From an uncultured Bacteriovoracaceae bacterium (GTDB lineage Bacteria; Desulfobacterota; Desulfomonilia; UBA1062), in assembly GCA_964572405.1 (NCBI GenBank), contig CAZNGL010000003.1:1-62706 (forward strand): a stretch of 62,706 nucleotides of DNA, read 5' to 3'. Made by a program: the position numbers and the translations under genes. The notes below the pieces were generated by a model that saw nothing but the letters and a program-made list of their open reading frames with translations, did not search any database and was not told the DNA's origin. Positions 1 to 62,706 of this stretch are shown one piece after another; position 1 is the stretch's first letter, and every line of letters starts with the position of its first letter.

Positions 1-1
1 G

Positions 2-634
2 TACACCTACTCTGAGCCCATCTCGTTCTACGAGTACATGTTCGACACGGCCCAGGCGGCCCGCAGCGCCGGCATCGCCAACGTGTTCATATCCAACGGC
101 TACATCAATCCGAAGCCGCTGCTGAAGCTCTGCACGGTACTGGATGCCGCCAACATCAACCTCAAGTCGTTCAGCGACGAGGTGTACCGGAAGCTCAACG
201 GCGCCAGGCTGGAGCCCGTGCTCTCCACGCTGAAGACCCTGCACGAGCGCGGGGTGCACCTGGAAATCACCACTCTGGTGGTGCCGGGATACACCGATGA
301 CGAAGAGATGACCAAACGCATGTGCGGCTGGATCGTCAGAAACGTAGGCCAGGATCACCCGCTCCATTTCCTGCGGTTCTTCCCCAAGTACAGGCTTGAC
401 CGGCTCCCGCCCACGCCCATAGCAGTCATCGAGCGGTTCCGATCGCTGGCCATGCAGGAGGGGATCCGGTACGTCTACGTGGGCAACATTCCCTCCCACG
501 AGGGGAACAACACCTACTGCCATGCCTGCGGCAGGCTCCTCATCGAGCGCAGGGGCTACTTCATGCCGGTCAACAACCTAGAGGGGAATGCCTGCAGGTT
601 CTGCCGGGCGCGGATACCCGGGGTTTGGGCGTGA
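2..634 (+). CDS. amrS: AmmeMemoRadiSam system radical SAM enzyme (5' truncated at window edge)
   Basis: Frame is open from nt 2 (YTYSEPISFYEYMFDTA...). Motifs SNGYIN, ANINLKSF, HLEITTLVVPG, HFLRFFP, YVYVGN and C-terminal CxxC...CxxC (TYCHACG, CRFC) are typical of the PflA-like AmmeMemoRadiSam enzyme. Confidence 0.85.
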   Translation, partial: YTYSEPISFYEYMFDTAQAARSAGIANVFISNGYINPKPLLKLCTVLDAANINLKSFSDEVYRKLNGARLEPVLSTLKTLHERGVHLEITTLVVPGYTDDEEMTKRMCGWIVRNVGQDHPLHFLRFFPKYRLDRLPPTPIAVIERFRSLAMQEGIRYVYVGNIPSHEGNNTYCHACGRLLIERRGYFMPVNNLEGNACRFCRARIPGVWA

Positions 635-664
635 TGGTGTACGCGGTCAGGGGCATCTCTCCTG

Positions 665-1927
665 TCACGGCGCAGGGAACACTGGTGCAAACCCCTTCCG
701 GGCGGCTTCCCTGGGCCACACGGTGACGCGCTCCATGGTGCCGTCCACGTCCCGGAACTGGGTGACCACGTAGCCCGCGTTCTCGTTCTGGCCCGTCTTG
801 TCGAACTCGATGCACCGGTATGCCAGGATGTCGATGCCGGGCCTGCCCGTGCCCCGGCACAAATCGGTGCCGGCCAGCTCGTCCCTGATGTCTTCGCGGT
901 CGATGGTTTCCGCCTGCTCCAGGGCGTTCGCGATGACATAGACCGAGGCAAAGGCGTCCACGGTCTCTGCACTGAGGTCGAAGCCCGTCCGTTTCTTGAA
1001 CTCGGCGTTGATGGCACCGATCTGCGGGCGGTTCATGTCGGGCTCCCACCCCGAGGTGTCGAAGAGGTACTCGCACGCCTTGCCCGCCTTCTTGAGGAAG
1101 GCGGGAGAGGCGTGTCCCCCGCCGCTGGCCACCACCGCCTTGACCCTGACGTTCAGCGCCGACATGGCAACCGCCAGCAAGGCCGCGTCCTGGGTGAAGG
1201 ACGCGAGCAGGACCACGTCTGGCCGGGCGTTCCTGATCTTCAGGGCCGTCTCGGTCATGTCGCCTGCTGTGCTCGCATACGGCACCGCCAGGACCACCTT
1301 ATAACCATCGGATACGACGAGCCGGGCCCACTGGTCCTTCATGGACATGCCCCAGGGACCGTCCTCGAACACGAAGGCAACGGTCTCGATCTTCGCGCCG
1401 CCCGCCTTGCGCATGTCCTTGAGGAACCGGAACTGGTCCCGGGAGCGCCAGCTGTCCTTGGGCGCGATGCGGAAGGTGTACTTGAAGCCGCGCTCCGTGA
1501 TGCTGTCCCGCACCGAGACCGGGACCACGTAGGGAACCCTGGCCTTCTCAGCCACCTGCGTGGTGGGGTAGGTGACCGCCGAATTCCACGCCCCGGAGAT
1601 GACGGCCACCTTGTCGGTGGTGATGAGCTGCTCGGCCGCCGTGATGCCGAAGGCCGCCTCGCCCCTGCTGTCGGCCCAGACGTTCACCAGCCTGGCCCCG
1701 CCCAGGGACTTGATGCCTCCTGCGGCATTGATGGAGTCGGTGGCGAGCTCGATGGCCGCCCTGCACTGCCTGCCCGCGTTTGCAGTCGGTCCGGAAAGGG
1801 GCAGGATGTTCCCGATCCTGACCTCTGCCACCTTGCCCGAGCGGACCTCCATCCATGCCCCCGGGCCGAAGAGGGTCAACAGGAGGACGGTGATACACAT
1901 ACTGAGAACGGTGGGCCGTGTCTGCAT
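665..1927 (-). CDS. ABC transporter substrate-binding protein, branched-chain amino acid (LivK/LivJ-like) family
   Basis: ORF 665..2023; start re-set to ATG 1927 (MQTRPTV), followed by a signal-like hydrophobic stretch. IGNILPLSG, DSRG and SGAWNS motifs fit the periplasmic binding protein type 1 fold. Confidence 0.85.
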   Translation of the reverse strand: MQTRPTVLSMCITVLLLTLFGPGAWMEVRSGKVAEVRIGNILPLSGPTANAGRQCRAAIELATDSINAAGGIKSLGGARLVNVWADSRGEAAFGITAAEQLITTDKVAVISGAWNSAVTYPTTQVAEKARVPYVVPVSVRDSITERGFKYTFRIAPKDSWRSRDQFRFLKDMRKAGGAKIETVAFVFEDGPWGMSMKDQWARLVVSDGYKVVLAVPYASTAGDMTETALKIRNARPDVVLLASFTQDAALLAVAMSALNVRVKAVVASGGGHASPAFLKKAGKACEYLFDTSGWEPDMNRPQIGAINAEFKKRTGFDLSAETVDAFASVYVIANALEQAETIDREDIRDELAGTDLCRGTGRPGIDILAYRCIEFDKTGQNENAGYVVTQFRDVDGTMERVTVWPREAARKGFAPVFPAP

Positions 1928-2019
1928 GGAAACCTCTGTGTCCGTGTCTCTACCACGGAAAGGCGATTTTCGCCATGGCCCGATGCATCTGCCCGGGTCC
2001 TCCCGTGAGCCGTCCGCCA

Positions 2020-2925
2020 TCACATCATCCCGGGCGAGTGGAAGAGGTACCTGTCCAGGGAGCCGAACCGCTCGGAGGCCAGGAGCACATAGGGCATGCG
2101 GACCGTGAACCCCAGTGAGAATGCCGTTTCCAGCGCCGCGCGGTTGCTGCCGGGCACCATCAGGGCGAGGGAGGGGTGACCTTCCCCGGCATGCCGGACG
2201 ATGAGCTTCAGGAGCTCCTTGTACGGCACATCCTTCAGCGCTGCCAGAGGCCCGATGCGGCCGTCGGGCCAGAGGTAGACATAGGCCGCGGGCCTGTTCC
2301 TGTACCTGATGAGGTAGCCCGTGGCGATGCGGTCCGTGAGGAAGAACCGGTGGTGACGCTCCCGGGACGTGCCGAGGACTTCCCTGTCAATGACGGCCAG
2401 ATCTTCCTGCTGACGCTCGGAGAGGTGAATGGCGCCCTGGAGATTCCCCCGGTGTTTCCCTGGGGAGGGCATCTCCCGTTGCGTGCCCAGGTGCATGAGG
2501 TAGATGTCTTCCACCGGGTAGAGGCCGTTCTTCAGATACAGGGAAACGGAGACCGGGTTGAAGGCCATGGTGATCACCGCCCGGTGCGCGCAGTTGGCGG
2601 TCCTGCAGTAGTTCATGGTCCGTTCCAACAGGGAATGGCCGATACCCTTGCCCTGGAAGTCCGGGAGCACGAAGAGATGGGAGAGGAACCAGAACGATTC
2701 CCTCACCCAGCTGATGGTGGCCCCCACGACCTTTCCCCCATCCACCGCCACGAAGAACCCCTGCGGCTCTTCCTGCAGCGCAAAGGCGTAGAAGGGGTTC
2801 ACGGGCAGGGAGTCATGCTGTGCATCGAACCCGTGCCTTTTGTAGACATCCAGGATGGACGCCCAGTACACATCCGATACGGCCTGGATGTCGTGTTCGG
2901 CTGCCGGGCGGTAGGTTATGGCCAT
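2020..2925 (-). CDS. GNAT family N-acetyltransferase
   Basis: Acetyl-CoA-binding motif LFVLPDFQGKGIGHSLL; likely start MAITYRPA at 2925; second degenerate GNAT-like half. Confidence 0.8.
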   Translation of the reverse strand: MAITYRPAAEHDIQAVSDVYWASILDVYKRHGFDAQHDSLPVNPFYAFALQEEPQGFFVAVDGGKVVGATISWVRESFWFLSHLFVLPDFQGKGIGHSLLERTMNYCRTANCAHRAVITMAFNPVSVSLYLKNGLYPVEDIYLMHLGTQREMPSPGKHRGNLQGAIHLSERQQEDLAVIDREVLGTSRERHHRFFLTDRIATGYLIRYRNRPAAYVYLWPDGRIGPLAALKDVPYKELLKLIVRHAGEGHPSLALMVPGSNRAALETAFSLGFTVRMPYVLLASERFGSLDRYLFHSPGMM

Positions 2926-3185
2926 GCACAGATCCCCTGTTCCCAGGAAAGAATAGGCATGCCCCGGGGGAAAAGCAACCGCGGCGCTCATGGGTCACAA
3001 TCCGATGGTGTCTTCGCCCGAACGCGCTGCCATATACTACGGTATTGCCAGAAGCTTCTGTACATTATATCCTACAACTGTCCAGGATGCCTGAAGAGAT
3101 CACCACAGGGCATGTCCGGACGATTCCATGGTATACGGCCGGCCCTCTTACTGGGGTGTCGGGTCCTGATGGAAAAGGGGGCGTC

Positions 3186-3956
3186 ATGAAGAAGAAACTC
3201 GTCCTTGCAGGTCTTTTCGTGCTCATGGGTGCCCTTGTCATCGCCTGGGGCTGGGGTTCGGTCAAGGAGAACGCACCAAAGCAAGAGGGGCCCGGGACCG
3301 TCTTTTACTTCGGACTCCCTGAAAAGCCGGTGTATTCAAAATCCATCGTGGACTCGCCAAAGAGCCGCTACGTCTTCGAACCCGTCCTGCAATTCGACCT
3401 GGTGAAGCACGATTTCATCGTCAGGAACACGTCGAAGCAGGTCCTGGAACTGAAGAAGGTGAAGGCATGCTGCGGGAGCCTTGTGGAGGCATACAGCGAC
3501 CACATACTGCCGGGCCAGGAGGGTGTCGTCAAGACCGTGCTCCTCACCGAGCGCCGCGGGGGCGAGGAGATCCAGGGCACCATCCACATGCTGACGAACG
3601 ATCCCGAAAATCCGGAGTGGACCATTGACGTCTCCTGCTACGTGAAGAAGTTCGCCGACATCTCCGAGCACACCATCATGCTGTCGGGGTCCCTCCGTAC
3701 CCCCATCGAAGGGTCGTCCGTGGTCATTCCCACCAGTGAGTATCCGTTCAGGATCACCGGTGTGAAGGCGAAGAAGGCTCAGGACATCACGTATGGGTAC
3801 AGGGAGACGACGCGGGGCGGAAAGAAGGGCTATCTCGTCACGGCCAGAAACATCCGGAAAACCCCCGGCGTGATCCGCGACACCATCTATGTGCAGACGG
3901 ACAACCCTGCCAGGCCAGAGTTCATCATCCGGGTGCTCGGCAAAGTGACCGACTGA
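3186..3956 (+). CDS. Exported DUF1573-like Ig-fold protein
   Basis: ATG 3186 followed by an N-terminal TM/signal segment. HDFIVRN-x-S-x3-L-x-L-x2-V-x-ACCG...ILPGQEG pattern resembles DUF1573. Confidence 0.6.
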   Translation: MKKKLVLAGLFVLMGALVIAWGWGSVKENAPKQEGPGTVFYFGLPEKPVYSKSIVDSPKSRYVFEPVLQFDLVKHDFIVRNTSKQVLELKKVKACCGSLVEAYSDHILPGQEGVVKTVLLTERRGGEEIQGTIHMLTNDPENPEWTIDVSCYVKKFADISEHTIMLSGSLRTPIEGSSVVIPTSEYPFRITGVKAKKAQDITYGYRETTRGGKKGYLVTARNIRKTPGVIRDTIYVQTDNPARPEFIIRVLGKVTD

Positions 3957-3992
3957 CAGATGTGGAGAACCGTACGCGCGGCAGGGGCACGG

Positions 3993-4664
3993 CTAATAAT
4001 CGGTGCTGGAGATGTCCCTCTGGACCCCGGTGCCCCTGGTGTAGATGTCCAGAGTAACCTTTTCCCCGCTGATGAGCATGGTCACGAGGACGTCCTCGTT
4101 CACGAACCTCGCCCTGTGGGTGATGGTCTTGCCGTAATAGTCCAGCTGCCAGGAGAACTCCCTCCTCACCGGGTCGTAGGTGTAGGTCTTGGGGGTCTCG
4201 AAGAAGGTGTACGTCCGGGTGGAGTTCTCGTCCGGGAAGTAGATGAAGGTTCCGTCCGCCTGGGGCTGCAGGTAGAAGCCGTTCTTGTCTTCCTTGTTGT
4301 CGTCCACGCTCACCCAGTCGCCCTTCCAGTACTCCTGTACGGGCGCGTTTCCCGTCTGAATCACGCGGTCCAGCAGAGGGATGTCCTCCACGGTCTCGAT
4401 GTTGAGGTCGTAGATCTGCCTCTTGATGTCCTCGATGTCCTTTGGATGGTACACCTCCGCCTGGGGTTCCCGGCTCTTGGGGGCAGCCTCGATCCGGTCC
4501 GGGGTATGATCAGCAATTGCCCGGTTATGAACGGCTTGCTGCGGGGATGAAGGCTTGACGGGGCCCTCTGAGATATCAGGGACGGCTCCGGCGTGGTAGA
4601 GATACAGACCGGCTCCCAGGAGAAGGATGCCGACGGCAACAGATATCGCGTGGTTTTTCTTCAT
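3993..4664 (-). CDS. Hypothetical protein with N-terminal membrane anchor
   Basis: 223-aa ORF with coding-like codon usage and a hydrophobic N-terminus (AISVAVGILLLGAGLYLY); family not recognised. Confidence 0.7.
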   Translation of the reverse strand: MKKNHAISVAVGILLLGAGLYLYHAGAVPDISEGPVKPSSPQQAVHNRAIADHTPDRIEAAPKSREPQAEVYHPKDIEDIKRQIYDLNIETVEDIPLLDRVIQTGNAPVQEYWKGDWVSVDDNKEDKNGFYLQPQADGTFIYFPDENSTRTYTFFETPKTYTYDPVRREFSWQLDYYGKTITHRARFVNEDVLVTMLISGEKVTLDIYTRGTGVQRDISSTDY

Positions 4665-4824
4665 CGTTCCGATCTTCTCGATGCCATAGTAATGATCAGA
4701 TTTCCAGTGCGGTCACATCGGCCTGCCAGCTGCGACCGGCAATCGCATGAATCCGAAGCGCCCCCCCATGCATGCCTGGAGGCAGCGCCATGGGACACTG
4801 CCTCCAGGACGGGCGCCTCAAAAC

Positions 4825-5508
4825 CTAGCGGTACATGTTCCCTGCCACCATGGCGTTCCAGATCAGGTTGGCCAGTTTCTGCGACCCGCTGGATGTGGGG
4901 TGGATATCGTCCGACTTGATGTCCGTGGGCAGGATGACTGCCCTCGGGTCCACGAGGGTCGCCTTGAAGCCGGAGTAGACGGTACCGAAGATGCCAGGGT
5001 AGAGCCAGTCATAGGTGTAGTCGATGGCCTCGTTCTTCTCGATCTCGCTGCCCTTCACGTGGTAGTAGCCGAGCCACACGCAGTCGTTGGGCGATTTGGT
5101 GTACATGGTGTAGAGCATGGCCTCCATCTTGTCGCCGACGTAGTTGAGCACATCCAGGCACCCTGAGGTCAGCGGGTCGGAATCGCAGTCCATGCTGCCC
5201 TGGAGGATGTCATTGGCCCCGCCGTCGGCGATGAGGGTCTTGAGCGTCGTCCTGCCGAGGGCCGTGTTCATCTGGCTCTGGATCGCCGCGATCTTGGCGC
5301 CGCTCACGGACCGGTCCTTGTACATCTTGCCGGACAGGGTCTTCAGGTATGTCTGGATCTCGCCCGAGAGGTCGAAGACCGAATCACCGATGATCTGGAC
5401 ATCCCATTCCGTTGCCGTTGGATTGTGAAAATCGAACGAGCATCCGATCGTCCCCAGGGCCAACCCCCCCGCCATCCCGATAACCAATAGCATCCTGAAC
5501 AGTCTCAT
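4825..5508 (-). CDS. SGNH/GDSL hydrolase family lipoprotein
   Basis: Lipobox-like GTIG-C; catalytic blocks IGDSV, GGANDI and DDIHP; GGAGG RBS before ATG 5508. Confidence 0.8.
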   Translation of the reverse strand: MRLFRMLLVIGMAGGLALGTIGCSFDFHNPTATEWDVQIIGDSVFDLSGEIQTYLKTLSGKMYKDRSVSGAKIAAIQSQMNTALGRTTLKTLIADGGANDILQGSMDCDSDPLTSGCLDVLNYVGDKMEAMLYTMYTKSPNDCVWLGYYHVKGSEIEKNEAIDYTYDWLYPGIFGTVYSGFKATLVDPRAVILPTDIKSDDIHPTSSGSQKLANLIWNAMVAGNMYR

Positions 5509-5741
5509 CACGCCTCCTCCTTGATAGATGGTTGCGGCACGATCACCTGACAGACAGTGCCGCCTCTTGCCGCGATCCACAAGGATTGCTCTGGACCTGG
5601 GACTCATAAAATATTAAAATATGTCAATAAGATTAATATAGATTGATATATGCAGATGACAACAGGGAAAATATATGGGGGGAATTGGGGGAGATACCCC
5701 CCATGGAAAACCTTTGCGGCCCCCCCCTTGAAGGAGCGCTC

Positions 5742-7046
5742 ATGACCGGGCCCATCCAGACAACGAGAAAGAGCACCGGAAGCCACGCCAAGAAGCTGCT
5801 GCTGGAGAACGACAGGAGGTACCGGTTCCTGGCGAACCGGATCACGGACATCATCTGGGTGCTCGACCTCAAGACCTTCCGCCTCGAATACGTGAGCCCG
5901 TCCTCGGAACTCGTCACGGGATACACGCCGGAGGAGGCTGTTGGCACCAGGCTGGACCGCTTCGTGACGCAGGAGGGGATGGCCGAGATCCAGCAGGTCT
6001 TCCTGCAGGAATACGAGAAGGAGAAGCGGAAGGTTTCCGACTCCAGGACCATCGATTTCCAGATGTACCACAAGGACGGGCACACGATCTGGCTGGAGGC
6101 CTCGGCCCGATTCTACCGCAACGAGAGGGAGAAGGCCATCGGCATCGTGGGCGTGGCGAGGGACTGTACCCTGCGCAAGGAGGCGGAGATACGGCTCCGT
6201 AAGAGCGAGGAGAAGTATCGGCATATCATCGAAACGATCAGGGAGGCCTACGGCGAGTTTGATCTCGCGGGCAACCTCCTCTCCTGCAACGATGCCACTG
6301 CAGACATCACCGGGTACTCCCGGCCCGAGCTCATCGGGATGAACTACCGGCAGTTTCTTGATGAATCCGATGCCAGGGCCGTGTTCGATGTCTTCCATCG
6401 GGTGTACCTGACCCGCCAGTCCGCGAAGGGGATCGAGTGCGCCATCAGGGACAGGCGGGGGGCTCTCAGGCAGCTCGAGCTCTCCGTCCTCCTGTTGACC
6501 GATGCGGCCGGCAGGCCCACGGGGTTCTGCGGATTCGGCAGGGACATCACCGAGGCAAAGGAGATGCACGAGCGGCTCGATGCCCTCCTGAAGGAACGGA
6601 CCGCGGAGCTGATGCAGACCAACGCGACCCTTGAGAGAACGAACATCGCCCTGCAGGTGCTCCTCGAGAAGAAGGACGAGACGAGGTTCAAGCTGGAGGA
6701 CGCCGTGCGCAGGAACGTGGGCGAGCTGGTGATGCCCGCCCTGAGCAAGCTGCAGAACAGCGGGCTCTCCCCGAAGCAGATGGCCTACGTGGAGGTGATC
6801 ACCAAGAACCTGAACGATATCGTCCAGCCCCTGCTGAAGAGCGTCTCCCGCGACCTGGTGGAAATGACCCCCAGCGAGATACAGGTGGTCAATCTCATCA
6901 AGCAGGGGAAGAAGACCAAGGAGATCGCAGAGTTCATGAATATCGCCCCCAGCACCGTGGACTTCCACCGGGACAACATCCGCTCCAAGCTGAAGATCAA
7001 GAACCGGCGGGTCAACCTGCAGACCTACCTGCGGTCGCTGGAATAG
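5742..7046 (+). CDS. PAS-PAS-LuxR(HTH) one-component transcriptional regulator
   Basis: Two PAS S-box repeats ([12 protein letters not shown]...WLE; [12 protein letters not shown]...RDIT) and a C-terminal LuxR HTH ([22 protein letters not shown]...[13 protein letters not shown]). AAGGAG precedes ATG 5742; alternative starts 5643/5703. Confidence 0.85.
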
Positions 7047-7065
7047 GTGATACCGCGAGGCGTGT

Positions 7066-7872
7066 TCAACCGCCTATCCCGTTCGAGCGCTGCCGTGCGT
7101 ACACCGCAGCCCCCAGGGCCCCTATGATCTGCGGGTCCACCGGGAGCTCGGCCACCTCCATGGCGAGCATCTTCGAGAGTGCTTTGATGAGGCCCCTGTT
7201 CTTGGCGCACCCGCCCGTGACCGTCACCCTGGGGCGCATGCCGATGCGCTTGAGCAGGGTGAAGCACCGCTTGGACACGGCGGCCTGGATGCCGGCCGCG
7301 ATCTCCTCGGGCGGGTTCCTTTTCGCCAGGAGGCTTATGACCTCGCTCTCGGCGAACACGCTGCACTGGGAGGTTACGGGGATCACCCTGCCCGCCTTCA
7401 GGGAGAGCGCGGAGAACGCCTCGATGTCCATGCGGAAAACCCTGCTCATGGCCTCGTAGAACCGTCCCGTGCCTGCGGCGCACTTGTCGTTCATGGCGAA
7501 CTCTAAAACCGCTCCCCTGTCGTCGATGGCGATGGCCTTCACGTCCTGTCCACCGATGTCCACGATGGTCTTTATGTCAGGACTGCAGGAGAACGTCCCC
7601 ATGGCATGGCAGCTGATCTCGGAGATGTTCTCGCTGGCAAAGGGCACCTCGTTCCTGCCGTACCCGGTACCGATGAGATAGGCCAGGTTCTTGTGGCCGC
7701 CGAGCCCCGGGACCTTCGCGCAGGCCTGCTCGAGGGCGAGCCTGGATGTCAGCTCCGGGTCGATCTCGCTCGGGATGATCACGGACGCCTGCATGGCGCC
7801 CCCCTCGTCGATGATGACCGCCTTGCCCGTGGTGGACCCTACGTCGCACCCGCCGAAGTATCTTTGTGCCAT
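7066..7872 (-). CDS. ATP-dependent acyl-CoA dehydratase/reductase activase (HgdC/BcrAD family)
   Basis: ASKHA motifs GCDVGSTTGK, GTGYGR, DIGGQD and the Fe-S cysteines NDKCAAGTG and SQCSVFAESE. Confidence 0.92.
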   Translation of the reverse strand: MAQRYFGGCDVGSTTGKAVIIDEGGAMQASVIIPSEIDPELTSRLALEQACAKVPGLGGHKNLAYLIGTGYGRNEVPFASENISEISCHAMGTFSCSPDIKTIVDIGGQDVKAIAIDDRGAVLEFAMNDKCAAGTGRFYEAMSRVFRMDIEAFSALSLKAGRVIPVTSQCSVFAESEVISLLAKRNPPEEIAAGIQAAVSKRCFTLLKRIGMRPRVTVTGGCAKNRGLIKALSKMLAMEVAELPVDPQIIGALGAAVYARQRSNGIGG

Positions 7873-9443
7873 ATCCTCGCCTCCCCGTCTTCTCTGTGGG
7901 TTCCCCGCGCCTGGTGATCGAGTCGTTCCGCCTTCATGACATTCTCCATGAAGTGTTCCACCTGCCGCATCATGTTGTCACGGGAGACGATGCGCGGATC
8001 GCTCAGGTCGTAATCCAGGATCAGGAGCGGTATGCCTTTCTCGCGGCACTTCTCGCGCAGGATGCCGTTCATGGCCTGGCCGCTCTTGCATCCCACGTGA
8101 TTGGCCACCCAGACCATGTCCAGGTCGAACTGCTTCACCATGCGGAAGATGTCGTCGAGGTAGTTCTCCGCCGGCCCCCGGGTGTGGCGGACCATGGGGC
8201 CCTGCATGACGACCCTGCTCCAGCCGCGCAGCATGGATTCGGGCGTGGAGGTGTCGATGGGGCCGAGGTGGTTGTAGCTCATGCTGTCGTTCAGGAGGGT
8301 CAGGCCGTAGGTGCGCTCCGCCCAGTTGAAGATGTCCGGGAAGTGGAGAAAGGGCGGATTCCAGCACACCGCCCGATACCGCTCGTTGAGTGTGGCCGGT
8401 AAGTGTTCCTCGAGGTTCTGCCGGGCCAGCTGCACCAGGCGCTCGAAATGTCTCGCCGAATCCTCGCACTCCGGGGTCACGTTGAAGTGCCAGAGATGGC
8501 TCATCCAGACCGCCTCCGAGGCAAGGGGCGCAGGCCTCACCCGGAGCATGTCCCACAGCTCCCGCTCCAGTTCCAGCATGCGATTGCGGTTCTCGCACAT
8601 CCGCCTGAAGAGGTCCCAGTCCATGCGGCCGGTCGTGTGCTTCTCGAGGAACGCGATCATTCCCTTCACGTCTTCGACGAAGAGGTCCACCGCGCGATCG
8701 TTGTAGAAGCGGTACGGCACGTCGAGGCGGTAGACGGGCACGCCGTAGGCGCGCTGGAAGAAGGTGTACGACGCCGCGCCGGCGTCGCAGGGGAGGTTTG
8801 AGCTCACCATGGCGATGCCCTTCGGCAGGTGCCCCTTGAGGACCATGCCCATGGTCGTCTTTGGCAGGCTGCAGGAGTCGGGATTGATCCCCTCGTTCTC
8901 CGCTTCGTCGATGTACTTCAGGCATACCTCCGGGTCCAGCAGGGGCAGCATGATGCCCATGGCCTCGAGCTGGTAGCACCTCAGGCCCATGGCGTGGGCG
9001 ATGTCCGGAGGCACCAGGTCCTCGTTGATGACCAGTCGGTCGGGGTGGAACAGCATCTCCCTGAGCAGTTCCACGACCCCGGCGGTGATGGTGTGCATGG
9101 TCATGCACACCGCCTCGTGATAGCGGCCGGTCCTCCCGGGGAGGATACGCCTCGTGAGGGCGTTCACCTTCTGCAGGGTCAGGATCCACGGGTGCCTGAG
9201 CAAGGTCCGGACGGACCCCACCGGGCCGAAGGCGAGGACGAACTCCATGAGGAACTTCACGATGACCGCATAGTTGAGGGCCCAGTACCTCATGTAGACG
9301 GCCAGGTCTTTCGGATTCCGCGTGCGGACGAGGTATTCCGCAAGGGAATTGTACCAGAGTTTCCTGCCTGTCTCCTTCAGACCGGCGGAAAGGTGTTTCA
9401 TGTCTGCCGTGATGTTCTTCACGCCTCGGGGTCCTCTCTCCAT
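7839..9443 (-). CDS. 2-hydroxyacyl-CoA dehydratase / benzoyl-CoA reductase subunit (HgdA/BcrB type) with N-terminal extension
   Basis: Cys motifs PDSCSLPK, PCDAG and HVGCKS; C-terminal LILDYDLSDPR. Start uncertain (9443 or 9401). Confidence 0.85.
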   Translation of the reverse strand: MERGPRGVKNITADMKHLSAGLKETGRKLWYNSLAEYLVRTRNPKDLAVYMRYWALNYAVIVKFLMEFVLAFGPVGSVRTLLRHPWILTLQKVNALTRRILPGRTGRYHEAVCMTMHTITAGVVELLREMLFHPDRLVINEDLVPPDIAHAMGLRCYQLEAMGIMLPLLDPEVCLKYIDEAENEGINPDSCSLPKTTMGMVLKGHLPKGIAMVSSNLPCDAGAASYTFFQRAYGVPVYRLDVPYRFYNDRAVDLFVEDVKGMIAFLEKHTTGRMDWDLFRRMCENRNRMLELERELWDMLRVRPAPLASEAVWMSHLWHFNVTPECEDSARHFERLVQLARQNLEEHLPATLNERYRAVCWNPPFLHFPDIFNWAERTYGLTLLNDSMSYNHLGPIDTSTPESMLRGWSRVVMQGPMVRHTRGPAENYLDDIFRMVKQFDLDMVWVANHVGCKSGQAMNGILREKCREKGIPLLILDYDLSDPRIVSRDNMMRQVEHFMENVMKAERLDHQARGTHREDGEARIWHKDTSAGAT

Positions 9444-9447
9444 GGTG

Positions 9448-10581
9448 TTATCTGCCCAGACTCTCGATGAACGCCTGCACCCGCGTGCGCAGCTGGCCTT
9501 CTCCGCCCGCGGCATATTCCCGCTCCATCTTCAAAACCGGGATACCCTCCTTCCTGAGTGCGCCGACCAGCGGCATGGTATCCACTCCCCAGAGGTCGCA
9601 GAACTTGATGACCTCGATGACCACCCCGTCCACGCGGAAATCCCTGACCGTGTCGATGATGGTTTGCAGCCGCCGGTCGAAATCCTCCATCATGCGGGGG
9701 CACAGGGTCTTCCTGAAGGTATGTTCCGCAAGGCACCTGATGGGATCGCCCTCGGTCTCCACCGGCGTGAGTCCGGGGATGGACCCGGTGCAGAACCGGT
9801 CGGCCACCACGAGCCCGCCCTGCGATTCGATGATGCCGATGAGTGCGGGGTCGTGGAGGTGCGCCCCCACCAGCATCAGGCGCGCGCGGCAGGGGAAGGT
9901 CCCCTCCCGGTTTTGAATCTCTGCGTAGAGCGACTCGATGGCCGGGAGGACAAGATCCTTGGGCGATACGAGGCCCGCCATGACGATCCGGTGGAAGTCG
10001 GCGCCGGTGATGGGGGGGTGCTCATTCTTTCTCAGGTCGCCGATGAGGAGCACGGCACGGCAGAACCTGTTCCACTCCTCGATGGCCCGTGCCACCGAGG
10101 CGGCGCCCGTGTCGATCCCGAAATGGTCCGAGAGCCTTGTTGCGAGCATGCCGAGTTCAGCGGCCAGCCACTGCGTGGTGAAAGGGGTCTCCTTGCGGGG
10201 TACGTCGATGACATGGCTGAATACGGGCTTCCTGAGGTATTCCAGGTTGTCGATGAAGCGCTGCATGTGCGCGCACGACGGGACGTGGACCCACCCCTGG
10301 ATCAGGTCGTACCGGTTGTCAAAGGCGAATTCGAGGAGACTGCGCGTGTAGGAGCAGGTCAGCGTGGACATGTAGATGTCTGCGATCTCGGTGCCCGCCA
10401 CGCCCGGCGCCCTCATGCGCACCGGGAAGAGCCTGTCCGCCATGAGCAGGGGCTCGGGCACGAAGGAGCAGGAATACCCGATGGCCATGCGGCCTTCCTG
10501 CGATGCCTGTTCCACGAGGCGGTTCAGGGGGTATTCCAGGAGCTCCTCGAAGAAGCGCACGGTCTCGGCCGGCATGGTCAT
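9448..10581 (-). CDS. 2-hydroxyacyl-CoA dehydratase / benzoyl-CoA reductase subunit (HgdB/BcrC type)
   Basis: GYSCSFVPE, TCSYTRS, SCAHMQR, DRFCTG, KFCDLWG and QLRTRVQAFIE motifs. Confidence 0.88.
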   Translation of the reverse strand: MTMPAETVRFFEELLEYPLNRLVEQASQEGRMAIGYSCSFVPEPLLMADRLFPVRMRAPGVAGTEIADIYMSTLTCSYTRSLLEFAFDNRYDLIQGWVHVPSCAHMQRFIDNLEYLRKPVFSHVIDVPRKETPFTTQWLAAELGMLATRLSDHFGIDTGAASVARAIEEWNRFCRAVLLIGDLRKNEHPPITGADFHRIVMAGLVSPKDLVLPAIESLYAEIQNREGTFPCRARLMLVGAHLHDPALIGIIESQGGLVVADRFCTGSIPGLTPVETEGDPIRCLAEHTFRKTLCPRMMEDFDRRLQTIIDTVRDFRVDGVVIEVIKFCDLWGVDTMPLVGALRKEGIPVLKMEREYAAGGEGQLRTRVQAFIESLGR

Positions 10582-10638
10582 TCCGTGATCCCTCCGGTGC
10601 ATGCCCATCGAGTGGAGCAGGACAGCAGCGCATTCATC

Positions 10639-11421
10639 TCACGCGTCCCCCCGGGGCGACAGCCCCATGGTCTCGAGGATGCCCGCAACGACGCTCAGGC
10701 TGGGCGAGGTGTCCGGTATGCCCGCCAGGGACTCCCCCCTGAAATCGAAGTCCCGGATGAGGTCGTCCTCCAGGACCCAGCCGTAGATGGGCAGGCCGGT
10801 CCGTGTCCTGATTTCGTCCACCTCCGAAGGCTTTCTCACCCGGTTGAGCACCAGGCCCATGCTCCTGAAGTCAACCGCCCCGTTGTCCCTCGCCACGTGG
10901 GCTATGGCGTCTGCCACGCCGATGCCCTTGACCGAGGTGTCCGAGATGATCACCAGGTGGTCCACGGTCTTCATGACCCTCCGGTTTATCTGCTCCACAC
11001 CCGCCTCTCCGTCGATGACCACCACGTCGAACGATCCGGCCAGGTCCGCGAGGATGTCCTTGAGCAGCGCGTTCACCCTGCAGAAGCAGCCCTCGTCCTC
11101 GGGCCTCCCGATGGCGAGCATGGCAAACCCGTCCTGCTCGTGCAGGGCGTCGAACATCTCGTAGTCGAGCTGCCTGACGGTCTGTTGTGCGGCCTGCTGC
11201 TCGCCCTTCCTGACCCGGGATATGAGATCCCTTCTGATGTCGTCCACCGTCTTGTGGACCGTCACCCCCAGGGCCACGGCCAGGCCGCAGGCCGGGTCCG
11301 CGTCGATGGCCAGGACCTTCCTGTGTTTCCCCCTGCCCAGGATCTTCACCATCATGGCGGCCACGGAGGTCTTTCCCACGCCCCCCTTGCCGCACAGCGC
11401 TATCCTTTTCGTATCATGCAT
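10639..11421 (-). CDS. cooC: CooC/AcsF-like nickel-insertion P-loop ATPase
   Basis: Deviant Walker A GKGGVGKT, DADP, metal-binding GCFC motif and IDGEAGVEQINR, all characteristic of the CooC family. Confidence 0.8.
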   Translation of the reverse strand: MHDTKRIALCGKGGVGKTSVAAMMVKILGRGKHRKVLAIDADPACGLAVALGVTVHKTVDDIRRDLISRVRKGEQQAAQQTVRQLDYEMFDALHEQDGFAMLAIGRPEDEGCFCRVNALLKDILADLAGSFDVVVIDGEAGVEQINRRVMKTVDHLVIISDTSVKGIGVADAIAHVARDNGAVDFRSMGLVLNRVRKPSEVDEIRTRTGLPIYGWVLEDDLIRDFDFRGESLAGIPDTSPSLSVVAGILETMGLSPRGDA

Positions 11422-12151
11422 GCATGGCCTCCCTGTTCTTGTGCTGCATCGATCGTCTCATCGCCTTGAGCTGGTCCGCGTCCGAACATACATCCTGGTA
11501 TTCGCAGGACTCACAGTCGGCATCGATCTCCACTGCCATCTTGTCCATGGCAGCGACGATCCTGGCGGCAGGCCCGACGATGTCCCGCAGGGCCCTCACG
11601 TCCGCGGGGGAGGAGGTGACCACGACCACCTCGATGGACCGGACGTAATCCCTGTCGCCAAACAGGTGCATGACCGACGAGGCAAGATCGCGCGCCGAGA
11701 ACCCGGACCGTATGGCCTCGGCGCTGACCCTGCACCACTCCTTCTGGTACTGGGGCACCGCCCTGATCATGAACCCCTTCAGGTCGAGGTCGTAGCGGAG
11801 CAGGTCCATGTCCCGGTGCCGCTCGTAGGTGTTCTCCTCCGTGAAGCCTTCCACCCCGGCGAGGACCACCTTGCCGAAGGGCAGGGCCCGCTTGCGGGTC
11901 TCGGTGAAATCGGGACCTATAAGGGTGATGCGTCCGTCCGCGACCTGGCGCGGGTCGCCCGTCCACAGGAGACTGCTCACGGATTCCACGTCCGGGCTCC
12001 CCAGCTCAATGCCCAGGTCCTCCTTCATGACGATGCCCCTTCGGCCCCCGGCCGGCCAGGAGGGAAGGGGGGGCCCGGACCAGCAGCGTTTTTCCGGCAT
12101 CGCTTCGACGAAGTCCCGTACCCGGCGGATGATGTCGGTGAAGAGCTCCAT
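11414..12151 (-). CDS. Stand-alone acetyl-CoA synthase (AcsB/CdhC) middle-domain-like protein with C-terminal CxxC-x5-C
   Basis: ELGSP...DGRITLIGPD...LPFGKVV...ER...W-x-RVS-x-EA-x3-GF...VVVT pattern matches my recollection of the ACS beta-subunit central domain. Only 245 aa; ends CESCEYQDVC. Confidence 0.6.
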   Translation of the reverse strand: MELFTDIIRRVRDFVEAMPEKRCWSGPPLPSWPAGGRRGIVMKEDLGIELGSPDVESVSSLLWTGDPRQVADGRITLIGPDFTETRKRALPFGKVVLAGVEGFTEENTYERHRDMDLLRYDLDLKGFMIRAVPQYQKEWCRVSAEAIRSGFSARDLASSVMHLFGDRDYVRSIEVVVVTSSPADVRALRDIVGPAARIVAAMDKMAVEIDADCESCEYQDVCSDADQLKAMRRSMQHKNREAMHA

Positions 12152-12154
12152 GGC

Positions 12155-12940
12155 CTATGCCCTGCCCCCCGCCATTTCGCGCGCCATGACCGCGGCCCCC
12201 AGGGCCCCGATGATCTGCGGGTCCACGCCCACCTTCAGCAGCTTCACCCCCAGGGCCTCCTCGAGGGCCGTGAACATGCCCGGGTTCTTCGCCACCCCGC
12301 CGGTCATGGTGATCTCGCCCTCGAGCTCGATGCCCCGGGCCAGCGAGGCGACCCGGTGGGCCATGGCCCGGTGGAGCCCTGCAACGATGTCCGCGAGGTC
12401 TTTCCCGTCGTTGATGAGCGAGATGATCTCGGTCTCGGCAAAGACCACGCACTGGTTGGAGATGGTGACCGGCGAGCGCGCGGCCGCCGAGAGGTTTCCC
12501 ATGTCGTCCAGGGGGATACCCATGGCGCCCGCCATGATCTCCAGAAACCTCCCGGTCCCTGATGCGCACTTGTCGTTGTAGGCGTAGCGGACGACGCCGC
12601 CCTGATCGTCGAGCCTGATGGCCTTGGCATCCTGGCCGCCTATGTCGATGACCATGCGCACCTTCGGAAGGAGCCACCGCGCCCCCCTGCCATGGCAGGC
12701 GATCTCCGACTCCACGGCCGTGGCAAAGGGTATGGAGTTCCGCCCATACCCCGTGCCCATGCAGCATGCGATGTCGTCCATGGCGAGGCCGGCCAAGGAG
12801 AGCGCGCCCTCCATGACTTCCCGGGCCGAGTCTTCCGGCTCGGGCCGGGCACGGATGACATGCGAGGCGATGATGTTGCCGTTGTCCATGATGACCGCCT
12901 TGGCGCTGAGCGAGCCTATATCGCATCCCGCTGCTATCAT
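12155..12940 (-). CDS. ATP-dependent activase (HgdC/BcrAD family), second of a tandem pair
   Basis: ATG 12940 (MIAAGCDIGSLSAK) overlaps the upstream stop (ATGA); NDKCASGTG and SNQCVVFAETE motifs. Confidence 0.9.
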   Translation of the reverse strand: MIAAGCDIGSLSAKAVIMDNGNIIASHVIRARPEPEDSAREVMEGALSLAGLAMDDIACCMGTGYGRNSIPFATAVESEIACHGRGARWLLPKVRMVIDIGGQDAKAIRLDDQGGVVRYAYNDKCASGTGRFLEIMAGAMGIPLDDMGNLSAAARSPVTISNQCVVFAETEIISLINDGKDLADIVAGLHRAMAHRVASLARGIELEGEITMTGGVAKNPGMFTALEEALGVKLLKVGVDPQIIGALGAAVMAREMAGGRA

Positions 12941-13725
12941 TTCGACGCTCCTTCCATCTTCTCCCTGGCACAGACGGCGGCCCCCAGGGCCCCGATGATC
13001 TGCGGGTCCACGCGGAGCCTGCGGATGCCGGTGCCCAGGAGCTTTTCCAGTGCGGCCACCACGCCCGTGTTCTTTGCCACGCCGCCGGTCATGCACACGT
13101 CCCGCTCGATGCCCACGCTCCGGGCGAGGATCGCCACCCTTCCCGCCATGGCGCGGTTGACTGCCGAGGCGATGTCCGCCCTGGACCTCTTCGCGTTCAG
13201 GTGGTGGATCACCTCGGCCTGGGCCCACACCGTGCAGGTGGAGGCCAGCTGGAGGGGTTCCCCTGCCTGGGATGAGAGCTTCCCGAGCTCGTCGAGGCTC
13301 ACGCCAAGGATCTTGGCCATGACCTCCAGGAACCTTCCCGTTCCGGCCGCGCACTTGTCGTTGGTGAAGAACTTCACCACGTTCCCCCCGGCGTCCAGTT
13401 TGATGGCCTTGCAGTCCTGGCCGCCGATGTCGATGACGGTCCTCACCGAGGGCATGAGCCAGTGCGCACCCTTGGCGTGGCATGCGATCTCGGAGACGGC
13501 CTTGCCCACGAAGGGTATGCGCTCCCTCCCGTAGCCGGTGCCCACGCAGAACGCGACGTCCTTCATGGCCAGCCCCGACGTGGCCAGAGCCCTGTCCATG
13601 ACCTCCCGGGCGGAGTCCTCGGGTCTGAAGGTGGAGCTGATGACCGCGTGGCCGAGGATACTCTTCTGGTTGAGTATCACCGCCTTGGTGGTGAGCGAGC
13701 CGACGTCGCATCCGGCAACGATCAT
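12937..13725 (-). CDS. ATP-dependent activase (HgdC/BcrAD family), first of a tandem pair
   Basis: GCDVGSLTTK, GTGYGR, NDKCAAGTG and STCTVWAQAE motifs; AAAGGAGGA RBS. Confidence 0.92.
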   Translation of the reverse strand: MIVAGCDVGSLTTKAVILNQKSILGHAVISSTFRPEDSAREVMDRALATSGLAMKDVAFCVGTGYGRERIPFVGKAVSEIACHAKGAHWLMPSVRTVIDIGGQDCKAIKLDAGGNVVKFFTNDKCAAGTGRFLEVMAKILGVSLDELGKLSSQAGEPLQLASTCTVWAQAEVIHHLNAKRSRADIASAVNRAMAGRVAILARSVGIERDVCMTGGVAKNTGVVAALEKLLGTGIRRLRVDPQIIGALGAAVCAREKMEGASK

Positions 13726-13779
13726 GGGTTGGTCCTCCTTTTCATCGTATATTCACGCACAGCCGCTCCATGAGATCCT

Positions 13780-14016
13780 CTACAGGGTCATGCTGATGGT
13801 CGCCCCGGCCCTGATCCGCTGGGCATAGAGCCTGCAGCGTTCCTTGAGCACGTTCATGTCGGTCGTGCGCTCGATGTGAGCCAGGGCCGGGAGGGCGGCC
13901 TCCCTGAAGAGGGTGAGGGCGTCGATGGCTCGCTGGCGTTCCACCAGCATCCGCCGGGCGTCCAGCGCGATGTCGCGGATGACCTCGATGGCGATGGCAT
14001 CATTCCTCGCGTCCAT
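13780..14016 (-). CDS. Small hypothetical protein (78 aa)
   Basis: GGAGGTG RBS before ATG; fills the gap between the dehydratase subunit and activase genes on the same strand. Confidence 0.7.
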   Translation of the reverse strand: MDARNDAIAIEVIRDIALDARRMLVERQRAIDALTLFREAALPALAHIERTTDMNVLKERCRLYAQRIRAGATISMTL

Positions 14017-14055
14017 GGATCACCTCCGGGTGAACGGTTATCGGTACGGATGCAT

Positions 14056-15459
14056 TCATGACAGGATCCCCCTCAGGTGAAGGAACTCGCTCATCTTGTC
14101 CATGGCCGCGTCCCAGGACTGCACCCGGTCGTCGAAGGAATCCGAGTACATGATGAGGGCCGGGATGCCGCGGCGCTCCAGGTCCCGGGCATAGGACTTC
14201 ACCATGCCCCAGGTGTTCCTGCACCCGATGGTGCCGAAGTATGCAACGAAATCCGCGCTCAGGAGTTTTGACATGACGAGCGTGTCGTCCAGCCACATGT
14301 TCGGGGCGTCGTACGGCCCGCGGATGGACTTCACCATGGGCATGCGCGAGTTCTGTATGGCCAGGGTGTCGATGAGGTCGTCCATGCTGCCCGTGCGTAT
14401 GCGGAACACGGCATCCTGGTGCTCTCCCGCGTACGCGGCGCCCTCCTCCCAGAAGGAGCTGAGGATGCACCCGAGATGCGAGATCTCCTGCCTGTCGAGG
14501 AAGGACCAGAAACGCATGTCCGTGGTATAGTGGTCGATGTACGAGAAGAAGCCGCGGGCCCTCTCCCTGCCGGAGCCGGTTCCGGCCCTTCCTTCAGCCG
14601 CATTGGCCCTGACCTGCTTCAGCATGGCCCTGAGCAGCTCGGTGTAGTCCCTTGTCCCGCCCATGAGGAAGTTGCCCGAGTAGAGGAACATGGTGAAGAT
14701 CCCCGGCACGGGGGAGGGCACGATCCTCTGGAGCTCGGTGAACTCGTTGATGAGCTCGGCCTGCATCGCGAGCTCTGCCACCACCTCCCTGAGGCGGTCC
14801 TCGTCGAGCTTCCTGCCCGTCTGCTCCTCCAGGAATCCGACCAGGCTCCAGAAATCCCTGCGGTGGAACTCCCGGGCCCGTTCGTCGGTGAGGGTGGGGG
14901 GGAAACAGAGCTGGTGGAAGGGGATGTCCAGGTATGCGGAGGCGAATGCGTACGAGTTTGCATTGGTGTCGCAGATGCCCGGCGAGTCGCACACGATCAT
15001 GTCGGGCCTGACCCCGAGACCCGCCAGATAGGCGCCCAGGGCGCCGCGCTGGGATGAGCATGAGGTCTCGGTGAACCCGACCTCGCAGCAGTAGTCCAGG
15101 AACTCCCCGGTTCCCCGCTGGAGGATGAAGGTGCCCAGTACGGTCATGGGTTCCAGCAGGAGAGGCACCACGTCGAACGCGTACAGGATGGGCGGCGCGA
15201 AGCAGAACGTGGTCATGGCCACCTTCTTGCCCTCGTCGTGGGCGCGGATGACCCTGTTCAGGTACCTGCCGAGAGCCTTCATGAGCAGGACGCCCGCCTC
15301 CCCCTGGCTGATGATCGCATCCAGGGAGTCCCGGAAATGCGGGATGAGCGAAAGCAGCGACTCGTACTCCTTCTTCGTCCCGTCGTAGGTGAACGATGCA
15401 TTCTGGATGATGGTCCAGATGGACCAGTCGTAATGATATTCCCTCGTCTCCCTTCTCAT
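14056..15459 (-). CDS. 2-hydroxyacyl-CoA dehydratase / benzoyl-CoA reductase subunit (HgdA/BcrB type)
   Basis: ETSCSSQR, GICDTN and IGCRNTW motifs; C-terminal YSDSFDDR. Confidence 0.85.
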   Translation of the reverse strand: MRRETREYHYDWSIWTIIQNASFTYDGTKKEYESLLSLIPHFRDSLDAIISQGEAGVLLMKALGRYLNRVIRAHDEGKKVAMTTFCFAPPILYAFDVVPLLLEPMTVLGTFILQRGTGEFLDYCCEVGFTETSCSSQRGALGAYLAGLGVRPDMIVCDSPGICDTNANSYAFASAYLDIPFHQLCFPPTLTDERAREFHRRDFWSLVGFLEEQTGRKLDEDRLREVVAELAMQAELINEFTELQRIVPSPVPGIFTMFLYSGNFLMGGTRDYTELLRAMLKQVRANAAEGRAGTGSGRERARGFFSYIDHYTTDMRFWSFLDRQEISHLGCILSSFWEEGAAYAGEHQDAVFRIRTGSMDDLIDTLAIQNSRMPMVKSIRGPYDAPNMWLDDTLVMSKLLSADFVAYFGTIGCRNTWGMVKSYARDLERRGIPALIMYSDSFDDRVQSWDAAMDKMSEFLHLRGILS

Positions 15460-16589
15460 GCGATCCTCTCCATGAACGCATCGATGCGCATCTTGATCCT
15501 TCCCGTCTCCACCAGGGGTCCGTATTCGCGTTCCATGCGCATGCAGGGGACGCCCGAGGCCTCCAGGTCCCGCTCGAAGATGCCGTTCTCGGAGCCGTGC
15601 AGGTCACAGAACCGGATGTTCTGGAGGATGACGCCGTCCACGCGGGCCTCACGCGCCAGCTCCCGGATGTAGGCGAGTCTTTCCCGGTAGCAGCCGAACA
15701 TGCGGGGACAGAACTTGTGGCTCAGGTAACGCTTCGCCAGGGCCTCGAAGGGATCCGCCTCTTCGTCCACCAGGTCGCGGTAGGACCTGGAACCGAAGCA
15801 CATGGTATCGCTCACCACCACGCCTCCGGAGGACTCGATGAGCCTGATGAAATCCAGGTCGTCGCTGGTGCTGCCCACCACCATGAGGCGTTTTCTGCCG
15901 CCAGTCACGGCAGGAGCCTTCTTCAGACCCTTCAGGATCTCCTTCAGCTCCCTGGTATAGTCTTCCCGGGGCATGGCAAACCCGGCCAGCACGATCGCCG
16001 CCGCATCCTCCCCGGTCAGGGGTGAGCCAGGGGAAGCCCTCAGTGCATCGAGCTCCATGAGGAGCCTACGGCCCTGGTTGTAGAGCCTGATGGATTTTTT
16101 CAGCGACGCGGTGGACACGCTTACCCCGAAGTGTTCTTGGAGGCGGTTCGAGAAGATCCGCAGCTCGTCCGTATACCACGTGATGCTGTAGTCCTCCACC
16201 TTGTGGGGGACGCCCAGGTAGTGGAAGAACCCCGGCACCCTGCCCGGGATGTCCTGGCCTGCCTTTCTCCAGCACTCGTCGAGCCTCCGCATGGAATCGC
16301 ATCCGTTCACGATGACGGCACCGTCGAGGAAGGCGTAGTCGCCCTGGCCGGCCAGCTGGAGTATGCACTTGGGGAAGCTGCAGATCACCGGACCGAAGTA
16401 GGTGTCGCCGATGGACAACGTGGTGGTGTTGATGCCCCTGAGCCGGAAGGGCAGCATGCCCGCGGCATGGATGATCTCGTCGGGCACGAAGGTGCATGGG
16501 TAACCGATGACCTTTCCCCCCGCATCCTTCCACTGCCGCAGGTAGGTGTTGCCGATGGATCGCGCGATGTCCCTCATGGCATCCATCAT
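15456..16589 (-). CDS. 2-hydroxyacyl-CoA dehydratase / benzoyl-CoA reductase subunit (HgdB/BcrC type)
   Basis: GYPCTFVPDEI, ICSFPK, NGCDSMRR, DTMCFG, RFCDLHG and MRIDAFME motifs. Confidence 0.88.
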   Translation of the reverse strand: MMDAMRDIARSIGNTYLRQWKDAGGKVIGYPCTFVPDEIIHAAGMLPFRLRGINTTTLSIGDTYFGPVICSFPKCILQLAGQGDYAFLDGAVIVNGCDSMRRLDECWRKAGQDIPGRVPGFFHYLGVPHKVEDYSITWYTDELRIFSNRLQEHFGVSVSTASLKKSIRLYNQGRRLLMELDALRASPGSPLTGEDAAAIVLAGFAMPREDYTRELKEILKGLKKAPAVTGGRKRLMVVGSTSDDLDFIRLIESSGGVVVSDTMCFGSRSYRDLVDEEADPFEALAKRYLSHKFCPRMFGCYRERLAYIRELAREARVDGVILQNIRFCDLHGSENGIFERDLEASGVPCMRMEREYGPLVETGRIKMRIDAFMERIA

Positions 16590-17794
16590 GATTCACCCCC
16601 TGCACACAGCGGTGCGCCGTTCCGTGACGGCACGGCCGCGTCCAGGATCGGCCGCAGCGCCTCGATGACCTCGGGCACGATCCAGGCGGCCGCCGCCCTG
16701 ATCTCCTCGGTGTCCAGGGAATCGGCCACGCTGGTGATGAAGGAGGAAAAGACCTCGGGCCTGACCTCGTGGATGCCGTTGAGCACCCGCGCAAGGGTGT
16801 TGAGGGAATTCGCCATCTCGTAGGTGTCGAGGTCGGAGAGGCCCTGCGCAACCGACCCGGCCAGGGTCTCCCGGTCGAATTCCTCGAACATGCGGGTCCT
16901 CCGCGAGAAGGCCCTGATGGCAGGCGACTTCAGGGAACCGAGGGCACGCACCATTTCGAGCACGAGGTCTGGATGTTCCCTCAGCGCATCCGCCAGGGCA
17001 CAGGCAGCGGCCTCCCTGTCTTCCGCCAGTGCGACGCGGGCCTTCTTCAGGAGGACGGGGTCGACGAGCGGCAGGCCCTCCTCGAGCAGCGCGGTGAGGT
17101 AGACCTGGAAAAGGGGCCTGCCTGCCCTGGCAAGGAGGAGGTTGCCCGTATGGACGCGCCGGATGAGCTCGCTCACCGAGTTCGCCAGACGGGCGATCTC
17201 CCCGGCATCGAGCCTCCGCACCAGCGAGAGCAGGAGGTCCGCCAGGAGGTCGGGCCCCACCTTCTTCTCGATGGGCTGCAGGAGGGTTCTCACTGAGCTG
17301 ATCCCGGTGTTGACCAGGGCGAGCAGGGTGCCCAGGATACTCCCTGCCTTGGCGGGGTAGCTCCAGAGGTGCTCGTTGAAGGCCTCCAGCGCCTCGATGA
17401 CGCGAGCCCTCGATTTCTCCGCCATCTCCCGGATCTCACCGAAGTCGGTGCTCCTGAGGAAGCCGTGTATGGCCTCCCCGTGCATGGCCGCTCCGCCGGC
17501 AGGGGCCGCTGCCTGTTCGGCATTCACCGTGCGGGCCCACGCGGTGACCAGCGTCCCCACATCGGCCGCCATGCCCCCGTCGTGCCTGGCCGGAGGGGTA
17601 TTGCCCAGTCTGGACGCGACCCACAGGGCGGGGGCTGCGAGCCTTTTCCTGAAGCCCTTCCCATCCGCCCAGCCGCAGATGAGGTCTTTTGCCACCTCCG
17701 AGACCAGGGCCCTGGCTCCCGCAGACCGCATGGTCCTGCCGATGATGCGGGCCAGGGCCCGGGTGCCGGCCGTCTGGTGATCCGTGCTATTCAT
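16586..17794 (-). CDS. Hypothetical all-alpha protein (402 aa), paralogous to 18482..19132 and 19129..19560
   Basis: Translationally coupled on both sides; repeated P-x2-L/F...[VL]D-x2-E[LI] helical motif. Confidence 0.75.
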   Translation of the reverse strand: MNSTDHQTAGTRALARIIGRTMRSAGARALVSEVAKDLICGWADGKGFRKRLAAPALWVASRLGNTPPARHDGGMAADVGTLVTAWARTVNAEQAAAPAGGAAMHGEAIHGFLRSTDFGEIREMAEKSRARVIEALEAFNEHLWSYPAKAGSILGTLLALVNTGISSVRTLLQPIEKKVGPDLLADLLLSLVRRLDAGEIARLANSVSELIRRVHTGNLLLARAGRPLFQVYLTALLEEGLPLVDPVLLKKARVALAEDREAAACALADALREHPDLVLEMVRALGSLKSPAIRAFSRRTRMFEEFDRETLAGSVAQGLSDLDTYEMANSLNTLARVLNGIHEVRPEVFSSFITSVADSLDTEEIRAAAAWIVPEVIEALRPILDAAVPSRNGAPLCAGGES

Positions 17795-18485
17795 TGTGCC
17801 CCCCTGTCTTGTCTTTGAGCATCTCTTCCAGGGCCCTTCTCCCGGCCTCTGTCATGTGGGTCTCGAACATGAGGTGGCTCATGGTGGTGAGCGTCGCAAT
17901 GGCCTCCTCGCGGGTGAATTTCTCCTCCATGAGGAAGCTGTGACCGAGGTGCATGGTCATGCCCACCACGGCATAGGCCATGGTGATGGGGTTCACGCCC
18001 TCGATGACCCCCATGTCCAGCCAGCTCTGGATGTCCTCGGCAAGGTCCTGGGCGATGTCGCTGTAGTGCTTCCAGATGGTGACATCCATCTCCTCGTCCA
18101 CGCCGAAGCTGCCGCGGAGCACCATGAGGAACTGCTGGCGGTGGGAGGTGATGTAGTCGAAGTAGGCGCCGTAGCTCTGATTGAGCTTGTCCACCCTGTC
18201 TCCGTGGTCCCAGATGTTCACCGGCTCCCTGAGTTTCCTGATGCGCAACCGCAGCTCCTCCAGGTTCCGGTTGGTGATCTGCCCGAAGAGATCCCGCTTG
18301 TCCTTGAAGTAATTGTAGAAGGTTCCCGCCGACATGCCCACGGCCTTGACGATGTCCATGACCTGGGTGTTGTGGTAGCCGTGCCTGCTGAAGAGCTCTT
18401 CGGCGGCCTCCATGATCATGTCCCGGATGAGCTGCTTCTTCTTTTCCAGGAGTTTGTTCACGGGTGTTGCCCTCATGCCCTTCAT
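17787..18485 (-). CDS. TetR/AcrR family transcriptional regulator
   Basis: HTH AAEELFSRHGYHNTQVMDIVKAVGMSAGTFYNYFKDKRDL; ATG 18485 overlaps the upstream TGA. Confidence 0.92.
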   Translation of the reverse strand: MKGMRATPVNKLLEKKKQLIRDMIMEAAEELFSRHGYHNTQVMDIVKAVGMSAGTFYNYFKDKRDLFGQITNRNLEELRLRIRKLREPVNIWDHGDRVDKLNQSYGAYFDYITSHRQQFLMVLRGSFGVDEEMDVTIWKHYSDIAQDLAEDIQSWLDMGVIEGVNPITMAYAVVGMTMHLGHSFLMEEKFTREEAIATLTTMSHLMFETHMTEAGRRALEEMLKDKTGGHNE

Positions 18486-19132
18486 ATGCCGAGCCTCTTT
18501 CTCACCCTGCCCCGCACCAGGTTCCAGGTCCAGGACGCCAGGCGCCACTTCTGGTCGAGGAGGGCATTGGCCATGGTGGTGGCGGCCTTTGCCAGTTCTT
18601 CCCCGTCGACGTTTTCCATGACTGTGGCGATGAACCTGCTGAAGGCCTGCGGGTCGTCCCGGGTGATGCTGTTCACGAACCGCGAGAATGCATTGATGGC
18701 GCCCGCTTTGATCTTGGGTCCTTCGGAGAGAAAGGCCCGGATAAGGGTTGTTCCCAATTCAGGCGAGGCCTTGATCATCGCGGACGCGAGACCTGCCCAT
18801 TCCTTGCCGCACTCCCTCAAGGCCTCCCTGTCGATGTCCTCCGCGAGGCTGACCATGAACGACTTCAGGAGCTCGGGTGGGTACTTGTCCTTCAGTTGGG
18901 TCGCCAGCTCGGTGAGCGCGCCTGTCACGCTGTTGATGAACACGGGAAGGCCCCCGGAAACCCCGAAGAAGACCTCCGGGTCGTCCCCGAGGAGTGTCTT
19001 TACCGCCTCCCTGCCCGAGCCGGGATGCAGGGAGTTCATCTTCACCCGGATGAGGTCCTTTGCAAGGGTGGAGCGCATGAGGGCCTTCAGGATACCCCCC
19101 TGGTTCTGTGTGGATGGCCCGGCCTGTCTCAT
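18482..19132 (-). CDS. Hypothetical all-alpha protein (216 aa)
   Basis: ATGA overlaps on both sides; clear similarity to 19129..19560 (DPEV...YPP-x-LL...EDID/EDVD). Confidence 0.75.
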   Translation of the reverse strand: MRQAGPSTQNQGGILKALMRSTLAKDLIRVKMNSLHPGSGREAVKTLLGDDPEVFFGVSGGLPVFINSVTGALTELATQLKDKYPPELLKSFMVSLAEDIDREALRECGKEWAGLASAMIKASPELGTTLIRAFLSEGPKIKAGAINAFSRFVNSITRDDPQAFSRFIATVMENVDGEELAKAATTMANALLDQKWRLASWTWNLVRGRVRKRLGI

Positions 19133-19560
19133 GTGCCCTCCTTTCCCCTCAGGGCCTGTTCCTCCACGGCCTTCGCAAAGGCGCCGAAGACGGGCGCCAG
19201 GTCACTGCCGAGGTCCCTGAGATCGTGGATCAGGCATGCGAGGGTCTGGCGGTCCACGTCTTCCAGGAGGGATTCCACCATGCCCGCGAGCAGGGGCGGC
19301 GGGTACGTGCGCCGGACCTGCACCACGAGCTCCGCTGCGATCTTGATGAAGCAGTTGGCGATCACGGGGAGAGCGCCCGTCACGGCCAGGGGCACCTCGG
19401 GGTCCTTCCCCAGGATGGTCCGGACGAGCCCGGGACCGGCCTCAGGATCGATGTTCCTGAGAAACAGGCGCAGGCTGTCCTTGAAGGATGCGCTGGCCAG
19501 GAGCTCTTCGGCCACCCTCGTCCTGCCTTCGATCAGTCCCGTGTTCGCGGCTTCGTCCAT
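19129..19560 (-). CDS. Hypothetical all-alpha protein (143 aa)
   Basis: GAGGTG RBS; paralog of the next gene. Confidence 0.75.
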   Translation of the reverse strand: MDEAANTGLIEGRTRVAEELLASASFKDSLRLFLRNIDPEAGPGLVRTILGKDPEVPLAVTGALPVIANCFIKIAAELVVQVRRTYPPPLLAGMVESLLEDVDRQTLACLIHDLRDLGSDLAPVFGAFAKAVEEQALRGKEGT

Positions 19561-19569
19561 GGCATCACC

Positions 19570-20844
19570 TCACAGCGTCTCGCAGTTGAAGAAGTACCGG
19601 GCGGCCTCCATCTGGCAGAGCTGCTTGCCGCCCATCCAGAGCTGCACGATCTTGATGTCGCGCCAGTGCTTCTCGATGTCCCAGTCCCGGTCTGCGCCGA
19701 ACAGGCCGAGCACGTCCATGGCCTTGCCGAAGTTCTCCACGGCGCGATCGGAGATGAAGTCCTTGATGTTGCGGATCCTCCCCACCACGTCCTCGGAAAT
19801 CAGGGGCTTGCCGTGGGGCTTGTTCCTCCGGTCCCCGATCATGGCCGCCTCGTGTCCCAGGATGCGGCAGATGTCGATATCGCCCGCGATGCGGCCGATG
19901 ATGCCTGCCACGGCATCGTTCTCCTTGAGAGGGGTATTGTTGTAGGTGCGGGTGGACACGAACTCGTAGAGCCGCTCGTAGAGGTTCAGCATGGCGCCGG
20001 TGAGGAAGGCGCAGCTCATGACCTGGCCGAAGGAGATGAGCTGGTAGAAGGCCTCGGCGTCCCTGCCGGGACCGTGGGCCCGGTACCAGGAGGGTACGCG
20101 GACGTCCTCGAACCAGATGTCGCCGTTCTTGTCCGCCGCCATGCCGGCCTTCTCATAGGCGCCGCCCTGGGTCACGCCGGGCAGGTCCGCAGGGACGAAG
20201 ATGAAGGCGAAGTCCCTGGGGTCGCTGGACCCGGGCTTCGTGGTGCAGGGCACGCCGAAGAGGCTGGCCACGCCGCCCGAGTTGGTGGGCCAGAGCTTGT
20301 GACCGTTGATGACCCACTCGTCGCCGTCGAGACGGGCCGTGGTGCGGATGGTCCTGCCGCGGAGCAGCCCGAGGTTCTCGATGTCGGCCCCCCCCTGGGG
20401 CTCGGTCATGGCGTTGGCCGCGAACACGGCCTTGTCCGCCTTGCAGAACAGGGGCGCGAACTCGGCGATGAGGCGCTCGTTCTTGTAGGGCTCCACCATG
20501 ACGACGAGGAGCGGCCAGAAGGTCACGGCCAGGGCAACGGCCATGCCCGTGTCGGCCCTGCCGAGCTCCTCGCAGAGCATGTACCCGCCGCGGAAGGCGT
20601 AGTCGGAATCGGCCAGGCCCCAGCCCCCGTATTTGAGGGGGAAGAGCGATTTCTGGAGTCCGAGCTCTGCCATGAGCCTGTCGAAGGCCGGTTCGATGAG
20701 GTTGTGGTCCTTCCAGTCCTCGTCGTATCTCCGGCGCTGAGGCATGACCCACTCCTCCAGGTGCTTCCTGAGGAGGCGCCTGAAGTGCCGGTCAAAGGGG
20801 GATATGTATTCTTCCGGACGGGAGAATTCGTCGAAATGCATCAT
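19570..20844 (-). CDS. Acyl-CoA dehydrogenase-fold flavoprotein (atypical active site)
   Basis: NAMTEPQGGAD, NGHKLWPTN, FEDVRVP and EKHWRDIK motifs; the canonical C-terminal YEG is replaced by WMG. Confidence 0.88.
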   Translation of the reverse strand: MMHFDEFSRPEEYISPFDRHFRRLLRKHLEEWVMPQRRRYDEDWKDHNLIEPAFDRLMAELGLQKSLFPLKYGGWGLADSDYAFRGGYMLCEELGRADTGMAVALAVTFWPLLVVMVEPYKNERLIAEFAPLFCKADKAVFAANAMTEPQGGADIENLGLLRGRTIRTTARLDGDEWVINGHKLWPTNSGGVASLFGVPCTTKPGSSDPRDFAFIFVPADLPGVTQGGAYEKAGMAADKNGDIWFEDVRVPSWYRAHGPGRDAEAFYQLISFGQVMSCAFLTGAMLNLYERLYEFVSTRTYNNTPLKENDAVAGIIGRIAGDIDICRILGHEAAMIGDRRNKPHGKPLISEDVVGRIRNIKDFISDRAVENFGKAMDVLGLFGADRDWDIEKHWRDIKIVQLWMGGKQLCQMEAARYFFNCETL

Positions 20845-20859
20845 GGCTTCATCACCTCC

Positions 20860-22098
20860 TCAGATCTCGGAACAGTCGTAGAAGAAGCGGGCCGTGTCCA
20901 TCTTCACCGGCGCTTCAGCGCCCACCCCGCACAGCAGGGAACCGATGGTCTTCACATCCCTCCAGTGTTTCTCCACGTGCCACTCCTTGGCGTAGCCCGC
21001 GGACCCCATGAGCTCCATGCCCCGGTCCATGGCCCTGAGCGCCCCCCGGACGGCCCGCAGGCCGATCATCCCGGCATAGGCGAAGGTGCGGCCCATGTCC
21101 GAGCGCCACGATCCGGCCTGCGCCGCCATGATGCCCGCCAGATCGTAGAGGAGGAGCTTGGCCACGGCGATCTCCTCGGCGACGTCGGCAAGGACCGACG
21201 CGCACAGGGGGTTCTCCTTCAGGGTGGTGCCTCCCTTGATGACCCGGTGGTCGCTCCAGTCGGCGAGGAGTTCGAAGAAATTCGTCGCGGCCCCGACGCC
21301 CACGCCGGCCAGGAGCAGGTTGAGCCAGGCGTAGAGACCCGCTATGGTCTCTTCCCCTTCCAGGACGCCATCGCCGGGCACCGGCGCGTCGTAGAGGTCT
21401 ATCTGGGCGTTGCCGCAGGCATTGAGTCCGGTCATGAGGATGGGAGAGCCCCGCTTCACTCCCTGTGCGTCTCCCGGGACAATGGCGAGGCACGGCGTAG
21501 AGTCTCCCTTGGCGCACACCACGCAGAAGAGGTCGGCCATGCCGCCTGCGACGAGGGGCCGGAGGCCTTTGCCGTTCAGCGTGAAGCCGTCTTCTGATTG
21601 TCTTGCACTGACCAGGATGGACCTTCCGAAGAACAAAGGTGTCTGCATGCCGGTGAAGCCCGGGCCGGTCAGGATGAGGGCCGGGGTCCTCACTGTCTCG
21701 TCCGCAGAGATGCCTGCCAGGATACTGCACCGCCCCTCCCCGTTGTCGTGCGCCCCGGCGGCAAGGGACAGCGCCCAGGTTGCTGCGGAAAGGAAGCCCA
21801 TGGAGGCGTCGGCGCGGCCTGTCTCGCAGGCGAGGGTGAGCAGGGCAGGGGCTTTTGCAGGGCTGTTCCAGCCGAACCCGCCGAGGTCTGAAGGGATGGC
21901 GAGCTTCTGCAGGCCGATGTCCATGGAGAGCTTCTTCCTCTTTTCCGCAAAGAGCCGATCATAGCCCTCCCGGTATTCCATGCGTTTTGAGACGATCTCC
22001 TTGTCGGCCCACTGCCTGAGAAGCCGCACGACGCTCAGGGATTCCTCGTCCATGGCGTGCTTCGGGTAGAGAAAAAGTTCGTCGAGATTCCTGCTCAT
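20860..22098 (-). CDS. Divergent acyl-CoA dehydrogenase-fold protein (putative partner subunit)
   Basis: C-terminal GMELMGSAGYAKEWHVEKHWRDVK is conserved, but the N-terminal FAD motif is degenerate (LILTGPG for ALTEPG). GAGGAGG RBS before ATG 22098. Confidence 0.82.
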   Translation of the reverse strand: MSRNLDELFLYPKHAMDEESLSVVRLLRQWADKEIVSKRMEYREGYDRLFAEKRKKLSMDIGLQKLAIPSDLGGFGWNSPAKAPALLTLACETGRADASMGFLSAATWALSLAAGAHDNGEGRCSILAGISADETVRTPALILTGPGFTGMQTPLFFGRSILVSARQSEDGFTLNGKGLRPLVAGGMADLFCVVCAKGDSTPCLAIVPGDAQGVKRGSPILMTGLNACGNAQIDLYDAPVPGDGVLEGEETIAGLYAWLNLLLAGVGVGAATNFFELLADWSDHRVIKGGTTLKENPLCASVLADVAEEIAVAKLLLYDLAGIMAAQAGSWRSDMGRTFAYAGMIGLRAVRGALRAMDRGMELMGSAGYAKEWHVEKHWRDVKTIGSLLCGVGAEAPVKMDTARFFYDCSEI

Positions 22099-22274
22099 AG
22101 GTCCTCCTCGCAAGAGGGATAGGATGGATATGCCGGTGTGTGTTCGTACCTGGAATGAGGGCAGGGAGAAAGGGACAGAAACTCACGGGCATGACGGGTA
22201 TCCCCACACAGGTCCTTCACGGCAAACCCCCTTTCAGGGTAATCAAAACACCAGGCCGACACGAACCCTCTTGA

Positions 22275-22290
22275 TAATGAGGATTCATTA
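22275..22290. promoter_or_regulatory. Palindromic operator TAATGA-GGAT-TCATTA, candidate site for the operon-encoded TetR
   Basis: Perfect 6-bp inverted repeat at or just downstream of the predicted +1. The assignment to TetR is inference. Confidence 0.6.
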
Positions 22291-22296
22291 CCATGA

Positions 22297-22325
22297 ATGA
22301 TAATTACTATTACTCTCCCTGTCAA
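22297..22325 (-). promoter_or_regulatory. Sigma70 promoter of the 16-gene operon: TTGACA-N17-TATCAT
   Basis: Minus strand: -35 TTGACA at 22325-22320, 17-nt spacer, -10 TATCAT at 22302-22297, in an AT-rich island. Confidence 0.8.
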
Positions 22326-22452
22326 GGGCAAAGATGAGCGATTTGCCCGACCCCTGCCGCATAGGCGGCCATGTGCCCGATTCGTGCAGGGTTCTTGAGG
22401 GGTAATGAGAGGATGATGCCAGGGAGCTGTGGTGCCTCAGGCGAGGTAAAGG

Positions 22453-22614
22453 TCAGGAGCGTGCGTTCTTCACCAGGATATACACGGCGATACCCGCCAC
22501 GAGCGTTCCCATGGAAAGGCTCATCGTGTCCTTTCTCATGGCGCCGTAGGCAATGTCCGCGAGTCCGAGCAGGAAAAACAGGGCAGGCGGCACGGTCGCC
22601 GCAGGGAGTCTCAT
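22453..22614 (-). CDS. Small (53 aa) two-TM membrane protein, not in the supplied ORF track
   Basis: Manual translation MRLPAATVPPALFFLLGLADIAYGAMRKDTMSLSMGTLVAGIAVYILVKNARS*; GGAGG RBS 8 nt upstream. Confidence 0.65.
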   Translation of the reverse strand: MRLPAATVPPALFFLLGLADIAYGAMRKDTMSLSMGTLVAGIAVYILVKNARS

Positions 22615-22639
22615 GGGCCGGACCCCTCCGGTTTCTGCA

Positions 22640-22912
22640 TCAGAGGATCCCGGCTATCCATCGCTCGGCATCCTCGGGACTTGTGACATAGTGCACCGGG
22701 CGGTCCCGGATATCCTCCACCCTTGTGCAGGCGCTCGAGCATCCGCTCACGATCAGGACCATCTGTGCATCCTCGCTGTCCGCTGGAATGAACTCCACCA
22801 TGCCTGCGAGCCGTTCCCTGATGGTTTCGACCATCTCCACCCGGTCATAGCCTGCCCGGCACCCACCGCAGTACTTGAGCCCGACCCTTATCTTTCCTTG
22901 TCGATGCCGCAC
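22640..22912 (-). CDS. Small Cys-motif protein (KYCGGC...GCSSAC)
   Basis: C-terminal part of ORF 22640..23122 (IRVGLKYCGGCRAGYDR...VSGCSSAC). The start (GTG 22912, overlapping the abfD end) is uncertain. Confidence 0.6.
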   Translation of the reverse strand: MRHRQGKIRVGLKYCGGCRAGYDRVEMVETIRERLAGMVEFIPADSEDAQMVLIVSGCSSACTRVEDIRDRPVHYVTSPEDAERWIAGIL

Positions 22913-24345
22913 AGGTACCTGGCCACCTTCTGCTTCTGCTTCATGTTCACGAGCCTGGCGATCATGATGCGCTGGGCCTGGGGAGAGCCCGCGCCGTGCA
23001 TGGACTCGGTGAGGTAGCCCACGGCCGCGGTGCCCATGGTGATGTTCTCGATGAGCCGCAATATGCGCATCCTGTGCTCCGTAGGCACGTCCGCCTTGGT
23101 CTTGAAGTACTTGTCCACCCACTTGCCGACCTCCGGAGAGGCGAGGTCTTGTGCCGATGGACAGGTCGCCACGAGGCCGCCCGCGATGTCCTGGGCGAGC
23201 CGCGCGATCTCGTAGGGGAACCGCGTGACGTTCTGCTTGTGCACGTTGGCCAGCAGCACGTCCACCAGGAAGGTTCCGCTGGGCTCCTTGTGGCCTTCAG
23301 CGGCGCAGGCGATGCAGCCGCAGAAGAGCGTCTCGTTCAGCTGGTTCATCTCGATGAGCTTGTCCTTGATGTGGGAGGCCTTCTCTGCGCCGTTGAACTC
23401 GGCCACGGTCTGGGCGGCGCCGATGAGCACGTCCCCCACCCCCACCTTGCACGCGTAGCTCTGGCGGTGGTACGCCGCGAAGTTCTCCACGAGCTGGGTG
23501 GTGAAGTCGTACTCGCGGTACATGAACACCCGCTCCCAGGGCACGAACACCTTGTCGAACACCACCAGGGCCTCGTGGCCCCCGTAGTGCATGTTGCCGC
23601 GGTCAAAGGTCATCCCCTCCAGCTTGCGGGTGTCGCAGGACTGGCGGCCCATGATGTAGGTGATGCCTTCTGCGTCGCTGGGCAGGGCGAACGAGACGGC
23701 GTAGTCCCTGTCCTCCTCGCGCATGGTGATGGTGGGCATCACGATGATCTCGTGGGAGTTCACCGCACCGGTCTGGTGGGCCTTGGCGCCCGAGACCACG
23801 ATACCGTCCTTTGTCTCCTCCACCACGTGCATGAACAGGTCCGGGTCGAACTGCCTGACCGGCGAGGCGGAGCGGTCGCCCTTGGGGTCGGTCATGGCGC
23901 CGTCGCAGACCAGGTCGTTCTCCTGGACATAGGCGAGGTATTTCAGGAACCGCTTGTTGTACTCGGTGCCGTACTTGGCGTCGATGGCATGGGTGGTGAT
24001 GGACAGCGCGTTCAGCGCGTCCATGCCCACGCAGCGCTGGAAGCAGCAGGCGGTGAGCGAGCCCAGGAGGCGGCCCATCTTGCTCTTCTTCACCAGGTCC
24101 TCCCTGCTCTGGTGGATGTGGGTGAAGCGGTTGATCCTGTCTCCCGTGAGGTGGCTCCGTGCGGTCATGATGTCCTCGTACTCGGGCCGGTGAGCGAACT
24201 CGTAGGTGGCCGCCACCGCGTTCATGGACGGCCGGATGATGGGGTCGTCCACCGGGTTCTCCACCTTCCTGCCGAACATGTAGACCCTCAGCTTCAGCCT
24301 GCGCAGACTTTCCTCATACTCCTTCGCGTTCATCAGCCTGGCCAT
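22888..24345 (-). CDS. abfD: 4-hydroxybutyryl-CoA dehydratase / vinylacetyl-CoA isomerase (HpaB-fold, FAD + 4Fe-4S)
   Basis: CFQRCVG and YHRQSYACKVG Fe-S ligand motifs, plus GAMTDPKGDRS and ESMHGAGSPQAQ. Confidence 0.85.
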   Translation of the reverse strand: MARLMNAKEYEESLRRLKLRVYMFGRKVENPVDDPIIRPSMNAVAATYEFAHRPEYEDIMTARSHLTGDRINRFTHIHQSREDLVKKSKMGRLLGSLTACCFQRCVGMDALNALSITTHAIDAKYGTEYNKRFLKYLAYVQENDLVCDGAMTDPKGDRSASPVRQFDPDLFMHVVEETKDGIVVSGAKAHQTGAVNSHEIIVMPTITMREEDRDYAVSFALPSDAEGITYIMGRQSCDTRKLEGMTFDRGNMHYGGHEALVVFDKVFVPWERVFMYREYDFTTQLVENFAAYHRQSYACKVGVGDVLIGAAQTVAEFNGAEKASHIKDKLIEMNQLNETLFCGCIACAAEGHKEPSGTFLVDVLLANVHKQNVTRFPYEIARLAQDIAGGLVATCPSAQDLASPEVGKWVDKYFKTKADVPTEHRMRILRLIENITMGTAAVGYLTESMHGAGSPQAQRIMIARLVNMKQKQKVARYLCGIDKER

Positions 24346-24669
24346 GGGTTCCTCCCTGGTCTGTTCTCGAAAAAGAGCGACCTTGCGTCCGGAAATGGAT
24401 ACCCTACAGGACGAGTCGTATCTCGAGAATATGCATCAATAGGCCTAACGGGGTCAAGGCATGTGTGAGGAAGGGCACTGGGATGCGCCCGTGATGCAGG
24501 GTGCACAATCCCCTTGACTTGCACAGGCAAAATCCTGAAGATAGCTGATCCACGGCGTCTTCTGTGCGTGGACATCAGGTCGCGGCTGAACAGGGCACAG
24601 AACCATTCTCGGGCAGTGTTCACATCCGGGATGCCCCTGTGGTCATCCAGCTGATGGCATGAACAGAAC

Positions 24670-25935
24670 ATGGAGCAGACATTCTCGAGACAAAGGAAGT
24701 ACATGGGGCATTCGGACAGTGAGAATCAAGACTCGGGGGCGAAGCCGGGGCACGGCCCAGCCCTGGAGAGCCTGAAAGACTATGTCACCTGGCAGCGGGA
24801 AGTAAGGGCGCAGGGTGAAACCGCCGGGCTCCCCTCACACGGTCCGGGCTCCATAGTCCTCGACCTCACCACGGCGTGCAGCTTTTCCTGCCCCCACTGC
24901 CTGGATGCGAGGATGCTCAACACCGGCGACTACCTCGACCTGGACACCGTCAAGAAGAGCATCGACACCCTCCAGAGAAACGGCCTGCGCTCGGTCACCA
25001 TCACCGGAGGGGGGGAGCCCTCCATGCACAAGAACTTCGAGGAGATCCTGCGGTTTGTGAAAGGCCGGTCGCTGCAGACGGGCATCGTCACGAACGGGTC
25101 CAACCTGGACAAGGTGGTCGGGGCCTCCGAGGTGCTCCAGGATACGGACTGGTTGAGGGTCTCCCTGGATGCCGGCGTGGAGAGCACCTACTTCAAGTCG
25201 CACCGCCCCCGGGGGAGGGTGAGGCTGGAGAGTATCCTGGCCGGTGTCCGGGAGATCAAGAGGCTCAACCCCAGGGTCCGGGCCGGGTGCTCCTTTGTGA
25301 TCGTCTGGCAGGGGATCACGGTGAACGGCTACGAGCTCACCTCGAACATCGCCGAGATGGCACCGGCGGTGAAGAACGCCAGGGAATACGGCTTCGACCA
25401 TGTCCTGTTCCGGCCCTGCGTCATGCGCCACGAGGGCAGCCAGATGGAAACCCTCTTCGATACCCCGGATCCGGATCGAGAGGCACGGATCACGGAAGCT
25501 ATCGAGAATAACCTGAGCGCGGCCGAGGAGGTCTCCGGGGGGGACGTGATGATCCTGAAGAGCCTGGATCTCGCGGCCATGCTGGACGGGAAGGTTCACG
25601 AGCTGAAGGTCCAGCCGGAGGTCTGTCACTGCCAGTTCTTCCGGACCGTCCTGACGCCGCAGGGTGTCTTCCACTGCCCTGCCCTGAGGGGAATGGAACA
25701 CGCCAGGATCGGCGATGCGGTGGGGTACAAGGGCAAGGCCAACTTCGATTTCACCCAGGCCCGCCTTGAGCATTCGATCCGTTCCTTCAACGCCCGGGTG
25801 GAGTGCGGCATGACGGCGTGCATCTATCATCATACGAACTGGTGGATCGAGAAGTTCATTCATTCAGGAGAGGATGTCGACCGCATCCAGACGGCACCGG
25901 ATACCGACTCTTTCCTGCACGGCATATCGACATGA
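24670..25935 (+). CDS. Radical SAM protein with Cys-rich C-terminal (Twitch/SPASM-like) region
   Basis: CSFSCPHC motif, ITGGGEP, TNG and RVSLDA; C-terminal CHC...HCP...CGMTAC. Confidence 0.85.
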   Translation: MEQTFSRQRKYMGHSDSENQDSGAKPGHGPALESLKDYVTWQREVRAQGETAGLPSHGPGSIVLDLTTACSFSCPHCLDARMLNTGDYLDLDTVKKSIDTLQRNGLRSVTITGGGEPSMHKNFEEILRFVKGRSLQTGIVTNGSNLDKVVGASEVLQDTDWLRVSLDAGVESTYFKSHRPRGRVRLESILAGVREIKRLNPRVRAGCSFVIVWQGITVNGYELTSNIAEMAPAVKNAREYGFDHVLFRPCVMRHEGSQMETLFDTPDPDREARITEAIENNLSAAEEVSGGDVMILKSLDLAAMLDGKVHELKVQPEVCHCQFFRTVLTPQGVFHCPALRGMEHARIGDAVGYKGKANFDFTQARLEHSIRSFNARVECGMTACIYHHTNWWIEKFIHSGEDVDRIQTAPDTDSFLHGIST

Positions 25936-26930
25936 CGTACCGGAAGATCTGTGTCATCCATCTGAATCAGATCGGAGATCTGATGTTTTCTCTGCCCCTT
26001 CTGAAATCGCTGCGGGAGCGTTTCCCCGAGGCCCAGATACATTCCCTGGTGCGGCCGTACCTGACGGGCCTCCTCGAGGACAGCCCCCTGGTGGACAGGA
26101 TCATACCCAGGAAGGGGGGGCTGTTCCCGGGGCTGAAGCTCCTCTGCTCCCTGCGCCGGGAGCGCTACGACCTCATCATCTCCCTGCCGAGGTCAGAGGA
26201 GGCCTTTCTCCTGACCATAATGAGCAACGCGCGGGTGAAAGCCGGGTTCCACCGCTGGCCCTGGGACCGGGTCCTCGATGTGAAGGAGGTGCTGCAGGGG
26301 CATTATTCATGGTTCAATTTTGCACAGCTGCTGGCAAGGTTGGACATACCTGTCTCGCAGGACACCTATGTGGGCCTGCTCCGGGTGGATGAGCCGCTGC
26401 GCGTGGAAGGACTGCCGTGGCGCTATGCGGTGATCTCTCCCGGCGCCTCGAGCCGCAGGCAATCAAAACAGTGGGATGAGCGCAAGTATGCCTCCGTCAT
26501 AACCGAGCTCTCCATGATGTTCGGCCTCAGCTGCGTCCTTGTGGGAGGTGGCGATGCCGTGGAGCTCACCAGGCGGATTTCCGGACATGTTCGCCGTTGC
26601 CTGGACGGAGGCGTCCGGCAGGTGGTTGATCTTGCCGGGAAGATCGGCCTGCGTGAGCTCGCCGCTGTCCTGAAGAAGGCGAAGCTCTTTGTGGGCATCG
26701 ACTCGGGCGTCATGCACATGGCCTCCGCCCTCGACGTCCCCACCGTGGCCATCTTCGGCCCCACGGACCCGAGATATTCCGGGCCCCAGAACAACAGGAG
26801 CCTGGTGGTGAAAAAGGATCTTCCCTGTTCGCCGTGTTACCTCCGGGAGGATTGCGTGCACCGCAGATGCCTGGAAGAACTGGACGCCGCGAGCGTCATC
26901 GAGTCATGCCGGAAGGTGCTGGAACCCTGA
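25932..26930 (+). CDS. Glycosyltransferase family 9 (heptosyltransferase-like)
   Basis: IGDLMFSLPLL...PEAQI, GIDSGVMHMA and FGPTDP motifs; ATG 25932 overlaps the upstream stop. Confidence 0.9.
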   Translation: MTYRKICVIHLNQIGDLMFSLPLLKSLRERFPEAQIHSLVRPYLTGLLEDSPLVDRIIPRKGGLFPGLKLLCSLRRERYDLIISLPRSEEAFLLTIMSNARVKAGFHRWPWDRVLDVKEVLQGHYSWFNFAQLLARLDIPVSQDTYVGLLRVDEPLRVEGLPWRYAVISPGASSRRQSKQWDERKYASVITELSMMFGLSCVLVGGGDAVELTRRISGHVRRCLDGGVRQVVDLAGKIGLRELAAVLKKAKLFVGIDSGVMHMASALDVPTVAIFGPTDPRYSGPQNNRSLVVKKDLPCSPCYLREDCVHRRCLEELDAASVIESCRKVLEP

Positions 26931-27896
26931 CGGCTCATCCAGAAGATTGTCGAGATCACGAATGACCATGTCCGCGGTTATTCCCCGCATGCACCTGGGG
27001 TCCTCGCAGTGCCTCCTGTTGCAGGGCATGCAGTCGAGGTCGAGCCGGGTGACCTTCCCCTTCAGCGGGCCTGTCCTGCGGGGGTCGGAGGGTCCCATGA
27101 GGGCCAGGACCTTCCTGCCCAGGGCGACGGCGAGGTGCATGGGCCCGGTATCGCAGCTCACGACCGCCCGGGACCCGGCGACTACCTCCTTGAGTTCAAG
27201 GATGGTCGTCCGCCCTGTCATGTCCATGACAGGGCAGCGTGCGAGGGATGCTATCCTGCGCCCCATGCCTCTGTCTTCGGGGCCGCCCGTGAGCACGGCC
27301 GGGAGGGAGCGGTGATGCGACAGGTGCTCCGCCAGGGCTGCAAACCCCTCTGCCGTCCAGCGGTTGGCGCCCTTGGTGGCGCCGATGTTCAGGACGACAT
27401 ATGCCTCGGGTATGCCCTCGGGTATGTTTCCCGATACAGGGATATCCCATCGGATCTCTCCGGGGTGGAGCCCGAGGTGGGATGCGAATTCCAGGTACTG
27501 ACGGGCCATGTGGGCCCCCGGGTCGGCTGCCGGGATGCGCTCGAAGGGCAGCATCCACGTGAGCTCCTTGCAGCGGGCCCGATCGAATCCCACGCGCCTC
27601 CTGCTCGAGGATGCCATGCAGAACAGGCCGGACTTGACGATGCGCTGGAGATCCAGCGCGATGTCGAAGCGCCGCGACCTGAGGCTGTGCAGGACGCCGG
27701 GCAGGACGCTACGCCAGTTTCTCTTGTCGAAGAGGATGACGTCGTCGACCGCGGGGTGTCCGGACACGATGGCGTGGCTCAGGGGTTCCACGAGCCAGTG
27801 GATGCGCGCGTCGAGCCGTTCCTTCAGCGTTACGGCCAGAGGCAGGGTGTTGATCACGTCGCCCAGGGCGCCCAGCTTGACGAAGAGGATGTCCAT
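26904..27896 (-). CDS. Glycosyltransferase family 9 (WaaC/WaaF-like heptosyltransferase)
   Basis: VKLGALGDVINTLP, CDTGPMHLA and GPSDP motifs; convergent with the first GT9. Confidence 0.9.
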   Translation of the reverse strand: MDILFVKLGALGDVINTLPLAVTLKERLDARIHWLVEPLSHAIVSGHPAVDDVILFDKRNWRSVLPGVLHSLRSRRFDIALDLQRIVKSGLFCMASSSRRRVGFDRARCKELTWMLPFERIPAADPGAHMARQYLEFASHLGLHPGEIRWDIPVSGNIPEGIPEAYVVLNIGATKGANRWTAEGFAALAEHLSHHRSLPAVLTGGPEDRGMGRRIASLARCPVMDMTGRTTILELKEVVAGSRAVVSCDTGPMHLAVALGRKVLALMGPSDPRRTGPLKGKVTRLDLDCMPCNRRHCEDPRCMRGITADMVIRDLDNLLDEPSGFQHLPA

Positions 27897-28057
27897 GACC
27901 ACCCTGTATACCATTGTCGGCTTGGGATGACAAAGCCATCGGCCGAGGCAATGCTGCGATATGCTTGATTCGCGCCGTGCATAATGGTATGCCAAGCACG
28001 CCGCAGGGACAGAGCGGGGTGCTGCACCTGCGTATCCATGCAAGAGGCGGATGTTCC

Positions 28058-28675
28058 ATGGAAAAGAACGGTCTGATACACAAGGTGTACTGGATGTACC
28101 GGAACATGCGCTACCGGAAGGTGGTGAGCCAGTGGATCCAAAGGGGCAGGCCCGTTCCTCCCCCCCACAAGGTGAAGCAGCTCGTCATCAGGGAATATGC
28201 CCGGCGTCACGGGATCAGGGTGTTCGTGGAGACCGGGACCTTCCGGGGTGAGATGCTCGACGCGGTGGGCGATCTGTTCGACAGGATGTACTCCATCGAG
28301 CTCAGCACGGAGCTCTACGCCAAGGCCAGGGAGAAGTTCAGGGGGAGACGGGACATCGAGCTGATCCAGGGTGACAGCGGCGAGGAACTGGGGAAGATCC
28401 TCACCGCCCTGCGCGAGCCGGCCCTGTTCTGGCTCGACAGCCATTATTCAGGGGGCGTTACCGCCAAGGGGGCGAGCGAGACGCCCATCTTCACGGAGAT
28501 CGCCCATATCCTCGACGCGCAGGACCTCCGCCATGTGCTCCTCATCGACGACGCACGGCTCTTCGGCGCGAACCCGGACTATCCGTCCATAGCGGAATTG
28601 TCCGAGTTCATCATGTCCAGGAGGAAGGACGCGTCCATTACGGTGGAGGACGATGTCATCAGGGTCATCCTGTGA
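28058..28675 (+). CDS. Putative SAM-dependent methyltransferase-fold protein
   Basis: FVETGTFRG, SIEL, GDSG, FWLDSH and LIDDAR motifs. Confidence 0.6.
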   Translation: MEKNGLIHKVYWMYRNMRYRKVVSQWIQRGRPVPPPHKVKQLVIREYARRHGIRVFVETGTFRGEMLDAVGDLFDRMYSIELSTELYAKAREKFRGRRDIELIQGDSGEELGKILTALREPALFWLDSHYSGGVTAKGASETPIFTEIAHILDAQDLRHVLLIDDARLFGANPDYPSIAELSEFIMSRRKDASITVEDDVIRVIL

Positions 28676-29595
28676 CAGCGCGCGCCCGAATGATCCCATC
28701 CGCTTCCCCCCAGGTCATCATCCGCCTGAAGGGCGGTCTCGGCAACCAGCTCTTCATGTATGCCTTCGCCAAGTCCATGGCCCTCAGGAACGCGGTTCCC
28801 CTCAGCCTGGATACAGTGAGCGGGTTCGCGCTCGACACGGCCTACAGGAGACAATACCAGCTGCACCACTTCCTCATCGAAGAGGACCCCGGCGCGCAGG
28901 GTGTATCCCCCCTCGGCGCATGGGGTGATGCTAGGAGGAAGCTGGTGAAGAGGGTCAACAGGATTCTCCCCCTCAGGATGAGATCCTACGTGAAGGAGAG
29001 GGTGAAGGGATTCGACGAGGAGATATACCGGATGCCCATTGCCCGCAGCACCTGTTTCGACGGGTACTGGCAGTCGTACCGGTACTTCGAGGCGGTGGAG
29101 GGCATGATCCGGGAGCGGCTGAGGATCAAAGAGGCACTGGCGCCGGAGCATGAAGAAGAGGCGCGGCTGATACGGTCGTGCACGGCGGTCTGCCTCGCCG
29201 TGCGCCGGTTCGGGGAAGTGTCGGGCAGGAAGAGGGGGAAGATGACCATCCTCGATGCCAACTACTACCACAGGGCCATGCGCATCATGGCGGAACGGGT
29301 CGCGAGCCCCCACTTCTTCGTCTTCACCCAGGACCGCCAGTGGGCACGAGAGAACATCGATCAGGAGCACCACAGGGTGACCTTCGTCCGCGAGAAGGAT
29401 CCGGCCTCCGGCGCGGTGGCGGATCTCACGCTGATGTCGCTGTGCAGGCACTTCATCATCTCCAACAGCACCCTGCACTGGTGGGGGGCCTGGCTGAACG
29501 CCGATCCTGACAAGGTGGTGATCGCGCCCATGCAGGGGTGGGGCCAGCGGGAGATCCTGCCCCCGGCGTGGCTCAGGGTTGACTGCACCGCGTAA
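28672..29595 (+). CDS. Alpha-1,2-fucosyltransferase family (GT11)
   Basis: GGLGNQLFMY, GYWQS and SNSTLHWWGAWL motifs. Confidence 0.88.
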   Translation: MTARARMIPSASPQVIIRLKGGLGNQLFMYAFAKSMALRNAVPLSLDTVSGFALDTAYRRQYQLHHFLIEEDPGAQGVSPLGAWGDARRKLVKRVNRILPLRMRSYVKERVKGFDEEIYRMPIARSTCFDGYWQSYRYFEAVEGMIRERLRIKEALAPEHEEEARLIRSCTAVCLAVRRFGEVSGRKRGKMTILDANYYHRAMRIMAERVASPHFFVFTQDRQWARENIDQEHHRVTFVREKDPASGAVADLTLMSLCRHFIISNSTLHWWGAWLNADPDKVVIAPMQGWGQREILPPAWLRVDCTA

Positions 29596-29603
29596 GCGGG
29601 TGC

Positions 29604-30365
29604 ATGACGGATAGGGAGAAGACACGGGCGGAGATGGAAGACTACAGGCAACGTTTCTACGCAAACAGGCACTCCAGGACGGTGTATTCCGCAGAGACCG
29701 TCCTCGATCGCCTGTTCACTCTGGTCCCCGGGATCCAGTCCGTGGTGGACGTGGGCTGCGGGGTGGGAACCTGGCTCCACGTGTCTCAGAACAAAGGGGT
29801 GAAGGACATCCTGGGAATCGACGGCCCGTGGGTGAACCGCGACCTCCTCGTGATACCCGAGGAATGTTTCCTCGTTCGCGACCTGTCCGGGGAGATCGTC
29901 CTGCCGGAGAGATACGATCTTGCCATATCCCTCGAGGTTGCCGAGCATATACCGGCCTCACAGGTGCACGCCTATGCGAGGTCCCTGGTCTCGCTGTCCG
30001 ACACCGTGCTCTTTTCCGGAGCCATCCCCTATCAGGGGGGGAGGAACCATGTGAACGAACAGTGGCCGGAGTACTGGTACAGGCTGTTCCAGGGGTACGG
30101 CTACGACTGCCTGGACGTCTTCAGGATGGCCATCTGGGATGACGAGGGGATCCGTCCGTGGTACAGACAGAACCTGCTCCTCTTCATGCAGAAGGACCGC
30201 CTCAGGGAGCGGGGGCTCGAGGGGTATGCGGCAGGGGGCCCACCGCCGGCGCTGGTGCATCCCGGCATCTTCATCCCCAAGATGGAGCCGACCCGGACCG
30301 TGAAGGGGGCATGGAAAATCCTCTGGAAGGCCGTGAAACGCACACTGAGGGCGATGAAGCCATGA
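29604..30365 (+). CDS. Class I SAM-dependent methyltransferase
   Basis: VDVGCGVG, DLAISLEVAEH and GGRNHVNEQW motifs. Confidence 0.85.
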   Translation: MTDREKTRAEMEDYRQRFYANRHSRTVYSAETVLDRLFTLVPGIQSVVDVGCGVGTWLHVSQNKGVKDILGIDGPWVNRDLLVIPEECFLVRDLSGEIVLPERYDLAISLEVAEHIPASQVHAYARSLVSLSDTVLFSGAIPYQGGRNHVNEQWPEYWYRLFQGYGYDCLDVFRMAIWDDEGIRPWYRQNLLLFMQKDRLRERGLEGYAAGGPPPALVHPGIFIPKMEPTRTVKGAWKILWKAVKRTLRAMKP

Positions 30366-30407
30366 CCGGGGTTATCCCCTCGGGCAGATGCAAACAGGGA
30401 TGAGACG

Positions 30408-31376
30408 ATGCCGAAGCTGATCGTTTTCGGGAAATCGAAGAGAAAGACGCGGAAGGTCGCCCATATCGCGCGGGCGTTCAGCGATCTCGGGAACGAGACG
30501 CTCTGGCTCAATGCCCACAGGATCCGGAGATGGCTGAAGTCCTGGGCGAATCCCTACATCCTGAAGCGGATAGAGAGGTTCGACCCCGATATCGTCTTCA
30601 TCCACAACATGGACCTCCCGCTCCCCGTCCTGGAGAAGCTCTCGGGGACCCACATACTGACCGTCATGTACTACCATGACGGGTGGAGGCTCGATCAGCT
30701 CGATGAAGTGGCTAAGTGGGGCAGGAAGGTGGACCTTTTCCTGGAGAATGCAAAGGGCCTTCACGATCAGTTCCGGGAGGTGGGGATCAAGGACCCCGTC
30801 TTCATCATCGAGGGGTGCGACAAGCACGAGCACAGGATACGAAAGGCCGTGCTGCCCATATGGAAATCCGACGTCGCCTTCGTCGGGGCCGCCAGGCCCG
30901 ACGAACCGAGGATACAGCTGATACGGGATCTCTCGCAGATATGCAAGGTGAGGATATACGGGAAGGACTGGAAACGGTTCAATATCAGGACCACGCTTCG
31001 TGAAGTCCGCCCCGGTGGATATGCCAAGGTGTGCTCCGGCGCAAAGATCATGCTGGGCATCGATGCGGTGACCACCATCGAGGGTCACTGGACCAACCGG
31101 TTGTGGCTGACCCTCGGATGCGGTGGATTCCATCTGACGAATTACATCCCCGGAATGGAGGAGGTCTTCGAGAACAGGAAACACCTCGTTTGGTACCATG
31201 ACCATGATGAGTGTATCTCCCTTGTCCGTGAATACCTGGCAAAGCCCGAGGAGAGGAAGAGGATAGCCATGACCGGGTATGCCTATGTGCACGAGCATCA
31301 CACCTTCCATCACTTTGCCCGGAAAGTCCTCGACATCTGTGATGAGGCGATGAAGGCAAGGCAGTCCCCTGCGTGA
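30408..31376 (+). CDS. Glycosyltransferase (CgeB/YkvP-like, GT-B fold)
   Basis: SDVAFVG, NRLW-x-TLGCGGF, FENRKHLVWY and HTFHH patterns. Confidence 0.75.
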   Translation: MPKLIVFGKSKRKTRKVAHIARAFSDLGNETLWLNAHRIRRWLKSWANPYILKRIERFDPDIVFIHNMDLPLPVLEKLSGTHILTVMYYHDGWRLDQLDEVAKWGRKVDLFLENAKGLHDQFREVGIKDPVFIIEGCDKHEHRIRKAVLPIWKSDVAFVGAARPDEPRIQLIRDLSQICKVRIYGKDWKRFNIRTTLREVRPGGYAKVCSGAKIMLGIDAVTTIEGHWTNRLWLTLGCGGFHLTNYIPGMEEVFENRKHLVWYHDHDECISLVREYLAKPEERKRIAMTGYAYVHEHHTFHHFARKVLDICDEAMKARQSPA

Positions 31377-31386
31377 GAAGGCGGGC

Positions 31387-32448
31387 ATGAAGATACTCCA
31401 CATGAACCTGGAGCGTGGATGGCGGGGGGGGGAACAGCAGACGCTCTACCTCATGGAGGGGCTGAGGTCGCTCGGCCATGAGAGCGCGCTGCTGACACGG
31501 TGGAACAGGGATCTTGTCTCCCGGGTCCGTACCGCAGGGTTCCCCGTGATCGTCATTCCGAAGCCGTTCGTTCTCCACGGATATCACCTGCAGGGCTACG
31601 ACATCATCCATGCCCACGAGACGAGGGGGCTCCAGATCGCCTCCCTCTGGAAACGGGTGTACGGGAAACCCCTCATCTATACACGACGGGTGGACAACCC
31701 TCCCGGCTCTCACCTGTTCAATCGATGGAAATTCCGCCAGGTGGACCGCCTCGTGGCGATCTCCCGGAAGGTCCGCGACGTCATGGCCCGGTGGGGATAT
31801 GACCCGGACAGGATCAGGGTGATACACAGCTCTGTCCCCTGTGCCAATGACCTGGACCGGGAAGCTCTGGACGCGCTGAAGACGCGCTTCCGTCATCGCC
31901 GGGTCGTGGGGTGCGTGGCGTCTCTCGAGAAGAGGAAGGACCATGCGACCCTGCTCAGGGCCGCCAAGATCGTCCAGGAGGAGATGCCCGATGTGGTCTT
32001 CGTCCTGGTGGGCGATGGTGACATGAGGGTACGCCTCGAGGGGCAGGCGTCTGCCCTGGGTCTGGAAAACGTGGTGTTCGAGGGGTACCGGGCAGATCCG
32101 TTCCCGTACTATGGGGTGTTCGATGTATTCGTCATGCCCTCGAGAGAGGAGGGGCTCTGCAGCTCGATCCTTGACGCCTTCCGCTACGGGGTCCCCGTGG
32201 TGGCCACCGATGCAGGGGGCATCCCGGAGCTGGTGACCCACGGCGAGACCGGGCTGCTCGCAAGGGTCGGAGATGACCCCGGCATTGCCGGATGCATCAT
32301 GAGGATGCTCGGTGACAGCGGCCTGCAGCAGGGATGTGCCCTCAGGGCCCATGCTTTTCTGATGAAGGGGTTCACCCTGGAAACCATGGCCGGCGCCTAC
32401 GAACGGGTTTACCTGGAGGCCGCAGGCGGTCATCAGGGAGAGGGCTAG
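31387..32448 (+). CDS. Glycosyltransferase family 4
   Basis: WRGGEQQ, KRKDH and PSREEGLCSSILDA...PVVATDAGGIPE motifs. Confidence 0.9.
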   Translation: MKILHMNLERGWRGGEQQTLYLMEGLRSLGHESALLTRWNRDLVSRVRTAGFPVIVIPKPFVLHGYHLQGYDIIHAHETRGLQIASLWKRVYGKPLIYTRRVDNPPGSHLFNRWKFRQVDRLVAISRKVRDVMARWGYDPDRIRVIHSSVPCANDLDREALDALKTRFRHRRVVGCVASLEKRKDHATLLRAAKIVQEEMPDVVFVLVGDGDMRVRLEGQASALGLENVVFEGYRADPFPYYGVFDVFVMPSREEGLCSSILDAFRYGVPVVATDAGGIPELVTHGETGLLARVGDDPGIAGCIMRMLGDSGLQQGCALRAHAFLMKGFTLETMAGAYERVYLEAAGGHQGEG

Positions 32449-32452
32449 GCGG

Positions 32453-33907
32453 ATGACGTGCGCGTTGCAAGACACCCTGGACGGCATAACGAGGGAGCAC
32501 AAGGAACAGCCATGCCCGGTTCCCTTCCATATGGAGATTGCCGGACTCGGGGGTATCACCTGTTCGGGGATCTTCGAGGTGTACGACAGGAAACGCATCA
32601 CGTTCATGGGAGTGTCCGAATCGGGGAACGTGGTGGTGAAGCTCTTCTTCTCGAAGAGGGGTGCGCACAGACACTGGAAGAGGAGCGACCGCGGGTCCAG
32701 GGAGTTCCTACAGCGGGGGATCCCCGCACCCGGGATACTGTTTTCCGGATACCTCCCCGCATATGGGTTTTATGCCCTCGTTCTCGAGTACCTCGAGGGA
32801 GGGACCGGCCTTGACCGGGTGATGGAGGAGGTGAGCGACCCGGACAAACGGGACGCATGCCTCGATGCGCTCCTTTCGGCCGTTGCGGAGCAGCATTCCC
32901 GTGGGATTGTCCAGAAGGATATCCACATGGGGAATTTCGTCATGAGGGGCGGGGAGGTATTCTCCCTCGACGGAGACCTGGTCAGGGGCATGCCGGGCCC
33001 CCTGGACAGGATGCAGTCTCTGATGCACGTCGCATGGCTGTTCGCCAACCACTTTGATACATTCGGACCGGATGTGAAGAGGTGGTGGGAGGCCTATTGC
33101 CGGAACAGGGGATGGGTGATTTCCGAGAATGACGCGGGTATACTCTCTGAGGAGATCCTTCGGATACGGAGGAGAAATTTTTCCAAGACCAAGGGGAAGG
33201 TGTTCAGGACATGGGGGCCATACCTGGCGCGGAAAGGGACGGGCTTTCTGTCCGTGTATGACAACCGTGCCGCGATCGTGGCATATGAGACGCTCCTGGA
33301 GCTTTCTCGGGATAAGCCTCGTCGTGGAAGGGGCGACCATGGCAGGGTCTTCAGGGAGGTGCATGCCGATGATGTGCGTCTGCTCATGTATTCCTCGCAG
33401 GGATACGGGCCGGGCGCTGCCAGGGGGTTCTGGTCCGCATGCAGGATCTGGAAGTATGCCTGCATGCTCAGGTGGCTCGGCATCAGAACCCCTGTTCCCG
33501 TTGCCCTGATCTGCAGGAAAACCGGTGTTCTCAGGTACGAGTGCACCGTGTTCTTCCACCCGGCGAAAGGCGATGGCCTGCGCGGGTTCTTCCGCTCCGG
33601 GGAGATATCCCGTGATGACAAGGGCGCTGTTGCGGCCAGACTCGCAGGGGCGTGCGCAACCATGAAAACATTCGGGCTGTTCCTCGACAGGCTGATGCCC
33701 GATGAGATCGTCGTTTCAGAAGGGGATGTCGTCTTTTATGGGCTGGATGCGCTGGGAGAGGCAACTCATGGGGGCAGGAGGTGGGCCCGGACGCTGCATG
33801 CGTTCCTCGGGGAATGCAGAGATGCGCCAGACATGAGGGGTGTCCTGGCGGACGAGTTTCAGAAGAAGGGGCTGCTCCGGTACGCCCCTGGAACAGGAGG
33901 TTCCTGA
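32453..33907 (+). CDS. Lipopolysaccharide kinase family protein (InaA/Kdo/WaaP-like), two-domain
   Basis: N-terminal VVKLF, GIPAP, QKDIHMGNF and LDGD; second domain with GIRTPVPVA but degenerate catalytic loop. Confidence 0.75.
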   Translation: MTCALQDTLDGITREHKEQPCPVPFHMEIAGLGGITCSGIFEVYDRKRITFMGVSESGNVVVKLFFSKRGAHRHWKRSDRGSREFLQRGIPAPGILFSGYLPAYGFYALVLEYLEGGTGLDRVMEEVSDPDKRDACLDALLSAVAEQHSRGIVQKDIHMGNFVMRGGEVFSLDGDLVRGMPGPLDRMQSLMHVAWLFANHFDTFGPDVKRWWEAYCRNRGWVISENDAGILSEEILRIRRRNFSKTKGKVFRTWGPYLARKGTGFLSVYDNRAAIVAYETLLELSRDKPRRGRGDHGRVFREVHADDVRLLMYSSQGYGPGAARGFWSACRIWKYACMLRWLGIRTPVPVALICRKTGVLRYECTVFFHPAKGDGLRGFFRSGEISRDDKGAVAARLAGACATMKTFGLFLDRLMPDEIVVSEGDVVFYGLDALGEATHGGRRWARTLHAFLGECRDAPDMRGVLADEFQKKGLLRYAPGTGGS

Positions 33908-34001
33908 GAAGGGGATCGGTTGTCAGGAGCTGAACTCGCCCTTGACGCGGTGAGTGCAACTCGCTTACACCGTGGAGAGAGTTCCCCGAGGAGGAGCATC
34001 G

Positions 34002-34490
34002 ATGGAGGAGCAGGGAGAAAGGGCTGACGGGAGACACGTGAAGGCCATCGTCGTGGTGGTGTTCCTGGTCTTCCTGGTGGGCGTTTTCGTCGGGTACTAC
34101 ATCTGGGGGTACCGCAAGCAGCAGCACCCCGACTACAAGGACATGCTCAGGCAGACCATCAGCTATATCTCCACCCTGGAAGAGAAGAACGAGAAGATGA
34201 CCGCCACCATCGGCACCTTGGAGAACGACGTGTCCTCGCTGAAGAAGCAGTTGGCAGCCCCCGAGGGAGACCAGCAGGCCCGCATCAGCGAGCGGCTGGC
34301 CGTCCTGGAGAAGGAGAACGCAGACCTGCAGGCGCTGAAGGCTCAGCAGGAGGCCCTCGAGCTGGAGAACCAGCAGCTGCGCCAGCGCGTGCAGACCCTG
34401 GTGGAGCAGCTCAATGCCTCAGGGCAGCCCGGGACATCCTCCCCGCAGCAGGGGCCGAGCGGCATGTCGCCGGGAGCATCAGGATATTAG
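34002..34490 (+). CDS. Membrane-anchored coiled-coil protein
   Basis: GAGGAG RBS; single TM (IVVVVFLVFLVGVFVGYYIW) followed by heptad repeats. Confidence 0.75.
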   Translation: MEEQGERADGRHVKAIVVVVFLVFLVGVFVGYYIWGYRKQQHPDYKDMLRQTISYISTLEEKNEKMTATIGTLENDVSSLKKQLAAPEGDQQARISERLAVLEKENADLQALKAQQEALELENQQLRQRVQTLVEQLNASGQPGTSSPQQGPSGMSPGASGY

Positions 34491-34495
34491 GGAGT

Positions 34496-35923
34496 TCAGG
34501 CCCCGATGATCTTGTTGATGAACAGCGGCGCCAGTTCGGGGTCGAACTGCGTCCCGGTGCAGCGAAGGATCTCTTCGATGGCCCTGTTGATGGCCAGACC
34601 TTCCCGGTAGGGCCGGTCCGATGTCATGGCGTCGTACGAATCTGCCAGGGTGATGATGCGGGAGAGCAGGGGGATCTCACGGCCGCCGATGCCCAGGGGG
34701 TATCCCTTGCCGTCGTAGCGCTCGTGGTGGAAGCGGATGATCTCGGTCTCGCGGGCCATGGGCGGCAGCTGTTTGAGGATGTCCGCGCCGATGTCGGGGT
34801 GCCGCTTGATGGTCATGAACTCCTCGTCCGTGAGCTTGTCCGGCTTCAGCAGGATGCTGTCCGGGATGCCCACCTTGCCGATGTCGTGCAGGGAGGCGGC
34901 GATATAGAGCACGTCCTTCTCGTCCTGGGGAAGCTCGAGGACGTCCGCTATGGCCAGCGAGAAGTTGGTTACCCGGGTGGAGTGCTGGGACGTGTGGGGG
35001 TCGCGGGCGTCGAGGATCTTGGCCATGCTCTTCAGGGTGGAGAGCATGTTCTCGTAGAGCCCCTCGTACAGCGCCACGTTCTCCATGCGCTCGGCGGAGC
35101 GGTTGAGCAGGTACAGGATCTTCCCTTCCTTTTCCTCCCCCAGGACCGTATCCGAATGGATGTCCAGCGTGCCGAAGACCTGGCCCTCGATCATGAGGGG
35201 AAAGATGGTCTGGAAGGTGCGCTCGCCGGTGGTCAGGTGACCGCTCAGCCGCATGATCCTCCCCTCCATCAGGTCGGTGCTGATGATCCTGTGGTGTCCC
35301 CGCTTGGTGTCTATGAGGGTCTGGGTCTTCCGGTTCAGGGGGTAGAACTCCACGTCCACGTCTTCCAGGAGCTGCTTCGACACGTCCACAATGGCGCCCA
35401 CCAGGTCGCGGATCCTCTTGAGGCTGATGATCTTCTCTGAGATGGTCTGGAGCGAGGTGATCTCGTTGTTCTTGTCCTCCAGCTGGCCCTTGAGGTTGTC
35501 GATGAGGCGGTAGAGCTGGATCGTGTCCGAATACTTGCGGTTTTCCTCAAGCAGGAGCTTTTCGCGCCTCATCTTGCCCAGCAGGAGCTGGATCTGGCTC
35601 ACCTTGAAGGGCTTGGAGAGGAAGTCCGAGGCCCCGCACTTCATGGCGTCGATGGCGATCTCCAGGGAGGCATAGCCCGTGATGACGATGATGGGCAGGG
35701 AGATGTCCTTTGCCTTGATCCGCTTGATGAGTTCGAGGCCGGTCATCTTGGGCATCATGATGTCGGTGAACACGCACAGGTACGAGGTGGTGTTCAGGCA
35801 GGACAGCGCTTCGATGCCGTCGGACGCGCAGTCGCAGCCGTAACCGAGCTCCTCGATGAGCTGTGCGATGGTGTCCCGTATCCCGGGATCGTCATCCACG
35901 ACGAGCACGCGGTCGCTCATCAC
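34496..35923 (-). CDS. Response regulator with HD-GYP (c-di-GMP phosphodiesterase) output
   Basis: REC domain (VVDDD, TDIMMP, KPF), GAF-like middle and HDIGK...HHERYDGKGYP. Confidence 0.9.
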   Translation of the reverse strand: MMSDRVLVVDDDPGIRDTIAQLIEELGYGCDCASDGIEALSCLNTTSYLCVFTDIMMPKMTGLELIKRIKAKDISLPIIVITGYASLEIAIDAMKCGASDFLSKPFKVSQIQLLLGKMRREKLLLEENRKYSDTIQLYRLIDNLKGQLEDKNNEITSLQTISEKIISLKRIRDLVGAIVDVSKQLLEDVDVEFYPLNRKTQTLIDTKRGHHRIISTDLMEGRIMRLSGHLTTGERTFQTIFPLMIEGQVFGTLDIHSDTVLGEEKEGKILYLLNRSAERMENVALYEGLYENMLSTLKSMAKILDARDPHTSQHSTRVTNFSLAIADVLELPQDEKDVLYIAASLHDIGKVGIPDSILLKPDKLTDEEFMTIKRHPDIGADILKQLPPMARETEIIRFHHERYDGKGYPLGIGGREIPLLSRIITLADSYDAMTSDRPYREGLAINRAIEEILRCTGTQFDPELAPLFINKIIGA

Positions 35924-36534
35924 ACTACCCTCTTGAGGATCCTGCCCTTGTATTCACCGAATTCCTTCTCCGAGATCAGCCCGTCGGCCTTGAGCTTCCC
36001 CAGGTATTCGATGGCCGCGAAGGCCTTGCTCATGTCGGGATTCCCCTGCAGGGGGTGCATCACCGGGGGCATCGACGACGGGATGAAGTCCTCGCCGCCC
36101 TCCTTCGTGAGCCTTGCCTGGAGCTGGTCCACCTGTTTTTTCAGCTGCGCGATCTCCTCGAGGAGGTCCTGTCGCTGTCTGAGCCGGGATACCACGAAGC
36201 GGATCTCCTCGATGTTGAAGGGCTTCTTGATGTATGAAAAGGCACCCCGGTTCACCGCCTCGATGGCGGTATCCAGGGAGGCGTATCCGGTTATCAGGAC
36301 GAATGGGACCCCGATCCCCCTCTTGTGGAGCGCATCCAGCAGCTCAAGCCCGGTCAGTCCCGGAAGCATGAGGTCAGAGATAATGATGTCGAACGACTCC
36401 TTATCGATGACTTCAAGGACTTCTTCGGCCCGGTGAAACCTCCTTGTCCTGAGCCCTTCCTCCGTGAGGATCTGTTCGATGAGATCGAGTATTTCGTCTT
36501 CGTCGTCCACTATGGCTGCACTGAGTTTCGCCAT
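35920..36534 (-). CDS. Response regulator receiver protein with short C-terminal SHOCT-like domain
   Basis: IVDDE, SDLMLPG, ITGY and KPF; C-terminal IEYLGKLKADGLISEKEFGEYKGRIL. Confidence 0.85.
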   Translation of the reverse strand: MAKLSAAIVDDEDEILDLIEQILTEEGLRTRRFHRAEEVLEVIDKESFDIIISDLMLPGLTGLELLDALHKRGIGVPFVLITGYASLDTAIEAVNRGAFSYIKKPFNIEEIRFVVSRLRQRQDLLEEIAQLKKQVDQLQARLTKEGGEDFIPSSMPPVMHPLQGNPDMSKAFAAIEYLGKLKADGLISEKEFGEYKGRILKRVV

Positions 36535-36590
36535 GCTTACCCTTATCGAACGGCACATGCGGTAACTTTAGCGATTTCGGAGGGGTCCTG

Positions 36591-37577
36591 CTATTTAAGG
36601 TGATGTGATATCGAGCGGTTATGTTCCTCCAGGGAACTCGAGAACGCATGCGTACCGTCGCCCCTGGCCACGAAGTAGAGGTAACTGGTCCGGGCGGGCC
36701 ACAGGGCTGCACGGATGGAACCGATCCCCGGGTTGCAGATGGGGCCGGGGGGGAGACCGCGTCGGCGGTAGGTGTTGTAGGGGGTGTCCCGCAGCAGGTC
36801 ATCGGGGCCGATTCTGCCCGAGAAACCCTCGACTCCGTACACTGCGGTGGGGTCTGACTGCAGCCGCATCCCCCTGTTGAGCCTGTTGTGGAAGACCGAC
36901 GAGATGAGGGCCTTGTCCTGGGGGGCCACCGCTTCCTTCTCGATCATGGATGCCAGGGTGATCACTTCGGTGGCGGACATGCCCATTCTCTCGGCCCGTT
37001 CCTCCATCTCCTGAGTGTAGGCTTCCCGGAGCCTGCCCACCATGCGGGCCATGATCTCCAGGGGGGTCATGGTGGGGGCGAAAAAGTAGGTGTCGGGAAA
37101 GAGAAACCCCTCCATGGAGGGGGCGTCCACCTGGAAGAACTCCCTGGTGGCAGGGTCGAGGGCACTCTCAACGAATGCATCCCTGGAGATGATGCCGGTC
37201 TTTGCAACGGCCTGGGCGACCTGGAAGAGGGTGAACCCCTCGGGTATGGTGACCTTGTACCGCAGCGTCCTCCCCCTGAACAGGATGTCCATGACCTCCA
37301 TGGGGGCATGGGTCCCCTCGAAGACGTACAATCCTGCCTGGAGCCGCCTGGCCTTTCCCGTGAGCACGGCCACGGCCATGAAGGTGAGGGGGCGGGAGAC
37401 CACACCCTTGGAATGGAGCGCCCGGGAGATCTCCCATGCGCCCTGGCCCTGCTTGATGTTCATGAATACGGGTTTCGGGGGTGCGACGGGGGTGCGAAGA
37501 AATGACCACACATGGATGGACGCGAGGGTGCCAAGGCAGAGAAGGACCAGGATGACTCCACGCATGCGCCTGCTCAT
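36591..37577 (-). CDS. mltG: Endolytic transglycosylase MltG
   Basis: EGFLFPDTY, LASMIEKE, LQSDPT, YNTY-x3-GLPPGPICNPG and LYFVA motifs. Confidence 0.95.
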   Translation of the reverse strand: MSRRMRGVILVLLCLGTLASIHVWSFLRTPVAPPKPVFMNIKQGQGAWEISRALHSKGVVSRPLTFMAVAVLTGKARRLQAGLYVFEGTHAPMEVMDILFRGRTLRYKVTIPEGFTLFQVAQAVAKTGIISRDAFVESALDPATREFFQVDAPSMEGFLFPDTYFFAPTMTPLEIMARMVGRLREAYTQEMEERAERMGMSATEVITLASMIEKEAVAPQDKALISSVFHNRLNRGMRLQSDPTAVYGVEGFSGRIGPDDLLRDTPYNTYRRRGLPPGPICNPGIGSIRAALWPARTSYLYFVARGDGTHAFSSSLEEHNRSISHHLK

Positions 37578-37987
37578 GGGTGCCCCGCATCCAGGTAGGC
37601 CTGGAGGATGATGCCGGCTGCGATCTTGTCCACGACTGCCTTGCGCCTCTTCCCCCTGACCTGCAGCCCCATGAGCAGATCGTGTGCCTCATGGGTGGAG
37701 AGTCGTTCGTCCCAGAAGGTCACGGGCAGGCCGGTGGTCTCTTCGAGAACCTTGGCCCATGCCAGGACCTCCTCGGCCTTGAAACCGAGGCTCCCGTCCA
37801 TGTTGTAGGGCAGGCCCACCACGATCCTTTCCACCTCGTAGGTCCGCGCGAGGGCCTCGAGGTGGCGGAAATGCGAGCCGTCGGCGTTCACCTGGATGGT
37901 TTGGAGGGGATGCGCCATGGTGCGGCCGGGGTCACTCACGGCGACGCCGATCCTCTTGCTGCCGTAATCAATACCCATGATGCGCAT
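37574..37987 (-). CDS. ruvX: Holliday junction resolvase-like RuvX/YqgF
   Basis: GIDYGSKRIGVAVSD, VVGLP, WDERLST and DKIAA motifs. Confidence 0.95.
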   Translation of the reverse strand: MRIMGIDYGSKRIGVAVSDPGRTMAHPLQTIQVNADGSHFRHLEALARTYEVERIVVGLPYNMDGSLGFKAEEVLAWAKVLEETTGLPVTFWDERLSTHEAHDLLMGLQVRGKRRKAVVDKIAAGIILQAYLDAGHP

Positions 37988-38026
37988 ACGCTTTACAGGT
38001 TTGTAGGCGCGCCGGTGCAAGCACCG

Positions 38027-38932
38027 TTACTTCCAGCGGAGTTCCTTGACCTCGACCTTGAAGGAGGTCCCCTCCTGGGCCGGTTTTCCGAAAAAGGCAA
38101 CGGCAAAGGGGATATCCCCTGCAGGGAGCATGGAGCCGGGGGATGCGGGATCCGATGTGAGCAGCGCGTCGATGTCCCTCTGGGGCTGCCTCCTGAACTC
38201 GCTGGTGTCGGGGACGATGCCGGCATAGGCGAGGCGGGATTCTATGAGGCCTCCCTGCACATCATATACCCGGGCCTCCACCATGACCGATTCGATGGGC
38301 TTGGGGGTGATCTTCCTGAGATTTCCCTTGATCACCAGGACACTGCCCTCCTGTTCGTGAGAAAGGATCTCGTAGGAAAGGGTGTCCTCTTCGATGGTGA
38401 AGAAGGGGCCTTTCTCCATGACGGACTGGACGGACTCCTGACGGGCCTCCCTGAAGAACAGGATCTTGTCCTTGAAGAGCCACAGCAGAGCCAGGGAGAC
38501 GATGAAGAGGCACACCACCAGTGCAATGACCTTGAAGTGGCTCCTTTTCTCCTCGGGTTCGGCCGCCTGGGCTTCTTCTGCCAGTTCCTCTTCGGGTGCG
38601 GACCCGAGGAGGGAGTCTATATCCCTGATGACGGATTCCGTCGCCGCAGGTGCCTCCTGGGGCGCCTGTTCAGGTGGTGTCTCCTCGACCGGGGTCTCGG
38701 TGATTTCCGCGCCGTCCCGGTCGAAGGAGAAGTCTTCCTCCCTGACCGGTTCAGAGGTCCCCTTTGAGCTCAGGAGCAGGTCGAATTCCTGGTCCAAAGA
38801 CACCCCGCGATCAATGGTGTGCTCGAATATATGGTGGCATACGCTGCAGCGCATCTTGAAGGTGCTCCGGTCAAGACCATCGTGGGAGAATCTGAACTTA
38901 CTGTGGCATTGCGGGCATTGAACGATGATCAC
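38027..38932 (-). CDS. Zinc-ribbon (MJ0042-type) membrane protein, DUF3426-like
   Basis: N-terminal CPQC...CSVC, acidic linker, single TM and periplasmic domain. Confidence 0.8.
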   Translation of the reverse strand: MIIVQCPQCHSKFRFSHDGLDRSTFKMRCSVCHHIFEHTIDRGVSLDQEFDLLLSSKGTSEPVREEDFSFDRDGAEITETPVEETPPEQAPQEAPAATESVIRDIDSLLGSAPEEELAEEAQAAEPEEKRSHFKVIALVVCLFIVSLALLWLFKDKILFFREARQESVQSVMEKGPFFTIEEDTLSYEILSHEQEGSVLVIKGNLRKITPKPIESVMVEARVYDVQGGLIESRLAYAGIVPDTSEFRRQPQRDIDALLTSDPASPGSMLPAGDIPFAVAFFGKPAQEGTSFKVEVKELRWK

Positions 38933-39462
38933 GCGGGTGGTCCTCCTGTCTCATCGGGATCGAGAACATACAGCGCCGGCAAGGTGCGATACTGTTCGGC
39001 AAAGTCCAACCCATACCCCACCACGAATCCGTCGGTTATCCGGAAGCCGTAGTAATCGGGCGATATGGATGCATCCCTCCGGAAGGTCTTGTCGACCATG
39101 GTGCAGATCTTGACGGAGGCAGGCCCTTTCTTTCCCAGGTGTTCCTTGAAGGCGAGCAGGCTGTGGCCGGTATCCATGATGTCATCCACGATGAGTACGT
39201 GTCTGCCGGATATCGCCGCATGGATATCATCGACGATGGTGACGTCTCCCGTGGGGCTGTCGCTGTTCCCATAGCTTGAAAGCCTGGCGAATTCTATTTT
39301 CGTGGGGAGCTTTATGGATCGGACCAGGTCAGCCATGAACATGAACCCCCCCTTGAGGATACCGATGACGAAGAGTTCCTTGCCCTCATACTCCCGCGAT
39401 ATCGTGTCGCCCAGCTCCTTGATTTTACTGGCGATATCACTTTCGCTGTGGAGCACTTTCAT
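38929..39462 (-). CDS. hpt: Hypoxanthine phosphoribosyltransferase
   Basis: ILKGGFMFMADL, SSYG, VLIVDDIMDTG and FVVGYGLD motifs; real start ATG 39462. Confidence 0.95.
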   Translation of the reverse strand: MKVLHSESDIASKIKELGDTISREYEGKELFVIGILKGGFMFMADLVRSIKLPTKIEFARLSSYGNSDSPTGDVTIVDDIHAAISGRHVLIVDDIMDTGHSLLAFKEHLGKKGPASVKICTMVDKTFRRDASISPDYYGFRITDGFVVGYGLDFAEQYRTLPALYVLDPDETGGPPA

Positions 39463-39670
39463 GTACTGATCTATAACGTATCGATCAGTGGGTGTCAACG
39501 TAGTGTTCGCGCCGGTTCCTATACTGTGAATGCCTGGGCCCCCATGGACTTTTACCCCGATCCACTGTATTATAGGGAGAAGTGTCGCGCCATGAGGGCG
39601 GCACGGTGAGATCGGGTGTACCAGGGTACGCCACGCAGTGATCAGGGCACCAATGAGGGAGGGGCTCGGT

Positions 39671-39979
39671 ATGAAGGATCTCAGAGCACATACGAGGATC
39701 AGGACCAACATGAAGGTCGCATATCGGGACAATGAGCATGTCTACACGATTGGAAGGGTCGCGGACCTCAGCAGGGGCGGCATGTACGTGAATACCGGAA
39801 GGCCCCCGGATATCGACGGATTCATGATCGCGAGCATCGACGTGGAGGAGTTCGGCAAGGTCATCTGGGTCCAGGGGAGGGTGGTCTGGAAGAACTACAC
39901 CGGCATGGGCGTTGAGTTCACCCGCACCGACGAGAAAGGGCTCAGGAATCTGCTGTCCTACCACGGCGCCGCTGCATGA
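39671..39979 (+). CDS. PilZ domain protein (c-di-GMP binding)
   Basis: RAHTR (RxxxR) and DLSRGG (DxSxxG) motifs; GMGVEF. Confidence 0.85.
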   Translation: MKDLRAHTRIRTNMKVAYRDNEHVYTIGRVADLSRGGMYVNTGRPPDIDGFMIASIDVEEFGKVIWVQGRVVWKNYTGMGVEFTRTDEKGLRNLLSYHGAAA

Positions 39980-40003
39980 GAGCGCGCCGGGAGCGCCTCG
40001 CAC

Positions 40004-41008
40004 TTATTCCTTCCCGACGAGGACCGCTCCCTTCTCGATGAGTTCCTTGGAGTCGACGACAAGGCCCATGGATGTATCATCGAGGGCCTGCAGCACGACG
40101 ATCATCCCGATATATTGGCGGAACTCAACGGATTGCGACTGAGCGCCGGCGTCTTCCACCTGGGTCTTTTCAACAACACTGAGGAGGGCGCCCTTCTCGA
40201 TCCCCTGACTCTTTCCTGCATTGAGAAAGACGAGGTCCCTGGCACTGCTCCCCTGGATGCCGCCATAGTAGTCCATGACGGAAGGCCGGGTGTTCAGGGT
40301 CGGCTCAGACAGGGACAGCGAGATCGGCTTGATGGGGGGGATGTCGTCGAAGATCACGGTATCGATCCTGGCCTCCTGGAGGGAATAGGTTATCACCGCC
40401 TTGACGATGTTCTGCTGAACCTCCTCCACCTTTGCGGTGGCCACGATCTTGTACAGGTAACCTGCCCTCTTGGATCCGTTCATGATATCCTGGATCCTGG
40501 AGACCAGCGTGATCATCTGGCCCGGCTTCACATCCGAGGTGGCCCTGATCATGATGTGGTCGTTCTGCGAGATGAGCTCTCCGCCTTCCATCTTCTTGAA
40601 GACCTTGCCTGACCCGGAGAGCAGGTTGGGGGTGTAGATGAAGGTGGAGTACTGGGGTGCCACCATGATGGACTTTTCCTTGCTGGCAGCGGTTTCTTCG
40701 GGGGTGTAGATGGTCATCTGGCTCTCGGTGCCGCCACGCTCCGGAGACGGGATGATCTTGATGACGGTCCTGGCGCCGTCTTTGGTGATGACCACGATAT
40801 CCCCGGGATAGATGAGGTGAGGGTTGGTGATGTCCTGGTTGTTGGCCCAGACCAGTGGCCATTTCCAGGGGGTATTGAGGTATTTCACGGAGATGTCCCA
40901 CAGGGTGTCGCCCGAGACCACGGTGTGCGTGATCTCCTCGGCCGGTGATGGCATTGCCGGGGTCAGGAACATGAAAAGGCCCATTAAGAAAATGGTCAGC
41001 TTTTTCAA
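40004..41008 (-). CDS. LysM peptidoglycan-binding exported protein
   Basis: Signal peptide, then HTVVSGDTLWDIS...WPLVW-x2-N-x2-ITNPHLIYPGD; TTG start with GGAGGA RBS. Confidence 0.88.
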   Translation of the reverse strand: MKKLTIFLMGLFMFLTPAMPSPAEEITHTVVSGDTLWDISVKYLNTPWKWPLVWANNQDITNPHLIYPGDIVVITKDGARTVIKIIPSPERGGTESQMTIYTPEETAASKEKSIMVAPQYSTFIYTPNLLSGSGKVFKKMEGGELISQNDHIMIRATSDVKPGQMITLVSRIQDIMNGSKRAGYLYKIVATAKVEEVQQNIVKAVITYSLQEARIDTVIFDDIPPIKPISLSLSEPTLNTRPSVMDYYGGIQGSSARDLVFLNAGKSQGIEKGALLSVVEKTQVEDAGAQSQSVEFRQYIGMIVVLQALDDTSMGLVVDSKELIEKGAVLVGKE

Positions 41009-41130
41009 AGCGGGTCCTCCTTCGAAGCTTCAATTCAGACTGCCCATTGTTGTTTTCTTATATCGGAGAAGTCAAGGATATTCTTGAATCTTGGTTGCGT
41101 TGAGCCGGTCTTTGGACTAGAGTAACTCAA

Positions 41131-41553
41131 ATGTTACCACGCGACCTCTACTCCCAGGCTCACCTCTTTGTTTCGGCCATCCGGATCCACGAGCATCTCC
41201 ATCTGCAGCCCCCTTCCCTCAAGGGGCTCTCGGAAACCCTGAGGGTCTCCGAGGAGGAGATCTCCCGGGTCTCCCGGAGGCTGGAAGAGCAGGGGATCAT
41301 CAGCGTCGTCGTGAGCGGTGCCGATGCGCGGTTTGCCATCCGCGACCACAGGCTCATCGAAGATCTCCCCCGTGATGTCGAGGCACCGCGGATGGAAGAG
41401 GAGATAACCCAGTTCAAGTCCCGCCAGGAAACCCGCTTCAGGGGAATCGAAGAATCCCTCGCGAAGAAGGGCGACAAGAGCGCGGTATTCTCGGAACTGG
41501 AGAAGGCCATGAAGGACCCGTCCCTCCTGAAGAAGAAGAATCCGCTGGATTGA
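41131..41553 (+). CDS. Hypothetical protein (140 aa), possible winged-helix N-terminus
   Basis: Coding-like ORF; no SD, with ATG directly at a predicted +1. Confidence 0.7.
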   Translation: MLPRDLYSQAHLFVSAIRIHEHLHLQPPSLKGLSETLRVSEEEISRVSRRLEEQGIISVVVSGADARFAIRDHRLIEDLPRDVEAPRMEEEITQFKSRQETRFRGIEESLAKKGDKSAVFSELEKAMKDPSLLKKKNPLD

Positions 41554-41815
41554 GGCCACAGATACGCCCCTCCCTGTTCCAGGGGCCGGGGCATGACGAT
41601 ACAGAAAAACACCCGGGAACCCGTGCCTGGAGCATGTGTCCTGTTTTCTGCTATTGATATCTGAAATCAATATGTTGGGTGTAACATGTACCTGCCTCCC
41701 ACAGGGTGTCGGATGAGGTCATTATGGCCTTGTGTTTTCATGGGCTCTATTGTATAGGAACGCAACTTATCAAGGTATAAGGAATACGGAACGACGGACA
41801 GGGGGGAAGGAAACC

Positions 41816-43591
41816 ATGTATAACGTTGACGAAACGAACAACCACCATGATGACTCCGGTGCGGCAAAGGGGGATCTCGCAGAAGCCAGGTCAGAGAATC
41901 TCGAGACAGATGGCACCAATTTCGAAGCACTCTATGAAGAAACCTTTGACAAGCACATCACACCCGGTTCGGTGGTGACAGGCACGGTGGTTCAGATCAG
42001 CACCGACTACATCATGATCGACATCGGGAGGAAGATAGACGGGCAGGCGCCCATCAGCGAGTTTATCGGCCCTGACGGGGCCATCACGTGCGCCGTGGGA
42101 CAGGATGTTGAGGTTCTGGTCGAGAGCATCAACTCGTCCAAGGGCGTGATCAGGCTGAGCAAGGAGAAGGCGAAGCGGCTCAAGATCTGGGACGACATCC
42201 TCAAGGCATCCCAGGACAACACCTACCTCAAGGGGAGGGTCGCAGAGAGGATCAAGGGCGGGCTCATCGTAGACATCGGCCTGCCGGCGTTCCTTCCGAG
42301 TTCCCAGGCCACGATCAACCCCGTCAGCGAGGCCGATCTCGAGAAGATGATCGGTATGGAAATCGACGTAGCGGTCATCAAGTTCAACCGCAAGAAGAAC
42401 AACGTGGTGGTGAGCCACCGCGAGGTGCTGGAGAAGCAGCGCGAGGTGAACAAGAAGCACCTGCTCGCAACGCTGGCCAAGGGCGACGTCGTCACGGGCA
42501 GGGTCAAGAACATCATGAGCTACGGCGCCTTCGTGGACATAGGCGGCATCGACGGCCTGCTCCACATCACGGACATGTCGTGGGGCAAGCTGAAGGATCC
42601 CAAGGACAAGGTTTCCACGGGCCAGGAGATCCGGGTCAAGGTGCTGGAGTTCGACCCGGCCACCGAAAAGATTTCGCTGGGCCTCAAGCAGCTCACCACT
42701 GATCCCTGGGAAGGCCTTGAGTACCGGTATCCCATAGGCAAGAGGATTTCGGGCAGGGTCACTTCGGTGACCAACTACGGTGCCTTTGTGGAGGTGGAAG
42801 AGGGGGTCGAGGGCCTCGTCCATATCTCGGAGATGTTCTGGACCAAGCGTATGAGGCACCCCTCCTCGGTGCTCGAGGAAGGGCAGAATGTGGACGTGGT
42901 GGTCCTCGGGGTCGACCAGGCCAACCGCCGCATCTCCCTGGGCCTCAAGCAGACCATGCCGAACCCCTGGAGACAGATACAGGATTACTATCCCGAAGGC
43001 GTGGTGGTGGACGCGACGGTGAAGAACGTCACCGATTTCGGGCTCTTCGTGAGCGTGGACGAGAACATCGACGTGGACGGGCTCATCCACGTGTCGGACC
43101 TCACCTGGGACCCCAAGGTCAAGAACCCCCGGGAGCTGTATAAGAAGGGGGACGTGGTGAAGGCCAAGGTCCTGGCCATTGACCCCGAGAACGAGAAGTT
43201 CTCCCTGGGGGTCAAGCAGCTCCAGCCGGATCCGTGGCACCAGATCGCCATGGAGCACCCGGTGGGGAGCCTCGTGAAGGGCAGGATCACCTCCCTCACC
43301 GACTTCGGGGCCTTTGTGGAGATCAAACCGGGCATCGAGGGCATGATCCACATCTCCGAGGTGAGCAGCGACAAGATCGACTCGCTGGCCGAAGTGCTCG
43401 AGGTGGGCCAGGAGGTGGAGGCGGTGGTCCTGAGGATAAGCCCCGAGAACAAGAAGATCGGGCTCTCCATCAAGGCCATCGACGAGGGGAGCCACCACAA
43501 GGCTGCTCCCATGCAGGAAAAGCCCTCCGACAAGGTGGGAACAAATCTCGGGGATCTGCTCAAGGGCCTCAGAGAAGGAAAGAAGAGCTAG
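41816..43591 (+). CDS. rpsA: 30S ribosomal protein S1
   Basis: Repeated S1 domains (GAFVDIGGIDGLLHITDMSW, GAFVEVEEGVEGLVHISE, etc.). Confidence 0.97.
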   Translation: MYNVDETNNHHDDSGAAKGDLAEARSENLETDGTNFEALYEETFDKHITPGSVVTGTVVQISTDYIMIDIGRKIDGQAPISEFIGPDGAITCAVGQDVEVLVESINSSKGVIRLSKEKAKRLKIWDDILKASQDNTYLKGRVAERIKGGLIVDIGLPAFLPSSQATINPVSEADLEKMIGMEIDVAVIKFNRKKNNVVVSHREVLEKQREVNKKHLLATLAKGDVVTGRVKNIMSYGAFVDIGGIDGLLHITDMSWGKLKDPKDKVSTGQEIRVKVLEFDPATEKISLGLKQLTTDPWEGLEYRYPIGKRISGRVTSVTNYGAFVEVEEGVEGLVHISEMFWTKRMRHPSSVLEEGQNVDVVVLGVDQANRRISLGLKQTMPNPWRQIQDYYPEGVVVDATVKNVTDFGLFVSVDENIDVDGLIHVSDLTWDPKVKNPRELYKKGDVVKAKVLAIDPENEKFSLGVKQLQPDPWHQIAMEHPVGSLVKGRITSLTDFGAFVEIKPGIEGMIHISEVSSDKIDSLAEVLEVGQEVEAVVLRISPENKKIGLSIKAIDEGSHHKAAPMQEKPSDKVGTNLGDLLKGLREGKKS

Positions 43592-43614
43592 GCCCCGCAC
43601 ATGGAGAGGGGACA

Positions 43615-43648
43615 GGGGGATACCTCGGGCTTTCGGGGTATCCCCCTT
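43615..43648 (+). terminator. Probable intrinsic terminator after rpsA
   Basis: 13-bp stem GGGGGATACCTCG/CGGGGTATCCCCC with a 6-nt loop; only a short U tract. Confidence 0.55.
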
Positions 43649-43809
43649 CGTGTTCGTACGGATCGGTACCCCTGCCCCCGCGGGGCTTGACGGGTGGTGC
43701 ATGCCTCCTGGCGTATGGACAAGCTCCCGGTTCTTCTATATACTCTCGAAAAGGTGAGGCACTGACGCCCGCCGGGCCGTATTCCCAGAGCTTGAAACCA
43801 AGACACGAC

Positions 43810-44685
43810 ATGAAACGAAAGACCAAGTGGATACTCTTTTTCCTGATCGCCATGGTGGTTGTCGGCTGGGTCGTCGAGGCGGCGAGGACCGCCCTCAAGC
43901 CCGCCGTGGGAATCCTGGAGATTAACGGTCTGATCACGGACTCCATGGTCTATCTGGAGACCATCAAGCAGTTCCAGGACGATGACAAGATCAAGGCCGT
44001 CATCATCAGGCTCGACAGCCCGGGCGGCAAGGTTGGGCCTTCCCAGGAGGTGTACGGCGCCCTGCTGAAGCTGAAGGGGAAAAAACCGCTCATTGCATCC
44101 TTCGGCGCCCTGGGAGCATCCGGGGCGTACTACATCGCCTGCGCGGCGGACGCCATCTATGCCCTGCCGGGCACCATGACGGGGAGCATCGGGGTGATCA
44201 TGGAGTTCTTCGACGCCAGCGAGGGCCTCAGGCGCATCGGCGTGACTCCCAACAGCATAACGGCCGGCACGCTGAAGGACGCAGGGTCTCCCTTCAAACC
44301 CATGTCCGAGCAGGAGCGGGTATACTTCAAGGCCCTGGTGGATGACGTGCACGCCCAGTTCATCGAGGCCGTGGCCGATGGAAGAAGACTCAAGGTGAAC
44401 ACCGTGCGGCAGCTTGCCAACGGCAGGGTGTTCACGGGGAGGCAGGCCAGGGCCGCAGGCCTCGTGGACAGGCTCGGAGGGCTGGACGACGCCTTGGAAG
44501 AGGCAAAGAGGCGCGCCCATATCGATGGGGAGCCGCGGATCGTCAGACCGGACACCGCCGAGGACTTCTGGACCCTCATCAAACGCATCGTGCCCTGGAA
44601 CCGGGCCGCACTTCCCTTCCGGAACGATATATCCGAGGGCCTCGGCATGGGACGTCATGTACGGCTTGATTACTGCATACCTTAA
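43810..44685 (+). CDS. sppA: Signal peptide peptidase SppA (36K type)
   Basis: RLDSPGG, GASGAYYIA, TGSIGVI and GRVFTG motifs. Confidence 0.92.
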   Translation: MKRKTKWILFFLIAMVVVGWVVEAARTALKPAVGILEINGLITDSMVYLETIKQFQDDDKIKAVIIRLDSPGGKVGPSQEVYGALLKLKGKKPLIASFGALGASGAYYIACAADAIYALPGTMTGSIGVIMEFFDASEGLRRIGVTPNSITAGTLKDAGSPFKPMSEQERVYFKALVDDVHAQFIEAVADGRRLKVNTVRQLANGRVFTGRQARAAGLVDRLGGLDDALEEAKRRAHIDGEPRIVRPDTAEDFWTLIKRIVPWNRAALPFRNDISEGLGMGRHVRLDYCIP

Positions 44686-46164
<1,479 letters not shown>

Positions 46165-46171
46165 CCCTTCC

Positions 46172-49100
46172 ATGGGATTCGTCCACCTCCACTGCCATAC
46201 CCAGTACAGCCTGCTGGACGGGGCCATCCGCGTGGATGACCTCATCGGGTCCACGAAGGCCTTCGGCCAGGAGGCGGTGGCCATCACCGACCACGGGGTC
46301 ATGTACGGGGCCGTGGAGTTCTACGACAAGGCCATAAAGGCGGGCATCAGGCCCGTGATCGGGTGCGAGATCTACGTGGCCCCCGGCGACATGGAGCACA
46401 AGGAGAACATCCCCGGACTGCCCAAACACTACCACCTCATCCTTCTGGCCAGGGACAACGAAGGGTACGCGAACCTCATGCGCCTCACCTCGCTGGCCCA
46501 CACAAGGGGGTTCTACTACAAGCCCAGGGTGGACCGTAAAACCCTGGCCGGGCTCAGCGGCGGGCTCATCGCCCTGTCCGCCTGCCTCCAGGGGGAGATC
46601 CCGTACTGGCTGCTCAGGGGTGACGAGGCAAAGGCGAAGGACGCCCTCGACTTCTACCGGAACACCTTTGGCGGGGACTTCTACCTGGAGATCCAGCACA
46701 ACGGCCTGCCCGACCAGGACACGGTGAACCCCATGATCGTGGACATGGCACGGCGCTGTGGAACCCCGCTGGTGGCCACCAACGACTGCCACTACCTGAG
46801 GCGCGAGGACGCCAGGGCCCATGAGGTCCTGTTGTGCATCCAGACCCAGAACACCATCCATGACAAGGGCCGCATGAGCTTCGAGACCGACCAGCTCTTC
46901 CTCAAGAGCCCCCAGGAGATGGCGGCGGATTTCCACTGGATCCCCGAGGCCCTGGACATGACCGCCGAGATCGCCTCGCGCTGCTGCGTGGAGATCCCCA
47001 GGGACGTATACCGCTTCCCGGTCTATCCCGTGCCCAAGGGCACCACCCTGGAGGAGGTCATCGAGGAGAAGGCATGGGAAGGCCTCAGGACGAGGATGGG
47101 GGGGAGCATCCCGGAAGACTATGCGGCGCGGCTCACAGAGGAGCTCTCCGTCATCAAGTCCATGGGGTTTGCAGGGTACTTCCTCATCGTGGCCGACTAC
47201 ATCCAGTACGCCAAGGACCACGGCATACCCGTGGGGCCCGGCAGGGGCAGCGCGGCGGGGTCGCTGGCCGCCTATGGGCTGCGCATCACCGACATCGACC
47301 CCATCCGCTGGAACCTTCTCTTCGAGCGGTTCCTGAATCCCGAGCGCAGGAGCATGCCCGACATCGACGTGGACTTCTGCCAGAACCGCAGGGAAGATGT
47401 CATCGAGTACGTGAAGAACCGCTATGGGCCGGAGTACGTGAGCCAGATCACCACCTTCGGCAACATGAAGGCCAAGGCCGTGGTCCGTGACGTGGGAAGG
47501 GTGCTCGGCATGAGCTACGCCGAGGTGGACAAGATCGCCAAGCTCATCCCCAACGACCTCAACATCACTTTGGAGCAGGCCCTCACGGCCGAGCCGCGCC
47601 TGAAGGAGCTCGCGCAGAGCGACCCCATGGTGGGCCAGCTCATCGGGATCGCCAGGGCCCTGGAGGGCCTGAACCGCCATGCCTCGGTCCACGCGGGGGG
47701 CGTCATCATCTCCGACGACAGGCCGCTCACCGACCACATCCCCGTGTACGTAGACAAGAAGGGCATGCTCATCAGCCAGTATGACATGAAGCGCATCGAG
47801 CGCGTGGGGCTCATCAAGTTCGACATCCTGGGGCTCAAGACGCTCACTGTGATCGCCAAGACCGTGGAGATCCTCAAGTCCCAGGGCGTGGACCTTGACA
47901 TCTCGGCCATCCCGCTGGACGACGCGCTCACCTACCAGCTCATCGGCGAGGGGGACACCAACTGTGTGTTCCAGCTGGAAAGCTCAGGCATGAAGAATAC
48001 CCTCAGACAGCTCAGGCCCGAGAAGTTCGAGGACGTCATCGCAGCGGTGGCTCTGTACCGGCCCGGGCCCATGGACCTCATCCCCTCCTACGTGGACAGG
48101 AGGCACGGCCGCCAGGATATCGAATACCCCCACCCCCTGCTGGAAAAGATCCTGAAGGAGACCTACGGCATCATCGTGTACCAGGAGCAGGTCATGCAGA
48201 TCGCCCAGGAGATGGCAGGCTACTCCCTGGGCAAGGCCGACCTGCTGAGGCGGGCCATGGGCAAGAAGATCCGGGACGAGATGGCCAGGCAGAGGGAAAT
48301 CTTCATGTCCGGCGCGGTGGAACGGGGGGTTGCCAGCGACAAGGCGGGCGAGATCTTCGACCTCATGGAGAAGTTCGCCGACTACGGCTTCAACAAGTCC
48401 CACGCCGCGGCATACGCCCTGGTGGCCTGCCAGACAGCCTACCTGAAGGCCCACCACTTCAAGGAGTTCATGGCCGCGAACCTGACGCTCGACCTGAGCA
48501 ACACGGACAAGGTGGCCCAGCACATCGCCGAGTGCAGGGCCAAGGGGGTGGCGGTGCTCAGCCCGGACATCAACGAGAGCACCTTCGAGTTCGTGGTGAC
48601 CCGCGACGGGATCCGCTTCGGCCTGGGAGCCATCAAAAACGTGGGGAAAGGGGCAGTGGAGGCGATTCTGGAGGAGCGGAGCAAGGCCGGACCGTTCAAG
48701 GACCTCGCCTCCTTCCTGAACCGGATCGCCCTTTCGAAGGTGAACAGGCGCGTGGTGGAGTCGCTCATCAAGGCCGGGGCCTTTGACAGCCTGCACACGA
48801 ACCGCAGGGCCATGTTCGAACACCTTGACAAGCTCCTGGACCAGGCTCAGCGGTCAGCCCGGAGCAGGCTCGACGCCCAGTGCTCGCTCTTCAGCCTGGA
48901 GGAGTTCGCGGACCATGACACCGCAACGCCCTGCGTGCTGCCAGACATGCCCGACTGGCCAGAGGCAGAGCGGCTCAAGATGGAGAAGGAGGGCATGGGG
49001 TTCTACCTCTCGGGACATCCCCTGAAAAAGTACGCCGACCTCATGAACAAGTATGCCACCGCCACCACGTTGACCCTGAGGGAGGCGCCGTCGCCGGTGG

Positions 49101-49609
49101 TGCTCGCCGGGATTCTGAACAATGTGAGCGTCACCCGGACCAAGAAGGGGGAGGCCATGGCCCGGGGTGTTCTGGAGGATCTCGAGGGCTCCGCCCCGGT
49201 GGTCTTCTTCCCGGCCTGCTACGGGAAATACCAGGGTCTCATCGTCTCCGACGAGCCGGTGATCGTCCGGGCGAGGATCAAGGGAGATGAGGAGAACGGC
49301 GGCGCCGATACGGAGGGGACAGTCCCCGACCTCCACGTGGAGGAGGTCATGCCCCTGGACGGCGCGGAGCTGGTCCTGGCTAAGCGCGTGGTGGTGCGGG
49401 TTTCTGGCGGGCTCAGGCCTGACGCGCTCAAGACCCTCAAGGACACGGTCATGCAGTGCAGGGGGGCCTGCCCCCTGTGCTTCGAGGTGGAGACGGAGGA
49501 TGCCGTGGTCAACATCGATGCCGGCAAGGACTACATGGTATCGCCCGGCCGGGATCTCATCGGGCGCCTGTGCGAGATCTTCGGGGCCAAGGGGGTGGAA
49601 CTCCAGTGA
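46172..49609 (+). CDS. dnaE: DNA polymerase III alpha subunit
   Basis: PHP HLHCHTQYSLLDG, GPGRGSAAGS, PDIDVDF and FNKSHAAAY motifs. Confidence 0.97.
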   Translation: MGFVHLHCHTQYSLLDGAIRVDDLIGSTKAFGQEAVAITDHGVMYGAVEFYDKAIKAGIRPVIGCEIYVAPGDMEHKENIPGLPKHYHLILLARDNEGYANLMRLTSLAHTRGFYYKPRVDRKTLAGLSGGLIALSACLQGEIPYWLLRGDEAKAKDALDFYRNTFGGDFYLEIQHNGLPDQDTVNPMIVDMARRCGTPLVATNDCHYLRREDARAHEVLLCIQTQNTIHDKGRMSFETDQLFLKSPQEMAADFHWIPEALDMTAEIASRCCVEIPRDVYRFPVYPVPKGTTLEEVIEEKAWEGLRTRMGGSIPEDYAARLTEELSVIKSMGFAGYFLIVADYIQYAKDHGIPVGPGRGSAAGSLAAYGLRITDIDPIRWNLLFERFLNPERRSMPDIDVDFCQNRREDVIEYVKNRYGPEYVSQITTFGNMKAKAVVRDVGRVLGMSYAEVDKIAKLIPNDLNITLEQALTAEPRLKELAQSDPMVGQLIGIARALEGLNRHASVHAGGVIISDDRPLTDHIPVYVDKKGMLISQYDMKRIERVGLIKFDILGLKTLTVIAKTVEILKSQGVDLDISAIPLDDALTYQLIGEGDTNCVFQLESSGMKNTLRQLRPEKFEDVIAAVALYRPGPMDLIPSYVDRRHGRQDIEYPHPLLEKILKETYGIIVYQEQVMQIAQEMAGYSLGKADLLRRAMGKKIRDEMARQREIFMSGAVERGVASDKAGEIFDLMEKFADYGFNKSHAAAYALVACQTAYLKAHHFKEFMAANLTLDLSNTDKVAQHIAECRAKGVAVLSPDINESTFEFVVTRDGIRFGLGAIKNVGKGAVEAILEERSKAGPFKDLASFLNRIALSKVNRRVVESLIKAGAFDSLHTNRRAMFEHLDKLLDQAQRSARSRLDAQCSLFSLEEFADHDTATPCVLPDMPDWPEAERLKMEKEGMGFYLSGHPLKKYADLMNKYATATTLTLREAPSPVVLAGILNNVSVTRTKKGEAMARGVLEDLEGSAPVVFFPACYGKYQGLIVSDEPVIVRARIKGDEENGGADTEGTVPDLHVEEVMPLDGAELVLAKRVVVRVSGGLRPDALKTLKDTVMQCRGACPLCFEVETEDAVVNIDAGKDYMVSPGRDLIGRLCEIFGAKGVELQ

Positions 49610-50535
49610 AGGGCAAGGAAAAGTTCACCGACATCGACAATGCGCTCAAGGAACTGCAGGAGACCATCTCCCGCCTCAAGGGCATCGACACCGCCGAGAT
49701 AGAACGGAAGGTGGAGGTGTTCCGGAAGGATCTCTACGAGGGGATCTCCCGCTGGGGGAGCGTGGAGCTGTCACGGCACGGAGAACGGCCGGGTGTGGAC
49801 GATTTCATCAGGGGGATCTTCACCGGCTTCATGGAGCTCAAGGGTGACCGGCTCTACGAGGACGACCCGGCGGTGGTGGGCGGGATCGCCTTCCTCGACG
49901 ACATCCCGGTGGTGGTGGCGGGCCACAGGAAGCGTTCCGGAGGGAAGAAGGACTACATCCGACATCACTACGGCATGGCGAGCCCGTCCGGGCACCACAA
50001 GGCCGTGCGTCTCTACCGGCTGGCCGAGAAGTTCGGCCGACCCATCATCACCTTCGTGGATACCCCGGGCGCATATCCCGTGCCAGAGGCGGAGGACAGG
50101 GGGCAGGCCTTTTCCATCGCCCGGTGCATCCAGGCAGTGGCATCGGTGAGGACGCCGGTGGTGGCGTGCATCATCGGCGAGGCCGGTTCGGGTGGCGCCC
50201 TGGCCCTGGGTTTCGGCGACCGCATCATCATGCTGGAGAACGCCTTCTACAGTGCCATCAGCCCGGAAGGCTTCTCCTCCATCGTCTACAAGGACGTCTC
50301 CAAGAAGGAGAAGGCGGCGGAGACGCTGAAGGGCAGCGGCAGGGACCTCTATGCCGCGGGCATCGTGGACTATCTGGTCAAGGAGCCCGTAGGCGGGGCG
50401 CAGAACGATCCTGCCCTTGTGGTGGACGAGGTGGCAAAGGCGGTGCGCCAGTATGTGCACGAACTGGTGAAGATACCCGTGGAGGAGATTATCCGGGCGA
50501 GATCCGCCTTCATCGCGCGGCTCGTCCCGTCCTGA
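49606..50535 (+). CDS. accA: Acetyl-CoA carboxylase carboxyltransferase alpha subunit
   Basis: TFVDTPGAYP-x3-AEDRGQ, IGEAGSGGAL and ISPEG motifs; GTG start overlaps the dnaE stop. Confidence 0.9.
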   Translation: MKGKEKFTDIDNALKELQETISRLKGIDTAEIERKVEVFRKDLYEGISRWGSVELSRHGERPGVDDFIRGIFTGFMELKGDRLYEDDPAVVGGIAFLDDIPVVVAGHRKRSGGKKDYIRHHYGMASPSGHHKAVRLYRLAEKFGRPIITFVDTPGAYPVPEAEDRGQAFSIARCIQAVASVRTPVVACIIGEAGSGGALALGFGDRIIMLENAFYSAISPEGFSSIVYKDVSKKEKAAETLKGSGRDLYAAGIVDYLVKEPVGGAQNDPALVVDEVAKAVRQYVHELVKIPVEEIIRARSAFIARLVPS

Positions 50536-50621
50536 TGCCAGGGAGGTTTTTTCCCGCTGAAAGGGAAAGAATGTACCGGTTCAAGATCTTCAGGCCTTAT
50601 GTCGACAGAAGATGCAGGGCA

Positions 50622-50637
50622 TGGCACTATCTTTGCT
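50622..50637 (+). promoter_or_regulatory. Sigma54 (-24/-12) promoter TGGCACTATCTTTGCT
   Basis: GG-N10-GC spacing matching TGGCAC-N5-TTGCW, 22 nt upstream of ATG 50660. Confidence 0.65.
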
Positions 50638-50659
50638 TGCACAGGGTCAGGAGGGACGT

Positions 50660-51085
50660 ATGAAGATTGATCCGAACATGGTCATCGGTTCGGTAACCCC
50701 TGCCGCACCCAAGGCGTCACCCGTCGCCAGGGGATCGTTCGAAGGGGTTCTCCAGGGACTGGAGGCGGGTAGGGTGCAGAAAACCGGTCAGGTCCACGCA
50801 GGATTCCAGCATCCACCCATCAGCCCGCAGAAGCTGCAGGCAGTGGGGGTGAGCGAGGATGCCCTGGAGCTGATGGAGCGGTATTCCCGCGCAGTGGCCG
50901 ACCCTGCCGTGACCCCCAGGGCGCTGGCGCCCATGGTGGACGAGATGGAGGCCATGCGATCACAGATGGACGAGGCTTCCACCTTCCTCTCGGACGACGA
51001 CCCGCTCAGAGTCATCATGAAGGACGTATCCACGGCCCTCTACGGGGAGGTGCTCCGTTTCCGGAGGGGTGAGCTGAACGGCTGA
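50660..51085 (+). CDS. Hypothetical protein (141 aa)
   Basis: GGAGGG RBS; co-oriented with pilD (1-nt gap). Confidence 0.75.
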   Translation: MKIDPNMVIGSVTPAAPKASPVARGSFEGVLQGLEAGRVQKTGQVHAGFQHPPISPQKLQAVGVSEDALELMERYSRAVADPAVTPRALAPMVDEMEAMRSQMDEASTFLSDDDPLRVIMKDVSTALYGEVLRFRRGELNG

Positions 51086-51086
51086 C

Positions 51087-51851
51087 ATGGCAATCCTCGT
51101 CGCGCTCCTCGGCCTGTTCGTGGGGAGCTTCCTCAACGTCTGCATCTACCGGATACCGCGCCGGGAGTCCATCGTATGGCCCGGATCGCGCTGTACCAGG
51201 TGCGGGACCCCCATCCGGCCCTGGGACAACATCCCGGTGATCAGCTACCTCGTCCTTGCCGGCAAGTGCAGGGGCTGCGGCGAGCCCATATCGGTGCGCT
51301 ATCCGGTGGTGGAGCTCCTCAGCGCCCTCCTCGCGGTGAGCCTGCTGTACCGGTTCGGGCCCACGCCCGCCTTCGCCATCTACTACGCCTGGGCCTGCGT
51401 GCTGCTCATCATCACCTTCATCGACCTGGACTTCCAGATCATCCCGGACAGGTTCTCCATCGGCGGCATCGTGGCGGGCCTGCCGCTCGTGTACTGGCTT
51501 CCCGTGACGTACCGGGACGCCCTCCTGGGCATGCTCCTGGGCGGGGGAATGCTCCTCGCCATCATCTACGGGTACTACTTCCTCACCAGGAAAGAAGGCA
51601 TGGGCGGCGGTGATGTGAAGCTGCTCGCCATGATCGGCGTGTTCACGGGCTGGCAGGGCGTGCTCTTCACCATCTTCACGGCCTCTCTCGCAGGGAGTCT
51701 GGTGGGCATCCCCTGGGCCTTTTTGAAGAAGGGGGCCGAGGGCACCATGAAGGCGGCCATCCCCTTCGGGCCGTTCCTGGCCTTGGGAGCCATGATCTAC
51801 GTGCTCTGGGGGCGGTACATCATCGACTGGTACTTCGGGCTGCTGGGCTAG
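51087..51851 (+). CDS. pilD: Prepilin peptidase (A24)
   Basis: GSFLNVCIYRIP, CxxC pairs, IDLDFQIIPD, GMGGGDVKL and PFGPFL motifs. Confidence 0.92.
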   Translation: MAILVALLGLFVGSFLNVCIYRIPRRESIVWPGSRCTRCGTPIRPWDNIPVISYLVLAGKCRGCGEPISVRYPVVELLSALLAVSLLYRFGPTPAFAIYYAWACVLLIITFIDLDFQIIPDRFSIGGIVAGLPLVYWLPVTYRDALLGMLLGGGMLLAIIYGYYFLTRKEGMGGGDVKLLAMIGVFTGWQGVLFTIFTASLAGSLVGIPWAFLKKGAEGTMKAAIPFGPFLALGAMIYVLWGRYIIDWYFGLLG

Positions 51852-51905
51852 AGCGGCATCGCATGCCCCGGTTTTCCCGCGCCGGGATGTCCCGCCTGAT
51901 CCGCA

Positions 51906-52301
51906 TCACCCCTTCAGGGCCATACAGGAGATCTCCACGAGCACGTCCCGGGGCAGCCTCGATACCTGGACCGCCACCCGGGCAGGTTTGACGGTGCCCG
52001 GGAAGAACGGTTCGTATACCTCGTTCATGGCTGTAAAGTCATTGAGGTCCTTCAGGTAGACCTCCGCCTTGATCACGTTTCCCATGGTCAGGCCCGCGGC
52101 CTTGAGAATGGCGGAGATGTTCTCCAGGACCCGGGAGGTCTGTTCCCTGATCCCCCCCTCCACGATGCCCCCCGTGGACGGGTGCAGGGGGATCTGGCCG
52201 GACACGAACACGAATCCTCCCGCGAGGGTTGCCTGCGAGTAGGGGCCGATGGCCGATGGTGCGTCGCCGGTCGCGATGGCCGTGATCAGTGGATTGGACA
52301 T
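51906..52301 (-). CDS. RidA/YjgF family enamine/imine deaminase
   Basis: [26 protein letters not shown] and PARVAVQV motifs. Confidence 0.92.
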
Positions 52302-52415
52302 GACAGTTCCTCCTTTTCATTCCCTCAGGGGATCTCCCGTGTTGAGCATACCCGCTTTGGGCATGCACGGCAAGACGGCCTGAAGGGGGAGATGCTTGGT
52401 TTGACGCAAAAAAAG

Positions 52416-52429
52416 AACGAGCGCTCGTT
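52416..52429. promoter_or_regulatory. Perfect palindrome AACGAGCGCTCGTT, candidate repressor operator
   Basis: 14-bp perfect inverted repeat 9 nt downstream of TTGACG, in the divergent ridA/oxidoreductase spacer. Confidence 0.55.
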
Positions 52430-52495
52430 AATGGACTTGCCTTTCACGGCCGTGGCATGTATGGTATCAGGAGAACACTGTGCAAGGAGACGTGT

Positions 52496-54430
52496 ATGGA
52501 GAGACTGTCCCACCTTCTGTCCCCCATTGACATCAGGGGTCTGCGCCTGGAGAACCGTGTCGTCATGCCCCCCATGGGAACCAACCTGGGCGCCAGAGAC
52601 GGCACGGTGAGCGATGAGCTCGTCGCCTACATGAAGCGGAGGGCCGATGCGGCCCCGGGGCTCATCATCGCCGAGATCGCGGCGGTCCACGAGTCCGGTG
52701 CGCTCATCAACACCCAGCTCGGCATCCATGACGACCGGTTCATCCCGGGGCTTGCGAGGCTCGCCCGCTCCATCCACCACGGGGGCGCCCGGGCGGCCAT
52801 CCAGCTCCACCACGGCGGCCGCGAGTGCTTCTTCCACCTGAGCGAAGGAAAGGCCCTGGGGCCGTCCGCCGTACCGTCCCTCATCTACGGGGTCGCCCCC
52901 CGGGAGATGGGCCTGGATGACCTGCGCATGATCCGCGAGGCATTCGGTGCTGCCGCCGTGCGCGCCAGGGAAGCGGGGTTCGACATGGTGGAGATCCATG
53001 CTGCCCACGGGTACCTGCTCTGCCAGTTTCTCTCCCCGCTCGCCAACAGGCGCCAGGACGAATACGGGTCCACCATGGAGAACCGGGCGAGGTTCGTCCG
53101 CGAGGTCATTGCGGAGGTGAGGCAACGCGTGGGGGACGGCTTCCCCATCTCGGTACGCCTGTCCGTGGACGAGAGCATCAGGGGCGGGTATACCACCGAG
53201 GATATCCTGCCGGTCATCCCGGGCTTCGTCGCCGCGGGGGCCGACGTCATCCATGCGTCGCTGGGCACCTACGGGAGCCCGGCGGGCGTGACCAGCGCGC
53301 CTGTGGAGTTCGAGCCGGGATTCAACGCCTGGCGGGCACGGAAGGTGAAAGAGGTGGTGAGGGTTCCGGTGATCACGGTGGGCAGGTTCACGGACCCGGC
53401 CCTCGCGGATGCCGTCATTGCCCGGGGAGACGCAGACCTGGTCTCCTTCGGCAGGCAGTTCCTGGCCGACCCGGACTTCCTTGTCAAGGCAAGGCAGGGC
53501 AGAGATGCCGACATCCGCAGGTGCATCGCCTGCAACCAGGGGTGCATCGAGCGCCTCATGTTCGAGGGCAAGAAGGTCCGCTGCGCCATCAACCCCGAGA
53601 CCGGACAGGAGACGAAGTACCCCAAAGGCCCTGCTTCATCGCCCAGGACCGTCTGGGTGGCGGGTGCAGGCCCTGCTGGTCTCACCGCGGCCTTCGAGGC
53701 GGCCCGGCTCGGTCACAGGGTCACCATCTTCGAGAAGGAGGCAACAGCAGGCGGCCAGATCAGGTTTGCCGCCATTCCGCCCTTCAAGGAGGTCTACGGG
53801 GCATGGATCCAGTGGCTCGAGCAGAAGGTCCGCCAGGCCGGGGTCGAGATCCGCACCGGTGTGGAGATGACCGCAGATTCCCTCGAGAAGGGCAGGCCGG
53901 ACCATGTCATCATCGCCACCGGTGGACAGAAGGTGGTGCCTCCCATCGAGGGCATTGACCTTCCCCACGTGCATGACGCATGGGAGATCCTTTCGGGCAT
54001 GGTCCCCCCGGGCAGGGACGTGCTGGTCATCGGGGGCGGTCTCATCGGCATGGAAACTGCGGACTACCTCTGCGCACAGGCAAAGACCGTCACCGTGGTG
54101 GAGGCGCTGCAGGCTTCGCCCGTGTCTAAGCTGTCGTCCCATGGATACATGCTCCACAAGAGGCTCAGGGATGCGGGGTGCGCCCTCGTGTTCGGAGGGA
54201 GCGTCACCGCAGTGAGGAAAGATTCGGTGAGCGTTCTCGTCAAGGAAGAGGAGCGGTTGATCACGCCCGTGGACCAGGTGGTGGTGGCGGTGGGACTGTC
54301 GCCCAGGCAGGGGCTCAGGGGTGTCTGTGAACGGCTCGGCATCCCCCATGCACTGGTCGGGGATGCATCCGCTCCCAGGCGCATCATCGAGGCCACCGAG
54401 GAGGGGGCCAGGGCCGCCTGGGGGATATGA
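52496..54430 (+). CDS. Old Yellow Enzyme-family NADH:flavin oxidoreductase (2,4-dienoyl-CoA reductase/BaiCD-like architecture)
   Basis: EIHAAHGYL, NRRQDEYG, 4Fe-4S motif CIACNQGC...CAINP, and two Rossmann motifs (GAGPAG, IGGGLIG). Confidence 0.9.
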   Translation: MERLSHLLSPIDIRGLRLENRVVMPPMGTNLGARDGTVSDELVAYMKRRADAAPGLIIAEIAAVHESGALINTQLGIHDDRFIPGLARLARSIHHGGARAAIQLHHGGRECFFHLSEGKALGPSAVPSLIYGVAPREMGLDDLRMIREAFGAAAVRAREAGFDMVEIHAAHGYLLCQFLSPLANRRQDEYGSTMENRARFVREVIAEVRQRVGDGFPISVRLSVDESIRGGYTTEDILPVIPGFVAAGADVIHASLGTYGSPAGVTSAPVEFEPGFNAWRARKVKEVVRVPVITVGRFTDPALADAVIARGDADLVSFGRQFLADPDFLVKARQGRDADIRRCIACNQGCIERLMFEGKKVRCAINPETGQETKYPKGPASSPRTVWVAGAGPAGLTAAFEAARLGHRVTIFEKEATAGGQIRFAAIPPFKEVYGAWIQWLEQKVRQAGVEIRTGVEMTADSLEKGRPDHVIIATGGQKVVPPIEGIDLPHVHDAWEILSGMVPPGRDVLVIGGGLIGMETADYLCAQAKTVTVVEALQASPVSKLSSHGYMLHKRLRDAGCALVFGGSVTAVRKDSVSVLVKEEERLITPVDQVVVAVGLSPRQGLRGVCERLGIPHALVGDASAPRRIIEATEEGARAAWGI

Positions 54431-54450
54431 ACCCGGCAGAGGTCATTATG

Positions 54451-54491
54451 CATGGGGAGGCCCGCCGGCCGGCGGGCCTCCCCATGTTTTT
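54451..54491 (+). terminator. Intrinsic terminator
   Basis: 36-nt perfect palindrome CATGGGGAGGCCCGCCGGCCGGCGGGCCTCCCCATG followed by TTTTT. Confidence 0.8.
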
Positions 54492-54583
54492 ACGTCTTTC
54501 TCGGGCTTCCATCTTCTGCTAAGCTGAGCCTGCAGATATGTTCCGCGGGAATGTCCCGCTCGATGGAAAAGGAGCCCAGTGCA

Positions 54584-55720
54584 ATGAAATCCGCATTTAT
54601 CTATTCCCCGGCCTTCGACACCTACAGCCTCGGGACGGAGCACCCCTTCAAGCCGTACAAGGCCACCATGGTCTATGAACTCTGTTACCGCTACGGCCTC
54701 TTCGACCACCCGTGGATCAAGGTCCTCGAACCGATGCCGTCTCCCGAGGAAGTCATGGCAGAGTACCACTCCCGGGAGTACGTCGAGGCCCTCAAGGCCT
54801 GTAACGGCGGGTACTACGACTTCACCATGCTGCACTTCGGCCTGGGCACCGGAGACAACCCCGTGTTCAAGGGGGTGTACGACTTCTCCCTGCTCGTGCT
54901 CGGTGCCACCATGGCCGGCACCGAGTGCATCCTCAATGGTGAAGCCGACACGGTCTTCAGCCCGGTGGGCGGGCTCCACCACGGAGGGAAGGGACATGCC
55001 GAGGGGTTCTGCTACGTGAACGACATCGTCATCGCCATCAAGCGGATGCTGGAGCGGGGGTTCAAGAAGGTCCTCTACGTGGACATCGACGCGCACCACG
55101 GCAACGGGGTCCAGGACGCCTTCTACGATACCGACGAGGTCCTGTTCATCTCCATCCACCAGAACGGGGAGTCCCTCTATCCGGGCACCGGGTTCGAGAA
55201 CGAGATCGGCGAGGGCAGGGGAAAGGGCTATACGGTGAATATGCCCCTGCCCGAGTATACCGATGACGAGGTCTATGTCCGCGTGTTCAAGGAGATCTTT
55301 CCTCCCCTTGCCAAGGCCTTCAACCCGGACTGTGTGGTGGCGCAGATCGGGCTGGACACCCTCAAGCGGGACCCGCTGACGAACCTCCGGCTTACCAACA
55401 ATGGGTACTGTGCGGTCATGGAGGAGATCCGCAGGGGCTCGCCGAAGATACTGGCCCTGGGCGGCGGGGGGTACAGCGTGCCGGACGTCGTGAGGGGCTG
55501 GACACTCGCGTGGGCGATCCTCAACGGTATCAAGCCCGTGGACCATTTCGTGGGGAGCGTGGGGAGCGGCGTGTACGGTCACGGACAGAGCTTCGATCAG
55601 CTCTACGACGAGCCCCACCGTATCTCCGATGCCCTGAAAAAGTCGGTGGACAGCTATGTGGACAATAAGCTAGCCTATATCAAGGAGCAGGTGTTCCCGA
55701 TTCACGGCCTTTCGTCATGA
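54584..55720 (+). CDS. acuC: Acetoin utilization protein AcuC / class I histone deacetylase-like deacylase
   Basis: HPFKP, GGLHHG, GFCYVND, DIDAHHGNG, YPGTG and LGGGGY motifs. Confidence 0.88.
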   Translation: MKSAFIYSPAFDTYSLGTEHPFKPYKATMVYELCYRYGLFDHPWIKVLEPMPSPEEVMAEYHSREYVEALKACNGGYYDFTMLHFGLGTGDNPVFKGVYDFSLLVLGATMAGTECILNGEADTVFSPVGGLHHGGKGHAEGFCYVNDIVIAIKRMLERGFKKVLYVDIDAHHGNGVQDAFYDTDEVLFISIHQNGESLYPGTGFENEIGEGRGKGYTVNMPLPEYTDDEVYVRVFKEIFPPLAKAFNPDCVVAQIGLDTLKRDPLTNLRLTNNGYCAVMEEIRRGSPKILALGGGGYSVPDVVRGWTLAWAILNGIKPVDHFVGSVGSGVYGHGQSFDQLYDEPHRISDALKKSVDSYVDNKLAYIKEQVFPIHGLSS

Positions 55721-55795
55721 CGCCGTGAGCGGGTGGTTACCTTTGGTTACCTTGGCGGGTGGGAGTTCATCCGGGAATGTTTTCGGGGTTATGTC

Positions 55796-56260
55796 ATGAC
55801 TGAGGAGAAGAAAGAGGAACGCAGAGGCTATACCTTTCTGGACAAGAGGGGCATGGATGAACCGGAGTCCCGGGATCATCAGGGGGGCGGGATCCCTGAT
55901 CCGGAACCGAAGCCCGGTCCCCGGCAGGAACAGGGCGCATGGCAGCGATCTGGACAGCCTCGCCCGCCTGAGCCCGGGGGGCCTCAGCGCCAGGCCCGCC
56001 ACGGCGAGCCCCTGTCCATCGATTTCACCACCCTGGTCATGAGCTTCGCCAGTGCGGCCATGATGAGCATGGGAAGGGTGCCCGACCCTGCAACCGGGAC
56101 GATCCATCGGGACCTTGCCATTGCGCAGCAGAACATCGACATTCTCACCCTCCTCCAGGAAAAGACCAGGGGGAACCTGAATGCCGATGAGGAACGGCTC
56201 ATGGACCAGATCCTCTATGAGCTGCGTATGACCTTTGTTGAGGCGATGAAGGAAAGATGA
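55796..56260 (+). CDS. DUF1844 domain protein
   Basis: C-terminal FTTLVMS...A-x2-NIDIL-x2-LQEKTRGNL-x2-DE-x-RL...LRM, resembling DUF1844. Confidence 0.7.
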   Translation: MTEEKKEERRGYTFLDKRGMDEPESRDHQGGGIPDPEPKPGPRQEQGAWQRSGQPRPPEPGGPQRQARHGEPLSIDFTTLVMSFASAAMMSMGRVPDPATGTIHRDLAIAQQNIDILTLLQEKTRGNLNADEERLMDQILYELRMTFVEAMKER

Positions 56261-57753
56261 TGAAACTGAAGAGAAAGTACGGGTTCTACGGGATACTGTT
56301 CATGGTGGCGGTCTGCTCGGTATTCGTGGGCATGTTCATCGCATCCGCGCTGAGGCTGGATTCGGTGAGCCAGGCAGATACCTTCTGGAAGGAAGGGGCG
56401 GCCCCCTCGAAGGTGAAGGTTCCACTGCCCGGATTCTCCGCCCTTGCCAGAGAGGTCACCCCCACGGTGGTGAACATCCGCACCACCAGGAGCATGGGCA
56501 AGAGAGACATATACCGCCGCTTCGAGCCGCCGCCGGGCTATGACGAGTGGTTCGACGACTTCTTCAAGAAGTTCTTCAACAACATCCCCGAGCAGGACCG
56601 CCAGCAGCGCAGCCTCGGATCGGGGTTCATCATCTCGGCCGACGGGTTCGTGATCACCAACAACCACGTCATCTCCGGGGCTGAAGAGATCTTCGTCTCC
56701 CTGGCGGACAAGGAGGAATTCCGGGCAGTGCTGGTGGGGACCGACGACAAGACAGACATCGCGCTCATCAAGATCCAGGCGGACAAGAAGGACTTCCCCG
56801 TGGCCGTACTCGGCGATTCCGATTCCCTGGAGATCGGGGAGTGGGTCATTGCCATCGGGAACCCCTTCGGCTTCGGCCACACCCTGACCCAGGGGATCGT
56901 TTCGGCAAAGTCCCGGGTCATCGGGGCAGGTCCATATGACAACTTCATCCAGACCGATGCGGCCATCAACCCGGGTAACTCCGGCGGGCCCCTGATCAAC
57001 GTGCAGGGCCAGGTCATCGGCATCAACACCGCCATCGTGGCTTCCGGCCAGGGGATCGGTTTCGCCACGCCCATCAACATGGCCAAGGAGATCCTTCGCG
57101 AGCTGAAAGACACCGGTGAGGTGGCCCGGGGCTGGCTCGGCGTGGCGATTCAGGAGGTCTCCCCGGAGATAGCCCGTGCCGTCGGCCTGAAGGAGGCCAC
57201 GGGCGCCATGGTCACCACGGTGTACAAGGGCGACCCGGCGGATCTGGCCGGCATCAGGACCGGGGACATCATCATGGCGATCAACGGCCAGAAGGTGGGG
57301 GACTCCCGGGCGCTCACCAGGATGATCGGGAGCCTGAAGCCCGATTCCCGGGTGACCCTGACGGTCTTCCGGGACGGCAAGACCTTCGATGTCTCCGCGA
57401 AGCTCCAGAAGAGGGTGGACGAACATGTGGCCCAGCTCGGGAAGGGTTCCCAGCAGGAACAGGGCGTGAAAGATCCCCTGGGGCTCACGGTGAGAGCCAT
57501 CACCCCTGAGGTGCAGCAGGAGTTCAATATACCGGAATCCGCAGGTGTCCTGGTGACGGATATCGACCCATTGGGGAGCGCTGCCCGTAGCGAGGTCCAG
57601 AAGATGGACATCATCCGGGAGGTGGACCGCAAGGCGGTGAATACCATTGATGAGTACCTGGCCGCCGTGTCTGCCAGAAAGAAGGGTCAGACGATACTGC
57701 TGCTGGTGGTGAGAGGGTCCAGGCCTCTGTACGTGGCTGTGGACGTGCAGTGA
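56257..57753 (+). CDS. Do/DegQ (HtrA) family serine endoprotease
   Basis: SLGSGF, TNNHV, DAAINPGNSGGPL and two PDZ domains. Confidence 0.95.
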   Translation: MMKLKRKYGFYGILFMVAVCSVFVGMFIASALRLDSVSQADTFWKEGAAPSKVKVPLPGFSALAREVTPTVVNIRTTRSMGKRDIYRRFEPPPGYDEWFDDFFKKFFNNIPEQDRQQRSLGSGFIISADGFVITNNHVISGAEEIFVSLADKEEFRAVLVGTDDKTDIALIKIQADKKDFPVAVLGDSDSLEIGEWVIAIGNPFGFGHTLTQGIVSAKSRVIGAGPYDNFIQTDAAINPGNSGGPLINVQGQVIGINTAIVASGQGIGFATPINMAKEILRELKDTGEVARGWLGVAIQEVSPEIARAVGLKEATGAMVTTVYKGDPADLAGIRTGDIIMAINGQKVGDSRALTRMIGSLKPDSRVTLTVFRDGKTFDVSAKLQKRVDEHVAQLGKGSQQEQGVKDPLGLTVRAITPEVQQEFNIPESAGVLVTDIDPLGSAARSEVQKMDIIREVDRKAVNTIDEYLAAVSARKKGQTILLLVVRGSRPLYVAVDVQ

Positions 57754-58634
57754 AGATCTTCTCGCCGGCCAAGATCAACATCTACCTGGAGGTGGTCCGC
57801 AGGAGACCCGACGGGTATCATGAGCTCCGTACCATCATGGTCCCCCTGGCCTTCGGTGACGAGATCGCCATGGACGCCGCCCCTTCGGGGATTCACCTTG
57901 ATGCGCCCGGCTGCGGCTGTGAGTCGGACAGAAACCTGGCATACCGGTCTGCCCGCCTGTTCTTCGACAGGACAGCCATCCGGGGCGGCGTATCCATAGC
58001 CATAGAAAAGAGGATACCCGTGGGATCGGGCCTCGGGGGCGGGAGCAGCAATGCTGCCAGCGTCCTCCTCGGGATGAACGAGCTGTTCCACGCCGGCCTC
58101 GACACGCAGGCCCTGGCTGCTCTGGCAGGGGAACTGGGGGCGGACTGTCCCTTCTTCATCTATGGGAGGCCCATGCTTCTTGGTTCCCGTGGCGATCTGC
58201 CCATCTGTGATGTTGACCTCGAAGACCGTGCCTATCTCATTGTCATCCCCCCCTTCGGGATACCCACTGCCCGGATTTTTTCAAAATTGAGCTTGCCATT
58301 GACTTCTGAACCGGGTAGAATTAAAATAGAAATAACTAGTGACCGTTGCATTGTGCCCGAGCACTGGGTCGTGAATGACCTGGAAAACGTGGCGTGTACT
58401 CTTTATCCCGAGCTTACTGTAATAAAGGGGGAGCTTCTCAGTTCGGGGGCGCTGAAAGCCGGTATGTCGGGTAGCGGCTCGGCCGTCTTTGGAATTTTCC
58501 AAACCGAAGCTCACCTCTGCAGTGCAATGAGCCGCCTCACACGGCATGAAGGGTATTCCTACATACCCACAACAAGATTGACGGGGGATATATATGGAGA
58601 TTACAGAGGTCAAGGTTTTTCCGGTAAAGGATAA
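57750..58634 (+). CDS. ispE: 4-(cytidine 5'-diphospho)-2-C-methyl-D-erythritol kinase
   Basis: PAKINIYL, IPVGSGLGGGSSNAA, LGADCPFF and MSGSGS motifs. Confidence 0.95.
   Translation: MKIFSPAKINIYLEVVRRRPDGYHELRTIMVPLAFGDEIAMDAAPSGIHLDAPGCGCESDRNLAYRSARLFFDRTAIRGGVSIAIEKRIPVGSGLGGGSSNAASVLLGMNELFHAGLDTQALAALAGELGADCPFFIYGRPMLLGSRGDLPICDVDLEDRAYLIVIPPFGIPTARIFSKLSLPLTSEPGRIKIEITSDRCIVPEHWVVNDLENVACTLYPELTVIKGELLSSGALKAGMSGSGSAVFGIFQTEAHLCSAMSRLTRHEGYSYIPTTRLTGDIYGDYRGQGFSGKG
58293..58327 (+). promoter_or_regulatory. Two overlapping sigma70 promoters inside ispE
   Basis: TTGCCA(58293)-N17-TAGAAT and TTGACT(58299)-N17-TAAAAT in a locally AT-rich patch of the CDS. Confidence 0.6.
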
Positions 58635-58860
58635 CGACAAGCTCAAGGCCTACGCATCCATCGTGTTCGACGACTGCTTCGTTATCCGCGACCTTCGGGT
58701 CATCAGCGGCACCACCGGGTTGTTCGTTGCCATGCCTTCCCGGAAGAGGAAGGACGGGTCGTTCCGGGACACCGCGCACCCCCTGAACATGGAGACCAGA
58801 GACAAGATAGAGAAATCCATTCTCGAGAGCTATGAACTAAAGATTGCCAACGAAGTGTAA
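58594..58860 (+). CDS. spoVG: SpoVG family nucleic-acid-binding protein
   Basis: MEITEVKV...LKAYASIVFDDCFVIRDLRVI-x-G-x2-GLFVAMPSRK...FRDTAHPLN. Confidence 0.93.
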   Translation: MEITEVKVFPVKDNDKLKAYASIVFDDCFVIRDLRVISGTTGLFVAMPSRKRKDGSFRDTAHPLNMETRDKIEKSILESYELKIANEV

Positions 58861-58872
58861 TTCTACTATAGT
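58844..58872 (+). promoter_or_regulatory. Sigma70 promoter for tRNA-Gln/prs
   Basis: TTGCCA-N17-TATAGT, 39 nt upstream of the tRNA. Confidence 0.6.
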
Positions 58873-58911
58873 GCGCTCCCGGTAACCGGATGGATGGCTT
58901 CCAATGGGTAC

Positions 58912-58985
58912 TGGGATGTCGTCTAATGGCAGGACACGAGATTTTGGATCTCGTTATGGAGGTTCGAATCCTCCCGTCCCAGCCA
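58912..58985 (+). tRNA. tRNA-Gln(UUG)
   Basis: Acceptor stem TGGGATG/CGTCCCA, anticodon stem CGAGA/TCTCG with loop TT-TTG-GA, GGTTCGAATCC T-arm, encoded CCA. Confidence 0.97.
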
Positions 58986-59163
58986 CGATTTCTCAAGCAA
59001 GACTGTCTGCGCGAAGCGATTCGCTTTGCATCCCGGTAACCGGAGAAGCACCCAGGACGGGCGGGGTACATCCCCACGAGCAAGACGCAGTACGGCTCAC
59101 ACCCAGATCTGGCGGCCGATGGCCGTCAATCCCGTTCCATCCTGCACCGGAAAGGAAGGCGCT

Positions 59164-60105
59164 ATGAACTCGAGCATCTGTATCCTTGCAGGGAATTCCC
59201 ACCGTAAGCTCACCGAGAGCATCTGTGCGATCCTCGACTGCCCGGTGGGTCGTGGCGAAGTGAAGCGGTTTTCCGACGGAGAGACGTCGGTGGACATCCA
59301 CGAGAGCATCCGCGGGAAGGACATCTTCATCGTTCAGTCCACCTGCTCCCCCACCAACGAGCACCTCATGGAACTCCTGGTCATGCTCGACGCCACGAAG
59401 CGCGCCTCAGCGAAGCGGATCACCGCGGTCATGCCCTACTTCGGATACGCCCGCCAGGATCGCAAGGCATCACCCCGGGCTCCCATCACGGCAAAGCTCG
59501 TGGCCAACCTGCTCACCGTGTCCGGGGCGGACAGGGTGCTCACCATGGATCTCCATGCAGGGCAGATCCAGGGGTTCTTCGATATCCCGGTGGACAACCT
59601 CTATGCAAAGCCCGTCATGCTGAGCTACATCCGCGACAAGTTCCCGGACGATCTCTGCATCGTGGCCCCCGACGCGGGCGGCGTGGAGAGGGCACGGGCG
59701 TATGCCAAGCCCCTCAAGGCCGATCTCGCCATCATCGACAAGAGGCGGGAGCGGGCCAACGAATCCAATGTGATGCACATCATCGGCGATGTGAAGAACA
59801 AGATCTGTCTCATCGTGGACGACATCGTGGATACCGCAGGCACGCTCACCAACGGCGTCAGCGCGCTCATGGACGCCGGCGCGAGCAAGGTCGTGGCATG
59901 CTGCACGCACCCGGTGCTGTCCGGGCCCGCCATCAGCCGCCTCACCTCGTCGGCCATCGAGGAACTCATCGTCACCGACACCATCCCCCAGAAGGAAGAG
60001 GCACTGGCGTGCGGCAAGGTCACGGTCCTCACCGTGGCGCCGCTGCTCGCCGAGGCCATCAAGAGGATCTATACGGGCTCATCGGTGAGCGAGCTGTTCC
60101 TCTAA
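59164..60105 (+). CDS. prs: Ribose-phosphate pyrophosphokinase
   Basis: FSDGE, PYFGYARQDRK, DLHAGQIQGFF, VAPDAGG and VDDIVDTAGT motifs. Confidence 0.97.
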   Translation: MNSSICILAGNSHRKLTESICAILDCPVGRGEVKRFSDGETSVDIHESIRGKDIFIVQSTCSPTNEHLMELLVMLDATKRASAKRITAVMPYFGYARQDRKASPRAPITAKLVANLLTVSGADRVLTMDLHAGQIQGFFDIPVDNLYAKPVMLSYIRDKFPDDLCIVAPDAGGVERARAYAKPLKADLAIIDKRRERANESNVMHIIGDVKNKICLIVDDIVDTAGTLTNGVSALMDAGASKVVACCTHPVLSGPAISRLTSSAIEELIVTDTIPQKEEALACGKVTVLTVAPLLAEAIKRIYTGSSVSELFL

Positions 60106-61601
60106 CGGTTGAGCGTTTCAGGCCTGTACTGGAGCGCCTCCGCCACGTGCGATTCCCGGATGTCCGCATGACCATCCAGGTCCGCGATGGTCCGGGAGAC
60201 CTTGATGACCCTGGCCAGCCCCCGCATGCTCAGGCCGTACCGCTTCATGGCAGAGGTCAGCAGCGACCTTGAGGCGTTGTCCAGCGGTGATACGGCTCTC
60301 ATCATGCCCTGTGGGATCGCTGCATTGAGGAAACCCCGTGCGTACTGTTCCGCCCTGGCGACGGCGATCCTGTCCCGGACAGAACCTGACGACGGGTTGC
60401 GGTCGGTTGACAGGGCGTTCTCCGCTTCCACCGGGTCAACCCAGACATGGAGATCGATGCGGTCCAGCAGCGGTCCGGAGATCCGCGACCGGTACCTGTC
60501 CACCAGCTGCGGCGGGCACCTGCACTCCCTCAAGGGGTGCCCCAGGTAGCCGCAGGGGCAGGGGTTCATGGCCGCGATCAGCTGGAAAGCGGCTGGAAAG
60601 GTGAAGGCGGAGCCTGCCCGGGAAACAGTGACGGTGCCGTCTTCCATGGGCTGTCGCAGGGCCTCGAGCGAGCTCCGCCGGAATTCGGGGAACTCGTCCA
60701 GGAACAGCACGCCCGTGTGGGCAAGGCTCACCTCTCCCGGTGTGGGTGTTGCCCCTCCACCGATGAGCCCTGCATCAGAGATGGTGTGGTGGGGAGACCT
60801 GAAGGGCCTGGTCCGGATGATCCCGTTCCTGGGGAGCCTCCCTGCGGCGGAATAGATGGCCGTGCACGCAAGGACCTCGTCGCGGCTCAGCGGGGGGAGG
60901 ATCGAGGGGAGTCTCCTTGCGAGCATGGACTTGCCTGCGCCCGGAGGTCCTGTCATGAGGAGGTTGTGGCCGCCTGCCGCGGCGATCTCCAGGGCGCGCT
61001 TGGCAAGCCCCTGGCCGACGATGTCGGAGAGATCGAGGTCGCAGGCGGCTGGTTCCGGCGCATCCCGGAAGAGCCCCCCCGCGGCGATGCCCTCCCCGGA
61101 CCGCAGGAAGGCGAAGGTCTCCTGCAGGCACTTCACCGGGATGACCTCCACCTCTGCGAGGAACGCCTCCCGCGTGTTCTGTTCGGGGCATATGATGCCC
61201 CTGATGCCCATCCGTCGTGCCAGGAACGCCGCCGAGATGACCCCCCGCACGGGCCGCACGCTGCCGTCGAGGCCGAGTTCGCCCACGATGAGATACTGAT
61301 CCAGAAGGGCTTTCGGGAGGTGCCCCAGGGCGGCGAGGATGGAAACCGCCACCGGGAGGTCGAAGGTGCCGCCCTCCTTCCTCACGTCGGCAGGCGCGAG
61401 GTTCACGGTGATGCGCCGGGGCGGAAACTCGAGACCCGAGTTCTGGATGGCCGATCTCACCCGCTCCCTGCTCTCCTTCACGGCGGAATCGGGCAGACCA
61501 ACGATGGAGATGCTCGGCAGACCTCCCTGGATATCGGCTTCCACCATCACACCAAGCGCATCAGTCCCCCACAGGGTCGCTGAGTGGACGCTTGCAATCA
61601 T
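60102..61601 (-). CDS. YifB/ComM family Mg chelatase-like AAA+ ATPase
   Basis: IVGLPD-x-AVKE, GPPGAGKS, LAHTGVLFLDE, NPCPCG and ISGPLLDRID motifs. Confidence 0.93.
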   Translation of the reverse strand: MIASVHSATLWGTDALGVMVEADIQGGLPSISIVGLPDSAVKESRERVRSAIQNSGLEFPPRRITVNLAPADVRKEGGTFDLPVAVSILAALGHLPKALLDQYLIVGELGLDGSVRPVRGVISAAFLARRMGIRGIICPEQNTREAFLAEVEVIPVKCLQETFAFLRSGEGIAAGGLFRDAPEPAACDLDLSDIVGQGLAKRALEIAAAGGHNLLMTGPPGAGKSMLARRLPSILPPLSRDEVLACTAIYSAAGRLPRNGIIRTRPFRSPHHTISDAGLIGGGATPTPGEVSLAHTGVLFLDEFPEFRRSSLEALRQPMEDGTVTVSRAGSAFTFPAAFQLIAAMNPCPCGYLGHPLRECRCPPQLVDRYRSRISGPLLDRIDLHVWVDPVEAENALSTDRNPSSGSVRDRIAVARAEQYARGFLNAAIPQGMMRAVSPLDNASRSLLTSAMKRYGLSMRGLARVIKVSRTIADLDGHADIRESHVAEALQYRPETLNR

Positions 61602-61609
61602 TACGATGC

Positions 61610-61639
61610 ATTTTACCAGATTCGCGGCAGGAGGTTCAA
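61610..61639 (-). promoter_or_regulatory. Sigma70 promoter for the YifB/ComM gene (likely leaderless)
   Basis: TTGAAC-N18-TAAAAT; the -10 ends 8 nt before ATG 61601 and there is no SD. Confidence 0.5.
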
Positions 61640-61800
61640 GGGCGCAGAAATTGGAACGCCCGGGTGCCCACCCTCGTTGTGTGCCCCAGTAAAACGCACA
61701 GCGCAGGAACTCGTCCTGCTCGTCTGCTCACGGGACACCTCTGCGGTGCGGTGGGAATCCCTGGCCTGAACGATCGGGGGCGCCTCGCATGTCCTGCGCG

Positions 61801-61830
61801 AAAAAGGGCGGGCCATGATAGCCCGCCCTT
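61801..61830 (-). terminator. Intrinsic terminator (minus strand)
   Basis: Perfect 10-bp stem AAGGGCGGGC/GCCCGCCCTT with a 7-nt loop, running into a U tract on the minus strand only. Confidence 0.8.
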
Positions 61831-62009
61831 GGTGAATGCGCAAAGTGCCGGTCCAGCGGCTGGGTTGTGCGGGCCATAGAGTCAGACAGGGTCAGTGGAA
61901 CGTGCCCCGATAGGCCCCACCACGCCTTGCCTCGCCGTGCCTGCCATGCCACGGCTTGCTCTGCCCAGCCTTAACGCGCCTGACCTTTGAGCGATCTTCG
62001 CGCATTCGT
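61801..62009 (-). ncRNA. Candidate structured ncRNA of about 180-210 nt, family not recognised
   Basis: Own promoter and terminator; 12-bp terminal stem (61834-61845 pairs with 61996-62007) plus nested stems; no credible ORF. Confidence 0.6.
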
Positions 62010-62016
62010 GGAATGA

Positions 62017-62044
62017 ATAATAACGTCCAAGCGGGCCCTGTCAA
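62017..62044 (-). promoter_or_regulatory. Sigma70 promoter of the candidate ncRNA
   Basis: TTGACA(62044-62039)-N16-TATTAT(62022-62017); predicted +1 at about 62009. Confidence 0.65.
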
Positions 62045-62189
62045 GGGGGGTGCGGAAAAAAATGAAAATTTTGAGAAATTAAATCATAAACAAATCAAAG
62101 GGATACAAGGCCAGAGAAATGGATAATAATAATTGAACGATAATAACCAGTTAGGTGATTCCAAGGTTTTCGATCAGCACCGGAGGGGT

Positions 62190-62661
62190 TTACGGGCTGA
62201 AGAACCAGGAGAAGAGCATGAGCATGACGGGCAGGCTCACCAGGGAGAACAGGAAGCTCGCCACCATGAACTGGTTCACGATGTTCCGGTTCCCGCCTTC
62301 CCGCTCCACGATGATGGGGACAGCGGTCACCGGTGGTACCGCGGCATGCATCATGATGATGAACGCCACCGGGTAGGGCGGCTTCACGAGCAGGAGCACC
62401 CCGAGGGTGGCAAGGGGGAACACGATGTTCTTCAGGGAGATGAACTTTGCGGTTTCGAGATAGGTGGGCCTCCCGCTCCCCTTCATGTCGATGTAGATGT
62501 TTCCCCCGAGCACGAGCATCAGCAGCGGCACCGCCATGGCCCCCACCAGTTTGAGCCCGTCGGAGAAAAACTTGGGTACCAGCGTTTCCAGGCCTGCCAG
62601 ACGCAGGGTCACGGCCAGGACGGTGGCGATGAGCACCGGGTTGAAGACCTTTGCAGGGTCC
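62190..62661 (-). CDS. AEC (auxin efflux carrier) family transporter, 5' truncated
   Basis: FNPVLIAT...LKLVG-x2-AVPL-x2-LVLG...KNIVFP...AAVPP pattern of AEC permeases; broken by adapter sequence. Confidence 0.8.
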
Positions 62662-62706
62662 AGATCGGAAGAGCGTCGTGTAGGGAAAGAGTGTAGGATA
62701 GGGTGG
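62662..62706 (+). other. Illumina TruSeq adapter contamination (with i5 index)
   Basis: Exact AGATCGGAAGAGCGTCGTGTAGGGAAAGAGTGT at 62662-62694, followed by AGGATAGG (reverse complement of CCTATCCT, the D503 index as I recall it). Confidence 0.97.

Follow-up and report, generated by a model that had tools for sequence, protein, structure and literature searches.

Desulfomonilia are poorly studied and mostly uncultured bacteria of anaerobic digesters, sludge and sediments, and we know of no lineage-specific non-coding RNAs catalogued for them. In the 62,706-nt stretch of Desulfomonilia DNA analysed here (the window), an earlier sequence-only reading had picked out an orphan structured RNA of about 200 nt on the minus strand. 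It lies upstream of the AAA+ gene yifB. This raises several linked questions. Is the element a gene in its own right, a leader of its neighbour, or a conserved piece of DNA that is not an RNA at all? And if it is transcribed, does it belong to a known family, and how might the product act?

A promoter and a terminator delimit the predicted gene

Direct reading of the minus strand from 61500 to 62706 found all of the features listed earlier in their places. The elements that bound the gene are as follows.

62057..62100, minus strand: A/T-rich tract upstream of the -35 hexamer, a candidate UP element read from the sequence
62039..62044, minus strand: -35 hexamer TTGACA, identical in 9/9 loci with a 5' flank
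62017..62022, minus strand: -10 hexamer TATTAT (TATTAT or TACTAT in homologs)
61801..62009, minus strand: the RNA, with the predicted +1 as its start and the U tract as its end (about 209 nt), scoring 236 bits with the family CM
61801..61830, minus strand: intrinsic terminator with an 11-bp G+C-rich stem, a 5-nt loop and U5, seen in the fold and in a mean identity of 88%

The promoter that had been proposed, TTGACA-N16-TATTAT with a +1 near 62009, stands up well to comparison. It spans 62044-62017 and matches the consensus at 11 of 12 positions. Its geometry is fixed: both the 16-nt spacer and the 7 nt that separate the -10 hexamer from a conserved A at 62009, the predicted +1, are constant in 9/9 loci with a 5' flank, and across these nine loci the sequence of the spacer is free to vary. 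A promoter scan returned two promoter-like sites per 800 nt, against 0.5 expected. A/T-rich tracts occur at the same place in the homologs, amid otherwise GC-rich DNA, and the tract in the window is a possible UP element.

At the 3' boundary, the single-sequence fold places the terminator hairpin at 61830-61804 and the U5 tract at 61805-61801. A simple terminator scan did not call the hairpin, but the fold shows it clearly, and 10/10 sequences keep it along with its U tract. The stem is of 11-12 bp. The hairpin is self-contained and starts 4 nt after the 12-bp closing stem of the RNA (P1, below). Its stem shows one double change and several changes from G-C to G-U among the homologs.

Both ends of the transcript are predicted. 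That the promoter is near consensus and preceded by an A/T-rich tract suggests high expression, and the pairing of the RNA end to end, followed by a terminator, suggests that the product would be stable. No ribosome-binding-site-led open reading frame had been seen before, and a small conserved one is excluded by the alignment, where scattered 1-nt indels break every frame. Taken as a whole, we consider it highly probable that the locus is a real, independent gene.

The RNA is found in one subclade and does not depend on yifB

A search for relatives yielded nine homologs, which together with the window give ten distinct sequences, all from uncultured Desulfomonilia. A YifB-guided genome scan with generic peptide patterns gave one close relative (L001) among the 80 loci listed; the remaining 79, which are yifB loci of other phyla, had no use beyond that of negative controls for the CM. 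In metagenomes, a two-block DNA pattern based on the RNA sequence gave nine loci, of which six were true contigs, representing three distinct sequences, and three (L090, L094 and L096) were chance matches with no resemblance beyond the pattern itself. Five further homologs (L081, L099, L101, L103 and L108) were added through YifB-guided contig look-ups. The homologs were confirmed by nhmmer with E values of 1e-46 to 1e-70. When the family CM was run on the 861 kb of sequence collected, including the 79 yifB loci of other phyla, it found nothing further. So far, the RNA is found in one subclade of uncultured Desulfomonilia (Thermodesulfobacteriota) only.

Every copy of the RNA adjoins the 5' end of yifB/comM. 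In the window, the 3' end of an AEC/Mem_trans-type transporter gene lies upstream on the same strand, with its stop at 62190. Downstream is yifB/comM itself (61601-60102), encoding a Mg-chelatase-like AAA+ protein of 499 aa whose best relatives come from Desulfomonilia, Thermodesulfobacteriota and 'Deltaproteobacteria' MAGs, and past it follow prs, on the other strand, and a tRNA-Gln gene. The neighbourhood holds no pointer to a partner protein for the RNA.

This arrangement invites the reading that the RNA regulates yifB/comM in cis, as a 5' leader, riboswitch or attenuator: the window and seven of the nine homologs (L088, L001, L092, L099, L101, L103 and L108) have it on the yifB strand, upstream of that gene and separated from it by a terminator. 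In the other two, L081 and L089 (L091 and L095 being duplicates), the gene for the RNA is inverted and reads away from yifB, which effectively refutes a leader function. Moreover, yifB has a promoter of its own:

61610..61639, minus strand: yifB promoter, separate from the RNA, TTGAAC-N18-TAAAAT with a TG extension, 9 nt before the ATG at 61601

The extended -10 element of this promoter (TCTGnTAAAAT) is conserved, also in relatives that lack the RNA, and as it ends about 9 nt before the ATG the yifB mRNA is probably leaderless or nearly so. The spacer between RNA and yifB is unconserved and ranges from about 55 to about 200 nt, and the terminator competes with no part of the fold. Finally, the RNA is absent beside yifB in equally close relatives (L097/L098, L102, L105-L107 and L082-L087), where the regions upstream of yifB are short; in L083 the same pair of AEC and yifB genes lies about 80 nt apart with no RNA between them. 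A leader of yifB is therefore scarcely tenable, and we proceed on the basis of an RNA gene that is independent of its neighbours.

Conservation and compensatory changes point to a structured RNA

The RNA forms a sharply bounded island of conservation. The flanks share little sequence, with a mean pairwise identity of 0.28 upstream and 0.23-0.25 downstream; the value is 0.59 for the promoter and rises to 0.78 for the RNA core and 0.88 for the terminator. The island is more conserved than the adjacent YifB proteins, which are about 70% identical at the amino acid level. Most of its invariant nucleotides belong to a GCGUUAA loop, to the junction strand CAAGGCGUGGU or to some of the helix sequences. 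The sequences of the apical loop and of the outer internal loop are unconstrained.

To assess pairing, we scored a fixed structure on the alignment of ten distinct sequences (84% mean column identity). Across these, 96.9% of cells are paired, and eight pairs (21 cells) show changes on both sides. When the 3' partners were slid by 1-3 columns as a control, pairing fell to 31-49% and there were at most four double-change pairs. The double changes lie in P3, P4, P5 and the terminator, with one in P1. There is no true covariation in P1, P2 and P6, and P2 and P6 are backed by invariant or G-U-compatible pairs only. Several of the double changes stem from a single clade split that separates L081 and L089, which reduces the number of independent compensatory events to about 6-7. 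A search of the ten sequences for additional covarying column pairs and pseudoknots was swamped by the phylogenetic correlation from the same split. Compensatory changes in the aligned sequences support the fold.

These patterns also bear on whether the block could be conserved as DNA rather than as an RNA, for instance as a site bound by protein or as a leftover of a mobile element. As the gene is known here from sequence alone, such a reading deserves consideration. We nevertheless judge it highly improbable, since substitutions preserve RNA pairing including G-U pairs, which would be meaningless in DNA, and the promoter and terminator precisely bracket the conserved block. In addition, the element occurs as a single copy per locus, with none elsewhere in the 861 kb and no match in viral contig or plasmid collections.

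The RNA is predicted to fold into a rod, a three-way junction and a distal arm

The predicted RNA (62009-61801, 209 nt) has an MFE of -101.6 kcal/mol, compared with -84.9 +/- 4.5 for dinucleotide shuffles (z = -3.7), and none of 200 shuffles was as stable. Two divergent homologs gave similar values (z = -4.0 for L108 and -3.6 for L081). Folded alone, L108 adopts the same architecture as the RNA of the window, and L081 retains P1, P4, P6 and the terminator. The consensus structure was derived with RNAalifold on six and later nine sequences, in addition to the scoring on ten described above. In this structure P1-P3 stack on one another and lead to a three-way junction, from which a side hairpin (P4) and a distal arm (P5-P6) extend:

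61996..62007, minus strand: 5' strand of P1, GAAUGCGCGAAG, in a 12-bp closing stem with one G-U pair
61834..61845, minus strand: 3' strand of P1, CUUUGCGCAUUC, which pairs with GAAUGCGCGAAG
Between P1 and P2: J1/2, a variable internal loop
61979..61985 with 61850-61856, minus strand: P2, GGUCAGG with CUGGACC, 90% paired
61971..61978, minus strand: J2/3, an asymmetric internal loop CGCGUUAA, predicted unpaired, in which GCGUUAA is nearly invariant
61964..61970 with 61858-61864, minus strand: P3, GGCUGGG with CCCAGCC, 100% paired, GGCYGGG/CCCRGCC across the family
61934..61955, minus strand: P4, the side hairpin GCCGUG-loop-CACGGC, which sits at the three-way junction
61921..61933, minus strand: J4/5, the 13-nt junction strand GAGGCAAGGCGUG, in which CAAGGCGUGGU is invariant in 10/10
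61913..61920 with 61867-61875, minus strand: P5, GUGGGGCC with GGCCCGCAC, one bulge
Between P5 and P6: an internal loop of 3 x 11 nt
61887..61909, minus strand: P6, the apical hairpin CGGGGC or CAGGGC / G(A)CCCUG, 100% paired
Between P5 and P3: J5/3, AA only, linking P5 back to P3

Most of the stems that had been drawn by eye recur in both the single-sequence and the alignment folds. This holds for the 12-bp pairing of the 5' and 3' ends, GAAUGCGCGAAG/CUUUGCGCAUUC, and for GGCUGGG/CCCAGCC, GCCGUG/CACGGC and GUGGGGCC/GGCCCGCAC. The stem given as GGUCAGGCG/CGCUGGACC survives in part: its core of GGUC/GACC with one or two G-C pairs is kept family-wide as P2, and in the window it contains an A.G mismatch.

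The helices differ in the way their sequences change. In P1, 98% of cells are paired across nine sequences and seven of the 12 pairs are invariant. Changes in P2 are from G-C to G-U only, hence the lack of double covariation in this helix. In several lineages the P3 pair at columns 43:150 has changed between U-A and C-G, two pairs of P4 show double changes (C-G to U-A and U-A to C-G), and P5 has double changes in three to four pairs, with up to four pair types in its distal pairs. The stems of P6 are invariant, so covariation is uninformative there either way, and its loop of about 10 nt differs in sequence and length. At the three-way junction the two sides are very unequal: the 5' side comprises about 43 nt including the covarying hairpin P4, and the 3' side comprises 2 nt (AA). 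No other invariant stretch with a predicted single-stranded state is as long as the CAAGGCGUGGU segment of J4/5, at 11 nt.

Comparison with known RNA families

The sequence-only reading had reported no signature of 6S, SRP, RNase P or tmRNA or of a riboswitch, and neither Rfam nor ARAGORN gave a match to any of these. Searching the whole window against Rfam 15 at gathering thresholds recovered tRNA only. Relaxing the threshold to E<=10 on a 501-nt segment brought up two sRNA models, aligned with the terminator hairpin, and a snoRNA fragment of 14 nt, each far below its gathering score. With the terminator removed, the cores from the window, L081 and L108 gave zero hits at the same threshold. 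For SRP RNA and tmRNA there was no Rfam match in the window, L081 or L108, and ARAGORN found tRNA-Gln only and no tmRNA in the window. The Rfam check suggested earlier therefore points to no known family, even at E<=10. A literature search for yifB- or comM-associated motifs and for Desulfomonilia sRNAs likewise gave nothing relevant, and a yifB- or comM-associated motif is not mentioned in PMC8632094 or PMC11109978. From these comparisons the RNA appears to represent a real, new and lineage-restricted sRNA family that is not yet catalogued.

The one family that had been named as a candidate was 6S RNA, of which the element might be a divergent form, mimicking an open promoter and sequestering RNA polymerase holoenzyme. 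Without its terminator the RNA measures about 170-174 nt and has a long closing stem (12 bp), although size and paired ends are not specific to 6S, and the promoter is strong and of a constitutive type. The fold argues against the idea: the only large loop is the three-way junction, whose 3' strand is 2 nt long, so there is no two-sided bubble. Nor did three divergent members match the 6S clan at E<=10. The gene encoding 6S RNA, ssrS, is commonly followed by a 5-formyl-THF cyclo-ligase gene, but the neighbours here are the AEC-type transporter gene and yifB. The patchy occurrence beside yifB would also be unexpected for a near-universal housekeeping RNA, unless the gene has moved elsewhere in the relatives that lack it here. 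We have accordingly dropped the suggestion of a divergent 6S RNA as very unlikely.

Some resemblance to RNase P RNA can be seen by eye, as AAGGCCGGGC, GAGGCAAGGC, UGAAUG and ACAACCCGGC recall the P4, J5/15 and J18/2 motifs, and there is a likeness to CR-V as well. Smith-Waterman alignment of nine members to E. coli rnpB was no better than with dinucleotide shuffles, however, and there is no Rfam RNase P match. In RNase P RNA, P2 and P4 form a pseudoknot, whereas the helices here are nested, and we rejected an RNase P mini-core. A retron msr-msd was rejected as well, as there is no reverse transcriptase gene nearby and what lies downstream, past the intrinsic terminator, is yifB or ilvD.

The clustering of invariant nucleotides in the junction and the internal loops is reminiscent of aptamers and ribozymes, and a trans-acting RNA that binds a ligand or catalyses a reaction (a sensor or small ribozyme), with the junction and internal loop as its pocket, could be envisaged. 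Against this, no riboswitch or ribozyme model of Rfam matches, the terminator hairpin stands alone so that no expression platform is coupled to the fold, and the likeness to the RNase P core is at the level of chance; pseudoknot or tertiary covariation is beyond the resolution of ten sequences. On balance a ligand-binding or catalytic role seems unlikely, and we favour a function that the RNA would exert through its overall folded form.

A phased GGC repeat crosses the junction

A repeat of short G-rich units runs through the part of the RNA that contains the junction:

61913..61950, minus strand: run of GG(C/U)-N2 pentamers, 6-8 in-phase units, over the 3' half of P4, J4/5 and the 5' strand of P5

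From 61950 to 61913 it reads GGCAU GGCA GGCAC GGCGA GGCAA GGCGU GGUGG GGCC. The window has six in-phase units (p<0.001 against dinucleotide shuffles), and most members reach the same level of significance. Two of the units have degenerated in L081 and L089, where the spacing is nonetheless retained and is made regular by a 1-nt insertion.

A BLAST match to phages (E = 1e-5) proved to be a tandem (GGCNN)n tract of about 250 nt in Cheoctovirus mycobacteriophages and was rejected as a homolog. It was this match that drew attention to the same periodicity in the RNA.

As the covariation-supported P4 hairpin contains half of the GGC units, the periodicity may have arisen secondarily, through hairpin formation or ancient slippage. 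Alternatively, the run might serve as a platform with several sites for an oligomeric RNA-binding protein, which we consider in the context of the whole molecule below.

Discussion

The central proposal for this locus, an independently transcribed non-coding RNA of a probably new family, is borne out by its promoter and terminator, the island of conservation, compensatory changes, the inversion of the gene in some homologs and the lack of an Rfam match. How such an RNA acts is a matter for more cautious statements. The best explanation overall, to which we give roughly even chances, is that of an independently transcribed sRNA acting in trans as a folded particle recognised by protein. Under this model, the near-consensus sigma-70 promoter would drive a transcript of about 209 nt, whose 5' and 3' ends would be locked in the 12-bp helix directly before the terminator to give a stable RNA. 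The rod formed by P1-P3 would lead to a three-way junction bearing P4 and the distal arm P5-P6, and the resulting particle would be recognised by a protein, with a binding, sequestering or scaffold role in trans. We infer recognition of a defined three-dimensional shape from the distribution of conservation, as the nucleotides of the loop and junction and some of those in helices are invariant and the apical and outer loops vary.

Within this model, the phased GGC-N2 run over P4, J4/5 and P5 could offer several binding sites to an oligomeric RNA-binding protein. That the RNA binds or sequesters a protein in trans, with the tract as a possible platform, has in our view a chance that approaches but hardly exceeds even. 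A bolder version, in which the compact three-way-junction RNA would form the core of a hitherto unrecognised, abundant Desulfomonilia ribonucleoprotein and its GGC-N2 tract would wrap or titrate an oligomeric RNA-binding protein, is doubtful. If true, it would add a new regulatory RNA-protein pair, analogous but not related to 6S RNA with RNA polymerase, CsrB with CsrA and TRAP with the trp leader.

The main rival to a protein-recognised particle is a trans-acting base-pairing sRNA, in which CAAGGCGUGGU or the GCGUUAA loop would serve as the seed and the terminator with its U tail as a handle for a chaperone. The gene's own promoter and its intrinsic terminator with a U tail fit such an sRNA, as does the predicted unpaired stretch of 11 nt that is invariant in 10/10 sequences, and J4/5 would suit a seed equally well. 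The 5' end, however, is held inside the 12-bp closing helix, a rigid multi-helix fold is unusual for sRNAs of the seed type, and conservation extends over several loops and helices rather than one seed. Complements of the invariant loops occur at chance level in the 62.7-kb window, a weak test as this holds only about 55 genes. We therefore rate base pairing as possible though rather unlikely, and a protein-recognised particle remains the preferred reading.

If it is transcribed as predicted, this element would provide Desulfomonilia with a well-delimited structured RNA family supported by covariation. Its clean gene boundaries, probably strong expression and compact fold should make it tractable for pull-down and structural work, and the GGC-N2 tract offers a concrete, testable hypothesis of protein binding. 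The scope of the finding is limited by the narrow distribution, the ten representatives and a gene context that gives no functional clue. It is a new family of a familiar kind, at present one more orphan bacterial sRNA rather than a new principle.

It is instructive to set the RNA beside the systems that it most resembles. The proposed mode of action is likened to that of 6S, CsrB and Y RNAs, and the RNA is homologous to none of them. Like 6S RNA (ssrS, RF00013), it is predicted to be transcribed on its own from a strong promoter, to measure about 170-200 nt and to pair its 5' end with its 3' end, and action as a folded protein-binding particle is plausible for it. The two differ in distribution, which is near-universal for 6S RNA and narrow and patchy for this one, and only 6S RNA has a two-sided central bubble. 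With sRNAs of the Hfq/ProQ type it shares its own promoter, a U-tailed terminator and an invariant single-stranded stretch, but it differs from them in its far more extensive folding, a sequestered 5' end and several conserved elements in place of one seed.

The repeat run suggests a further parallel. CsrB and RsmZ carry GGA repeats, and the trp leader carries (G/U)AG-N2-3 repeats that bind TRAP; in TRAP targets the phased triplets wrap a ring-shaped oligomer. The RNA described here resembles the CsrB/RsmZ and TRAP targets in having 6-8 phased triplets with 2-nt spacers, and differs from CsrB and the TRAP targets in that the triplet is GGC or GGU rather than GGA or GAG and that half of the run is base-paired.

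Orphan candidate motifs of unknown function are a typical yield of comparative genomics in GC-rich intergenic regions (PMC8632094, PMC11109978). The Desulfomonilia RNA has much in common with orphan structured non-coding RNA motifs such as raiA: it is intergenic, its fold of several helices is conserved and covaries, its members are few and its range is narrow. It matches none of the motifs catalogued in Rfam 15. Orphan motifs often have their own promoter and terminator too, and in practice it is among these that the Desulfomonilia RNA belongs.

The contig terminus and the gene neighbourhood

The contig terminus (window 62662-62706) is a non-biological artefact. An exact 33-nt Illumina TruSeq adapter, the reverse complement of ACACTCTTTCCCTACACGACGCTCTTCCGATCT, lies at 62662-62694 and is followed directly by CCTATCCT (62695-62702), which corresponds to an i5 index (D503), before CCAC closes the contig. 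It is because of this adapter artefact that the ORF of the AEC transporter, the upstream neighbour of the RNA gene, is truncated. On the other side, beside yifB/comM, the window carries:

58912-58985, tRNA-Gln(UUG)
59026-60105, prs

The wider gene order, ispE-spoVG-(tRNA)-prs-yifB, is kept across the relatives examined.

The yifB promoter and the RNA terminator

An extended -10 promoter of yifB/comM, TCTGnTAAAAT (window 61601-61640), is kept across the clade, both in loci with an RNA homolog beside yifB (the window, L001, L081, L088, L089, L092, L099, L101, L103 and L108) and in close relatives without the RNA there (L097, L102 and L105). The yifB ATG follows only ~9 nt past the end of this promoter, a sequence spacing that implies a leaderless or near-leaderless yifB mRNA throughout the clade.

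In the window (61640-61800) and in the related locus L088, the RNA terminator and the yifB promoter have an extra G+C-rich spacer of ~150 nt between them. This spacer is conserved only as far as the closest relative; L001 is without it, and the distance there from the RNA terminator to the yifB ATG is ~55 nt. A consensus terminator scan of window 61500-62300 called 0 terminators. The predicted RNA fold of window 61801-61830 has a clear G+C-rich hairpin of 11-12 bp followed by U5, and judged by this fold the empty result is a false negative of a simple scan.

In L081, where the RNA gene is inverted, the stretch between ilvD and the RNA gene holds an inverted repeat (2492-2580) whose 30-bp arms match perfectly around a loop of 29 nt; a T run comes after it. 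Possible readings are a large bidirectional terminator and a small repeat element.

A GGC-N2 run in the RNA and a periodic tract in phages

Within the RNA (window 61913-61950, minus strand), 6-8 pentamer units of the form GG(C/U)-N2 follow one another in phase. Such a run is unusual by statistical test, and even at decayed units the spacing is kept. It could represent a platform for protein binding, a tract prone to form two-tier G-quadruplexes or a leftover of slippage.

A tandem (GGCNN)n tract of ~250 nt was also seen in an intergenic region of Mycobacterium phage Saal (NC_023580 36585-36835; L109 1350-1600), and in 13 related Cheoctovirus records. It lies, unannotated, between genes 50 and 51, with repressor, antirepressor and excisionase genes nearby. 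The phage tract and the window RNA have the periodic motif in common, but not homology.
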